Positions 1 through 64,000 of a DNA stretch of 64,000 bases are shown here, piece by piece. The notes beneath the pieces were generated by a model. It did no database searches and was not told the DNA's origin. It worked only from the letters and a program-made list of their open reading frames with translations. Origin of the DNA: Octopus sinensis (Eukaryota); NCBI RefSeq assembly GCF_006345805.1, contig NC_043020.1, positions 3,224,001-3,288,000 on the forward strand. The letters are read 5' to 3'. Numbering within the stretch: position 1 is the first letter of the stretch; every line of letters begins with the position of its first letter. Made by a program: the position numbers and the translations under genes.

Positions 1-39
1 CACAAAATACAGTATAATAAAAACAAATGAATAAACTGA

Positions 40-215
40 AGAAAACCATGGACTGTTCCATTGGTTGTAGAAAATAGGTTCTGTTACCTAGGTGATATAA
101 CTAGATGGAGATAATGAAACCATAATTAATGAACAGGACTCAAAGGGATGAGGTCAAAGGAATTTGTTGGGCTGTTATTGTTTCTGCCGACATCAAAGGG
201 TTTCTCTTCCTTTCT
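40..215 (+). mobile_element. RTE LINE reverse-transcriptase fragment
   Basis: VVENRFCYLGD at 64-96 resembles the RTE post-RT EVVDxFCYLG motif. The rest is degraded. Confidence 0.35.
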
Positions 216-1301
216 TCTCAACAAACCACATTCATCAGTCAACATGTACATTGGTGAATCTCATGGCCACATGATAAATTATGGTTTGTAGTAGCAGTAG
301 CAGCAGCAGCATTGTATTGCTTTTAACTGAAACACAGATTACATTGGGAACAATTAATTGTTATTGTTGTTATTGTTGCTGTTATATTTACAAGATTCTT
401 TTTTTTTGTTTTGTTTCCCCAGTTACAAATATGGTGTATGCACATTTTATATAACAACTGCATTACACATAAAATACGGTTGCAGATATTGCTGTGAGGT
501 GAAGAAATCTGCTTCGCATCCCGGTGGTTTTGGGTTTGATCCCATTCTGTGGCATCTTGAGAAAGTGTTTTCTCCTTTAGCCTCTTGATTTCAATCTCAA
601 TGCCTTCTAGGTGAAACTTGATACACATAAACTATATGGAAGTCTATATTTGTATGTGTGTGTCTTTATATATATGTGTGTGTATATGTTTATTCATAGG
701 CATATACCTTGAGGTATATGTCTGTATGAACATGTATGCACACACATACACACATGAGTATGTGTATATGTGTGTAGGTATGTGTTTATACATACTGTCA
801 AGGCTACATTTTTGGCTTCCTTTATCTTATCTCATCCCTCTAAAACACCTATCACTCACCTCTCTTGTCCCTCTTAACACTCACCTGTCAATCAGCCATG
901 CTATTGTCACCCATCTCTCTTTTTCCTTTACCTTAATTACTCATCCCTTGACCACTGTCTGCTCTTTTCACACTTACTGTATTATGCTGTTGATGTAATT
1001 AAGGATCTCTTTGATCCACTGTACATTGTTTCCATGGGATCTACCTAGCCCCGCTTCCCAACATTCTTCCCTTCTCACTCTTATCTTTATCACCCAAGCT
1101 CTCTCACCATCTTAAGAGATATAATTGAGGAAACTCATCATCTTTTAGTTTAGGTGCAGCAGTAAAATGTAGCACATTCTATGAAATGGTTGGCACCAGG
1201 AAAGGCATCCAGTCATAGAAAACAAACCAAAAGTCAGTCTTTTGAGGAATATGTGATCTCTGACCCATCTGGGAGAGCAGCAATGACCATTTCAAACCAG
1301 T

Positions 1302-1610
1302 GGCAGATGGCAAGGTGAGCAGAAAATGTGCTTCAAAGATACACCCAGAGCCTCACTGAAGTGTTTTCAGATCAACCCTGGTATCTGGGAAATGCAGGCA
1401 CAGGAACACCCTGCCTGGCATAGCTGCACCAACAGAGGTGCCACCTCCTACTAACAGAATAGGATCGTAGGAGCACAAAGAAAACGTGAACTGTGCAAGT
1501 CCAGAGCCAAGTCCTTGCCTTGATTCCCAGCAGACCACCAGTGCTTGACCTGCAGCAGAACCCCTTCAGAGCATGCATCAGCCTGATCAGCCACAACCAG
1601 ATGCACTATG
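1302..1610 (+). mobile_element. RTE/BovB-like LINE, 3' end of ORF (decayed)
   Basis: GEQKMCFKDTPRASLKCFQINPGIWEMQAQEHPAWHS...RKRELCKSRAK...HQCLTCSR/FRACISLISH resembles the BovB-type C-terminus with a terminal zinc-finger-like motif. Stops and a frameshift are present. Confidence 0.75.
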
Positions 1611-1991
1611 AGCCACCTTCTTCTTCTCCCATCTGATATCTTTGGTTATTGATGACAATGACTGATGAAACATTATCATCATTAGCAAGGAAAATAGATG
1701 CAAAATGGCAACCAAGATGATGATTCCACACACACAGACACACACACAATGTGCATGTGTGTTTGTATGTGTGCACACACTTGTATCTCCACTTGTCTTT
1801 TCTGGGGTAGCCGTGACTTTTGTTCATGTCCTGCATAAACAATGTCCTGTAGCTGGAAAAACTGGATGTAAAAACAATGATAACGATTAATACAATAGTA
1901 AATTGAGATAATGAGGTAGCTTCTGCATGATTACTCAGTCTGCTAGAAATAGCAGCTGAATCTTCCCGTATCAAAATTGCCAACACATTAA

Positions 1992-2210
1992 CCCTTTCAT
2001 TACTGTATTTATTTTGAGATGCTGTGTTTTTTTCAATTATTTTAAATATGACAAAGAATTTAGTAAAATAACTTAGTTATCATTCAGCTAGTGTCAGTAA
2101 CATAAATTGTGACTAAGGTTTGGTGGAAGATTTTAATTCAAAACTTAAGAAAATAAAACATTTGTACTACAGAGCCAGAGGCGGTTTCGGCCGGGTTGGT
2201 ATCAAAAGGG
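1992..2210. mobile_element. piggyBac-like MITE
   Basis: TTAA|CCCTTT...AAAGGG|TTAA (TTAA at 1988-1991 and 2211-2214), 219 bp, non-coding. Confidence 0.65.
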
Positions 2211-2811
2211 TTAAACAAGGAAGAACTCATTGGGTAATCTCGTGCTGGGTTATTTAGAGTTGCTGTCTATCTGAGAGACAAGAGTTAAGCTAGTGTTAGC
2301 ATAGCATGCTTAATGTTGTGAGGTGGTCTTAGCAGGACTGCTTTTTTGATCATAGGTTTGTTCAGTCATGGTTTGCCTGGGGCTAAACTACCATACTAGC
2401 ATTACCACCACCAATGACAACAACATTAGCAAATAGTGACATCTTAGTAACATCTGGTAATGTATGAGACTCTCTAACATACGCACACATTAGCAATAAT
2501 ACATAATGCAATAAATGACTACACGAGTGGTTTATAGAGATAACCACACTCCCAGGTATTGGATCAGGGCTGGCTTGGGGTGGATGGGGTGGAGAATGAA
2601 TAACTACAACACCAGCAATAGTTACCATTTATTTGGTTTGGTCTGCTCCATTAGATATGACCTATGACCCAGGGCTACAGAAACCAATAACAGTTACCGA
2701 CAAGAGCATCCAAACAAACATAAAATCCATAAACCATTATTACCACATGTTACCAACATGGCTGAAACTTGCCTCCTGACCAAAGCCACCTGCTTTTCTC
2801 ATAAAATAATC

Positions 2812-2959
2812 ATCTCTTTTCTCTCTCTCTCTCCCCTGCTCTCTCTCTCTCTCTCCCCTGCTCTGGAAAATCTCTCGTCTCTATCCTCTCTTGCTCTCCA
2901 ACCCTTTCTCTGTCTTTGTCTCACTCTCTTTCTCTCCTCTTTTTCTCATCTCTTCTCTA

Positions 2960-2990
<31 letters not shown>

Positions 2991-3180
2991 ATTTTCTCTC
3001 GCTCTCCAACCCTTTCTCTGTCTTTGTCTCTCTCTCTCCCCTGCTCTGGAAAATCTCATCTCTATTCTCTCTTGCTCTCCAACCCTTTCTCTGTCTTTAT
3101 CTCGCTCTCTCTCTCTCCTCTTTTTCTCATCTCTTCTCTCTCTCTCTACTCTTTCCTTCTCTCTTTCTCTCTCTCTCTGT
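2812..3180. repeat. CT-rich higher-order minisatellite
   Basis: The subunit ctctccaaccctttctctgtcttt occurs three times and the block cccctgctctggaaaatctc twice, within (CT)n. Confidence 0.85.
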
Positions 3181-4474
3181 GAAACCACAATGGCCAACTG
3201 TCTATTATGATATTCTTCCAGCTTCATCTCTCTTGAGTGTTTGCTGTTGTAATGGAATCCTTTCAATCTTGCCCAATCAACCATGCAAGCTGTTCTTGCT
3301 TCAATTCACTCAAGTACCTGCTTTTTCTTGCTGTTTTTTTTTGTTTTGTTGTTGTTATCCCCCCCTCTCTCTCATTCACACACACTGGTGACCTTTTGCT
3401 GCCTGTCACTCTTCTCTCTCTCTTCCTCACCTTGTCATCACTCTACACCACTTTCCACACTATGTCTATCTTTATAATTAGAAATATATATTTATTGTGG
3501 ACTGTTCTGTTATTTGTAGAGTGAACAAAAAAAAATCCATCTCGTAAGAGATAAATATTATTTCAAAAATACAATTTAAATGTAAACTATTACAAGTTTC
3601 CTCCTTGGATCATACAATAATGGAACAAGCTTGGTTTATGAGTACACAGTATACTATAGCAGCTCATCCAACTTTTCTATGATCCAAACATGAAACTTAA
3701 AATAGCCCCTATTTAATCCTCATGTTTTTTTTTTATAAATCATATGTAGGTATACACCAAAACATTTCATATACCAAAATGACAATATGAAAGTACAAGC
3801 TGAGATTTATTGGTCACTACTTATGTAACAGGGAGGAGCTGGTGGCTGAAATTCTTCTGTGACAACTTTCTTAGGGGAAATGGTAGATTACCAGAACAAA
3901 AAAAAAAAACCCTCTTCAAACGACAAAGAACATCCATTTCTAATATACAGCTGAAATGAAAATTGTCCAACTCAGGGCTATGTGGAAAAAGCAGATGGAA
4001 AAAAAAACTGATGTGGATGATGATAATAATGATCTCTATAAATAACTTTGCACAGTTTTCAAAAAATATTCTTCCTAACCTTATGTCATATCATACCCCC
4101 TACCACACTTATTTTCGGTTATCTTGTTTTGCATAATAGTGTATGTGTGTGTGTGTGTACGTGTACACACACACACCACCACCACTAGTTTCCACATGTG
4201 ATATTTGCTGTCATTCACACTTACCATTTTATTTCTGTCTTGAACAAGATTATGATATTCCTTCTTTCTATAAATTCTCTTTGAGTGAATGGCACCAAAC
4301 ATTTTTTTTCTTCTCTTTTGTCCTGCTTCAAAGTCTTACTATTCTAATTTCAAATCTTTCCTAGCCTCTGGCTTTACCATTTTCCAACCATTCCAGCAGC
4401 AGGAGATACTCAGTTGGTGAAATAAGAATTAGAAATATACTAGAATATGATTTATTTTGACTCTATTCATATAT

Positions 4475-4477
<3 letters not shown>

Positions 4478-4535
<58 letters not shown>
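4478..4535. repeat. (CA)n microsatellite
   Basis: Direct reading. Many similar CA/TG, TA, GA and ATT tracts occur throughout the window. Confidence 0.95.
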
Positions 4536-4539
<4 letters not shown>

Positions 4540-5099
4540 GTTTCCTGTATCATTCTTGTATTTTATTTCTTTTCTCTCTCCACCCCAATTCACATCTCTT
4601 AGTCTTCCTACCATTGTAACTATTCCTGCCTCCATGTTCCACATTCTTGCTATTTCAATCACCAGTTTAATTTTAGCTCTGATCCTGTTTCCTTTGGTTT
4701 AAATAAATTTCTATTATTATTCCTTTTGAAAACTAGTTTAATTATTCTCCTTATTTGGCAATTGGTTCAAAATCTTTCAAAAAAAAAAAATGATTATTCA
4801 AATTGTTACCAAACATAATTTTATGTTTTGTTTTTTTCTTCGCTGTAGATTTTGCTATTCTCTATCTTCCTCTCTCTCCCTCTCTCTCTCTCTGATTTTC
4901 CGTACACACACACACACACACGTGCATGTATGCGTGCGCCCCCACACACAGCAGGGAAAACAGATGTTAAATGACAGCAACAACAGACACACATACATTG
5001 TCTGACAATGGCTGAGTTGCTCAAAACTTCAAAATCACTTCCAACATTATTTCTTACATAAGAAATAAGTCTGTACTCTGCAAAAGTACAGAGTAACCC

Positions 5100-5916
5100 A
5101 TCAGCTGGCAGAATCATTAGCACACCAGGTGAAATGCTTAGCAGCATTTCTTCTGCCTCTACATTCTGGGTTCAAATTCCGCTGAGGTCGGCTTTGCCTT
5201 TCATCCTTTCAGGGTCGATTAAATAAGTACCAGTTCTGCACTGGGGTTATGCAGTTATGAGCTTGTTCCTGTAGGCGGGAGAGAGGTACCTTCCTGAGGT
5301 GCCCTTGGCAGTCAGGATGATCCAGGATCATTGGGGTTCCTTGGTTTCCCTTAGGTGATACTCTTCCACTTTGTTGGTGACTTTTGACATCAATTTTGTT
5401 GTTAATTGTTATTGTTTAATTTTCCATTGTTCTTCGTATTCTCCCAAATGTTTTTTTCTTTTTAAAATTCTTGCAGCCATTGTTATAATTATTGATTTCA
5501 GATTTTGGCCAAAGACTGGCAATTGTGGGGGGAGGGTACAAGTTGATTACATCAAGACCAATGCTCAACTGGTACTTATTTTATCAACCCCAGGAGGATG
5601 AAAGGCAAAGTCAACTCCAGTAGCATTTGAACTCAGAAAATAAAGTCAGAAGAAATGCTGCCAAGCAATTTTCCCAGCACGGTAATGGTTCTGCCAACTT
5701 GCTGTCCTTACCATTGCCAGAATTATTAAGAGTAGCTTTTCATCTGTTTTTGACATTCTGAGTTCAAATTCTGCCAAGGCTCACTTTGCCTTTCATCCTT
5801 TCAGGGTCAATAAAATAAGTACCAGTTAAGCACTGAGGTTCAGTGCCATTAAGTTAACCCCTTCTCCAAAATTTTTGGCCTCATGCCAAAATTTGAAGCC
5901 ATTATTATTATTATTA

Positions 5917-5950
<34 letters not shown>

Positions 5951-6060
5951 TCTTCATCCTTTTTGGGTTGATAAATTAAGTACCAGTGAAACACTGGGGT
6001 CGATGTAATCAACTAGTCCCCTTTCCCAAAATGTTAGGCCTTGTGCCTTTAGTAGAAATG
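5100..6060. mobile_element. Cluster of SINE family B copies (5100-5250 +, 5560-5715 -, 5715-5895 +, 5950-6060 +)
   Basis: Shared core ttctgagttcaaattc...ctttgcctttcatcctttcggggtcgataaattaagtaccag, with (ATT)n tails. Confidence 0.7.
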
Positions 6061-6064
6061 ATTA

Positions 6065-6104
<40 letters not shown>

Positions 6105-6108
6105 GTTG

Positions 6109-6219
6109 TTTTTTCTTTTTTTCCAGGTGAGTGAAATATTATTTTACCATATTTTAAAATAAAATATGATCTAAGTGAGGAGGGTCTTTTTTACATCACT
6201 GAAAAATGGTACTGTAAGT
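6109..6219 (+). promoter_or_regulatory. Putative recursive splice site
   Basis: 16 uninterrupted pyrimidines at 6109-6124 ending in CC, then AG|GTGAGT at 6126/6127. Downstream donors GTGAGG (6175) and GTAAGT (6214). Confidence 0.45.
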
Positions 6220-6689
6220 ATGGTTATATTTTCTTTATAAGTTCTCTGATAAATGGCATCACATCCTGTACCAATTATTCTTTAGCAAGCAACAAATGAG
6301 GAATCAGGAATGCAATGTTTGACACTTGCAAAAACATACACAAAACAATTCTGTGGAATTAAAGAAAATCACAAGATATTTCTGCAACTTGTTGGTGTGC
6401 AATGTCAGCTGTATATAAACGAGTATGTGTATGTGTGCATGCATGCATACTTGTATATGTTTGTATTTAAATGTGTAGGGGGTAGAAATATGCATTTGTA
6501 TTCAAGTATTCCATAAATAAGCAAGCATTTAAACATGAATATATTGTCAAGAGTGTCTTACCTCTGGGATATCTTAGGTGTACATGTGTATATACATGTG
6601 TGTGTGTTTGCATGTATGTATGCATATATTTATATGTATATGCTAGTGTGTGTGTGTGTGTGAGTATTTTTCTTTTCTTTTGTGTTTCA

Positions 6690-7042
6690 TTCATTAAACT
6701 GCAGCCCATGCTGGGGCACCACCTTGAAGATCTTTTACTCAAATGAACCGAACCCAATGCTTGTTTTTAAGCCTGGTATTTATTCTATGAGTCGTTTTTT
6801 TGTTGAATCACCAAATTACAGGTTGTAAACAAACCCACACTGGCACAAAGACACATACTCATAGATGTATACATATTTATACAACAGGCTTCTTGCAGTT
6901 TCTGTCTACCAAATCCACTTAAGGTTTTGGTCAGCCTGAGGCTATAGTAGAAGACACTTGCCCAAGGTACTACATAGTGGAACTGAACTTGGACCCATGT
7001 CGTTAGGAAGCCATCTTCTTACCAGACAACCATGCCTGCACG

Positions 7043-7045
<3 letters not shown>
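6690..7045 (-). mobile_element. SINE family A
   Basis: Reverse-complement homology to 27859-28250. Confidence 0.7.
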
Positions 7046-7077
<32 letters not shown>

Positions 7078-7333
7078 TTACACACATATATAAAGCAAAA
7101 AACTTGTCTTTCTCACATACAACAAACAACTTATGAAAGACCATGCTATGCATGCTCCAGTTTCCTAAAACTTGTCAGATCTATTGAGGAATAATTATGT
7201 ACAAGAACATAACATGTGTATGGCTCTTCATCCTTCATGTGTGTTTACATGTTATCTCCCTCCCATGATGTGTATCACACTTCATCTTTTTCCCATCATA
7301 CGTAGAGTGACCTGCTGTGCTTGAGGAGACCTA

Positions 7334-7650
7334 TTGAGTCAAGTACATCAACATCAAAATAAATATCAAATGGAAATAGTAGTTGTGATACCTGTGCCGG
7401 TGGCACGTAAAAAGCACCAGCCGATCGTGGCTGATGCCAGCATTCCCTGGCACCTGTGCCAGTGGCACGTAGAAAGCACCCACTACACTGATGGAGTGGT
7501 TGGCGTTAGGAAGGGCATCCAGCTGTAGAAACTCTGCCAGATCAGACTGGAGCCTGGTGCAGCCTCCTGGCTTCCAGAGGACCCCTGTCGAACCATCCAA
7601 CCCCTGCTAGCATGGAAAATGGACGTTAAACGATGATGATGATGATGATA
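7334..7650 (+). mobile_element. RTE 3' UTR-type repeat with (GAT)n tail
   Basis: gtggcacgtaaaaagcacc...gttaggaagggcatccagctgtagaaactctgccagatcag...catggaaaatggacgttaaacgatgatgatg, shared with other copies. Confidence 0.7.
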
Positions 7651-7861
7651 ACATTGTCATGCTTCGTCTTTCTCCCACCACATGTCTCTTACATTTTGTT
7701 CCTTGCTCCCAATTTCATCCTTCACTTCTACATATGTATTTTACTTGGACTTGCATTTTCTACATGATGAAGACAGAGGACTTGGATTAGTGGGACCAGC
7801 TTTTTTTCTTTCTCTATCCAATAAATTGAGTTTGTTGTTTATCACCATCATTGTCATTTAA

Positions 7862-8340
7862 CATCCATTTTCTATGTCGGCATGGGTTAGATGGCTTGAC
7901 TGGTTAGATGGCTGCACCAGGCTCCAGTTGACTGTTTTGGCTTGGTTTGTACAGCTGGATGTTCTTCTAAATGTCCAATACTTTACAGAGGACTGGGTGC
8001 TTTTAACATGTCACTGGCACAGGTGCCTTTTATTTGTCTCCAGCTCTGGCAATGACCATAATTTCACTTAGCTTGATGTGTCTTCTCAAGCACAGCAAAT
8101 TGCCAAAAGTTTCGGTTACTTGTCATCACCTCCATGAGACTAAATAAATGGTGATCATATTTCACCACCTCATCCCATGCCCTCCTGGGTCTACCTCTTC
8201 TACAGGTTCCCTTCACAATTAGACATTGGGACTTCTTAATGTAGCTCTCCTCATCCATACCCATCGCATGACCATACCCGCATAGTCTCTCCTCTTGCAC
8301 ACAATATCTGATGCCTCTATCACACATGCACACTGACATT
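7862..8340 (-). mobile_element. RTE LINE 3' end (ORF C-terminus plus 3' UTR)
   Basis: GIRYCVQEERLCGYGHAMGMDEESYIKK...RRGRPRRAWDEVV...AVLEKTHQAK* followed by the shared UTR. Confidence 0.8.
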
Positions 8341-8416
8341 GCACACAATCAACAAATAAAGTGTGTAAACATACATGAATATGTGTGTCTGTGTGACCCC
8401 CTCCCCCATTGATACT

Positions 8417-8830
8417 TATTTCTTTATTGCCCACAAGGGGCTAAACATAGAGGGGACAAACAAGGACAGACAAGGGGATTAAGTCGATTACATCGACCCC
8501 AGTGTGTAACTGGTACTTAATTTATCGACCCCGACAGGATGAAAGGCAAAGTCAACCTCGGTGGAATTTGAACTCAACGTAACGGCAGACAAAATACCTA
8601 TTTCTTTATTACCCACAAGGGGCTAAACATAGAGGGGACAAACATGGACAGACATAGGTATTAAATCGATTACATCGACCCCAGTGTGTAACTGGTACTT
8701 AATTTATCGACCCTGAGAGGATGAAAGGCAAAGTCAACCTCGGTAGGATTTGAACTCAGAGCATAACGGCAGACAAAATATCGCTAAGCATTTTGCCCAG
8801 CGTGCTAACGATTCTGCCAGCTCGCCACCT
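8417..8830 (-). mobile_element. SINE family B head-to-tail dimer
   Basis: A full copy at 8830-8599 is followed by a headless copy at 8598-8417. Junction aaagaaatag/gtattttgtctgcc on the minus strand. Confidence 0.8.
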
Positions 8831-8916
8831 TTACTGATACTACCACCCCCACCACCCCTTCATTGTCATTGAGCCAATGCGCAAATAATCAGTGTTGATC
8901 TGTTTTTCCATACTAA

Positions 8917-9300
8917 GTGTAGGTGTGGCTGTGTGGTAAGAAGTTTGCTTTCCAACCATACAGTTCTGGGTTCAGTCCCACTGCATGGCATCTTGGGCAG
9001 GTGTCATCTACTATAGCCTCAGGCCTAACAAAGCTTTGTGAGTTGATCTGATGGATGGAAACTAAAAGAAGCCCATCATGTGTGTGTGTGTGTGTGTTTG
9101 TTCCTTACCACTGCTTGACAATCAGTGTTGTATATTTATGTGCCTGTAACTTTGCAGTTTGGCAAAAGAGATCAATAGAATAAGTACCAGACTTTAAGAG
9201 GGAAAAAAATAAGTGCTGGAGTTGAATCATTCAACTAGACTTCTTTAAGGTGGTGCCCCAGCATGGCCACAGTCTAAAATTGAAACAAGTAAAAGATAAA
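8917..9300 (+). mobile_element. SINE family A, full length
   Basis: Head, internal (TG)n and tail homologous to 27859-28250. Confidence 0.75.
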
Positions 9301-11154
9301 AGATTAGTGTGGGTAGGATATGTTTACCAGCCCTCATCCTTGCTCTCGCACATTTCTATTTCGTGGCATCTCTTGGATGAGACCTCATGTTTTGTTAGGT
9401 TTTCGTTTCTCAAGAATTTCCTTAATCTGACTTTTGCTCTGAGCAGAAACAAACTCCCAGTCACTCTCTTATCAATGTGGCATCCTCTGTTTACGTAACA
9501 AACTCAGTGAAACTAGATTAGTCATTTCTATTATGTAATCTGTTGATAGTTCTCGTCTCCTATTTTGCCCAGTTGCTCGTTAAAAAATGTATAATTAATC
9601 TGTTAAGTGTGTGTGTGTGTTTCTGCTTGTTAACGTGTGCTCATATCTCTTCATTTCTACCCCTCACGTGAAAATTGATATTAAGCTAAACAGAAGCAAG
9701 ATTCTGTTTATTTGTGCATGTAAATATGTGCATCTGTATGCATATGCTTGCACATAAATATGCATTTGTGCATATGTATTCACATAAATGTGCTTATGTG
9801 CACATACTAAACATATGAGGCATTTCCTGTCTTGCAGCTTACTTCATGACCCCACTAGTGCTATTGGGCCATGAATAAAGCACCAGTGGTTGGTATTAGT
9901 TAGGAAGGGCAGAAAATGTGATGGCTGACACTGCAGCCCCATGGGTCGCCTGATCCTCTCAAACCATCCAACTTATGCCAGTGTAGCAAATGGACATTAA
10001 ATGATGATAATAATGGGGCCAGCTACTCACTCCAGTTTTTTTTTCTTCCCCCACCCCTAGCGCCAGCTCCATCATCACTGTGTTTCTTTTTGGCCTGTAC
10101 TGAATGGGTTTGCAATAGAATAAATTGTAATTCTGTATGGTATCAATTGTAAGGTCTTAATTCTGACATTGCGTCGGCTTCCTGTATCATCCCTGATTTG
10201 CCATGTGTAGTTCCTTCTGCAGGCAACTCTAAGCACCATATCAACCATTGCTGTTTTGCTCCTTCTCAACTCTGATCAAGCAACACCATTCAAGCTATGT
10301 GGAGTGTCTCATTTTGCAGCAGAGTGCCCAGAACTATATTATACAATATGTTCTTTCGTTATCTAAGATAGTACGATGTAATTTGAGGAAGATTTGGTTC
10401 TATTTCTAGCAGGTTTAACAACTGGGTAGAATCTCCCACATTGGCTCTGGTTGAGCGACCTCACAAAAGCTTCCTCATTGGCTCAGGTTGGGTGACTCCA
10501 TAGAAATGGCTGCTTTCTACAAAGCAATACATGTCTACACCAGCACATCCTCATCTGCAATGCACACAGCTTTCCACTTATAATATTTTGGCATTTTCTC
10601 ATCTCACACGTATGTGATCCTGATTTCACAGTGAGACTAAATACTTATAGATAGGTGTCAGCATACACACACACACATACACTCAACCATGAAAGCAAGT
10701 TAAATTGTACTCCCTACAGCTAAGACACTCCTCTAATTTCCTTCTAACTTATGTCTACCTCTGCACTCTCCTTGTGGTTTTCTTCTTCTGCAAAATCACA
10801 CTTCTTACACATATTCTCCACACCTACAGCCTCACAAACACCTCTGATTTCTCTATAAGCTCTGTCAATTTCACATTCACTGCTCTGCCATGCAAAATTA
10901 CACACTTCTCTTACCTACACACGCATACACACTGTACATTCAGCTAACACACACACACACACCTCTTACGTCTCTCTAACTGCTACAAATCTTCTCACGT
11001 TCACTGAGCGGATCACAAAGATACACATCACACTTCTTACGTTTGGCTCTTATTCCATTTCATTATTATTTTTTCTTTTTAATATTATAGCACCTCTTGA
11101 GGGGGTCTGTTTATTTATTAGCTCAGTGTGCAAAGAAAGCACTGATGTAAAGTG

Positions 11155-11190
11155 CTTTTTTTCTGTTTTGTCTTTAAATTACAGGTAAAA
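11155..11190 (+). promoter_or_regulatory. Weaker candidate recursive splice site
   Basis: tttttttctgttttgtctttaaattaCAG|GTAAAA at 11184/11185. Confidence 0.25.
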
Positions 11191-11869
11191 CATTGATTTT
11201 CCACAACGTTTGATTCCAAAGCCTATCAATTACTGATTTTCTTCTCAAGAGGTGGTCACCTTGATCAACGCAAACTATATTAAGCAAATATTAAATTTAC
11301 TTAAACAATAGGTGTAGGCATGGCTGTGTGGTAAGGAGCTTCCTTCACAATCACATGGTTCTGGGTTCAGTCCCATTGCGTGGCATCTTTGCCGGGGGTG
11401 GGGGGGGGGCGACGAACAAAGCCATGTGAGCAAATTTGGTAGATGGAAGATTAAAGAAAGCCCCCTCGTGTGGCTTTCATCCTTTTGGGGCCAATAAATT
11501 AAGTACCAGTGAAACACTGGGGTCAATGTAAATTGACTTGTCCCCTCCCCCAAAACTGCTGCCCTTCTGGCAAAATTTGAAACCATTCTTATTATTAAGG
11601 CAACAAGCCAGCAGAATCGTTAGTGTGCCTGATGAAATGCTGAGTGGCATTTCGTTTGTCACCAAATTCTGAGTTCACATTCCACACACATTGCCAGAAG
11701 GGAAAGTAGATATGATGGTTACTTACACAGTCAGTCAGATAGATACGTAGGTAGGTAGCTAGGTTTGTAGGTGAGTGTACAGGTATATCAATAGTTATGC
11801 AAATGGGTGGAGAGTGAAAAGTGTAAGGTTTTAACTGAGCAAATCACACCCAAGACTCATTTGCAAGCC

Positions 11870-11983
11870 TAGCTCTTATTCTATCAGTCTCTTTTGCCCA
11901 ACCGCTAAGTTACAGGGATGCAAACGCACCAACACCGGTTGTCAAGTGGTAGTGGAGGTCGAACAGACACAAAGAGACACACA

Positions 11984-12034
<51 letters not shown>

Positions 12035-12180
12035 GACGGGCTTCTTTCAGTTTCTGTCTACTGAATCATCTCAAAGGCTTTAGTTGGCCCGAGGCCATAG
12101 TAGAAGACACTTGCCTAAGGTGCCATGCAGTGGGACTGAACTCGGAACCATATGGTTGGGAAGCAAGTTTTTTACCAATA
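11870..12180 (-). mobile_element. SINE family A with expanded (TA)n
   Basis: cgacgggcttctttcagtttctgtctac...gtgccatgcagtgggactgaactc. Confidence 0.75.
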
Positions 12181-12596
12181 CCCACACACACACACACCTA
12201 AGTGATACGCACATCAATGAAATCAAGCTGTATTGTAAATCAACAGAAGATATTAGTCATAATTGCTGTCAGTAAAGCCAAAATCTTTGTGTCATGGATG
12301 ACTGCATAGAATTTGAAGTGTTTTGTTATTCGCTTATTCCTTTAGTACCCCCCCCCCCCCTCAGTTTGAACCTTTGACCATTCTGACAGAAAATATCAAA
12401 AAGGAAGAAAAAAAAGCAAGTCTTTTATTCTTTACCCCCCCCCCCCATCAGGTCCATTTTCTGATTTTGAATTAATTATTCATAGCTGAGTGCATTAATA
12501 TATTCAATGTGTTTGTTTGATTAGTAATTATGTTTAATGTGTGGGTTGTGGTGGGTTGCATTGTGTGTTTTGGTATCCTGTGATGATTGACTTGAC

Positions 12597-12839
12597 CAGT
12601 GGTCCTCAACTGGGGTCCCTATAAGAATTTTGCCTCTTAAAATTTATGTACAATAAATTAAGTTCTACTTCTAGAAAGCACAAAATGTTTTAACAAGTTT
12701 TGTATCCAGTCCCTAATAATATTTAACTATTAAAAATACAATAGGATTTTTTTAAAACGTCAACTGGCCATAGGGGTCAAGTAGAATAAAGTAGGGGTCA
12801 GAGAGGGGTCCATAAGTAAAAAGGGATTGGGAAACACTG
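12597..12839. mobile_element. hAT-like MITE
   Basis: Imperfect TIRs CAGTGGTCCTCAA / TTGGGAAACACTG. No intact 8-bp TSD. Confidence 0.5.
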
Positions 12840-12889
12840 GTGGGTTGTGTGAGATATGTTAAATTATTTGGTCGTTGGTACTTGACATT

Positions 12890-13205
12890 GCTGTAGGGTT
12901 AAGAAGGCCACTTTGTAAACACATGGTTTTGGTTTCAGCCCCACCGTGCAGCACCTTGGGGCAACTGTCTTGTACTGTAGCCTCAGACTGACCTCAGCCT
13001 TGTGAGTGGCTTTGGGTGATCAAATCCGAAAATTGTTCTTTATGTATGTCTGTCTGTTTTTACGATTGCTTGACAACTGGTGTTGGTTTGTTTATGTCCC
13101 CATAACTTTGCAGTTCGGCAAAAGAGACTAATAAGTACAAGACTTAACCCTTCAAGGTGGTGCCCCAGCATGGCCGCAGTCCAATGACTGAAACAAACAA
13201 AAGAA
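12890..13205 (+). mobile_element. SINE family A
   Basis: Diverged head and conserved tail aaggtggtgccccagcatggccgcagtccaatgactgaaac. Confidence 0.7.
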
Positions 13206-14359
13206 AAGGTAAAAGTAGCTGTGTAGGGAATGTGCTGTGACAATTATGTTTCTACAATCATGGTCATCACTCTGTAGGAATAGGGTCTCAGTATGACAGT
13301 TTTGTCTCACACACTCAAATGCTATTTTCTTTTCTGGATGTTCCCTAGGCTGGGCCTTCTCCCTTTTTGCCTATGCCCTTTTAGTGGCTTGCTGGTTCCA
13401 TCCTGTAGCTCTCACTCATCTCTGCTATTGCTTCTCATACTAACCCACTCTTGGCCCTGTGATCTAAAAATCTTTCATGTTAATCTATGTTCTAAACACG
13501 AGCTTAATAACGAGAAAGTTATTTGATTAAATTCTTTATTATTTTCAAAATTAATTCTAACAGAAGAAATGTATTTCAAAAGAAATATGCTAACAAAAGG
13601 ATTAATCCTGTGCTTCTTTCCCAGGATATTGGCATTTTGGAATTTCCTCTCCTGTTCACTGTTTTAACGGTTTGAGGCCACGATTCCTTGACAGGTTGTT
13701 TTGTCTGGAAATCCTTTCTCAGACTGTTGCAGCTGCAGTTACTTACAGATTAGCTTTCGGACTCAACCTCAAACATTCGTTAATTATCTCATTTGTCAAA
13801 TTGAACATTATTGCAAACATCAAAAACAAAGTTTTCTCTTTTTTTTTCCCTTCTCTTTTTTTTCTTTATTTAGGAGATTTTGATTTACGTCTTTTTATTT
13901 TATTTATATCCACATTGATATGTATATTTTTTTTTGGTTTCTGCCGTTATTCCTTATAAGAAAATATTGTTAAAATAAATCAATCTTTTTTTTTTTTTTT
14001 AATTTTTTAAAAAACTCTTTTTGTTTTTCACTCAGCTGGAAACAAATGTTTGGCTTGAAACACCTCCTCCCCCCCACTCCCCTCTCTCCTGGTCGAAATT
14101 CTGTTTAAGCTGTGTTTCATATACTTGTGTTTCGATCTCTGAGTATTATCTTTAAACAAAATGGCAACAGTATATGTCAGATCATAAATTTTCTAAACAT
14201 ATATTTAAAAAATCAATATAGGCATTTATACACACGCACGGACACACACACACACACAAACATGCACACACACATACATACACAGGATGCAATGGGTAAA
14301 TTGTCGCCATTTTATATTTTTAGCTTCACATATGTGCATTGTTTGTTTTTAATTTTGTT

Positions 14360-15090
14360 GACTACATAGCATAGTAGGGTCAGTTGGGCACTGTCTGTGA
14401 AGAAAACAGCACTATGATGCAATTCACTGCCTGAAATTTGGAAACAACATGCTGCACTCCTTGGCATTTGTGCTGGAAGCTCCAATATGAACATTTCAGG
14501 GTGTTTGGGTGTCAATCTGAGGCAGTGCAATCGGAGAGTAATAAAAATCAAACATCCAGTCAACATCATGGTGTTTGGAGTAACTACTTGTGATGGTAGT
14601 CATCTTCTCACGTGGCCTCAGACTCAACCTGGAGGCCTACATCAAGTGCCTGGAGGAGGTAATGTTACCCTGGGTAAAGAGGGTGGCTGCTAGAAGATCC
14701 TATGCCTGACAACAGGACTCTGCACCATGTCACACAAGCAGGAGAACCCAGTCATGGCTGTCAAACAACTTTTGCGACCACATCACCCCTAACATCTGGC
14801 TAACTAACTCCCCAGACTACCACCCCCTTGATTATTATGTGTGGGGTGCAATTGAGTGAGAGACCAACAAATCTCCTTGTAACACCAAAGATGAAGTGAA
14901 GGCAAGGATTACAGCAGCATTCACCAACTTAAACAAGGAGACTATCCAGAAGAGTTGCAGGAGATTCTGAAGTTGTCTGGAAGCCATGGTTGAAGCCAAT
15001 GGCGATTTTATTGAATAAATTTACTCTTTAGTATTTCAAGATATTTTTATGTAATTTTGGTTAAAATGAGATGTCAGTGTTATTTTCCAC
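14360..15090 (+). mobile_element. Tc1/mariner maT-family (DD37D) transposon relic, internally deleted
   Basis: Frameshifted transposase KHPVNIMVFG...QQDSAPCHTSRRTQSWLSNNFCDHITPNIWLTNSPDYHPLDYYVWG...EANGDFIE* (stop at 15016-15018). 37 residues separate the second and third catalytic Asp. The N-terminal part jumps directly to the catalytic region near 14535. Confidence 0.85.
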
Positions 15091-15109
15091 CCATTTTCCA
15101 CCCATTTTC

Positions 15110-15575
15110 CACCCACCACCTCTGTAAATGAGGAAGCCCAGATTTTTTGTTTTTACCAAAATTTAAATCATTGGTCTACATCTGTGCCAAGTCTCCAAGT
15201 CAAAGGAACTTGACCATAAATCCTTTTTCACATAATCATCAAACTTATGGAGGAATTTAAGTTTTTCCATAATTTTCTTCAATTTTATTCATGGGGCCAA
15301 AAATGTAGCCCATGGTCCCAAGTTCCTTTCCCACATAATCATTAAACTTATGGAAGAATTCAGGTTTTTTCCATAATTTTTCGATTTTATTCACAGGGCC
15401 AAAAATATGCTTGCACCCCTCCCCATCTCTACTGTCATCATGGTCCATGGACAGGACACAAGTTTATGCGAATCCTAATCCTGAGTTAACGAACTAAGTT
15501 TGAGCATAATTGGTCAGCTGTAGTAGATAAATAGACTCACAAACAAACATACAAACAAAATCAATTTTATATAAT
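15110..15575. repeat. Unclassified non-autonomous repeat with internal ~103-bp tandem duplication
   Basis: cacataatcat..aaacttatgga..gaatt..ttccataatttt..ggccaaaaat at 15229 and 15332. The end acaaacaaacatacaaacaaaatcaattttatata is reminiscent of Helitron/Helentron-derived elements (unverified). Confidence 0.4.
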
Positions 15576-16914
15576 GTAATATTGACAAATAATTCGTTAA
15601 AAATGAGGTTCTGATGACTTGGAGAATCCCTATTTCAGCTAAGTTTGGTCTTGTACAAATATAATAACGCAGTCTGGTCTACACAGAATTTGTCGTCAGA
15701 TTATATAAATTTATGTCAGTATTTTTTAATATAAACCATCTGGTAGCATAGATTTGACAACAGGATGTGTGCGTATAATCTGTGTAGAGGTTGATCCCCA
15801 AATGGTATGCAGTTGTATGGTGTACCAGTTCATGACAGAAGAGAGAAGCAGTCATGCTGTTGACCCACACATTTTCTTTACTTCCTCTAATTGGAGATTA
15901 CAGGGATTGGAAGGATTTAAGATAAACCAAGCTGGCTTTTAAATTGTTTCCTTTTCTCTATTTGTTCTTCCAAGTCTGTATGTTTTAGAATTTTTAAATG
16001 GTGTCTCCGTCTTGGATCTTGTGTTTTTATAAATAAAATAGGTACTCTTTGATGGGAATTGTTAGAGTGGTTAGAACTTAGTACAGATTTCTTTGCAGTC
16101 TGAGTTCAAATCCTACCAAGGTGAGCTTTACCTTTCATCATTTGGTATTGATAAAATATCACTTCAGGGCAGTGAATTGGTTGACTGATAAAATCATTGG
16201 ACAAGACTCCTTGTAGCATCTGTTCCAGCTCTTTGCATCTTGAGATCTGGTCTTTAGACACCTGTTGCAGGTGTCACTCCATTGCAAGTCCTTGAGGGTA
16301 TCTTGCTTCTTTCCTTCTGCCAGTTTCGGCATCATGGGTGCTGCTTTTCCCTCTTTGATCAAACTGTATAAATAAAAAAAGAAAGTAGTAATGTCATTTC
16401 TGTTACTATACTAGTCCTAAGTTTAATTTACCTGTTTCTATCCAGGTGGAATTAGATCTCTCACAATAACCTACTTAATGCCCTATAAACTCAGGAACTC
16501 TCTGTATAAACTTGGGTCATCCTCTTTATTTAAATGTCCTCGTTTCCATGTGTGTATGGGTTAGCCAGAATTCATTGAGGTAGATTTTCTGTGACCAGAT
16601 GCTCCACCTGTTTCCAAACAAAGTAATATTTCTCTGTGGCCAGAAAAGTTTTCACAGGAATGAAAAGCCTTGCCTGTATGACATACCTTTCATGTTCATT
16701 CACAACCATCTGATGATACACAAGAGTATACACATCGGATGATACTCATGCACGTATACACTTGCATATATATACATATGACAGGCTTCTTTTAGTTTCT
16801 GTCTACTAAATCCATCCCCAAGGCTTTTGTTGGTCTGGGGCTTTTGTTGAAGACATTTTTTCCAAAGTGTGACACAGTTGGACTGAACTCAAGACCACAT
16901 CGTTTTATATATAT

Positions 16915-17228
16915 ACCATCATTTAATGTCCGTTGTCCATGCTGGCATGGGTTGGACAGTTTGATCACGGATGGTAAGCTGGAAGGCTGCACCAGGCTCC
17001 AGTCTGATTTGGCATGGTTTTCTATGGCTGGATTCCCTTCCTGATGCCAACCACTCCGAGAGTATAATGGTTGCTTTTACATGCCACTGTCATGGGTGCC
17101 ACTTGCGTGACACTGGTATCTGCCGTGACTGATTTTACTTGGCTTGATGGGTCCTCTTCTCATGCACAACATAATGCCAAAGGTCTTGGTCATTGGCTCC
17201 GTGAGGCCCAACACTCGAAAGGAACTCG
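16915..17228 (-). mobile_element. RTE LINE 3' end, 5' truncated
   Basis: catttaatgtccgttgtccatgctggcatgggttggac UTR plus the ORF end gcttgatgggtcctc...gtgaggcccaacactcgaa. Confidence 0.7.
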
Positions 17229-18099
17229 GCCTCTTTGCCTCCGTGTGTATTAAATTCACCAATGTATTTCTAGATACTCCGTTCATGGAGAGAGAAAAAA
17301 AAACCCTCACAACTGGAATCCTTTTGATCATAGGTTTACTGGATCAGAGCTGATGGGGTCCACTTAATAACAATGCTTTTCACATTTTGATATCCAGTAC
17401 CATATTTATACTGGCAACTGAAGTAGAAAAAATAATAAATAAAAGAAAGCCAGGCAAAACTATTTCTGTGGATGTTTAACATCCCTTCATGCCATGGTCA
17501 ATTTGCCTTGGGTGGGAGGTGATCAATTAAGCACCTGGCAATCACTGGGATTGGTGTAATCGACTAGCCCCCTCCCATCAAAATTTCAGGCCTTGTCTAT
17601 ATAAGTAGACGGAAATATCATAAAACCTGATAAACATAGTACTTGGTCAACTTGTGCTGCAGGGTCTCGGAGGAGATAGTGTTAGTTGAAGGCTACCAAA
17701 CCTGCCATACACAACTTCAGCTTTATAATATATAGAGAGATAAGTGAGTATGTACGTGTTTAAATGTGCTTCCGCGAGCCTTTGGATTTGTCTCTCGCTA
17801 TTTGACAGTGTTCGTTTGTATCCAAAACGTTCAAACCGATGCTCCAACATGGTCCTGTCCAAACAAGTAAAAGAATAAGTTTATCAAAGGAACGAAAGAG
17901 GCGCCCCCAGGGGCTGTGCAGATCCTCTTCTACCAAGTCCGATGTGATAGTTGTACTGGCTGATGATATGCAGTCGGAATATTTAGAGAGAGAAGAAGAA
18001 AGCGGGGGGGGGGGCGGTTGTAATCCAGTGGCTTTAAAGATTTCGGTAAATTCTCGAACTGTTAAAAATTTACAGTGAAAACTCCCTGAAATCACATCC

Positions 18100-18300
18100 T
18101 ACCGATAAAAACAAATGACGGGAATGACACATTGAATATTAGAGGCATATAGGCATTAATGTCAGGGTGGGTGTGTGGAAGCAGTAGGTGGTCACGACTA
18201 CGTCTCTCTTAATCATGACTCGAATCACCAAAATCGCGCATGCGGTTTAAGCAACAACCAGAAAATAAGCGAAGCTGCAGGTTTCTGTGGTAAGGGAGAT
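18100..18300. promoter_or_regulatory. CpG-retaining promoter-like region with NRF1/Ewg-type motif
   Basis: GCGCATGCG at 18236-18244. Local CpG enrichment at about 17640-18950 against a CpG-poor background. A + strand donor GTG|GTAAGG lies at 18290. Confidence 0.45.
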
Positions 18301-18671
18301 AACTATAAGTGTTGTTAGCCTCCCTTGGTTCTTTTAACTTCGCTTCTGATCTTTCTGGACGTTGATGAAATAAAGCACCATTCTCCTTCTAGGATTTGAT
18401 GTATTCAATTATATTCTCTTTCACGAATTTATAGTGTTGCACCTGCGTTAAGATTTAGAGTACCTGCCAAAATACCTTGCAGCATTTGTTTCGGTTTTTT
18501 ACGTCCTGAGTTCAAATCATTCTGAACTCAGATTCGCTTTATGTCCTTCTGGGTGGGACTTAATAATAAAAAGGTACCATTTATACACGAAGGGTTATAT
18601 ATATATATATCCCTAATAATTTGTGGAGTTGTAACAGTTCTGAAGCTCATTTTTACACTTATATTTTAATA

Positions 18672-18848
18672 AGGCGGCGAGCTGGCAGAATCGTTAGCAC
18701 GACGGGCGAAATGCTTAGCCGTATTTCGTCTGCCGTTACGTTCTGGGTTCAAGTTCCCAGTGTTTCACAAGTAGAAAGAGGGGACAAACAAGGACAAACA
18801 AAGGGATTAAGTCGATTATATCGACCCCGGTGCGTAACTGGTACTTAT
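18672..18848. mobile_element. Chimeric SINE B: head on + strand fused to 3' body on - strand
   Basis: 18672-18757 ggcggcgagctggcagaatcg...gggttcaag (+), and 18777-18847 gaggggacaaac...aactggtactta, the reverse complement of the 3' body. Confidence 0.65.
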
Positions 18849-19784
18849 AATAATAATAATAATTTTGGCTGAAGGTTAGCAATTTTAGGTTGAAGGATTA
18901 GCTGATCGCAGCGGGTCGAGTGCTTAATTAGTACTTAATTTATCGACCCTGAAAGGATGAAAGAAGGCCAAATAAACCATCTGGATTATGAACGTAAGGA
19001 GCCAGAATCCGATTGGGCCAGGGGAGGTAATTCTATGTTGAGATGTGGTCTTCTATATAATTTGGTAATTTGTATCTTTTCTATATATTTGGGAATTTGT
19101 TTTAATTGATTCCAAGTAATTTAATTTTTGGAGGATTCTCCTCGAAAATTGTTTTTTGTCCCATCGTTATAGCTATGATTATTTAAAGGTATTGTTCTTT
19201 TGCTTCTTACATTAAATATTTTAACAATTTCAACATTCTGTGCTATCAGCTATAATCACTATTTAGTGAAATATTTTGTTTTGGAGTTGAAGAATTTTAC
19301 CAGTGAGCGGATTCTTGTGCAATTTCTGAAGATTCTGAAACATCGGATACTTTGATTCCAGTTGTCAGCACCAATAGTTGTCTGTGCCAGCAAAGGAACC
19401 TCTTCACGATTGCTTAATCAGCTAGAAATAGTAGCCAAATGGCCATCGAGAAAGAAAGAAAAGGTGCCTGGGGTGAGAGAAGAAGAACAAAACCAGTGGA
19501 AAATTATAGTTGGAACAGGAGTCTGAAGGGAACTGAGCTACGACTGAACAAAATGATACAATCATCTTATACAAACGTTATGGAGACGGGTTTAGTTTGT
19601 TGTTATTTAGTGATGAGGGTAGTAGATGATAGAATTGATGCAGCCGGAAGAAAATAGCTTGTGGTACATGCCTTTACGATCTGAGTTCAAATCCCATTGT
19701 GGGCAACTTTGCCTTTTAATTATTTTAGTGTAAATAAAATGATGCCAGTCGTATACTTACTCGTGCTGATTTAATTAACTATAA

Positions 19785-19946
19785 GGAGTGATGATATACA
19801 GGATGGTGTGATGGCATACGTGGATAGAGTGATGACACATAGGGATGGAGTGATGACACAAGAATAAGTAATAACATCATCGTTAGTGAGGAGTGACAAC
19901 ATGCATAGCGAAGAGCGATGACACAAAAGGGATGGAGTGATGACAT
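19785..19946. repeat. Degenerate ~21-bp minisatellite (gggatggagtgatgacaca)
   Basis: About seven diverged copies. Confidence 0.7.
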
Positions 19947-20080
19947 GTTCAATAAGAATTACTCGAGCAGAAAAGGTGAGTTTGATTGTGTGAGGTGACA
20001 CATACCTCTGCAAGGAGCAGGAACTATCATGGCGAAGGTGGAGTTGATAAATAATACACAATGATGGTGGTGGTGGTGAT

Positions 20081-20188
20081 GGTGATGGTGGTGCTGGTGG
20101 TGGTGGTGCTGGTGGTGGTGGTGATAGTGGTGGTGGTGATGGTGGTGGTGATGATGGTGGTGGTGGTGATGGTAGTGGTGGTGGTGGT
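20081..20188. repeat. (GGT/GAT)n trinucleotide repeat
   Basis: Direct reading. Confidence 0.95.
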
Positions 20189-20364
20189 ATTCAGCTCCAT
20201 CTGTGATCGAGCATCTCTAAACTGATTGTTCTTTGCTTTCAAAGACCTGTGTAGAATAAAAATATCCCCTACTTGAAAAATAGGTGTTAGTATCAGTGAC
20301 AAAAAGGGCACCTGATCATAATTCTTTCTTAGATAAGTGTCTCCCCCACCCCGTGTACTAGGAT

Positions 20365-20735
20365 GGTAGAACATGTTGAACAGGTGTGCTTCCCAACTAA
20401 ATGATTCTGGGTTCAATCTCACTGTGTAGCAGCTTGAGCAACTATCCTCTGTTATAATTTTGGGCTGACAGAGGTCTTGTGAGTGGACTCAGTAGACAGA
20501 AACCGAAAGAAGCCCGTCATATGTATGTATATGGGTTGTACCGGTCTGTTTTGATGGTTGTAAACGAGTGTCACTGTCATACAAGCAGTGCCGTTCATTT
20601 CCAATGTTCTGCAAGAACATATCTGACCACGAGGAAATATTGTCTTGCTTGGAAACGAGTAAGAAAATGTGCCCCAAATAAACTCCATCTGACCCATGCA
20701 AGCATGAAAAAGTGGATGCTGAATGACGATGATAT
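20365..20735 (+). mobile_element. SINE family A head with an alternative 3' tail
   Basis: Family A head joined to a tail ending gacccatgcaagcatgaaaaagtggatgctgaatgacgatg. The same tail occurs at about 24515-24755 (+), 50960-51120 (-) and 60890-61170 (-). Confidence 0.6.
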
Positions 20736-21888
20736 ATATATATATATATATTTATGTCCTTTTAAACATTTCCATTTTAAATTGGAAATATAAAATTAAA
20801 TAACTGAATTTTTAAGAAATAAATTTTATTAAAAGCAAAAAGAAGAGAATTCCATATCATGCAGTTAGAGTTATTATTCTCAAGAAGGCCATTCAGTAGA
20901 GGAAAACTGCTTTTGTATTAAAACATCTTGGTTACCTAAGGGTTTTGGATGAAGCGTACACTTTAGCATGTTTGAAAGAAAGATCCAAATTGGAAATTTC
21001 ATTATCATTTAGTGACCAGCCAGACTGGTGCCAATTGTGTGTGTGTTGGCAGTACACATTGGAAATATAATGATGTGGCTGTTTGTTGGCAAAGTGGAGA
21101 GGATGATGTATGAATGTGTTCTGTTCTCCCTTGCCACTCCTAATGCTGTGGAATTGTATTTTTGTATTTGTGGTTTACGTGTGCAAGTGAAATTGCGAAT
21201 AAATTAAACACTGTCTGCTGTATTCTGCATAAATAAGTTTCTTTTGACGAAGCAGCTATTTAAAATTTTTTTTTATTAGATAGTGAGAGGAATGGCCTTC
21301 CCTGGTATGTTTCCAGTTTGGGGTCTTCAACCGTTGCTATCCCCAAATCTCCGAGGGAGAAAGTGAGCCCGTTGCTTAATTTTGGCAGTGGATTAGCAAA
21401 GTTGTTAGCATATTGGACACTCTGAGTTCAAATAATGCTGAAGTCAATGTGGCCTTCAAGTGGAGGGAAATGGAAAATAAAGTATTATTATTATTATTAT
21501 TATTACGTTTAAATATTTGTTGTGCAAGATTTTTTTATGTGAAGTCGTGTGTTGAAACAGATATTGTTATATTTCGGAATGGTCATATTGGCTAAACTGG
21601 CAAAATGACCATTCCGAAATATAACAATATTATTATTATTATTAAAACAGCAAGCTCCCTCCTTCTAAACTGTCACTAGCAAGGTTTCCTTACTTTGGGC
21701 CAGGTATCTCATTAAACCCTCGAGTTCGATACACAGTCAATTTTCCACACTTATCAGTCCCCTTTTTCTCCATTTGCCCTCTTCCTGTGCAGGCGATCAG
21801 TGTCTGTACCTGGATGATGGGCTCCATGCATCGTTAGGGGCTTTCTTGACTTCCTGTCTACCTCCTCCTTTGCGGCAAAATTTGAAAC

Positions 21889-21924
<36 letters not shown>

Positions 21925-22357
21925 TGGATGTTATACCAGTCGACTCAACCAATTCTTCTCTCTTGTTTCCATGACATTAGCTGGATGAGAGGCAAGTCTC
22001 TCATTGGAAGTTTCACTTTGATAAAGTTTAAAAGAAAATTATGTTAGTGTTTTTATCCCCAATTTCATTTATAATAGGGAAGTCATGCGTTCATGTTACA
22101 TGTGTTGTGTGTTCTGTGCTATATAATCTTATTGTGTATATAATCTTATTATACTTTATAATCTTGGCATGCTGCATACATGAATAGTTTAAGCTCTTTT
22201 TGAAATTGATCTAACGAGTATATAAAACTGGCGTGCAAGACAGGTTCGTTTTTGTTGTGAAGGTAGGATGGTGGGAATGGGTCTTGCTTTTGATGTTGTG
22301 GTAGTGGTAGTGTTGTTGTAGTGGTGACAGTTGATGTTGTGGTGATAGTCGTGTGTG

Positions 22358-22696
22358 ATGACATGGCTCAGTGGTTAGAGTGTTGGGCTTGCAATTGTGA
22401 GGTTGTGAGTTTGACTCGTAGACTAGGCCGTGTGTTGTGTTCTTGAGCAAGACACTTTATTTTCACATTACTCCCGTTCACACATCTGTAGAAATGAGTT
22501 GCGACATCACTGGTACCAAGCTGTATCGGCCCCTTTGCCTTTCCCTTGGATAACATCAGTGGTGTGGAGAGGGAAGGCTGGTATGTATGGGCGACTGCTG
22601 GTCTTCCACAAAACAACCTCACCTGGACACTTGTACCTCCAAAGGGAACTTTCTAGGTGCAATCCCATGGTCATTTGTGACTGAAGGGAATCTTTA
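22358..22696 (+). mobile_element. tRNA-headed SINE family C, full length
   Basis: Head catggctcagtggttagag, core gttcttgagcaagacacttta, tail ctttctaggtgcaatcccatggtc. Other copies at 24995-25228, 53931-54240 (-) and 59110-59275 (-). Confidence 0.75.
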
Positions 22697-23907
22697 AGGT
22701 GATAGTTTCATTCTGGTAGCAGGTTTGGTATTGTTATTGCCATTTTGTCTTTGTAGTGGTGGTGGTGGTGGTGGTGGTGGTGATGGAAGCATTCAGCCAA
22801 GAAGCTAAATTCTCAGATACGAAATAAAGATGATATGAAGATGATGATGATGATGTTGGTTGTAGTAAAATATGAGTAAAAATGATAAAGCAACCAATAC
22901 ATGTTCAGATATTGGTTTCTATTGGTTCAGTGGAGATTTCATTTCTTGTGCTAATTACTGGTATTTTTTAATCAGTACCAACATCTCTGTTGAGTTGATG
23001 AATACAATGGTCTGCTTGGGTATCTAATCTTATTGAATATTTCCAAATGGGCAACATCTGGAGATAATTTTGAAATAAAAGCTTCAAGTTCAAGTCCAAT
23101 GTGGGACTTTGAAACACAATGCAGATGTCATTGATACGGCATTAATAACATCGTTGATCATTGATAAGACCAAGAAAGGTCGAAATCACGTGACCTGGTG
23201 GTCTCGGCACTGGATGGAAATGGTAGCGATTTATCTCCTCATAAAGAAGAATGCATCAAAAAGCCAATAGGAGAGTCTTTCTCATGGTAACTACTGTAGT
23301 AACTTTTGTTCTAATCCAACATCTACATTTAATTGGGGGACAGTTGTTACTACAATGGAGAGGGGTTTTTTGAGGCAGTGTTTTACAGCTGGTTGCCTTT
23401 CCTGTTGCCAACATTTTTATTTGTCTCACACTACATCTAATGACATGGAATACTTCATCTTAAACTGAGACAGATTCTGAAATTTTATTCTTGGTTTTAA
23501 TTTAAAAATTAAAGATTTCTAAATTTATTCTTTGTCAGAAATTGAAATTGTTTTTAGAAAATTAGGTTTTGGTATAATCATCTGAGAGATTTCATTGATC
23601 GACTTTTTCTCATAATCTGTATGTGAAGTGGCTACAACGAGAGAAACTTGGATTATCTAAAAATTGTTCCAAGGATCAATCCTAACCTATTCTCCAGTCC
23701 TTCTGCTCTCCAAAATATATCAACAGCAACACGTACACTCTTCATTCTCTGGTACAATTTCATTTAAACGCATTTAACGACTTAATCCATTATCATCTTT
23801 TACACACAGCAGAAATAGTTAAAATGTTCATAAGAGAGAGTGCTTTATAGGTAGAACCCTGCCAAATAACTCCCTGTTTCAGTGCTTCTTACTCTCCCTC
23901 TTGTACC

Positions 23908-23909
<2 letters not shown>

Positions 23910-23950
<41 letters not shown>

Positions 23951-24049
23951 TGTGTTGTCTATTTCTATCCATTGTATCTTTTTCTGTTGTCTCTCTCTCT
24001 CTCTCTCTTTCTCTATCTAGCAATTTATTTATTTCCTCTCTCTCTCTTT

Positions 24050-24083
<34 letters not shown>

Positions 24084-24085
24084 CT
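23910..24085. repeat. Compound (TG)n/(CT)n/(CTAT)n microsatellite
   Basis: Direct reading. Confidence 0.9.
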
Positions 24086-24829
24086 GTCCGTCTATATATG
24101 TTTATCTGTCAACCTATATTTCCCTCTGTTTCTCTCTCTCTATCTTTTTTTTACCCTTTGTCTGTCTGTGTATCCAGGCTTTAAACATCTGTATAACACC
24201 ATTCCAATCTCAATAGAATTATCAACATAAATGTTACATTTGTTTAATGTAGCATTGCAGACTTTGGTTGGTGCCTGAAACAGATGTTTTATATCTGCTG
24301 CCAATAACCAATGTTCTCTTAGCTAATTTTTGTTGCCATACAAACAGACACATTGACACAAGCACACACAAGCACTTCTGCAAATTGATACACACAAGGA
24401 GAAATACAGAAGTACATATGCACACACAATTGCAGACACAGACAGATACATGCATTCAAACACGAGTGGATTTGGTATATATATATATATATATGTGTGT
24501 GTGTTTGTGCCTACTTTTGTTCTGACATCACATGATGGTCGTAAACGAGCATCACCATACAGATGATAATTGTTCATTTCCCGTCTTTCATAAAAACCAT
24601 GTCTGGCCAAGGGGGAAATATTCCCTTGCTTGGAAACGGATGAAGGTTGGTGACAGGAAGGGCACCCGGCTGTAGAAAACTCCCCTTAATAAGCTACGTT
24701 AAGTCCATGCAAGCATGGAAAAGCAGACATTAAGATGATGATGATGAGGAGGAGGATAAATGCATTCATCCATCCATTTACTGAGTATTCTCAGTTGTCC
24801 AGTGTATGTTGGACAACTGGTCAGAGATA

Positions 24830-25235
24830 GTATTTCATGTCCAGTTGTATGGTAAAAAGCTCACATTTCAACCACAGGGTTCCAGGTTCAGTTCCACTGT
24901 GTGACACCTTAGACAAGTGTTTTCTACAATAACCTTGAGCTAACCAAAGCCATGCGAGTGGATTTGGTACATGGAAACTGAAAGAAGCCCACATTTATTT
25001 CATGTTGCTCCAGTTCACTCAGCTGTAGAAATGAGTTGTGATGTCCCTGGTGCCAAACTGTATTGGCCTTCGTTTTTCCCTTGGATAACACTGGTGGCGT
25101 GGAGAGGGGAGGCTGGTATGCATGGGCGACTGCTGGTCTTCCATAAACAACCTTGCCCGGATTTGTGCCTGGGAGGGTTACTTTCTAGGTGCAATCCCAC
25201 GGTCATTCATGACCAAAGGGGGTCTCAAAAGACAG
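24830..25235 (+). mobile_element. SINE A head followed by SINE C body (nested or chimeric)
   Basis: Family A sequence runs to gaaagaagccc (about 24990), then family C catgttgctccagttcactcagctgtagaaatgagttg. Confidence 0.6.
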
Positions 25236-25887
25236 GTGTATTTATATGTTGTGTGTATATGTATGGGTATATATTTGTACATATATATGTGTGTATGTAT
25301 CGATGTATGGATATATATGCATATGAGTGTTTGTGTGTTCATGTGATCATGTGACTGGCCATACTATCAGATGTTGTTACACATCACTAGTCACAATGCA
25401 CCTTCGTTTTAGTCTTCGACTGATTCACCCTGCTGGCTAGGCGAGCAGACTCCACTGATCAAAAGTGGGACTGGAGTAACGTGAAACGAAGTGTTACTTC
25501 AGCTTAACCCTTCAGCCATGTGCCCTCACAAGGGCATTTGTCTGGGGTGATAGTTTCTGTCAAAACACAAGTCGTTTAGCCTTGACTTCACCAAATACAA
25601 CTGGTGACATCTTCCGTCAAACGCAACAGCTGAAGTCTTGGTTCCGTCAAACCTAACCAAAGACTTCAGTCAAACAATGTGTTTGGTCTTGATTCTATCA
25701 AAATCAACCGATAACAGGTTCCATGTTAATTCAACCGTCTTTGTTTGCCAAAGTTAAATAGCAGCCAAATATCCCTCTTCAAAAAGAGAAGGAAGGCACA
25801 TTAAATCATGTACTCCTAGATACCTACTATTTGGATATCTTTGATCTTACATAGCTTAAACAACCAACTCGTAAAAACCCTTCTTAA

Positions 25888-26415
25888 CCCTTTTGCATTC
25901 AGATTACTCTAGTGAGGGCACATGGCTTGGTGGTTAGGGTATTCAGCTCATGCTCACAAGGTCATGAGTTCAATTCCCAGTGGCACCTTGTGTCCTTGAG
26001 CAAGACATTTTATTTCACGTTGCTCTAAGTCCACTCAGCTGGCAAAAATGAGTCATACCAGTAATTCAAAGGGGGGCCAACCTTGTCACATTTTGTGTCA
26101 TGCTGGATTCCTCTGAGCAGCCTGTTTAAGTGGTATATGTGTCTGTGGAGTACTCAGCCACTTGTATGTTAATTGGAACACTTGTCGTGGCCAATGGAAT
26201 GCCTGTGATAAAACATAACTGTCAAGTCTCAGGATTATTTTTCCACATTTTTGATTAATCGTGTGTTTTCTTGTAGTTTTGAAATTTTAACGATGTGATT
26301 GCTTATTTTTAGATTGACATTGCTGGGTATGTGTGAGAGGCTGGATCTGATCAGTTTTAACATAAAACGTGTTGAATATCTGAACCAGATGTGGTCTGGT
26401 TTAAATGTTAAGGGG
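25888..26415. mobile_element. piggyBac-like MITE interrupted by a SINE (about 25915-26200)
   Basis: TTAA|CCCTTTTGCATT...AATGTTAAGGGG|TTAA. The body is shared with 54270-54764. Confidence 0.6.
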
Positions 26416-26769
26416 TTAAGTTGGACCCCAAACTCTCCCCTTCCTCATCAGTTGTCCAATTCTTTGAATCCATCAGTTTATCAAATACAACTCAGAATAA
26501 ATAAATAAATGAAGATTGATGCTGAACAAACAAACATTTGAGTTCTAATTTCTTCAAATTATTTATTTATTCGTTTTCTATTTTTATTTACTTATTTTGA
26601 GGAATTAGCCAATTTAATATTCATGGCCAAATTCGGTTGGATATTAGCCATTGTTTACTATAACAACGCTCATTAAACTACTTTGCTAAATCAGCCTTTA
26701 ACGGCTTTTAACAGAGCTGCCTACCTTGAGACGGGAATATTTTGGCAAGGCTCTTTATTCTGCTCCTGC

Positions 26770-26875
26770 TCAACGTCTCTATCACCTCCACCTCTCTCTT
26801 TCCCTTTCTCTCTCTCTCTCTCTCTCTTCTCCCTTCTCCTCTCTCTCTCTTTCCCTTTCTCTCTCTCTTTCCCTT

Positions 26876-26908
<33 letters not shown>

Positions 26909-27147
26909 CCTTTCTCTCTCTCTTTCCCTTTCTCTCTCTCTCTTCTCTCTCTCTCTTTCCCTTTCTCTCTCTCTCTTCCTCTCTCTCTCTCCCTTTCTCT
27001 CTCTCTCTCCCTTTCTCTCTCTCTCTCCCTTTCTCTCTCTCTCTCCTCTCTCTCTCTCTCTTTCCCTTTCTCTCTCTCTCTCTCTCTCTCTCCCTTTCTC
27101 TCTCTCTCTCCTCTCTCTCTCCTTCTCTCTCTCCTCTCTCTCTCCTT

Positions 27148-27192
<45 letters not shown>

Positions 27193-27218
27193 CTCTCCCT
27201 TTCTCTCTCTCTCCTTCT

Positions 27219-27252
<34 letters not shown>

Positions 27253-27292
27253 TCCTTCTCTCTCTCTCTCTCTCCTTCTCTCTCTCTCTCAC
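26770..27292. repeat. ~520-bp polypyrimidine/polypurine tract, (CT)n with ttccctt interruptions
   Basis: Essentially only C and T on the + strand. It produces stop-free ORFs in several frames. Confidence 0.95.
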
Positions 27293-27740
27293 TCAATATG
27301 TCTCTGTAGATTCTCTCTGACACTTAAGTTGTTTGATTCTGCTATGTTAATTTGATTGTAAAGGGTGTGTTGTATGTGTGTGTGTGTCTGTTTGTGTATT
27401 TATGTTGTGTGTGTGTGTGTGTGTGTCTGTCTGTGTATGTACATAAGAGAGAGAATGTTATACATTTGTGTTGTGTGTATATAATTGTATGTATTTGTTT
27501 GTCTTGTGTTAAGGATTGTGTATGAGTGTGTGTTTAAAAACTTTGTAATCAGATTGAGAGGATAAAGACAATTGAGATGCCAATAAGGTTGACATTTCCT
27601 CTTCATTCTTTGACTTAAAATACCAGTAATTTACTGGTTCTTTCCATTTTGCTGTCTAAGTTAATATTGAGTATTTGTGTGGCAGTCTTTGATGTTTTGT
27701 TTTTAACTTGTCATATAGTGGATAGCCAGAAACACTAGTA

Positions 27741-28405
27741 CAGGGATTCCCAATGTGGGGCATGCACCCCACCAGTGGGGCCTGGGAACAAAGTCCTTAT
27801 TAAAGTGATTCTCTTTTTTTCTTACTCAATAATGTTTTTTTTTTTTTGTACTCAGTATGGTGCAGGAGTGGCTGTGTGGTAAATAGCTGGCTTACCAACC
27901 ACATGGTTCCGGATTCAGTCCCACTGCATGGCATCTTGGGCAAGTGTCTTCTACTATAACTTGGGGCCGACCAAAACCTTGTGAGTGGATTTGGTAGACG
28001 GAAACTGAAAGAAGCTCGTCATATATATATATATGTATGTATGTGTGTGTGTCTGTGTTTGTCCCCCCAACATCACTTGACAACAGATGCTGGTGTGTTT
28101 ACATCCCCCGTAACTTAGCAGTTCGGCAAAGGAGACCGATAGAATAAGTACTAGGTTTAGAAAGAATAAGTCCTGGGGTCAATTTGCTCGACTAAAGGCA
28201 GTGCTCCAGCATGGCTGCAGTCAAATGACTGAAACAAGTAAAAGAGAGAGTATTAAATAAAAGAATTACCGGTAGATTCTTTTGTATTAAATAATTGTGA
28301 TAAAATATTAAAAATAAATTGTTTATTTTACCAACCACCAGAGGAGCATAGATTTTTCTGGAAAGTTATGGTGGTGTCTGGTGAAAAATTGGTTGGGAAA
28401 CACTG
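27741..28405. mobile_element. hAT-like MITE carrying a SINE A insertion
   Basis: TIRs CAGGGATTCCCAA / TTGGGAAACACTG. Flanks cactagta / tactggtc match at 5 of 8 positions (possible decayed TSD). Confidence 0.5.
27859..28250 (+). mobile_element. Full-length tRNA-headed SINE (family A), best preserved copy
   Basis: Head ggtgcaggagtggctgtgtggtaa with B-box-like ggattcagtcc, internal TA/TG microsatellite, tail gactgaaacaagtaaaagag. More than 20 homologous copies occur in the window. Confidence 0.85.
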
Positions 28406-31400
28406 TACTGGTCATTAGAAGCAACCCCCCCCCTGTTGTCTTGCCAGTCATAACAATCAGCCCCTAACTCTAAGTACAAGTCATTGAGAAAGCCTGTATG
28501 GGTTCACCTGAACCATTAGAAATAAGAACCAAATCGCCCTTAAATCATATACAATCATCTTTAAAAAAGATCACACTAGATAGTTTCACTGTGCTTGAAT
28601 ATGAAGACGGCATGGTCATGGCTGGAATATTTTTGATAATATGTCTACAGTATCACAACAGATTTAGGATTAAATAGCAAAACTTGAATACAGGACAGCC
28701 TGTATGCTGTCACTTGACCTCCAAGAAAAAGCAGTCAAATCTCAAATCTCATCTGGCTTTCTTAAAAAATTCAAGTATATATATATTAGATACTGTAGTT
28801 TTAAATACGGTGTGTCTGAAAATAGAATTGGGACAATCACAGTTGGAGCACCTTTAGAATGTCTTTGATCACAAGCCAGCTCGATCAGAGCAGACCCAGG
28901 GCTAAACAAAAGCAACAAGTGGGAATGTTCCCACAACAAAGAAATTTAGCAGAAATAGACTTGATTAAAGAATTTTGGACTTGACAGATGAGAGTAAGAA
29001 ATAGGATTTTGACATAAATCGAGAGGAATGGGAAATGGAGTCGATCAGGGTTAAAATGTCCAAGACACAGTGTATATCTTAATGGCGGCACCTCTACAGT
29101 TTCTTCAGGTTTTGAGCAAAGAAACTCTGTTCTTGTTTTGTGAAACCCTGTCCTACTTGGTTTTAAGATCTCGATTTTGTTGTGGTTGGTGGATGGTCAT
29201 GATTGGAAGATCAGGGCTGATCTGATGCTAAACAGCGTAAGATTGGATCTACAAATCTATAGAGAAAGGAGTTATATTGTCAACTAGATCAGAGCAAGTA
29301 AATAACAGTTTTATTGTATCTTGGGAAGGTCACTAAGCCAACAATAAACTCATGCACTGGTTCAATTTCACTTCTTTATAATTCATCAATTAGTTAGTGA
29401 TTTAACCAACTAATTAATCTGTTGTTTGACCAGCCGTACAACTACATAAATATAGAACCTAAAACTGAAGGACGGACAGTCCTGAAGCTGACCCGGAGTA
29501 GTGAGAGAGAATGTCATTAAAGTGGATGAAAGGACTGGCAGACACAGCTGATTGATTGATTAACCAAATGATTAATTAATTAAGCAATCAATTGGTTAAA
29601 TAACCAAATGATGAATAATGAAAATGTGAAAAACAATCAGTGTGTGTTTATTATTGACATAGTGACCCTCCCAATGAACACTAAAATCTGTTTCAACCTA
29701 TGAGTTCACACCAAGGATCTCATAAGCCAAATGCAAAAATAAAAGAACTCGCTTTATTGTCCCAGAATGGATGAAATGTCAGCAGTGGCAGATATTGAAC
29801 CCTGGACCAAAAGGAGCACAACTACCTTCCATCAGCCATCTTGACCACTGAGCTATCAATTCTGTCCAAATAATGCTGGCTGGTCTGACCACTTCCTTCC
29901 TTTTGTCTTTCCTTTCTCCTCTCACTACCATTGTTATTATTATTATTCTCACTTTTCCGTCTCTCTCTCTTCTCTTCTCTCCATCCTCGTCATCTGATAT
30001 CCCCCCTCATCCTTCCTCTCTTGCCTGCTACTGCCATAACTGTTACCATTTAACCACCACTACCACTGCTACTACTTACACGCTGTATCCACTACTACAC
30101 TTACTATTACTGTCCTCATCAACACCACACTACTACTACTACTACTACTACTACTTTCACTTTCCTCTCTTACCACTCCCACTATTACTACACTATTGTA
30201 CTTCCTCCTCTTCCTCATCCTCTTCCTCCTCCCACTTTTCATTCATTTAATGAAAACCAGGAAGAAAGAGATGAAGGCAAAACCCACCAGAATCAATCAA
30301 TCAATCAATCAATAACACACAACAGTGCAAACAGCAACTGCACATTTTAGATATTTATTACTGCTTATTTCTTATTTCTTCTCTCTCTTTCTTTTTCCTT
30401 TTATTTCTCTGTCATTTTGTCTTTCATTCCTCTTCGTTTCAGTTTCCTTCCTTTTTCTTTCATTCCTAGTTTCACTTTCGTTTTCTCCTTCGTATTCTTC
30501 CGTTCTCCCTTTCTTTCTCTCCTCATTCCTCACTTTTCCCCAGTTTCTCTTTTTCTTTTCTCCTTCAAATTCTGCCGCCTTTCGATTTCTCTCTCATCAA
30601 TGAACATGCTTGCACATTGAAGTGCATCTGCTCGTGTCTTGCATCACTGCACTATTTACATTACCACCACCACCCTCATCACTATCAACCATTGTCACCA
30701 CCAACATCATCCGTATAGCTTATTATCATCCGGAACTCCATATTATTATTATCATTATTATCATCGTTGTTGTTGTCATTGTCAGCATTGTTGTTGTCGT
30801 CATCGTTTACCGAAGCCCAGTCCACGACCTTCGGCTGCCCATCGTCTCCCTTCCAGCTTCCGAGTCTCCTTTGCACGGAATTGCCGGGATTTTGTTGTAT
30901 TGAAATTCTATTTTTTTTTGTTGCTTTCTTTAGATTTTTATTATTTTTAATGCATTACATGGTCTTTAATGAAGCTGAGAAAAGCATGAATACCTCGACA
31001 TCCCATCACACTGTGGCAACATGCCTCTATAGGAAACCCCCAGTGACATCATTTGCATTATTATTCTTATTGCTTTTTATTCTTACAGATTATTATTGAT
31101 AATAATAACATTATTACTTTTCCCAATTATCATTATAATTATCATCATTTACAATAGCATTATTAAACTATTAGCACTGCACACACACAAACACTTATGC
31201 ATACACTCACACATATACACACCTCCATATACACACATATACACACCTATATACTTGGGGTTCAGCTGTGCTGGTCAGTCACCTGGTCCTGGACGGTCAG
31301 TTTAGCAGTTACTTGGATTAGTGGGTGTGTCATTGGATTTTGATAATTTTTACATTTCTTGGATCTTAAAAAGACAAAAAAGAAACCCCAAAATCCCACA

Positions 31401-31498
31401 CATTCCGTGGAGGTGGGCAAAATAGCAACACCTTTACCTGCAAAGAAGGAAAGTAGGAAAGAAACAAATTAATCTAATTGGACAACAAAACAACAATA

Positions 31499-31516
31499 AT
31501 GTTAAGCAGATTGTGG
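31499..31516 (+). CDS. Candidate alternative first coding exon (MLSRLW) of a short ERC isoform
   Basis: aataATG (A at -3) TTA AGC AGA TTG TGG is followed by a consensus donor G|GTAAGT at 31517. Phase 0 matches the phase-0 ERC acceptor at 48983. A non-repetitive, UTR-like stretch precedes it, with a CpG-containing patch at about 30790-30890. Confidence 0.5.
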
Positions 31517-31618
31517 GTAAGTACCAAATACTTAGAACACTTGTTGCTGTTGTTCTTGTTATCCTTGTATTTCCTGAAAAAGTTAGATTGTGTGTATGTA
31601 TGTGTGTGTGTGATGATG

Positions 31619-31660
<42 letters not shown>

Positions 31661-31683
31661 GTATGTATATGTATGTATATATT

Positions 31684-32050
31684 GGTGCAGGTGTGGCTTT
31701 GTGGTAAGAAGCTTGCTTCCCAACCACATGGTTCTGGGTTCAGTTCCATTGTGTGTCACCTTGGGTAAGTGTCTTCTACTAAAGCCTTGGTCCGAACAAA
31801 ACCCTTGTGAGTAGACTTAGTAGATGGAAACTGAAAAAAGCTTGCTGTGTATATATGTATGCGTGTGTGTCTGTCTTTGACCCCCCACCACTGCTTGACA
31901 ACTGGTGTTGGTGTGTTTATGTCCCCATAACTTAGCAGTTTGGCAAAAGAAACTGACAGAATAAGTACCAGACTTAAGAAAAAGTAAGTACTGGGGGTCA
32001 ATGCATTCGATTAAAAATTCTTGAAAGTGGTGACTGAAACTAGTAAAAGA
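31684..32050 (+). mobile_element. SINE family A, full length
   Basis: Head at 31684, tail gactgaaactagtaaaagag. Confidence 0.75.
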
Positions 32051-32054
32051 GAAA

Positions 32055-32074
32055 AGACACACACACACACATAT

Positions 32075-32129
<55 letters not shown>

Positions 32130-32147
32130 CACACATACATATATGAT

Positions 32148-32193
<46 letters not shown>

Positions 32194-32212
32194 CACACAC
32201 ACATACATATAT

Positions 32213-32260
<48 letters not shown>

Positions 32261-32290
32261 ACATACATACATATATGTAGGTATATATGC
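32055..32290. repeat. Compound (CA)n/(TA)n microsatellite with duplicated internal block
   Basis: The block gcacacacacac..atacatatat.gatatatat is repeated between TA tracts. Confidence 0.85.
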
Positions 32291-32636
32291 ATTCGAGTGT
32301 GTATGGGTTTATCTAAGTATAGGTGTTTGCATGCATGTTTGTCTCTGCAAATATAACCGTGTGTGTATATAAATATATAGCTGAGTATTCAGGTATAGAT
32401 GTGTTTAGTTCAATGTGTGTGTGTGCATAGGTGTAGATGTATTGGTTTGTGTGTGTGTGTATGTAGCTCTCGGTGTGAGGGTGTATAAGTGCGAGTGTAG
32501 ATGTGTTTGCACAGTGATATTTGTATGAATGGAACTGATGCAGACGGGTGTATATTGACACATGTATTTGTGTGTATTGTATAAGTGTTCAATGTGTGAA
32601 TACATGATTGCACACACACACACACAGAAATGTGTG

Positions 32637-32671
<35 letters not shown>

Positions 32672-32814
32672 CTCTGTGTTACATATTCGAGATTTTTCTA
32701 TTCCTATCAATTGAAAAGTTCCTTGTTTTGAGATGAGTTGACATGTGAAGTACGTGTATCTCTTATCTGCTTTGTCCGTGTGTGTGTGTATATATATATT
32801 TTCTTTATTTTTCT

Positions 32815-33160
32815 TTATTTACTTCTTTCAGTCATTACACTGTGACCATACTGGAGCATTGTCTTTTTTCATCAAATGAATACACCCCAGTACTTACTCT
32901 TTGTTAAGCCTGATACATAGTCTATCGGTCTATTTTGCTGAACTGCTAAGTTATGGCAAGTGGTTGTCAAGTGGTACTGGGGGACAAAGACACACACACA
33001 CATACAACAGGCTTCTTTCAGTTTCTGTCTACCAAATCCACTCACAAGGCTTTGGTTGGCCCGAGGCTATTGTAGAAGATACTTACCTAAGGTGCCATGC
33101 AGTGGGATTGACCCTGGAACCATGTGGTTGGGAAGTAAGCTACTTACCACACAGTCACAC
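32815..33160 (-). mobile_element. SINE family A
   Basis: Reverse-complement homology. Confidence 0.7.
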
Positions 33161-34125
33161 CTTATGTGTGTGTGTGTGTGTCTAAGTATGTACTGAATAA
33201 GTTGTTACGGTGAAATTCGAAGTCCCAGTCAATTTTAATGTGATAAGCAAATTTTACTCAGCTGATAGTGTAAATGTCCCATCGTGACTAAATGGTTGAT
33301 GGTATCTGATTTTTATTGATTAACGATACTGAATATTACACACACACACACACTGACACATCGTGTGTGTGTGTACACGTATATAAACACAGAGTTGTGT
33401 GTGTGTGTGTGTGTATGCATATAGACACATAGAACTGTGTGTGTGTGTTGTACGGCAGAAGCCAATAAAGTGTCGGGGAATGTTAGGTGATGTGGTCTAA
33501 CATGTGATGTATGACAGTCTGATGGATATTGTGAGACTATGAAGGTGACGGAGATGGGGATTGTGGCGGTGGGGGTTTTGTTGTGATGGCGAGGGTAACG
33601 GTGGTTGTGATGGTGTTGTGGTGAGGGAGGTGATGTGGTGTTGTCGGCGGGGGTGGTGGTGGTGTCCATATCCTTATGTTTTGTGTTCCTTAATACAGTT
33701 CAGTATAATGATGCTGTTTATCTCTTGGTCAATGGTACCAACTCTGATTAAACAGATCTCTCATCAAAGGCCTTCCAACCATGACCATCTCATCTTTTCC
33801 CTATGTGAAAATCTAGGGCCATATTAACATGTCCTTTTTTCTTCTAAAATTTTGGGTGTCATTTTAAGATTTGGCTGTTATTTCTAGCAGGTCATATGAC
33901 AACATGCATGCTCTGTCTAGCACATTGCTTTGTGTGCAGTGTGGTGACGATGGTGGTGGTGATGGTGTCGTGTTCTGTGGGGTGGGCCAGGGTGGCATCA
34001 TGTAACATGGTGTAGCATTATGTAATGTGATGTAAACTTGGCTTTCAACCAACTTTTTTTTCCATATATGAGCAAGCACAAAACTTGAAATGTACAGGTG
34101 TGTGTGTGTAAGTGTATGCATGTGT

Positions 34126-34158
<33 letters not shown>

Positions 34159-35571
34159 ACTTGTGCTTTATGCCTGCATGCATGTGTAAAGAACGGTATT
34201 ATTATTTTATTGTTTTACTTGTTTTGATCATTGGACTGTGGCCATGCTGTAGCACTGTCCAGAAGGTTTCAGTTGATCAAATTATTTCCAGTGCATATTC
34301 TTAAGTTTGGTACTTATTCTATCAGCATCTTTTTGCCAAACTACTAAATTGTGGGAATGTAAACAAACCAACACCGGTTGTCAAGCTGTAAGGGACAAAC
34401 ACTTATGTGCACACACACACACACATGAATAGACAATGGTTTAGGCAAGTTTTTTCTTTTTCTGTCAAATTTACTTGCAAAGGATTGGACGGTTCAGGAC
34501 CATAGCAGAAATCATTTACCAATACACAACACAGTGGGATTTGAACCCAGAACTCTATGGTTGTGAACTAAACTTCTTACCATGCAGTCATGCTTTATGC
34601 TTTTGGTTTCTTTTTTGTTTATTTTTAATGCCTTTTTCCAAAGGGTATTAACTGTTTAAAACTTGAGGGCCAAAATTGAAACCAGGGTTTGGGGCATCAG
34701 TTACAGGACATGGGAGTCGCTTTCCAGATATTTCTCACAATGTTTAGTGTCCTGACCAGGGTCAGTGTTATACCCACGCCACTTTATCTAAATAAACTTT
34801 CCTCATTCAATGTGTTCGGGAACAGGCCTGTCAGGGTAATATTCCCTGTGGCGTTGTCTGAAAGATGGTTACATGAATGAATATGTGGCTGTGTTCATAT
34901 CAATATGTATTTGGGTAATATGTTTTTGTGCTTATATATAACACACACACACACACACACACACATTCATGAGTCATCATCTTAATCATCCTTTCAGAAT
35001 CTTTTCCATTCTTGTATGGGTTGGGTGCTGTTGGTTGAGGAATGGCTTCTCTGGCTAGATGCCCTTCCTGTCCCCAACTTTCACTTATTTCCAAACAAAC
35101 TAATCATATTTCCCCGTGGCTAGACAATTTCTTACACAATATTGGAAATGAATGACGCTGCTTGTATGACAGTGAGACTCCTTTACGACTATCATGTGAT
35201 GTCAAAACAAAACGAGACAAACGTACTTTTGCTTAACCCTCCCCCCCACACACACATGCATGCATCCATGACAGGCTTCTTTCATTATCTATTTGCTGAA
35301 TCCACTCACGAGGCTTTAGTTGGCCCAGGGCTACACTAGAAGATGCTTGCTCAAGGTGTCACACAGTGGGACTGAACCTAAAACCATGTGGTTTGAAAGC
35401 ATAACCACTACCACACTTGTGTGTGTCTGTGTGTACACTGTAAGGTAAGAAGTTTGCTTCCCAACCACATGGTTCTGGGTTCAGTCCCACTGCATGGCAC
35501 CTTGGGAAAATGCCTTCTACTGTAGCCTCAGGATTTGGTTGACAGAAACTGAAAGCAGCCTGTCGTATATA

Positions 35572-35599
<28 letters not shown>

Positions 35600-35602
<3 letters not shown>

Positions 35603-35815
35603 TTCTTTACTGCCCACAGGGGGCTAAACATAGAGGGGACAAACAAGGACAGACAAATGGATTAAGTCGATTACATCAACCCCAGTGTGAAACTGGTACT
35701 TAATTTATCGACCCCGAAAGGAAGAAAGGCAAAGTCGACCTCGGCGGAATTTGAACTCAAAGTGTAACGGCAGACGAAATACCACAAAGCATTTCGCCTG
35801 GCGTGTTAACGTTTC
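35600..35815 (-). mobile_element. SINE family B, near full length
   Basis: tttctttactgcccacaggg...gtcgacctcggcggaatttgaactc...gcatttcgcctggcgtgttaacg. Confidence 0.8.
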
Positions 35816-36114
35816 TGTGTGTATATGTGTGTGTGTGTATGTGACTTTTTGTATGTGTTTGTCCCCCACCATGTGAACACACCAACAACTGGTGTTGATG
35901 TGTTCACATCCTTGTAACCTAGCAGTTTGGCAAAAAGAGACTGATTGAATAATTACTGCGCTTTACAAAAAAATTATAAGTACTGGGGTCGATAAGTTCA
36001 ACTAAATTTCTTCAAGTCATTGCCCCAGCTGCAGTCTTATAACAGAAACAAGTAAAAGAGAAAAGATTGTGTGTGTGTGTGATTATGAAATACAGTCCAT
36101 CAGAGATGTCTATG

Positions 36115-36455
36115 GCCCTAGTCCCACTGCGTGGCACCTTGTGTAAGTTTCTTTTACTATAGCCTTGGGCTGACCAAAGCCTTGTGAGTGGCTTTGGTAA
36201 ATGGAAAATGAAAGAAGCCTGTCATATATATATATATATATAATTGTTTGTGTGTTTGCCCCCCCCCCCCAAATCTCTTGACAACCGATGCTGGTGTGTT
36301 TACATTCCCGTAACAACATAGTGGTTCGGCAAAAGAGACCAATGGAATAAGCACAAGGCTTACGAAGAATAAGTCCTGGGGTCGATTTGTTCGACTAAAG
36401 GTGGTGCTCCAGCATGGCCGCAGTCAAATGACTGAAACAAGTAAAAGACTAAAAG
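36115..36455 (+). mobile_element. SINE family A, 5' truncated, low divergence
   Basis: gtcccactgcgtggcacc...ccagcatggccgcagtcaaatgactgaaacaagtaaaagac. Confidence 0.75.
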
Positions 36456-37559
36456 AATTAATTTAGGAATTCCAGCTGAGAAATTCTTTGCCATTATTCA
36501 CACTGTTTCGTTATTTGCCTCAATATTGATTTGAAGGATGTTAATGTTTTAAATCAATGCAACGTTGATAATATTATGTAAAGAATCATATTGTATGTAA
36601 GACTATAATATGTCTTACGTATGTGAGTGGTGATGGCCGTGGGGGACAGTCAGAATGGTTAACTTGTAAAGGTACTGTTTTATGTGGTTCATCATCCTGC
36701 CAGAAATAGTAGCCAAATCTCCTGTGTCAAGAGAAAACAAGATGAGATGGTCATGGTTGGAATGCTTTTGATTCCAGGCTTGGGCAATCAAAGCCAACTT
36801 GGAATTCAACAGTAATGCTAAAAGCAAGAGTACCACTGTCAGGGCCGATGTTTACTCCAGCTGGAATCTTATAGGGATATTGTTACCAGTAACCACATTT
36901 GCTTCTCTACACACATTATATAATGTATATGTATTTGTGTGTATATTATATGAACATTACCTCTAATTGTATATTATATGTCCCTGTATGTATATGTGTA
37001 TATGCATGTATGTATATATATATACATGCACTTACACACATGTGAATGAACATATGTTTATATATGAATGTATGTACATATATGTATGCATGTCTATGTG
37101 TGTATGTATATACATGCACACACATGCACACACACATGCACACACACATACACACACATATATACACATATACACACTGGTGGTGCTATTAAGTTAGACA
37201 TGGCCTGAGCCAGTACTGGCCAAAACTTATCTATGTATATATATATATATAAACATACATATTATATACTAGTTTAAAAGCAGCAATCCATGCGTACTTT
37301 TTTAAGCTAGCTCCTGTGGAGGGCTAAATGGGCCTGTAGCCCTAAACTGAAGAGAGGTAAATAGCATGACTCTAATACATCTATAATAAGTACCTGGTGG
37401 TGTTTGATCAGAGATTAAGGATGGATGAGGATTAATTTTGTAAAGCAATCATTCTATTGTTTCAGTCCTTGAATTCCAACTGTTGGCCAATTTGTCCCCA
37501 AAGTTCTCATCTTGATGTAAAATTAATGGAGCGACTGTCATTTATCTCGCCTTTGATCT

Positions 37560-38160
37560 CTGGACATCATCTGACCAACACCAACCAAGATGACTTGTGA
37601 CTTATATCTGTCTTTGTTTAATTATCAAGATGACAGGCAGTATAGATCCATATAGTCACTTGTCTGATATATGGTTGGCACAAGAGATGTTAAAGGTCTT
37701 TCACAGAAGTTGAGTGTATTTGCTGTCTAGTGATTGCTGTTTGTCCACTGTAAAACACCAGAATTCAGAACTGTAGAATCTACTGTGGCACAAAACAGGT
37801 TTCGTTTTAGGTCACATGACTGTCGCATTTTCCAAATTTTCCCTGGCTTGTTGGATGCTGACCATGTTATCGCTTTATGAATGTTAACATTTGTGCTGAG
37901 AGAGGGAATATGAGGGCTCAGGTCACAAAAATGAACAACTGACTCAATGGACCCCAGTGAAAATGTAAGATTGTTCACACTAGCAGTTTCACCAATGATT
38001 ATGGTCTTTGTGTTTGAACGATTCATTGAGAGATCAACTTCAGCGGCAGTTGACTCTGGGTTTGTGAGGAAAGTTTAAGCATCTGTGTTTGTCGTATGTG
38101 GGACGAGTGCGATGTCATCTGTGAAATCAAGGAGAGTAAATGTCCTGAATATGGACTGGC
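37560..38160 (-). mobile_element. RTE-clade LINE reverse-transcriptase fragment (decayed)
   Basis: LLDFTDDIALV (YADD-like motif, 38125-38114), then MNRSNTKT...ESVVHFCDL...AITWSASNKPGKIWK...DLKRNLFCATVDS and a degraded LDSKYTQLL...LYG segment. Confidence 0.8.
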
Positions 38161-39867
38161 AAACCGTGCAGGCAGCCCAAGCCCATAGCCAGAAAAAAAT
38201 TCAACCCTTTAGCATTCAAACCAACCATATCTGGCCCAGTCAGCTAGATCTGACTTCTCACACCTACCCTACAATGGTGTGGGTTTGTTACATCTCTGCA
38301 ACCTAGTGGTTCAGCAAAAGTGACAGATAAAACTCTTCAAGGTAGTGCCCCAGCATGACCGCAGTTCTAATGACTGACACAAGTAAAAGAACAAAAGTAT
38401 CCATGCACATATATATCTCCATATATAGACACACGTATTTACACGCATCCAAGCGCAGATATATTTATAAGTAGGTTTACATAAACTTGAAAACAATTTG
38501 CTGAAATTAAAAATAGAAATGAAGTCAACATTGGAATAAAGCAGCACATCTTTTTCCGAACATGTTGCACTCTGTGTGTGGGGGGAGAGGGGTGGGGTGG
38601 GGGGACGAGTGCACGCACGCGTGTGCTTGTGTGTATGTAATACATACATTCGCATTGTATGCACACACAGACATGCACGAGTGTATATGTGTGTGTGAGG
38701 TTTCAGTCACTTAGCAAAAATAGACAACTCAAAATAGGAATATTATTTTCAGAAATTACTTACTGTTTGCTGGTTGTTGTTGTTGTTGTTATTATTGTTA
38801 TTATTATTATTATTATATTATAGAAGGAATGTTTGATTTGTCTGCAATTGCTTTTACCATGGCAACACCTCTTCCTTTGACATCATATCACACACACACA
38901 CGTGTGTGTGTATTTGTGTACATATGTGTGTGTGTGTGTGTGTGTGTATGCCTATACAACATAAGTATGCACATGTTTGAGTGTGTGTGTGTGTGTGTGT
39001 ACAGGTATGGTTGTATGGTTAAGAAGTTTGCTTTGCAGCCGACAGGTTCCACGTTCAATCCCTTGCTGTATTGCATCTTGGGAGAGTAAGGGACTTTTAT
39101 CATAGCCTCAAGCCGACCAAAACCTTAATCATCATCATCATCGTTGAATGTCTGTTTTCCATGCTGGCATGGGTTGGATGGTTTGACCAGAGATGGCAAG
39201 CTGGAGAGCTGCATAAGGCTCCAGTCTATGCAGTGGCAGCACCCGTGCTTTTTACATGGCACCAGCGCAGGACTCTTGAAGGCCAATCCTCACTGCCAGG
39301 GGGAGCAGCCTAGGTTTTCTTGACACACTTCTGCTGTGGAGAATGGATCTTCTCAATGTGATTCGGTACATAATGGCCCCTGCCTGTAATTTGGAAGTTC
39401 TGTCTTGTCACATGCTATGTCATGCCATTTCTTTTCAGAGAAATATACTGAGGAATACTCAGCCAGCTATATGCTAACTGTATGAGTAGGTATTTGAGTT
39501 GATTAAAGAACTTGAAACCCATCATTGAGTACACCCATGAACAAATACCTGTCACTGTTGTTATGTGTGTGAGTGTGTGTGTAAACAGTGTGTTATTTAT
39601 TTTTTTTATATTTCTTACTGGTTTCAGTAATTGGGCTGTGGCCATGCTGGGGCATTGCCATCAACAGCTTTTCTTTTTATTCCACTCTCGTTATGATCTT
39701 ACTTAGATCTTTCCAGAAGTTTATCATTTAAGTATATGTGTACGTTTCTAGACATGCAACTATACGCATGAGAATGCAAACATAAAACAAGTCATACTAA
39801 TGTGCAGATGCACTGACTCCAAATGCTGCTTATGTATGTGTGTGTGTGCATAACAATATGAATGTTA

Positions 39868-39905
<38 letters not shown>

Positions 39906-39908
<3 letters not shown>

Positions 39909-40084
39909 GGTGGAGAGCTGGGCGAAATGCGTAGCCGTATTTTGTCTGCCATTACATTCTGAGTTCAAATTCCGCCGAATTGGGGTTGATAAATTAAGTA
40001 CCAGTTACGCACTGGGGTCGATGTAATCGACTTAATCTGTTTGTTTGTCCCCTCTGTGTTTAGCCCCTTATGGGTAGTAAAGAA

Positions 40085-40160
<76 letters not shown>

Positions 40161-40336
40161 GGTGGAGAGCTGGGCGAAATGCGTAGCCGTATTCCGTCTG
40201 CCATTACATTCTGAGTTCAAATTCCGCCGAATTGGGGTCGATAAATTAAGTACCAGTTACGCACTGGGGTCGATGTAATCGACTTAATCTGTTTGTTTGT
40301 CCCCTCTGTGTTTAGCCCCTTATGGGTAGTAAAGAA

Positions 40337-40339
<3 letters not shown>
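39906..40339 (+). mobile_element. Tandem duplication of an internally deleted SINE B (252-bp period)
   Basis: 39906-40087 and 40158-40339 share the same deletions and differ at three positions. (TA)n flanks and separates them. Confidence 0.85.
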
Positions 40340-40375
<36 letters not shown>

Positions 40376-40859
40376 TTCTTTTATATGTAAAGGTCTCTAA
40401 TAGAGAGAGGTTATCTGTGCAGCAAGGCTGGTCCTCTAGCTGTTGGTGTGCTGTTTCATATTGCTGCCCAGCACAGTAGCCATGGCCCCTATAATGATCT
40501 GATTAGGAAAGACAAATGTACTTTTAACACAATAATTATATCTTCTCTCTCTCTCTCTCTCCTCTTCCAATCACACACATTTTATTTTACATTTTCTTAT
40601 TTCTTTCATCATTATATTTTTTCCTTTTCTCTTTTTATTTTTTTTTTACTTTTCCCTTTGTTTTCTATTTTCTATTATTATTATTATTATTATTTAGTAG
40701 GTGGTGGTGGTGGGGGTGTTGTGATCGAACTGTTCTCATCTATCATGTAAACCAGATCAAAATCAGCTCAAATAATTCAATAAAAGATCTAAAGTGGGAA
40801 CAAGCCGAAACAAAATCATGGCTTACAACACACACACTCGCACACGGATATGTACACTT

Positions 40860-41100
40860 TTAAATATATATGCATCTATTTATATATATACATATATGTA
40901 TATATATATGTATATATTGTATATATATGAATATGTATATGTATATATATGTATATATATGAATATGTATATGTATATATATGTATATATATGAATATGT
41001 ATATGTATATATATGTATATATATGAATATGTATATATATGAATATGTATATATATGTATGTATGTATGTATATATATATGTATATATATATGTACATAC
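40860..41100. repeat. TA-derived minisatellite with 32-bp period
   Basis: The GAAT marker occurs at 40929, 40961, 40993, 41025 and 41041. Confidence 0.9.
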
Positions 41101-41377
41101 ATGCACATGCATGTCAACACACACACACACAAGTATGTATATGTATTATTAGATATACATCTATGTGTGTTCACTCTTTCATAGAACATACGCCAGTATG
41201 ACTGAAATGTTTTCTTTCGTGCTAATTCCACAATAATTAATAATTATGCTTCACTTTTGATGTCTTAACGATCTATCAATGAAGTGGAGTTGATTTCACT
41301 AATTCTTTCATTGTGAAATGTTCTATAATCATTTCTGCATTCTCAAGGAACTGACCGTACACGCATGTGTGCACAGT

Positions 41378-41411
<34 letters not shown>

Positions 41412-41512
41412 CTGCTTGAATATGTTTTGTGTGTGTGAATTTATTAAATGTTTTTGTGTGTTGTTTTTATATTGATTATGTATTATATATCCGTAGATAT
41501 GTATATTTTCAG

Positions 41513-41548
<36 letters not shown>

Positions 41549-43069
41549 GTGTGTATCTATAGACATATATGTATGTGTATATATATATATATATATATAT
41601 TTACATACACACACACATATACATACATATACACATGTGTGTATGTATGTATATATATACACACACACACTTTTACATATATATACACACACCCACTCAC
41701 ACACACACACACACAAAATAGTATTTTAGTCATAAATTAATGTTTGAATGAACTGAGAAAGTATTATCCATATCTAAGCTCATTTCTGTCCGTCATAGTG
41801 ATGAATATGAGAAGTAGGATCATAAAGATAAACTTAAGATGTGTCATAATACTTATATTTATAAGGTTTTTCTTCTTTTAATTATATTTAATTAATCTCA
41901 TTGTCTTTCTGTATTCTTTCTGTTTTTATAAAAAATTTAAGAAATTAGTTTTCCTTTTTTTTATCATTATCTTTATCATTCTCAATAAATGTTATTAATC
42001 TAAAGAAATCAGTGTTTCAATATTGACAAACGAGATTATCGTTAATGTTATTAATTTCCTGCAATGTTTATTTATGGTTCTTTTCATTCTGAGTTCAAAT
42101 CCCTCTGGTATTGAATTTGCCTTTTATCCGGTTAGGGTCAGTTAAATAAGTAACAGTCAAGTGCTGGGGTCAACTGAACCAACTGGTTCCACTTCCTAGT
42201 TTTTGTAGCCATGACCAAATGTTAGAAACCATTTGGATGGCATTCTGATTTAAGCACCACAGATAACTTATCGTAACTCCTTTTATTTTGGGGAATTTTT
42301 AGAAAATCTTTGCTAATTTTGTTTTACATGAAAGAACTCACATGATTATGCAAAAGAAACTTAATTTTAAACCCCCTCCCAACCCCCACCACAACCTGTA
42401 AATCCTAAAAGTTCCACACTTTTTTGAATTTTCTTTTTGAAATCAGTGTTTAAAATACAAAGAGTCCGAATACTTAAAACTCAGTTATTGGCTACCCTTG
42501 GGTACATCATCATTCCATTAAATGTGTTTATGAAGAGAAAAAAATATTGAGAAACATCAATGTCAGTAATGAAGAAATAAGGAAGGTATCAGGTGGTCAT
42601 GAAATGTACTAAAAACAATAGTTAAAATCATCCTTAAATCACACGCAAAGATTTTTCTTTTTTTTTTTGCATAATCATGAATTCCTATGTGTAGAAACAC
42701 ATTTGTAAAAATTTTCTGAAAATTCCAAAATATAAAAAAAGTTACAAGGGGGTTATATGGGGTGCTAAAAACAGAATTCCGCCATTATTTTGTCCTGGTA
42801 ATGATATTCTCCATTCATCCCTTCCTGGCGCAATAAAAGAAATTGTTATTGTTCTTCCCTCTGATCATTTATCATTTCATTGTTGTTCTGCTTGTATTAA
42901 ATTGTTAGATGTCAAACTGCATCCCACAACCACAATGTGATGTATCTGTGCCATTCCTCAGAGTTCCGAAGAATCAGGACATTCACCCTGATATCCAACA
43001 TCTTTAATCATTTACATTTCTTGCCACAGTCCCTAAAGTTATTATAATTGATATAATGGCAATTATTTT

Positions 43070-43290
43070 CAAGACAGCGAGCAGGCAAAATCCTTACCAT
43101 TCCAGACAAAATGCTTAGTGGCATTTTGTCTGTCTTTATGTTCTAAGTTCATATTCTGCTGAGGTTGGCTTTGCCTTTCATCCTTTCAGGGTCAGTGAAA
43201 ATAGGTACCAGTTGTGCACTGGGGTTGATGCAATAGACTTGCCTTCCACCTTTGAAATTACTGGCCTTGTGCCAAAATTTGAAACCACTG
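43070..43290. mobile_element. SINE family B-related copy
   Basis: gcgagcaggcaaaatcc...ctttgcctttcatcctttcagggtc...ggccttgtgccaaaatttgaaacc on the + strand. Confidence 0.65.
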
Positions 43291-43316
43291 GTGTTATTAT
43301 TGCTATTATTATTATA

Positions 43317-43560
43317 ATTGAGCGAGAGAACAGTGCATGCCTTCAAAGTGACACTGGGGTACAAATATACAAATCTCAATATGTCCATCATGACTACTTG
43401 TCTGATAAGGGTAGATCAGGCATGTGTATTACAATTAAAGGTGTGTAACATGGTGTCTCTCTTATTGGGATAAACAGCTTATGACTTTGCACATGTGGCT
43501 CAGAATTTTCTTTAGGTTGAGTTGGCCATCCTGCTCAAAAGTCCCTCAATAAGGGTTGTT
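43317..43560 (+). repeat. Dispersed repeat, copy 1 (unclassified)
   Basis: gagagaacagtgcatgcc.tcaaagtgacactggggtac...catcatgactac..gtctgataagggta is the reverse complement of 47270-47572. Confidence 0.7.
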
Positions 43561-43785
43561 TTACGTCAATATAAAACAGGTAAAATATTTTGGCCAGATA
43601 CACCTGGTTTAAATGCTTTACCATTTTTCTTCTCACTCTTTGCTGTCCAAGTTCAAATCCCACCTCGGTTAGCTTTGCCTCTCATCTTTCTGGGCTTGAT
43701 AAAATAAAGTACCATCATTGTATTTGCACCTTTGTATAGTTCATTATTTTTAAATGTCATCTATAATTATCATTTAAATAAACTG

Positions 43786-43903
43786 TTAACCAAATTTTTC
43801 TTTTTCTTTCTTTTGCAGGTAAGTTTTACTGAACACAAAAGTATGTTTTAAAAAATTTCAAAATCCCCAAAAAATGTGTTTGACGTAAAACACGTTGGTG
43901 AGT
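43786..43903 (+). promoter_or_regulatory. Putative recursive splice site (ratchet point) with 79-nt RS-exon
   Basis: Branch-like TTAAC at 43786-43790, 20 uninterrupted pyrimidines at 43795-43814, GCAG|GTAAGT at 43818/43819, and a downstream donor TTG|GTGAGT at 43898. Confidence 0.6.
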
Positions 43904-44048
43904 AGAATAATTTCTTTTTACCTATTGGCCATTCTTTGGAAAGTGAAGCTTTCATTGTCAGTTGCAGAGCATTCTGATTCTTCTACAAGGGCACTATTTT
44001 CAGACAATCTTTAGAGGTTCTATTTAATGATATCAACCGTAGTGATCT

Positions 44049-44099
<51 letters not shown>

Positions 44100-44941
44100 G
44101 CAATCTGCCATGCTACAACACTGTTCAGGGTGGCTGAACAGGTGCTATACCTTGCCAAAGTGCACCCTGTAACTATGCAGGACAGTCGTCACTCCATGAG
44201 GTATTTTCAAAATACCCGTACACCCAAGTCTTTTTTATCTTATCCCTCTGCACTCATATTTTTGCTATTTGCCTTGTGCCTTCAATTGAAAGACACCCTG
44301 TGGGTATTTACTCCGTACCTGTTTGTTCTTGACTTACACGTCAGTCTCATGCCAACCACCCTATCTGTTTTCAGTCATATTTCTTTACTTTTATTTATTT
44401 ATTTTATTTTTTTTTTAATGTCCCATTTGTTTCCACTTGTGAAACTTACCTACATATTGTTTTTCTTTTTCAACCTGGGTGCTTTACAGACGAGTGATAT
44501 CAACACTTGCTAAAGATGCCAAGCATAGGTCTAGAACCATGGATGATTATGTTCAAATTGGAAGGCCCTCTTCACTTTCTAACTAATGTTTCTTAACCAT
44601 TTTTAACCTTTGATTTTACACCCCTGTTTTACTAGAATGCACCCCCTCCTAACCATCTGATGTTTCAAAAAATCATATATTTTCATAGTTAAATATATTA
44701 GGAACCCTTTTTACTTGCTTCAGTCACCAGACTGTGGCCATGCTGGGGCACCATCTTGAATTTTTAGTCAAAAGAATCAATCCATATACTTATTTTATTT
44801 TTATTTTAAATCCTGGTACTACTTCTATTGGTCTCATTTGCCAAACTGCTAAGTCACAGGGATATAAACACCAATGCTGGTTGTTAAGCAGTTGTGAGGG
44901 ACAAAGACACACATACATCTATCTATTTATCTATCTATCTA

Positions 44942-45330
44942 GCATCATCATCATCATCGTTTAACGTCCGCTCTCCATGCTAGCATGGGTTGGACGATTT
45001 GACTGAGGACTGGCGAACCAGATGACTGCACCAGGCTCCAATCTTGATCTGGCAGAGTTTCTACAGCTGGATGCCCTTCCTAATGCCAACCACTCTGAGA
45101 GTGTAGTGGGTCCCTTTTATGTGCCACCAGTACAGGGCCAGTCAGGAGGTACAGGTAATGACCTCGCTCAAATCTTTTACACATGCCACTGGCACAGGTG
45201 CCAGTAAGACAATGCTAGTAACGATCACGTGTGAATGGTGTCTTTTACGTGCCACTGGCACAGAAGCCGCTCTGTCAATGGTCACACTCGTATGGTGCTT
45301 TTTGCACCCTGCTAGCACGGATGCCAGTCA
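44942..45330 (-). mobile_element. RTE 3' UTR-type repeat
   Basis: Reverse complement of the 7334-7650 family, with (CAT)n at 44943. Confidence 0.7.
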
Positions 45331-45345
45331 TTGAATTTGATTTTG

Positions 45346-45413
<68 letters not shown>

Positions 45414-46032
45414 TATATATATACACACATACATACACACACACACACACGACAGGCTTCTTTCAGTTTCTGCCTACCTAATCCATTCACAAGGCTTTGG
45501 TCAGCCTGAGACTAATGTAGCCATTCAGTGGGACTTGAACCTGAAAGCATTAGGAAGTAAACTTCTTACCACACAGCCACGCCTGCACCTATTTGTATAA
45601 AATTGTGTGGAAAAAACTGTTAAAATATTCTGTGCATTGTGGAGGTATAAACCAATTTATTGCCTGTAAACTTTAGCAATGAAATCTTATGTGGACCCTG
45701 GTTGAGAATCACCAATTCTAACCAACTACCTGCTTCTTAGCCTTTATTAAGCTAAAGCAAAGAAGGGCTTAACATGTATAAGAGTTACTCACCCATCCAC
45801 CCCCGCCAGGTATTCAAACGAGAAAGAAAGTGTCTGCCTGGTAGAGAGAAAGTGAGAAAAAGAGTGAATCCATCAGTGTTGGTATTATAGAAACCCTTCA
45901 ACTGATTTGCTACTTCAATCTTTCATCAACTTGATGTAGCTGTCACTCTGTGTTTATCTTGCATCAAACCTATTACACTTTACAGACACACACACACACA
46001 TACTCACCCTCCACACACACACATTCAAGTCT

Positions 46033-46073
<41 letters not shown>

Positions 46074-47269
46074 TACACTCACACACTCTCATACATGCAC
46101 TCTTACATACGCGAACACACATGCACACACACACTCACAAATATGTATACACATACATGTACTAACTTATACACAGAGACTTGTATGTACATACATATAC
46201 ATGTGGTATATGCAGGTACTCACATGTGGAGGCACATACACACTCATATAAAATGCATGTGGGAACATTCATATGTTTACCTACATGTGCACACAACACA
46301 CAGACATGATACACATGTGTAGATATGCATCTGCATGCACAAACAAATATACACTCACAGGTGTAGACACAGAAGCACCGTTGTTAAACTACCCACAACC
46401 AACTCACAAGAGGAAACCTATTGGTTGACTTATTAGGGAGAGAGAAGTTTTTGTTTTACCTGTTTAGAATCGATCGAGGTTTTTCACCTTTCTATTGAAT
46501 ATTGAACCTCAGTTCACTTCCTAACAACAGCAACTGAATTTATGAAATTCATTTACAAACAACACATCACATGACCTTGAGACTGGGGTCTCTTCTGCCT
46601 CTCTTCTCTCTGGGTTCAGTCATCGGATTGCCATTAATGGGGGGGATCTTTGTAGGGAAGGCCACAACCATGTGTTAGTTTCAGGTTCAATTCCATATTG
46701 CAGTACATTGCACAGGTGGTCTTGTACTGTAGCCTCAGCTTGACCATTGAATGTCTCGTGAGTGAAATTTGACATGCACACACACACACACAACACACAC
46801 ACACACAGAGGGAGCATGCAATGTTGCCCAGGGTAAAAAGAAGCTATAAATGACCCTGAGTTGTTGAAGGAATATCTGATTTAACATACCATTGTTCTAT
46901 TTCTCTTGATTTGTTAATTTTCATTCAATTATTTTACACTGGTTTTATAGAAGTTTGGTGTGTAATGAATGCACTGCCCTATGTATTTGATATGAACAGT
47001 ATATTCCACAAATTGTTGTGTCAATGATGACATATTACCAAATTGGAGTGTACTGAGTAAAAATACCTGGTTAGGCACAGGTATGGCTGTGTGGTAAGAA
47101 GTTTACTTCCCAACCACATGGTTCTGGGTTCACTCCCACTGTGTGGCACTTTGAGCAAGTGACTTTTTCTATAGCCTCAGATCAACGAAAGCCTTGTGGG
47201 TGAATTTGGTCAACGGAAACTGTTGTATATGTGTGGTTGTGTGTGTGTCTTTGCATCTGTACAGAGGAA

Positions 47270-47572
47270 TTCTTTGGGGTTTGAATAATTCACCTTTGGA
47301 AACATGGGTGTTTCGTTCAACATCCTTAAGCAAACCTTTGACTGGAACGGGCTACTCGACATGAAGAAAATTCTAACTGGGCCCCACCTGCAAGGTCATG
47401 TGCTGTTTATTTTGATATGAGATCACCATGTCGCACATATAGTTGTGATACATGTGCTTGGTGTACCCTTATCAGACAGGTAGTCATGATGGGTATACTG
47501 GGCTTCGTATATTTGTACCCCAGTGTCACTATGATGGCATGCACTGCTCTCTCACTCAATAACTATGAATAA
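47270..47572 (-). repeat. Dispersed repeat, copy 2 (inverted relative to copy 1)
   Basis: tacccttatcagacaggtagtcatgatg...accccagtgtcactatgatggcatgcactgctctctcactcaat. Confidence 0.7.
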
Positions 47573-48425
47573 AATGACAAACGGTTTGGTACATGACTTT
47601 TGGCCCATCCTATATTTTACTTGATTCAATCATTGGACTGTGGTCAGGCTGGGGCACTGCCTTGAAGGGTTGGATCAACCTAATCAACTTATCTTAATTA
47701 TCTTAATTATGGTACTCATTGTACCACTCTCTTTTGCCAAAAGACATAAACCAACCAACAACGGTTGTCAGGTAGGCAGTGGGGAAGGGACAAACATGAA
47801 TGCACACACACACATATACAACAATATTTCTTAAAGTTTCCATCTAACAAATTCACTCACAAGATTTTGGTTGGCTTGAGGTATAAATGCAGTTAGAAGA
47901 AGACATTTGTCCACACAGTCATGCCTGCATATTAGAAATTATCAAAAGATTCTTCTCTCTGTTTATTTTTCTTTTGTTTTCCAGGCAGTGCCCCCGCATG
48001 GCCGTGGTCTAATGACTGAAACAAATAAAAGATTAAAAAGATATTTATTTAAAGTCAAATTGTTTAAAGCAGTCTTTTACATACAGTACTGAGTTAAAAT
48101 TCTATGGACATATATTCCACAGGACAATACAGCATTGAAACAAAACACTATAAATGTATCTGTAATTTTCTTTTTTTAAGTGAAGTAGCTACCAAGAATG
48201 CATTATGTATGCAAATTGGTGTATCCATGTTACTTAAAGCCCTTAATAATTGTGGCTTTTGTAAGCAGTGTCTTGGTGGATAGTTAAAGCAGGAATGCAG
48301 TTGCTGGTGAAGTCCCAACACAAGCTTGTCCAATTGATAAGGTTTTTTCTGTCCACAAAGATATTGTCTATAAAAGCAATGTTAACATCCATTTATACAC
48401 CCAGTGTTGACTAAAATTTCTAGAT

Positions 48426-48875
48426 AGGTGCAGGCGTGGCTGTATGGTAAGAAGTTTGCTTCCCAGCCACATGGTTCCAGGTTCAGTCCTACTATGTGGT
48501 ACCTTGTGCAAGTGTCTTCTTCTATAGCCTCAGGTTGAACAAGCCTTGTGAGTGGATGTGGTATACATAAAGTGAAAGAAAACCATTGTGTGCATGTGTG
48601 TGTGTATATATATATATATATAATCAAAATAAGAAACAAGGATATCCAAGGTAGTGTAGTACAATTGTTTCATGCTACTATTTGTGTGTGTGTTTGAAAG
48701 ACATAAATACGCACACACACACACATGACAGGCTTCCAAAAGTTTCTGTCTAGCATATCCACTCACAAGATATTGGTCAGCCCAGAGCTGTAGTAGAAGA
48801 TACTTGCCCAAGGTTCAGCACACTAAACCCCAAAACTACATGGTTGCAAAACGGGGTTCTTAACTATGCAGCCAT
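48426..48875. mobile_element. Inverted pair of SINE family A heads (48426-48590 +, 48724-48875 -)
   Basis: agccttgtgagtggatgtg versus atatccactcacaagatat, and gtgtcttcttctatagc versus gctgtagtagaagatac. Confidence 0.65.
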
Positions 48876-48982
48876 GGTTTAAAATACGAACCCCAAACTT
48901 TCTTTCTTTGCTTGACCTTTTCCAAACCTGCCATATTTTGCTTCCGATTCTTCATCTTATTGTCATTGTTGTTGTTTTTCAG

Positions 48983-49369
48983 AGACAGAGTTCATTGGGG
49001 AAGGAGCTGCAGTTACAGCTGGACCAGACACGGCAGTCGGTGAGCAACCGGACGGTTAGTGAAGAGGAGATGGACAACATGAAACATGAACAGGACAAAC
49101 AAAGCAAAGAACTCGTTATTTTACGGAAGACTGTGGAGGAGATGGAGATCCGAATTGCCACCCAGAAACAGACGTTGTCTGCGAGGGATGAGAGTATAAA
49201 GAAATTGTTAGAAATGTTACAGAGTAAAGGACTTATGGTGAAACAAATTGATGCTGACCGCGTAGAGATGGAAACTTTACGTAACACCGCCTTAGAAGAG
49301 GAGACGAAGAGGAGACAGTTGGAATTAGTTTTAGAGGAAAAAGCCAAAGAACTTTCAAAGAAAATAGAT
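48983..49369 (+). CDS. ERC1: Internal coding exon of ERC/ELKS/CAST (Bruchpilot-like) active-zone protein, 387 nt, phase 0/0
   Basis: Acceptor ttgttgtttttcAG (48981-48982) and donor GAT|GTAAGT (49370). The translation RQSSLGKELQLQLDQ...LVILRKTVEEMEIRIATQKQTLSARDESIKKLLEMLQSKG...KELSKKID contains the ERC family signature LRKTxEEMExRIxTQKQTLxARDESIKKLLEMLQSKG. The invertebrate gene is co-orthologous to ERC1 and ERC2. Confidence 0.95.
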
Positions 49370-49831
49370 GTAAGTAAACTGATCCGTATTTTCTCATCAT
49401 TTTCATGTCAGCTTAATCTATGGGCTTTGTTTATGCGTTTATTGGCTGCAGGATTTGTTCAGTGAAAGGTCTGGTTATATTATTAGAGCTGCTTCTAATT
49501 CAAACTTGAATTTTATTTCACTTGTGTGACACTGTTGCACATCAGTTGATAGATTTTACATTATCTGCAATTTATACCTCAGATCAAGGATTCAAATTTG
49601 TTTTGAGGTGACTCAGGTATATGGTGTCGACAAGCTGAAATAACAGCGAAATATTGATGGTCACTTTTCTCATTCATCTATGGAGCAATTTGTTTCATCT
49701 GCTTTGAAGTGTTCTCTGTTTTTCAACACTTAAAGGTATTTTCCCGGCATGAAATTCTGCAGCTTAATAAGTATATAAATAAAACCCATACCTTAAGTAT
49801 GTGACATCAGTAATGTTAACATTATTAGAAC

Positions 49832-50092
49832 TACATTATTTACATTTGACGGATATTTGTCCTCATCTTGTTTGTTGTTAACACAATGTTTCAGCTGATA
49901 TACCCTCCAGCCTTCATCAGGTGTCTTGGGGAAATTTTGAACCTGGGTTCTCATTCCTAAGGTATTTTTTGATGTTATTATTATTATTCAGGTCACTACC
50001 TGGAATCAAACCCGTAATCTTGGGGTTAGTAGCCCATGCTCTTAACCACTATGCCATATGCCCATGGGTATAGTGGTTAAGAGTGTGGGCTA
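49832..50092 (-). mobile_element. tRNA-headed, hammerhead-bearing non-autonomous retroelement with inverted 5' duplication
   Basis: On the minus strand: A-box TGGCATAGTGG (50056-50046), B-box GGTTTGATTCC (50012-50002) 33 nt away, an (AAT)n spacer, then the hammerhead. Hairpin at 50030-50092. Confidence 0.65.
49880..49925 (-). ncRNA. Minimal type I hammerhead ribozyme motif (Penelope-like), decayed copy
   Basis: Minus strand GACAC-CTGATGA-A-GGCTG-gagggtatat-CAGCT-GAAAC-ATT-GTGTT. Core CUGAUGA/GAAA, helix II GGCUG/CAGC(U), helix I GACAC/GUGUU. Two G/C>A/T changes at inferred CpG positions disrupt helix III and weaken helix II. Confidence 0.7.
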
Positions 50093-51239
50093 AATTATGC
50101 TAATAGCTAAACTAAACAGGAGAATGTCTCCACAGATATTTAGTCTGTTCCATGTGAAACAATGACATCTTTGGAAATAAATGTTCTGTTTCCAAGATGG
50201 AAACATACAAATGCAAATACAGTCAGCTGTTGAATGATTTTGGGGTTTTCTTTTATTTTTCTACATTGGACAACAAGTAAATATTTTATTGGCTGCAACA
50301 GGAACTATGCATATATTTTATTTTATTTTTTTTATATTGTCCCCCCCGAAAGAGTAATTTGCATGTTGGTAGTATTGCTAGAATAGAAAGCTATCATCAG
50401 TCGGTTTCTACTGTTTCTCTGATTTATTCTACATTCACTCGTATTTTGTTGCTTCTCTGCAGCTGCTGTGTTAAAATGTGTATGAATGTGCATATGCATA
50501 CACACACACACACACATATATATATATGTGTATATATACACACACATTGAGACACACATACATAGACACAAACAGAATCTTCAGCTGGCTTCAGTTCTAA
50601 CCGATTATTAATGCTTGTATCCATTATGCACCAAGCAACAGCTAAAAAAAAATCATTGTGAATTCAATATATGCACAAGTGTGTGTGTGTGTGTGTAATG
50701 AGAGAGTATGAGAGAGAGGGAGAGATAAGCTTGTATTTATAAACAAGAAGTAGAAGTACTCAATACATTAGATAGAGTTTAAAACATTTCATTTACAAAT
50801 AGATGCCACAAGTTTTTTGATGCTAATTGTTCAAGTTAACGAACTGATCTTTTTTAAAAAGTGAAAATATAAAACTTAAGTGCCAAGAAGTTTTCAGCCT
50901 CTCGTGATAAGTGTGTGTGTGTGTGTGCATGTGCTTGCATGCACGTGTGTGTTCGCATATTTGTGTCTATTCCTGTCTTGATGCCATGTGATGGTTATAA
51001 ACAAGCCTCTTCATTTTCAGTCTTTCATCAAAAATATATCTGATCATGGGAAATATCACCTTGCTTGGAAACTCAATAAATTCCATTTGATCCACGCAAG
51101 CATGAAAAGTGGGTGTTATAATTATAAATGTATATATATATACTAGTGCAAACATGCTATCTTTAAGACGGCATGTTTTACATTGATTTCATATCATTGT
51201 ATTATATACTCGTATTGTGTATATGCTTAATTATACATA

Positions 51240-51587
51240 TATCGTTGCCAGAGCGGCTATCTGGCTTCGTGCTGGTGGCATGTAAGAGGCACCATTCGAG
51301 CGTGATCGTTACCAGCATCGCCTTACTGGCACCTGTGCCATTGGCATGTGTAAAAAGATTCGAGTGAGGTCGTTGCCTGTACTGCCTGACTGGCCTCCAT
51401 GCCGGTGGCATGTAAAAGCACCCACTACACTCTCGGAGTGGCTGGCGTTAGGAATGGCATCCAGCTGTAGAAACTCTGCCAGATCAGACTGGGGCCTGGT
51501 GCAGCCTCCTGGCTTCCCAGACCCTGGTCAAACCGTCCAACCCATGCTAGCATGGAAAACGGACGTTAAATGATGATGATGATGATA
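51240..51587 (+). mobile_element. RTE 3' UTR-type repeat
   Basis: Same family, ending aaacggacgttaaatgatgatgatgatg. Confidence 0.7.
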
Positions 51588-52101
51588 TCATGCATGTGGA
51601 AAGAATACTATCACGACTTGCAACATGAAGGAAGCTTGAATGTCAATAGTGGGAAACATAAAATAGAGCTACAATACGAATGCAATTATGTTAAAAGAAC
51701 ATGCAATTAAATTTACTACCTAAATACCACCAATAAATTTTATTGTGGCTGTGTGTGTGTGTGTATTCATTTATATATACACACTGATGCATTTTTAATA
51801 CAATTCATATTCGTTACTATACACAATATCATCGTAATTACCATTATCCTATCTAGTGAAAAATTGAGCTCATCTCATTCACATTATTGTGACCCTCTTG
51901 ATGCACACCAAATGAAAGAAGTGTATTGTTTGTTTATATATGACATGCAGTTACATTATTAAATATTGTTACATGCAAAATGAAAGTTAAGTGATGCAAG
52001 CTGATATGTAGATGTTTAATAGCAATATGATCTTAGTATGACTTGTCAAAGCAATCGGCATCACTACACAAATGTGCCCTACTGACATTGTTCCCACATA
52101 A

Positions 52102-52728
52102 TTTCCAGAAAAATAGGTATTTTCTAATAAAATTTTCTACACATACACTTCAGATGTTGTAGATTCTGATTATATTGGAATTTGTTGTGAAAAGATTTCT
52201 CTGGGGGTGGGGAGAGGAGTATCAGAAAATTTCCACAAGGCGGCTCTGTTTCCTCACATCTTTCAGAAAAATGGATATTTTTAAATGAAATTTTCTACAA
52301 ATACCTTTCAGAGTTTGTAAATTGTGATTATATTGGAATTTGATGTGAAAAGGCAAAGGTGAGAACAAGCATACATACTGACACATGCATCACTTTTTTT
52401 TTTTTTTTTTGAAATTTCAAGTTCCATTTTGTCAATATATGTGATATGTTAACACATATCACATAAGTGTGTGAACCTAACAATTTTCATTTCTCATATT
52501 AAATTCTGATATAATCATAATCTACACACTCTGAAAGCTATTTGTAGAAAATTTTATCAAAAAATATTCACTTTTCTGAAATTCATATGGAAACAAAACC
52601 TACTTGTGGAAATTTTCTGAAATTCCTCTCGCTGACCATAGAAAACATTTTTTACTACAAATTATTGGAATCTACATTGTCTGAAGCATATTTGTTGAAA
52701 ATTTCATTAAAAATATGCATTTTTCTGG
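52102..52728. mobile_element. Foldback-like palindromic element with modular arms
   Basis: An approximately 92-bp module occurs twice in direct orientation (52102-52194, 52261-52352) and twice inverted (about 52488-52581, 52650-52728) around a spacer containing poly-T. Confidence 0.6.
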
Positions 52729-53891
52729 GGGTTATAAGGAAAGAATATAAAACATAAGCTTTAATAAATGTTGTAGAGATATTTGAACATGCAATGTCTG
52801 CCAAGTAGAAATTTTAATGACAGATTACTTGTATTTGCACATGTGCATAAATTTAGTGCAGCCATAAATACTTCCCTCTGGCCAAGGCTGGTATACCAGT
52901 GTGCATGCATTACCAGAAGTCCATAATAAACATGTATTCGTTAAAATTATATCAAAGATATACACACACATGAAAGCAAGTGAGGATACGAAACACAGAA
53001 GTTGATGTTAATAATCAAATCTATTTATGATACTAATAATTATTCTTCCTGAGAAGGTATGAAGTGGTGGAAGTACTGAAATGTTGAACTAAATATACAA
53101 TATTTGAGACAAATCTCTCCAAGTTCAAATCCAACTTGTGTCTACTTCATCTTTCTGCTGAGTTGATAAAATTTCCAGTGTGGTTTCACTTTTTACTTTT
53201 CATAAAATATATTTTTGTTGTTTTTTTTCAAATTTTTTTGAAAATAATTGAGTGGCTTTGTTAAAATTAATAAATTTTTTAATTAAACCTATAATATCTG
53301 TTGTTGGCAATTGTTGACACTTCAGATACTCTTTAGGGAGTCAAACCATGAGCTGAAAAGCTTGGACAACCTCTGAGGACTCTTTCTATTTGAATGCCAT
53401 TATTGCATGCCAGTAAATATATCTGGTTGTTGTTGTTGTTATTGTTCAATTATTGGCAGTTGAAAAATTTAGATATTTTTATACAGTGGCTACTAAAAGT
53501 TTTGAATAAAGCATTGTGGGTGCAGGTACGGCTATACGGTTAGGAAACTGGCATCTCACTCAAGTGGTCTGGGGTTGTTCCTCTATGCGACATCTTGGAC
53601 AAGTGCCTTGTGAGTGGATTTGGTTGATAGAAACTGAGAGATGTGTGTGTGTGTGTATATATATATATATTTATTTATATATATCCATCTATCATCCAGT
53701 GTTTTAAATCTAGGTTTTGTCCCTGTTAATGGGGGTGGCCTAGGTTTTCATTGATATGGAAAGAGTTAATCGACAAGTGCTTAGGGCAAGAGCTAAGCTC
53801 AACTTAATTTCTGCTCCTTTGTTTGAGAGTAGCATGTATTTAATTATTAGTTGGAATGCTTTCACTTCAAATATCCCCATAAAGCCCTTAA

Positions 53892-54764
53892 CCCTTTAGC
53901 TCCCAGATTACTCTGTCAAAACGTAAAGGGTAAAGACCTCCCCACAGTCATGAATGCCCTTGAGATTGCACCTAGAACATTCCCCTCTGAGGCACAAGTC
54001 CGGGCAAGGTTGTTTTTATGGAAGACCAGCAGTCGCCTATGCAGAACAGCCTCCCCTCTCCATGCCACTGATGTCATCCGAGGAAAAGGCAATTGCCAAT
54101 ACAGCTTGGCATCGGTGACATCGCAGCTCATTTCTATAGCCAAATTAATTGGTGCAACGCGAAATAAAGTGTCTTGCTCAAGAACACAACACAGCCCGGG
54201 AATTGAACCCACTACCTCATGATTGTGAGCCTGATGCTCTGTTTTTTATTCACAATGTTCTGATTGAACCAGGCACTGCTTCGCAGCTTCAAGATTTTGA
54301 CAATATGATCGTTTATTTTCAGAATGACATTGTAGGGTAGGTGTGAGAGGCTAGATCTGGCCAGTTTGAACTCAAGGAAATGGCCTGCACACCCATGTAA
54401 ATACCTTAGCCCATTATTACCCAGATTATTCTGTTAAATTTAAAGCAGATTTTATTTGCATTGTTTTAATTGGATCATGTTTTAATTTGCGTTAGGAAGG
54501 GCATCCAGCTGTAGAAGCTCTGCCAGATCAGATTGGAGCCTGGTGCAGCCTCCTGGCTTCCCAGACCTCAGTCAAATCGTCCAACCCATGCCAGCATCGA
54601 AAGCGGATGTTGATGATGATGATGCACTATTTCTGCAGCTTCAAGATTTCAATGATATGATTGTTTATTTTCAGAATGACATTGTAGGGTAGGTGTGAGA
54701 GGCTAGATTTAGCCAATTTGGTAGAATATTTGGCCTGGATATGAATGGTTTAAATGCTAAAGGG
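53892..54764. mobile_element. Compound insertion: piggyBac-like MITE with two body copies, a SINE C and an RTE tail
   Basis: TTAA|CCCTTTAGC...GCTAAAGGG|TTAA. The body is repeated at 54272-54369 and 54623-54720, with SINE C (-) at 53931-54240 and the RTE UTR at 54490-54622. Confidence 0.65.
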
Positions 54765-56039
54765 TTAAGGCAAAAGGCATCACAAATTTCCATTCTTTCT
54801 TCCCTTAAAAAAATATCCTGTACTGAATTAAATATACAAAGCAATAATTAATTGCAGAAATAAGTGTATCACCTGACAGGTAGAGAGCAGAAACGTTAGA
54901 GCATTGGATATAGCATTTTGAAACATTTGGTATTTGGTTGTGTCTGTTTGCATTCTGAGTTCAAATCCTATCTGGATCCAAACAGCATTTCCTCTATCTG
55001 ACGTCATTGATAAAACAAGTTTCCTGTTGATAAAAATTACTTGTGGGGATTCACTCTAATTATATCTTAAAAGGTGATGCCACAGCATGGCCACAAACGC
55101 ATTACCTTACACCCATACACCAGACCACTCGCTATTACTGCAAGTGTATATGAAAATAGTCTTGCAGTTTTGTATGAGAAGACATCCTATGTATGTGTGT
55201 GCATCAGCTATATATATATATATTTATATATACGTATAAAGCGGATATCTTTAGTCATGTTGTGTCTGCGTTGGTGGATGATTGATGTGTTTGTGTTGGT
55301 ATATTTGTTGTGTGTGTTTCTGTTTGTGTACGGTTGATGTGTCGGTGGGAATTAAATAGCAATGTCGGTGGAATCGTGTTTCATTAGCGAATCTGTCAAA
55401 CAGCAGAGCAAGTTTAGATTGCAGTGCAAGCAGCCAGGAAGATCTCGGAAAGAAGGAAGCGAAACTTCTTACTGCATTGACTGCAATAAAAGTAGAAGTA
55501 AATTTATCTACCCACACACACATGCAGATAATGTGCACACACATATATAAATGTGCACATGCACACACACACAAACAAATGATGATGATGATGAGATGCA
55601 CACACATACATGTGTGTATATATATATCATCTTTTAACACCCACCTTCCGTGCTGCTGTAGGCTGGAAAGTATTACAGGATCTGACATTGTGCTCCATTC
55701 TCTTCTTTAGCTTAATTTCTATGGCTAAATGTCCTTCCTAATGGTAATTATTTTACAAAGTGACTGGGAGTGCTTTTCATAGTACCAACGCTAGTGAGGT
55801 TGCCACTCAACTCACAAGACTAAGATCCCTTCTCTTCTTTCCTTTCCCCTTTTCTTCTACAGACATATTCTATATTCCATCCTCAGAAAGAAATTCTATG
55901 AATATCTTTAATCTCCATTATTTGCATTCATAATTTGGCTAATAACCCTGTGAATTCATAGGTAAAACTCCAATGTAGCAAGAGACTGATTCAACCAAAA
56001 TATAAATAATGTGTGTGTGTCTCTAAATATATTTGCTGT

Positions 56040-56615
56040 ATATCATCATTTAACATGTTTCCCAGGTTCCATTTGTCTGTTTTGGCATGGTTTCTGTGGT
56101 TGGATGCCCTTCCTAACCCCAACCACTTTACAGGGTGTGCTGGATGCTTCTAGCATGGTACTGGCACAGGCGTTTTGACATAGCACCAGCACAGGGCCTT
56201 TTATGTGGCACCAGCACAAGTGTCTTTTACATGGCACCTGCATGGGTGTTTTTCCATGACACTGGCACAAGTGTTTTTTACGTGACACCAACACTCACAA
56301 GCCCTCAAGAGAAGTGCCTTTTGGCTGAGAGCAGGATGTAGAGGGCATACCTGTATGTATGGATGGCCACAGATTTAATTAGCTTGATGTGTCTTCTCTG
56401 GCACAGGAAACTGCCAGGAAGTCTTGGTCCCTTGTCATGTCATCTGTGAGGCCCAATGTTTGAAGATCCTTTCTCACTACTTTGTCCCACATCTTTCTGA
56501 GTCTTTCCCTTCCAGAGGTTCGTTCCATAATTAGAGATCAACAGTTCCTTATACAGCTGTCCTCATCCATACACACCTCGTAACCATAGCAGCGAACTCT
56601 TCTCCCTTGTACACT
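56040..56615 (-). mobile_element. RTE LINE 3' end, same family as 7862-8340
   Basis: Homologous ORF end (agcttgatgtgtcttct...gtgaggcccaa...ctcatccatac) plus the UTR with gatgcccttcctaa and a (CAT)n tail. Confidence 0.75.
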
Positions 56616-56849
56616 AAAACTGATGCCTCTTCTACCCAATTTTTCTCTTCAATCATTTACACTCTGATATACATACACACTGACATTGCTTGTGTGTGTG
56701 TACTACATTACTATTCTACTACTCCTCCTCCCACTTCAGTTGTGTTACTCATCGTCTTCCCTTCCCTAACTTCTCCCTCTCATGTATCATTGGTGGAATC
56801 TCTGATGGTTCTAATCATGGTACAGTTCCCCAATACTCAAGTACATACA

Positions 56850-57608
56850 TTTTTTCATGTGAAAATTGAACGATCATCAAATGACACGTCTTAAAACTTG
56901 CTGTTCTTTGCTGTCATGGCATAAAAGTGAACCATTTTTGCATCACATTGTTACGTGTGATGGAAGATGGATTGTTTTCAACAATAGCAAGTGTTCTGCA
57001 ATGGTGGTTGGATAGAAACGAAGTGCTGAAACACAATCCAAAAACCAATATTCACCAAAAAAAGCTAATGGTATCTGTTTGGTGGTCCAGCACTAGTGTC
57101 ATCCACTGCAGCTTTATGAGAACTGGTAAGTCAATTACAGCAGATGTATAAATCAACCAATTGGATGAAATGATGAGTGGACTTGCAATTAAACAACCGA
57201 GATTGGTCAATAAGAGACAAATCAATTCTCTTGCAAGACAATGCTTGACCACATGTTGCACAAAGAATGCTGCTCAAGTTACAGGAACTGAACTTGGAAG
57301 TACTCTGCCATCCACCATATTCACCAGACCTTGCACCAACTGACTATCAGGTTTCCCAGGCATTAGACAACTTTTTGCAAGTTAAAAACTTCAAATCTGA
57401 AGAAGATGCAAAAACAGCCTTTCCTGATTTCATCACCTCTTGCTCTCCAGAATTCTTTGCTGCTGGCAGAAATAAGCTACCAATGAAATGGCAAAACTGT
57501 GTTGATAATTTTGGTGAACACTTTGATTAACTGCATTGCTTTTTGTTGAGATAAAGTAATGTAAACTTTCAGTTCAAAATCAGACATTTCATTCTTAATA
57601 TCCTGATA
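56850..57608 (+). mobile_element. Mariner (DD34D) transposon relic, 5' truncated
   Basis: EPFLHHIVTCD...KKLMVSVWWS...LQDNA*PHVAQRMLLKLQELNLEVLCHPPYSPDLAPTDY...KWQNCVDNFGEHFD* (57530). YSPDLAPxD motif with D34D spacing, plus in-frame stops and frameshifts. Confidence 0.9.
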
Positions 57609-57702
57609 TTTCATGTTTGTATCTATTATAGCTACTCATGTCTAAAAGAAATAGTGTTGCACTATACATATGTGTGGACATTATTTCTATTGTACTTTTT
57701 TA

Positions 57703-57910
57703 AGGTGGTGAACTGGCAGAATCGTTTGCACACTGGGCAAAATGCTTAGTGGCATTTCATCCGTCTTTGCATTCTGAGTTCAAGTTCTACCAATGTCAAC
57801 TCTGCTTTCCATCCTTTTGGGTCAATAAAATAAGTTAAACACTGGGTTCAATGTAATTGACTTTACCCCATCCTCCAAAATTGCTGGCCTTGTGCCAAAA
57901 TTTGATGTCA
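57703..57910 (+). mobile_element. SINE family B
   Basis: aaggtggtgaactggcagaatcg...gcctTgtgccaaaatttga. Confidence 0.7.
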
Positions 57911-58420
57911 TTATTTCCATTCTATTTAATTTTTTCAAGGACCCATACTTCACATTACAGGTCAAATAAACATGAACTTAAAAATCTTGCTTGAAAACAG
58001 CAAAAATTGAACCTCAAAATACAAATTGGAATTGCTTCTGACAACAAATGAAAACTGAACTGTTTGTAGAGTGATTAACCTCAGCTTTCCTCCTTGCACG
58101 TAACACTTTCATATTTCTATGGCTGGTTAAATAGTACCAGTAATATACTGGTGGTATCATTTTCATCGATTGTTCCCGATATATTTGAAACAATAAAAAC
58201 AAATTTGTTTTTAAAAAATTTCAAATTTAAGTTTTGATAACATTTTAAATTGATTTGTTGGAATTGTGGGGGTGGGATGTGTTAGGTGGGTGGAGGGAGT
58301 TTACATGGATTAGTGTGGTTTAGTGAAGTTTATGTTAAAATTCTATTAATGGGAATAAAATCAAAACCAATATATCTGAATAAATATTATCATTCTTGTG
58401 TAGGCTATTCACTGTTGTTG

Positions 58421-58457
<37 letters not shown>

Positions 58458-59109
58458 CGAGACGGAGAGAGAGAGAGAGAGAGAGAGAGAAGTGTGTGGC
58501 TAGCGGAGCATGTGCGTGGGATAAAGAATATTTTGAAGACACAGCTCAGTCTGTTTCCATTGTATTCTACGCCAACTTAGACAATATGATGATATTGATT
58601 TTTGTTCATATTTTTTCCCTTCTTTTCGTGCTATTGATCTGTCCTTTGAGACAGCAACAACAACCACTAATACTACTACTACTACTACTGATCAGTGGCA
58701 GATTGACTTGCAGCTAATGACCTCTCATTCATTTAATTAGCCATTTCATGATTTATCTTTCAAATTGCTTCCTTATTTTTTTCATATTGGTTTGTGTTTT
58801 GAGGTTTGTATCTGGTCAAGTTTTGAAGGTGTTGGCACTTCTGCTCTTAAAAGACATCAGAATAAACCTCATCTCTGTGGGTTTCTCACAAGAGTATCAG
58901 GTCCATTTCCAGAGTGAAACACTGTGATGGTGACAAGGAAAGGCAGCTTGGTTTAACGCAGCCTCTTCATCCTACCTCTTCAGTCCTTTGGATGCTTTTT
59001 TGTAAGATTTATTCTGCTGGCAGCATTCAAACCAGACACCCCTATCTTCCCAATTCCATTTCTGTCCGTGTTTTTACCTTCAGACATTGACCTACACACG
59101 TCCAGTTTG

Positions 59110-59275
59110 TGCAATGGCCACGTTAATTTCACTTGTCAGTTGATGAAAGGATCATAGAGCAATGTGAAATGAAGTGTTTTGCTCAAGAACACAATGCAAT
59201 GCCCAGTCTGGGAATTGAAACCACAATCTTGCAATCATGAGTGCAACACCCTAACCACTAAGCCATGTGCCTTCA
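59110..59275 (-). mobile_element. SINE family C head
   Basis: aagtgttttgctcaagaacac...ctaaccactaagccatgtgcc. Confidence 0.6.
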
Positions 59276-59516
59276 TATATATTCATGTGTGTGTGTGTGT
59301 GTCACTGTGTGTCCATCATCACCACTTGACAGCCAGTTTTGATGTGTCTATGTCTCCATAGCTTAGCAGTTCACCAGGTGGGACTGACAGAATAAGGGCC
59401 AGGCTTAAAAATAACATTATTGGATCAATTCATTTGACTAAAACTATTCCAAAGTGGTGCTCCAGTATGGCTGCAGTCTAATGACTGAAACAAGTAAAAG
59501 ATAAAGAAGGTTAATA

Positions 59517-59860
59517 GGGGCAGGCATGGCTGTATTGTCAAGAAGCTGAACAACTACATGGTTTCAGGTTCTATCCCACTGCATGGCACCTTGGGCAAGT
59601 TTCTTCTACTATAGCCTGGGGCTTACCAATATCTTGTGAGTGAATTTGGTAGACAGAAGCCACGTGAAAGCTTGTTGTATTTGTATATATTGTGTATATG
59701 AGTGTTTTTATGTGTGCCTCTCCCACCCCTGGCTTTGACAGCTGGTGCTGGTTTGTTTGTGTTCTTATTACTTAGTAAATGAGTACTGGGGTCAATTTGT
59801 TGAACTAAAGCCATTTGTCAGTGGCCCAGGATGGCTGCAGTCCAATGACTGCAGCGGCGA
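59517..59860 (+). mobile_element. SINE family A
   Basis: Head gggcaggcatggctgta, tail gctgcagtccaatgactg. Confidence 0.65.
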
Positions 59861-60528
59861 TAATAAGAAGGAAGAGGAAAAGAAAGAAAGAATGATTGGA
59901 AGAATTGTGATAGGACTGTTAGAGAAATGGTCTTTGCTGTAGAACATTGCTTCTTTCTGTCCATTTTAGTTTTGAATTACAAGTGAGAGGGGTCTCTATG
60001 TGGTCATACAGCTTGCTAGAAATAGTCACCCTCAAAACACACTCTGTTGAATGGACACATTGGAAAATGTAATACTACACATACACACAATGGGATGGTC
60101 ATAACTGGAATGGCTTCAGTTCTATGTCTGCTTGATCCAAGCTGAATTGTAGCTAAATAACAACTGCCTTCTCTACCACCACCACCACCACCAACTCTGT
60201 TTCTTTTCTCCACCACTTTTGTTTCTTCTCTGCCATGATACACCTTATTTCTTATCCATCTTAATAGTCTCACCACCATCGCCATCTGTTCTCACCCTTA
60301 ATATCCCACCATTCTTACCACTGTCAGCATCACCACAACATGGAGTGCCACTACTATTTCTACCTTAATACCATCACTTACCACAATCACCACCTTTGTT
60401 TCTTTCCTGTCACCTCCACCACCACCACCACCACCACCATCGTCACCGAAATATTTGTTATTCCAGATAATAGAGAATCTGTGATGGTATTTACTTTGTG
60501 CTTTTGTTTTTCTTCTCCTCTTCAACAG

Positions 60529-60570
60529 CAGAAACTGAGCACTTCTAAGTACAATGACGAAGAAAAAAGA
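60529..60570 (+). CDS. Candidate small in-frame exon (QKLSTSKYNDEEKR), or start of an alternative terminal exon
   Basis: Strong acceptor tttgtttttcttctcctcttcaacAG and weak donor AGA|GTAAAA. 42 nt, phase 0/0, compatible with the ERC donor at 49370. No homology recognised. Confidence 0.25.
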
Positions 60571-61809
60571 GTAAAAAAAAAAGAGAGAGAGAAAAAAAAA
60601 GCACTGATCTCACAATGTGACACTAAATAGATTTATTAAGGTGTTGTAATCCAGTGTGTTTGCTTTTTGTTGTTTATTGTTCCTGATGATCATTGAATAT
60701 TCCAAGGTTTTTTGTTGGTTTCTATTTTCGTCCGCTTGTTGCTTGTTCTTCCATAGCAATGGAGGAGGAGGTCTTTGTTCTGTTTTTTTGTTTCACGGAT
60801 TTGCTAATGGACATTTTTGTACTCTCCTCATTCTCCGGTGTTGCGAGTCACACCCTTGATGTGATATAAATATAGTATCATCATCATCATCATCATCATA
60901 ATCTTAAAGTCTGCTTTCCAATGTTGGCATGGATTGGATGAAGAGTTTATTGTGGCAGATTTTCTATGGCTGGATGCACTTTGAGTCGCCAATCCTCTCG
61001 CTTCAGGGTAATATTTGCTTATGGCCAGACGTGTCTGCGCTGAATTTTAGAAACGAACGACACTGCTTGTATGACAGGGACACTCATTTACAACTGCCGT
61101 GCAATGTCAAGACAAGGAGACACGCACACAAACATACGCAATTGGCTTCTTTCAGTTTCCACCTACCAAAACCCTAGGATCATGATTGGGAATCAGTCTT
61201 CTTACCTTGACAGGCATGCCTGCATCAAGATATGTATGTACTTAATTAATTATTTACTTATTAGGTGGTTTCTGTAAAGACTGCTCAGGGCATTTAATGA
61301 TGGAATACTGGAAAGATAAACATGCTATCTGTATATTAATTTTAAGCTAAGAATCAGAAAAAAAAAAAGATGTGTACAGATACACACACATATAATGTGC
61401 ACATATGCACACTTACACAAATATACGTTTATATGGATAGAGTATAACAATCTGGCTTAGACTTCAGTAACAGGAAAATATCTGTTTACAAACAAGAAGA
61501 GTAACAATTTATAAGAGATAAGAGGTTAATAGGTTAAAGCGCTTATATGCATACATACACAAATATATATTTATATGGATAGAGTATAACCATCTTGATA
61601 AAAAAAATCAGACTTATTGTCCTTCAAGAGACAACAGGGAGTTTTGGGGCCATAAGGTTGGGTTCTATGAAGCAGGCCCAAACCAGAGAGGATTTCTTAA
61701 TGAGTGCCATTAATCACATCCAAAGCATTTTTGTTTGCGAGTTTATAACCAGAATTAAGCTCCTTCAAGATCAAATCATTATAAAGACTTGGCGGTAGAG
61801 AATAAATAT

Positions 61810-61834
61810 ACATATATGCATATATACATACATG

Positions 61835-61890
<56 letters not shown>

Positions 61891-61999
61891 CAGGCATATG
61901 CATGTATACCTATAAATATGTATATGCATATCTATATATAAATATATATATATATGCATATATATATGTATGTATATGCATATATATGTATGTATATGC

Positions 62000-62037
<38 letters not shown>

Positions 62038-62128
62038 GTATTTAACAATCTGTATGTATGTATATAATGATATGTATGTATGTGTATATATATATATGTA
62101 TGTATGTATGTATATAATGATATGTATG

Positions 62129-62170
<42 letters not shown>

Positions 62171-62180
62171 CACACATATA
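61810..62180. repeat. TA/TATG microsatellite with a 50-bp duplicated unit
   Basis: tataatgatatgtatgtatgtgtata is repeated, with aatga at 62066 and 62116. Confidence 0.85.
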
Positions 62181-62439
62181 TTTTTATATACATGTATGTG
62201 AAATATGTATGAAGTAATTTTTCACAATTGGATGTTACTAAACAATGAATCGGTTCTTCCGTGAGCACCAAGTGGAGAGTAAAGTGCCTCCAGGCAATGA
62301 GGGATGATAACTAACTGAAGAAACAAACATAAATGTCAACAAATGAGCGAATGAGATGGATGTGGTGTGACAATGGGAATGTTTTAATAATGATCTGCAA
62401 TGTTGTAAGCAGAGGAGAAATTATATAATAATCTATGCA

Positions 62440-62478
62440 GAGAGAGAGAGAGAGTGTGATAGGGAAATAGAAAGAGTG

Positions 62479-62517
<39 letters not shown>

Positions 62518-62552
62518 TAGGGAAATAGAAAGAGTGACCTAGAGAGAGAGAG
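62440..62552. repeat. (GA)n with a duplicated 26-bp cassette
   Basis: gtgatagggaaatagaaagagtgacc at 62456 and 62514. Confidence 0.85.
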
Positions 62553-62926
62553 GGGTATGGATGTATTGTTATGCAGTTATGCAGATAAGTGTTATTCCTT
62601 TGTGGCCGTCAGGATAGAATTGTGTTATCTATTCATGATGTGTTGTTAGGAATGAATTTGTAATATCTGATGGAAATAAGGTGGAGGCATAGTTGTCTGG
62701 TTAAGAGGTTCACTTTGCAATTGCATGGATTCAGGTTCAGTCCTGCCTTCCGACATGTTGGGTTCTTCTACTCTATTTTATTTCCAGCTGCTTCAGATGC
62801 CAAGATATCAAAAATTGTCAAAGTGTAGTAACAACAGTTTTGCTATGGAATGGTGAAACTATTTTTTCGCTTTCTGAAAAAGCAACATTTTGGACCTCTG
62901 ACACTTTTGCATAATAGCAACAATAC

Positions 62927-62999
<73 letters not shown>

Positions 63000-64000
63000 T
63001 AGACACATGTATACAAATACACACTCACACACACACACACACATGATTACAAATATATCTTTGTGTCTGTGTGTGTATTTATATGATTTCACATCTCAAA
63101 CTATAAAAATGCATAAACACGTAAAAATGCATTTCTGTTCCCATGAATGCACAAACCTGTGCAGACCCTTCTTCGCATTCATCTCTGTGCAGATATGTAT
63201 GTTTATGCATATACACATGTGGAAGTGTGTGTATACATGCACACACACACACACACATGTATTTCTGTATCCATTGGTTGGTCTATGTCTGTTCTTCATT
63301 GAACAAAATTTTTTTTTTATATATAATTTCTCATTTTGTTTCCTTGTGTCTTTTGCTATCCAACATCACAAATGAAGAACAACTCCTATTGAATTGAGAC
63401 ATCATTCCAAAAGAAAGTCTCTTTAAAATTCACAATATGGCAAATTATCTTTTGAAAAAATGAAAAAAAAACAGAAAAAAGTTTGTAATATCAAATGCCA
63501 TTTTGAATTTCATTGTGGCAGTTCTTTTTCTTTGTTTTTGTTTTAAATTCCATTTTTGGTCTCTTTTTTTGCTTTTCCCTCAGCTTCTTTTTCTTTAACT
63601 GAAGTAAGAAGTGAATTAGGAAGTCATCAGAACCAAAAAGACATTTCCTCTAAGCTGAGATTTTTCAGTAGAGGAAATTGCTTAAGCTTCTAAATGATCA
63701 TGAAGAAATCTCTGCCTGTCTGTCTGAATGAGGATTGAGGATAATAAAGCCATTGATTGTCCCTCTATACATTGTACTCTCACTCACTCACTCTCACTTT
63801 TTCTCCGACTCTCCCTCTTTCTCTTCATTCTTTCACTTTTTCATTTTTCATCTCTCTCTACCCCTAACTCCCACCACTCTTTCACACACACCTCCCACCC
63901 TCATTACTTCCCCTTTTCAATTCCTTCTTCCTACGCATAAACGAAAAATTCCTTTGTGATTTGTCAGAAGCTGTTCACAATGAATGATGAACATTATTTC

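What the first reader, a model, noticed from the sequence alone, without database searches (positions are those of the whole stretch)
43786..43903. Recursive-splicing ratchet point with RS-exon in the intron of a cephalopod active-zone gene
Seen: on the ERC strand, about 5.2 kb upstream of the ERC exon, there is a complete 3' splice site. It has a branch-like TTAAC with its A 29 nt upstream, an AG-free zone at 43740-43816, 20 straight pyrimidines and GCAG, and it is followed with zero spacing by a perfect 5' site GTAAGT. A second consensus donor (TTG|GTGAGT) lies 79 nt later. Established: this AG|GT arrangement plus a short downstream cryptic exon is the architecture of recursive splice sites in long Drosophila and vertebrate neuronal introns. 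Inference: the intron is removed stepwise. The 79-nt RS-exon is frameshifting and has an in-frame TAA, so switching to the distal donor would create a poison exon able to tune ERC levels. I am not aware of recursive splicing having been characterised in cephalopods.
Basis: partly seen in the sequence, partly recalled or inferred. Interest (0 to 1): 0.82.

Follow-up and report, generated by a model that had tools for sequence, protein, structure and literature searches.

The report
Candidate recursive splice site, cephalopod ERC intron
A very long intron of a cephalopod synapse gene (ERC/CAST) holds a textbook "acceptor directly followed by donor" signal, and a second one 38 kb upstream. Together they suggest the intron is removed in steps, as in flies and vertebrates, but no RNA or cross-species evidence could be obtained here.

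Summary

- **Context:** the site lies on the sense strand, 5,164 nt upstream of the only ERC/CAST exon in the window (48983-49369). The upstream intron is therefore at least 49 kb.
- **Not a repeat:** the region has no other copy in the window.
- **Chance:** simulations expect 0.01-0.03 such motifs per strand.
- **New finding:** an unrelated second site at 6126/6127 (pyrimidine tract, CCAG|GTGAGT) has its own consensus donor 87 nt downstream. The antisense strand has no full match.

This doubled "ratchet point plus cryptic out-of-frame exon" layout is best explained by stepwise (recursive) intron removal. Usage is inferred, not shown. Conservation and RNA junctions could not be tested with these tools.

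If real, this extends a known mechanism to a new animal group rather than revealing a new mechanism.

The parts
43786..43790 (+). Branch-point-like TTAAC (fits yUnAy); its A at 43789 lies 29 nt upstream of the acceptor G
   Evidence: sequence. Use as a branch point is inferred.
43795..43814 (+). Uninterrupted 20-nt pyrimidine tract, with TT at -5/-6 relative to the splice junction
43815..43818 (+). GCAG acceptor at the end of a 77-nt AG-free zone (43740-43816)
43819..43824 (+). GTAAGT donor directly abutting the acceptor: the candidate ratchet point, a 5' splice site regenerated after the first ligation
   Evidence: It is the only AGGTAAGT on the + strand of the window.
43819..43897 (+). 79-nt candidate cryptic RS-exon; stops in all three frames, and TAA at codon 11 in the ERC frame
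43898..43903 (+). GTGAGT donor (TTG|GTGAGT) that would define the RS-exon
48983..49369 (+). The only ERC/ELKS/CAST coding exon in the window (387 nt, phase 0). Acceptor ttgtttttcag| has only 14 of 20 pyrimidines; donor is GAT|gtaagt
6105..6126 (+). Second site: pyrimidine tract (17 of 20) and CCAG acceptor, TT at -5/-6, just after a SINE-like element and its (ATT)n tail
6127..6213 (+). Second site: GTGAGT donor at position 0 and an 87-nt candidate RS-exon, with an in-frame TAA at codon 12 by reading the sequence
   Evidence: No sequence similarity to the 43819 unit beyond the motif.
6214..6219 (+). Second site: downstream donor ACT|GTAAGT
43626..43714 (+). SINE-like repeat fragment just upstream of the candidate. 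It is not part of it, but it bounds the unique segment 43715-44048.
   Evidence: copies at 16090-16158 +, 5570-5655 -, 8693-8756 -

Best explanation
43818|43819 is an intronic recursive splice site (ratchet point) of the ERC/CAST pre-mRNA, and 6126|6127 is a second one in the same intron of at least 49 kb.

**Proposed mechanism**
1. While the intron is transcribed, the strong acceptor (branch-like TTAAC, 20-nt pyrimidine tract, GCAG) and the donor 79 nt downstream (TTG|GTGAGT) are recognised together as a short exon.
2. The upstream exon, or the previously regenerated donor at 6127, is ligated to 43819.
3. This places GTAAGT directly after exon sequence and recreates a consensus 5' splice site. 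That site outcompetes the distal donor.
4. The 79-nt unit and the last 5.2 kb are then removed by splicing to the real acceptor at 48982.

The mRNA is the same as after one-step splicing.

**Shown:** the sequence elements, their strand, the intron context, and their improbability by chance.
**Inferred:** every splicing step.
For: - **Motif:** exact juxtaposed acceptor|donor with all accessory elements.
- **Host gene:** same strand as the ERC exon. No other ERC exon was found by tblastn with 11 long ERC proteins or by a 19-protein profile HMM. The exon scored E=2e-43 and the next best hit had E>3. The upstream intron is therefore at least 48,982 nt.
- **Base rate in flies:** 63% of introns over 40 kb carry a high-confidence recursive site.
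- **Chance expectation:** 0.01-0.03 motifs per strand against 2 observed on the sense strand and 0 on the antisense strand.
- **Acceptor-like sites:** of 57 strong acceptor-like sites on +, 2 are followed by GTRAGT. Poisson P(>=2) is 3e-4 to 2.4e-3.
- **Downstream donors:** both sites also have a consensus donor 79 and 87 nt downstream, where P is about 0.03-0.05 each.
- **Pseudo-exons:** of the 4 + strand pseudo-exons (strong acceptor plus GTRAGT within 25-250 nt), 2 start with GTRAGT.
- **Independence:** the two units share no sequence beyond the motif, and the 43819 unit has no other copy in the window.
- **Fly-type marks:** TT at -5/-6, reported for 196 of 197 fly ratchet points (met). The pyrimidine tract is stronger than that of the gene's real acceptor, 20 of 20 against 14 of 20. 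The cryptic exon is out of frame and stop-containing, as described for fly RS-exons.
Against: - No RNA evidence of any kind: no junction reads, lariats or saw-tooth coverage.
- No test of conservation, which is a hallmark of fly ratchet points.
- The upstream exon is not in the window, so the regenerated 5' splice site cannot be fully scored and the true intron length is unknown.
- Thresholds for the statistics were set after seeing the first site.
- The first site was picked by a reader scanning for striking motifs. Across a genome I take to be gigabase-sized (my assumption), single chance occurrences of the full motif are expected.
- The antisense strand has a near-hit (GCAG|GTAAAG at 31439, 19 of 20 pyrimidines, donor at +227). 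Relaxed versions of the pattern therefore do arise without sense-strand function.
- In vertebrates many good AGGT motifs are not used.
Confidence: 0.5

Rival explanations
1. Chance or by-product motif that has no role. The T-rich sense strand of a long intron throws up many acceptor-like tracts, and one happens to be followed by GTAAGT. It is ignored by the spliceosome or used only as splicing noise.
For: - The + strand has 57 strong acceptor-like sites and 45 pyrimidine runs of at least 15 nt.
- AGGTRAGT occurs at about chance frequency overall, 4 per strand.
- There is an antisense near-hit at 31439.
- The site was selected post hoc by a reader.
- Conservation is untested.
Against: - The joint architecture is expected about 1e-3 times per strand-window yet appears twice on the sense strand, in unrelated sequence, and never in full on the antisense strand.
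- The background used is conservative, because a 500-nt (CT)n array at 26792-27294 inflates pyrimidine-window counts.
- By inference, an acceptor this much stronger than the real one, paired with a consensus donor 79 nt away, is unlikely to be invisible to the spliceosome.
Confidence: 0.3
2. The site is the acceptor of an expressed alternative exon (43819-43897) that appears in some mature ERC transcripts. This could be a regulated stop-containing 'poison' cassette or an 'expressed RS-exon', rather than a silent ratchet point.
For: - A complete exon-like unit is present, with a strong acceptor and a consensus donor 79 nt on.
- Mammals are reported to have many expressed RS-exons and few fully silent ratchet points.
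Against: - Stops in all three frames rule out a coding cassette.
- An ordinary exon starting with GTAAGT has a probability of about 1e-3, and the second unit starts with GTGAGT as well.
- The position-0 donor is a full consensus, which in fly experiments drives skipping.
- No transcript data are available.
Confidence: 0.13
3. The splice signals belong to a different + strand transcript (an unannotated non-coding RNA or nested gene), or are relics carried in by a transposable element. For example, the T-tract could be the antisense poly(A) tail of a retroposon.
For: - SINE-like fragments lie directly upstream of both sites.
- The window is repeat-rich.
- The upstream ERC exon is not seen in the window.
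Against: - The segment 43715-44048 has no second copy in 64 kb.
- ORF fragments from it hit nothing in 5.8 billion proteins.
- No Pfam domain or other coding ORF was found nearby.
- No Rfam family matches at the site.
- A transposable-element origin would not exclude use as a recursive site.
Confidence: 0.07

Closest known systems
Drosophila intronic ratchet points with cryptic RS-exons (Ubx, kuz, Bx; Burnette 2005, Duff 2015, Joseph 2018, Pai 2018)
   Same: - (Y)n-NCAG|GTAAGT core, TT at -5/-6, and an unusually strong pyrimidine tract.
- Sense strand of an intron over 40 kb, with more than one site in that intron.
- A short downstream donor defines a cryptic exon that is out of frame or stop-containing.

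   Different: - The phylum differs (mollusc).
- Conservation and constitutive use are defining features in flies but are untested here.
- The last segment is only 5.2 kb, whereas fly sites tend towards intron midpoints. The true intron length here is unknown.
Vertebrate recursive splice sites and RS-exons in long neuronal genes (Sibley 2015; human catalogues, PMC6110456 and bioRxiv 10.64898/2026.09.10.750672)
   Same: - The host is a neuronal gene with very long introns.
- AG|GT core with an upstream pyrimidine tract.
- Exon definition through a downstream 5' splice site.
- Inclusion would introduce a premature stop.
   Different: - Vertebrate sites often have weaker motifs, and many RS-exons are expressed.
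- No vertebrate ERC1/ERC2 recursive site turned up in the literature searched.
Ordinary intronic pseudo-exons or decoy splice sites
   Same: A strong acceptor plus a donor within 25-250 nt, inside an intron. The window has 4 such units on + and 5 on -.
   Different: Only the two candidate units start with a consensus donor at position 0.

Membership tests
Intronic recursive splice site (ratchet point with cryptic RS-exon) | [quoted passage not shown] | tested here: met
   GCAG|GTAAGT at 43815-43824. It is the only AGGTAAGT on the + strand.
Intronic recursive splice site (ratchet point with cryptic RS-exon) | Prominent pyrimidine tract with TT at -5/-6 (196 of 197 fly sites) | tested here: met
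   20 of 20 pyrimidines and TT at -6/-5. The gene's real acceptor has 14 of 20.
Intronic recursive splice site (ratchet point with cryptic RS-exon) | Lies on the transcribed strand inside a long intron | tested here: met
   Same strand as the ERC exon. No other ERC exon is detectable in 1-48982, so the intron is at least 49 kb. Caveat: the upstream exon itself was not seen.
Intronic recursive splice site (ratchet point with cryptic RS-exon) | Downstream 5' splice site defining a short cryptic exon, usually out of frame | tested here: met
   TTG|GTGAGT at +79. The length 79 is not a multiple of 3, and there is an in-frame TAA.
Intronic recursive splice site (ratchet point with cryptic RS-exon) | Motif conserved well above flanking intron in related species | not testable with these tools
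   Three routes were tried. Logan contigs of a related species cover only 48713-49782. An ORF-fragment search around the site found nothing. An exact 22-mer scan of metagenome contigs found nothing. The cuttlefish ERC gene range was too long for its DNA to be returned.
Intronic recursive splice site (ratchet point with cryptic RS-exon) | Splicing intermediates: exon-to-ratchet junction reads, segment lariats, saw-tooth nascent RNA coverage | not testable with these tools
   No RNA-seq access. No transcript-derived ERC protein of this species is in the protein database.
Expressed RS-exon or poison cassette exon | Exon present in some mature transcripts, with abundance rising when NMD is blocked | not testable with these tools
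   No transcript data.
ERC/ELKS/CAST active-zone protein gene (host gene) | Significant match to Pfam PF10174 (Cast) and to ERC proteins of other animals | tested here: met
   - PF10174: E=4.3e-23, 81.9 bits against a cut-off of 29.1.
- 184 homologues carry PF10174.
- 84% identity to the ERC model of the cuttlefish Sepia pharaonis, GCA_903632075.3.

The most novel reading that the evidence does not exclude
Cephalopods, whose neuronal genes have very long introns, routinely use fly-type hard-wired ratchet points, several per intron. In ERC the choice between the position-0 donor and the distal donor of the 79-nt (and 87-nt) unit would be regulated to produce stop-containing transcripts that set active-zone protein levels.
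Probability: 0.12. Interest if true: 0.6.

Novelty: new member of a known kind. Interest (0 to 1): 0.42.

Why it matters
Recursive splicing has been documented in flies and vertebrates, and tested in lungfish. Full-text searches found nothing for cephalopods or octopus.

A confirmed pair of ratchet points in a mollusc would show that the fly-type architecture (hard-wired site plus cryptic exon) occurs in a lophotrochozoan. It would also give a simple sequence rule for a genome-wide survey of cephalopod long neuronal introns. It would not reveal a new mechanism.

The practical value here is a sharply defined, cheap test: two exact junctions to look for in brain total RNA.

Tried and rejected
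The sequence there is an isolated GTAAGT with no ERC-like ORF. tblastn and a profile HMM find no exon anywhere in 1-48982. Rejected.
2. **Repeat origin.** Self-BLAST of 43400-44400 finds SINE-like copies only for 43626-43714 and 43400-43522, and microsatellite hits at 44049-44102. It finds nothing for 43715-44040.
3. **Common origin of the two sites.** Their alignment shows no similarity beyond the motif.
4. **Conservation through called ORFs.** Concatenated stop-free fragments around the site were searched against the 5.8-billion-protein database. 1,486 word candidates were collected and none scored E<=10.
5. **Conservation through annotated relatives.** The ERC gene of Sepia pharaonis spans about 122 kb and no DNA was returned. 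P0123 is not on record.
6. **Exact 22-mer scan of metagenome contigs.** No hits.
7. **Non-coding RNA at the site.** Rfam gives only sub-threshold microsatellite-type miRNA matches at the (TA)n array. No tRNA genes were found.
8. **Nested coding genes.** Eight long ORFs have no Pfam domain.
9. **Known recursive sites in ERC1/ERC2.** None found in the searched literature.
10. **Third protein-database search around site 6127.** Not spent. The unique segment there is only about 330 nt between microsatellites, so success was very unlikely.

Full report
**1. The observation.**
- TTAAC at 43786-43790, with its A 29 nt before the acceptor G.
- No AG between 43740 and 43816.
- Twenty uninterrupted pyrimidines at 43795-43814.
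- GCAG at 43815-43818, abutted without spacing by GTAAGT at 43819-43824.
- A second donor TTG|GTGAGT whose last upstream base is 43897, giving a 79-nt unit.
- All three frames of that unit contain stops.

The ERC exon starts in phase 0. In that frame the unit reads VSFTEHKSMF followed by TAA.

**2. Host gene and context.**
- The ORF spanning 48866-49465 contains an exon bounded by ttgtttttcag|AGA at 48982/48983 and GAT|gtaagt at 49369/49370.
- Its 129 residues match Pfam PF10174 (Cast) at E=4.3e-23.
- They also match 184 PF10174 proteins.
- The best named relative is the ERC gene model of the cuttlefish Sepia pharaonis, at 84% identity. That gene model alone spans about 122 kb.
- Genomic contigs of an unnamed close relative are 98% identical in protein and 86% in DNA over 1,090 nt of exon plus flanking intron.
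- tblastn with 11 long ERC proteins detects only this one exon. So does a profile HMM of 19 ERC proteins searched against every six-frame stop-free segment. The exon scores E=2e-43 at HMM positions 232-357 of 1002, and everything else has E>3.

About 230 residues of ERC must be encoded upstream. The intron containing 43819 therefore extends at least from the window start, which makes it at least 48,982 nt. The downstream intron is at least 14.6 kb.

**3. Is it a repeat or another kind of element?**
- Self-BLAST shows a SINE-like fragment at 43626-43714 and a (TA)17 microsatellite at 44061-44094.
- The 334-nt segment between them, which holds the candidate, has no other copy in the window.
- Rfam gives only sub-threshold microsatellite artefacts.
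- No tRNA genes were found.
- No Pfam domains were found in neighbouring ORFs.

**4. Chance.**
- AGGTRAGT occurs four times on each strand, about the level expected.
- Requiring at least 17 of 20 pyrimidines upstream leaves two sites on the sense strand and none on the antisense strand.
- Markov simulations of order 1, 3 and 5 give 0.01-0.03 such sites per strand.
- The sense strand has 57 strong acceptor-like sites (at least 16 of 20 pyrimidines plus YAG). Two of these being followed by GTRAGT has Poisson P between 3e-4 and 2.4e-3, depending on the background used.
- The background is conservative, because a 500-nt (CT)n array at 26792-27294 inflates pyrimidine-rich windows.

**5. A second site.**
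- At 6105-6126 the sequence is GTTGTTTTTTCTTTTTTTCCAG. It is followed directly by GTGAGT at 6127, with a consensus donor ACT|GTAAGT at 6214. This gives an 87-nt unit.
- By reading the sequence, that unit also has an in-frame TAA at codon 12.
- Only 3-5% of sense-strand positions have a GTRAGT donor 30-100 or 30-150 nt downstream. Both sites do, at 79 and 87 nt.
- Of the four sense-strand pseudo-exons (strong acceptor plus GTRAGT within 25-250 nt), two start with a consensus donor. None of the five antisense ones does.
- The closest antisense case is 31439, GCAG|GTAAAG, which lacks the +5 G.
- The two units are unrelated in sequence.
- Treated as an independent replicate of a pattern defined on the first site, the second site has an expectation of roughly 2-3.5e-3 (my arithmetic).

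**6. Comparison with known recursive sites.**
- Fly ratchet points are juxtaposed acceptor|donor motifs in the longest introns.
- 63% of fly introns over 40 kb have one.
- They require a cryptic RS-exon that is poorly conserved, generally out of frame and always skipped, because the ratchet-point donor outcompetes the distal donor.

Both sites here have TT at -6/-5. The 43819 site has a far stronger pyrimidine tract than the bona fide acceptor at 48982, 20 of 20 against 14 of 20. Both cryptic units contain in-frame stops.

Two defining features, conservation and splicing intermediates, could not be tested.

**7. Mechanism proposed (inferred).**
1. Exon definition occurs across 43819-43897.
2. 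The upstream exon, or the donor regenerated at 6127, is ligated to 43819.
3. This reconstitutes a consensus GTAAGT donor.
4. The remaining 5.2 kb is removed by splicing to 48982.

By inference, an acceptor stronger than the real one, lying 5 kb upstream of it and paired with a good donor, would otherwise be a dangerous decoy. The position-0 donor neutralises it. Regulated inclusion as a poison exon is possible, but nothing here supports it.

**8. Verdict.**
- I put about 0.5 on real recursive use, 0.3 on a functionless motif, and the rest on an expressed alternative exon or a foreign or relic origin.
- Full-text searches found no report of recursive splicing in cephalopods or octopus.
- If true, this is a new member of a known kind in a new phylum, not a new mechanism.

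Noticed in passing
window 6105-6219 (+): A second complete ratchet-point-like unit: pyrimidine tract, CCAG|GTGAGT at 6126/6127, and downstream donor ACT|GTAAGT at 6214 (an 87-nt unit). It lies 37.7 kb upstream of the reported site and directly after a SINE-like element and its (ATT)n tail.
   Followed up: yes
window 31439 (- strand): An antisense near-hit: TTCTTTCCTACTTTCCTTCTTTGCAG|GTAAAGGT (19 of 20 pyrimidines), with a GTRAGT donor 227 nt downstream. It lacks the +5 G. It serves as a control showing that relaxed versions of the pattern occur off the ERC strand.
   Followed up: partly
window 5211, 5803, 43188 (+); 18950, 8714 (-): Copies of a SINE-like repeat carry a built-in acceptor-like sequence, CTTTGCCTTTCATCCTTTCAG|GGTC(G/A)AT. 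It accounts for several of the 'strong acceptor-like' sites and is a possible source of exonisation.
   Followed up: no
window 26792-27294: A roughly 500-nt imperfect (CT)n microsatellite (257 copies, 77% matches). It produces multi-frame ORFs on both strands at 26683-27355 and a sharp composition skew. It also inflates pyrimidine-run statistics.
   Followed up: partly
window 39873-40376 and 40864-41092: A 252-nt unit is duplicated in tandem (98% identical). It contains (TA)n and a SINE-like 'GAGTTCAAATTCCGCC...GGGTCGATAA' segment, followed by long AT-rich microsatellites. GC falls to 0.29 in 40001-42000.
   Followed up: no
window 44049-44102: The (TG)n(TA)17 microsatellite gives sub-threshold Rfam matches to mir-297, mir-466 and mir-1277 (46 bits against a gathering score of 90). 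These are low-complexity artefacts, not miRNA genes.
   Followed up: yes
window 48960-48982: The genuine ERC exon acceptor has only 14 of 20 pyrimidines. That is weaker than 57 other acceptor-like sites on the same strand of the window.
   Followed up: partly
L001-L004 (Logan SRR11869385/390/391/394), aligned to window 48713-49782: Genomic contigs of a closely related, unnamed species are 86% identical in DNA over exon plus flanking intron and 98% in exon protein. This gives a rough neutral-divergence yardstick for a future conservation test.
   Followed up: partly
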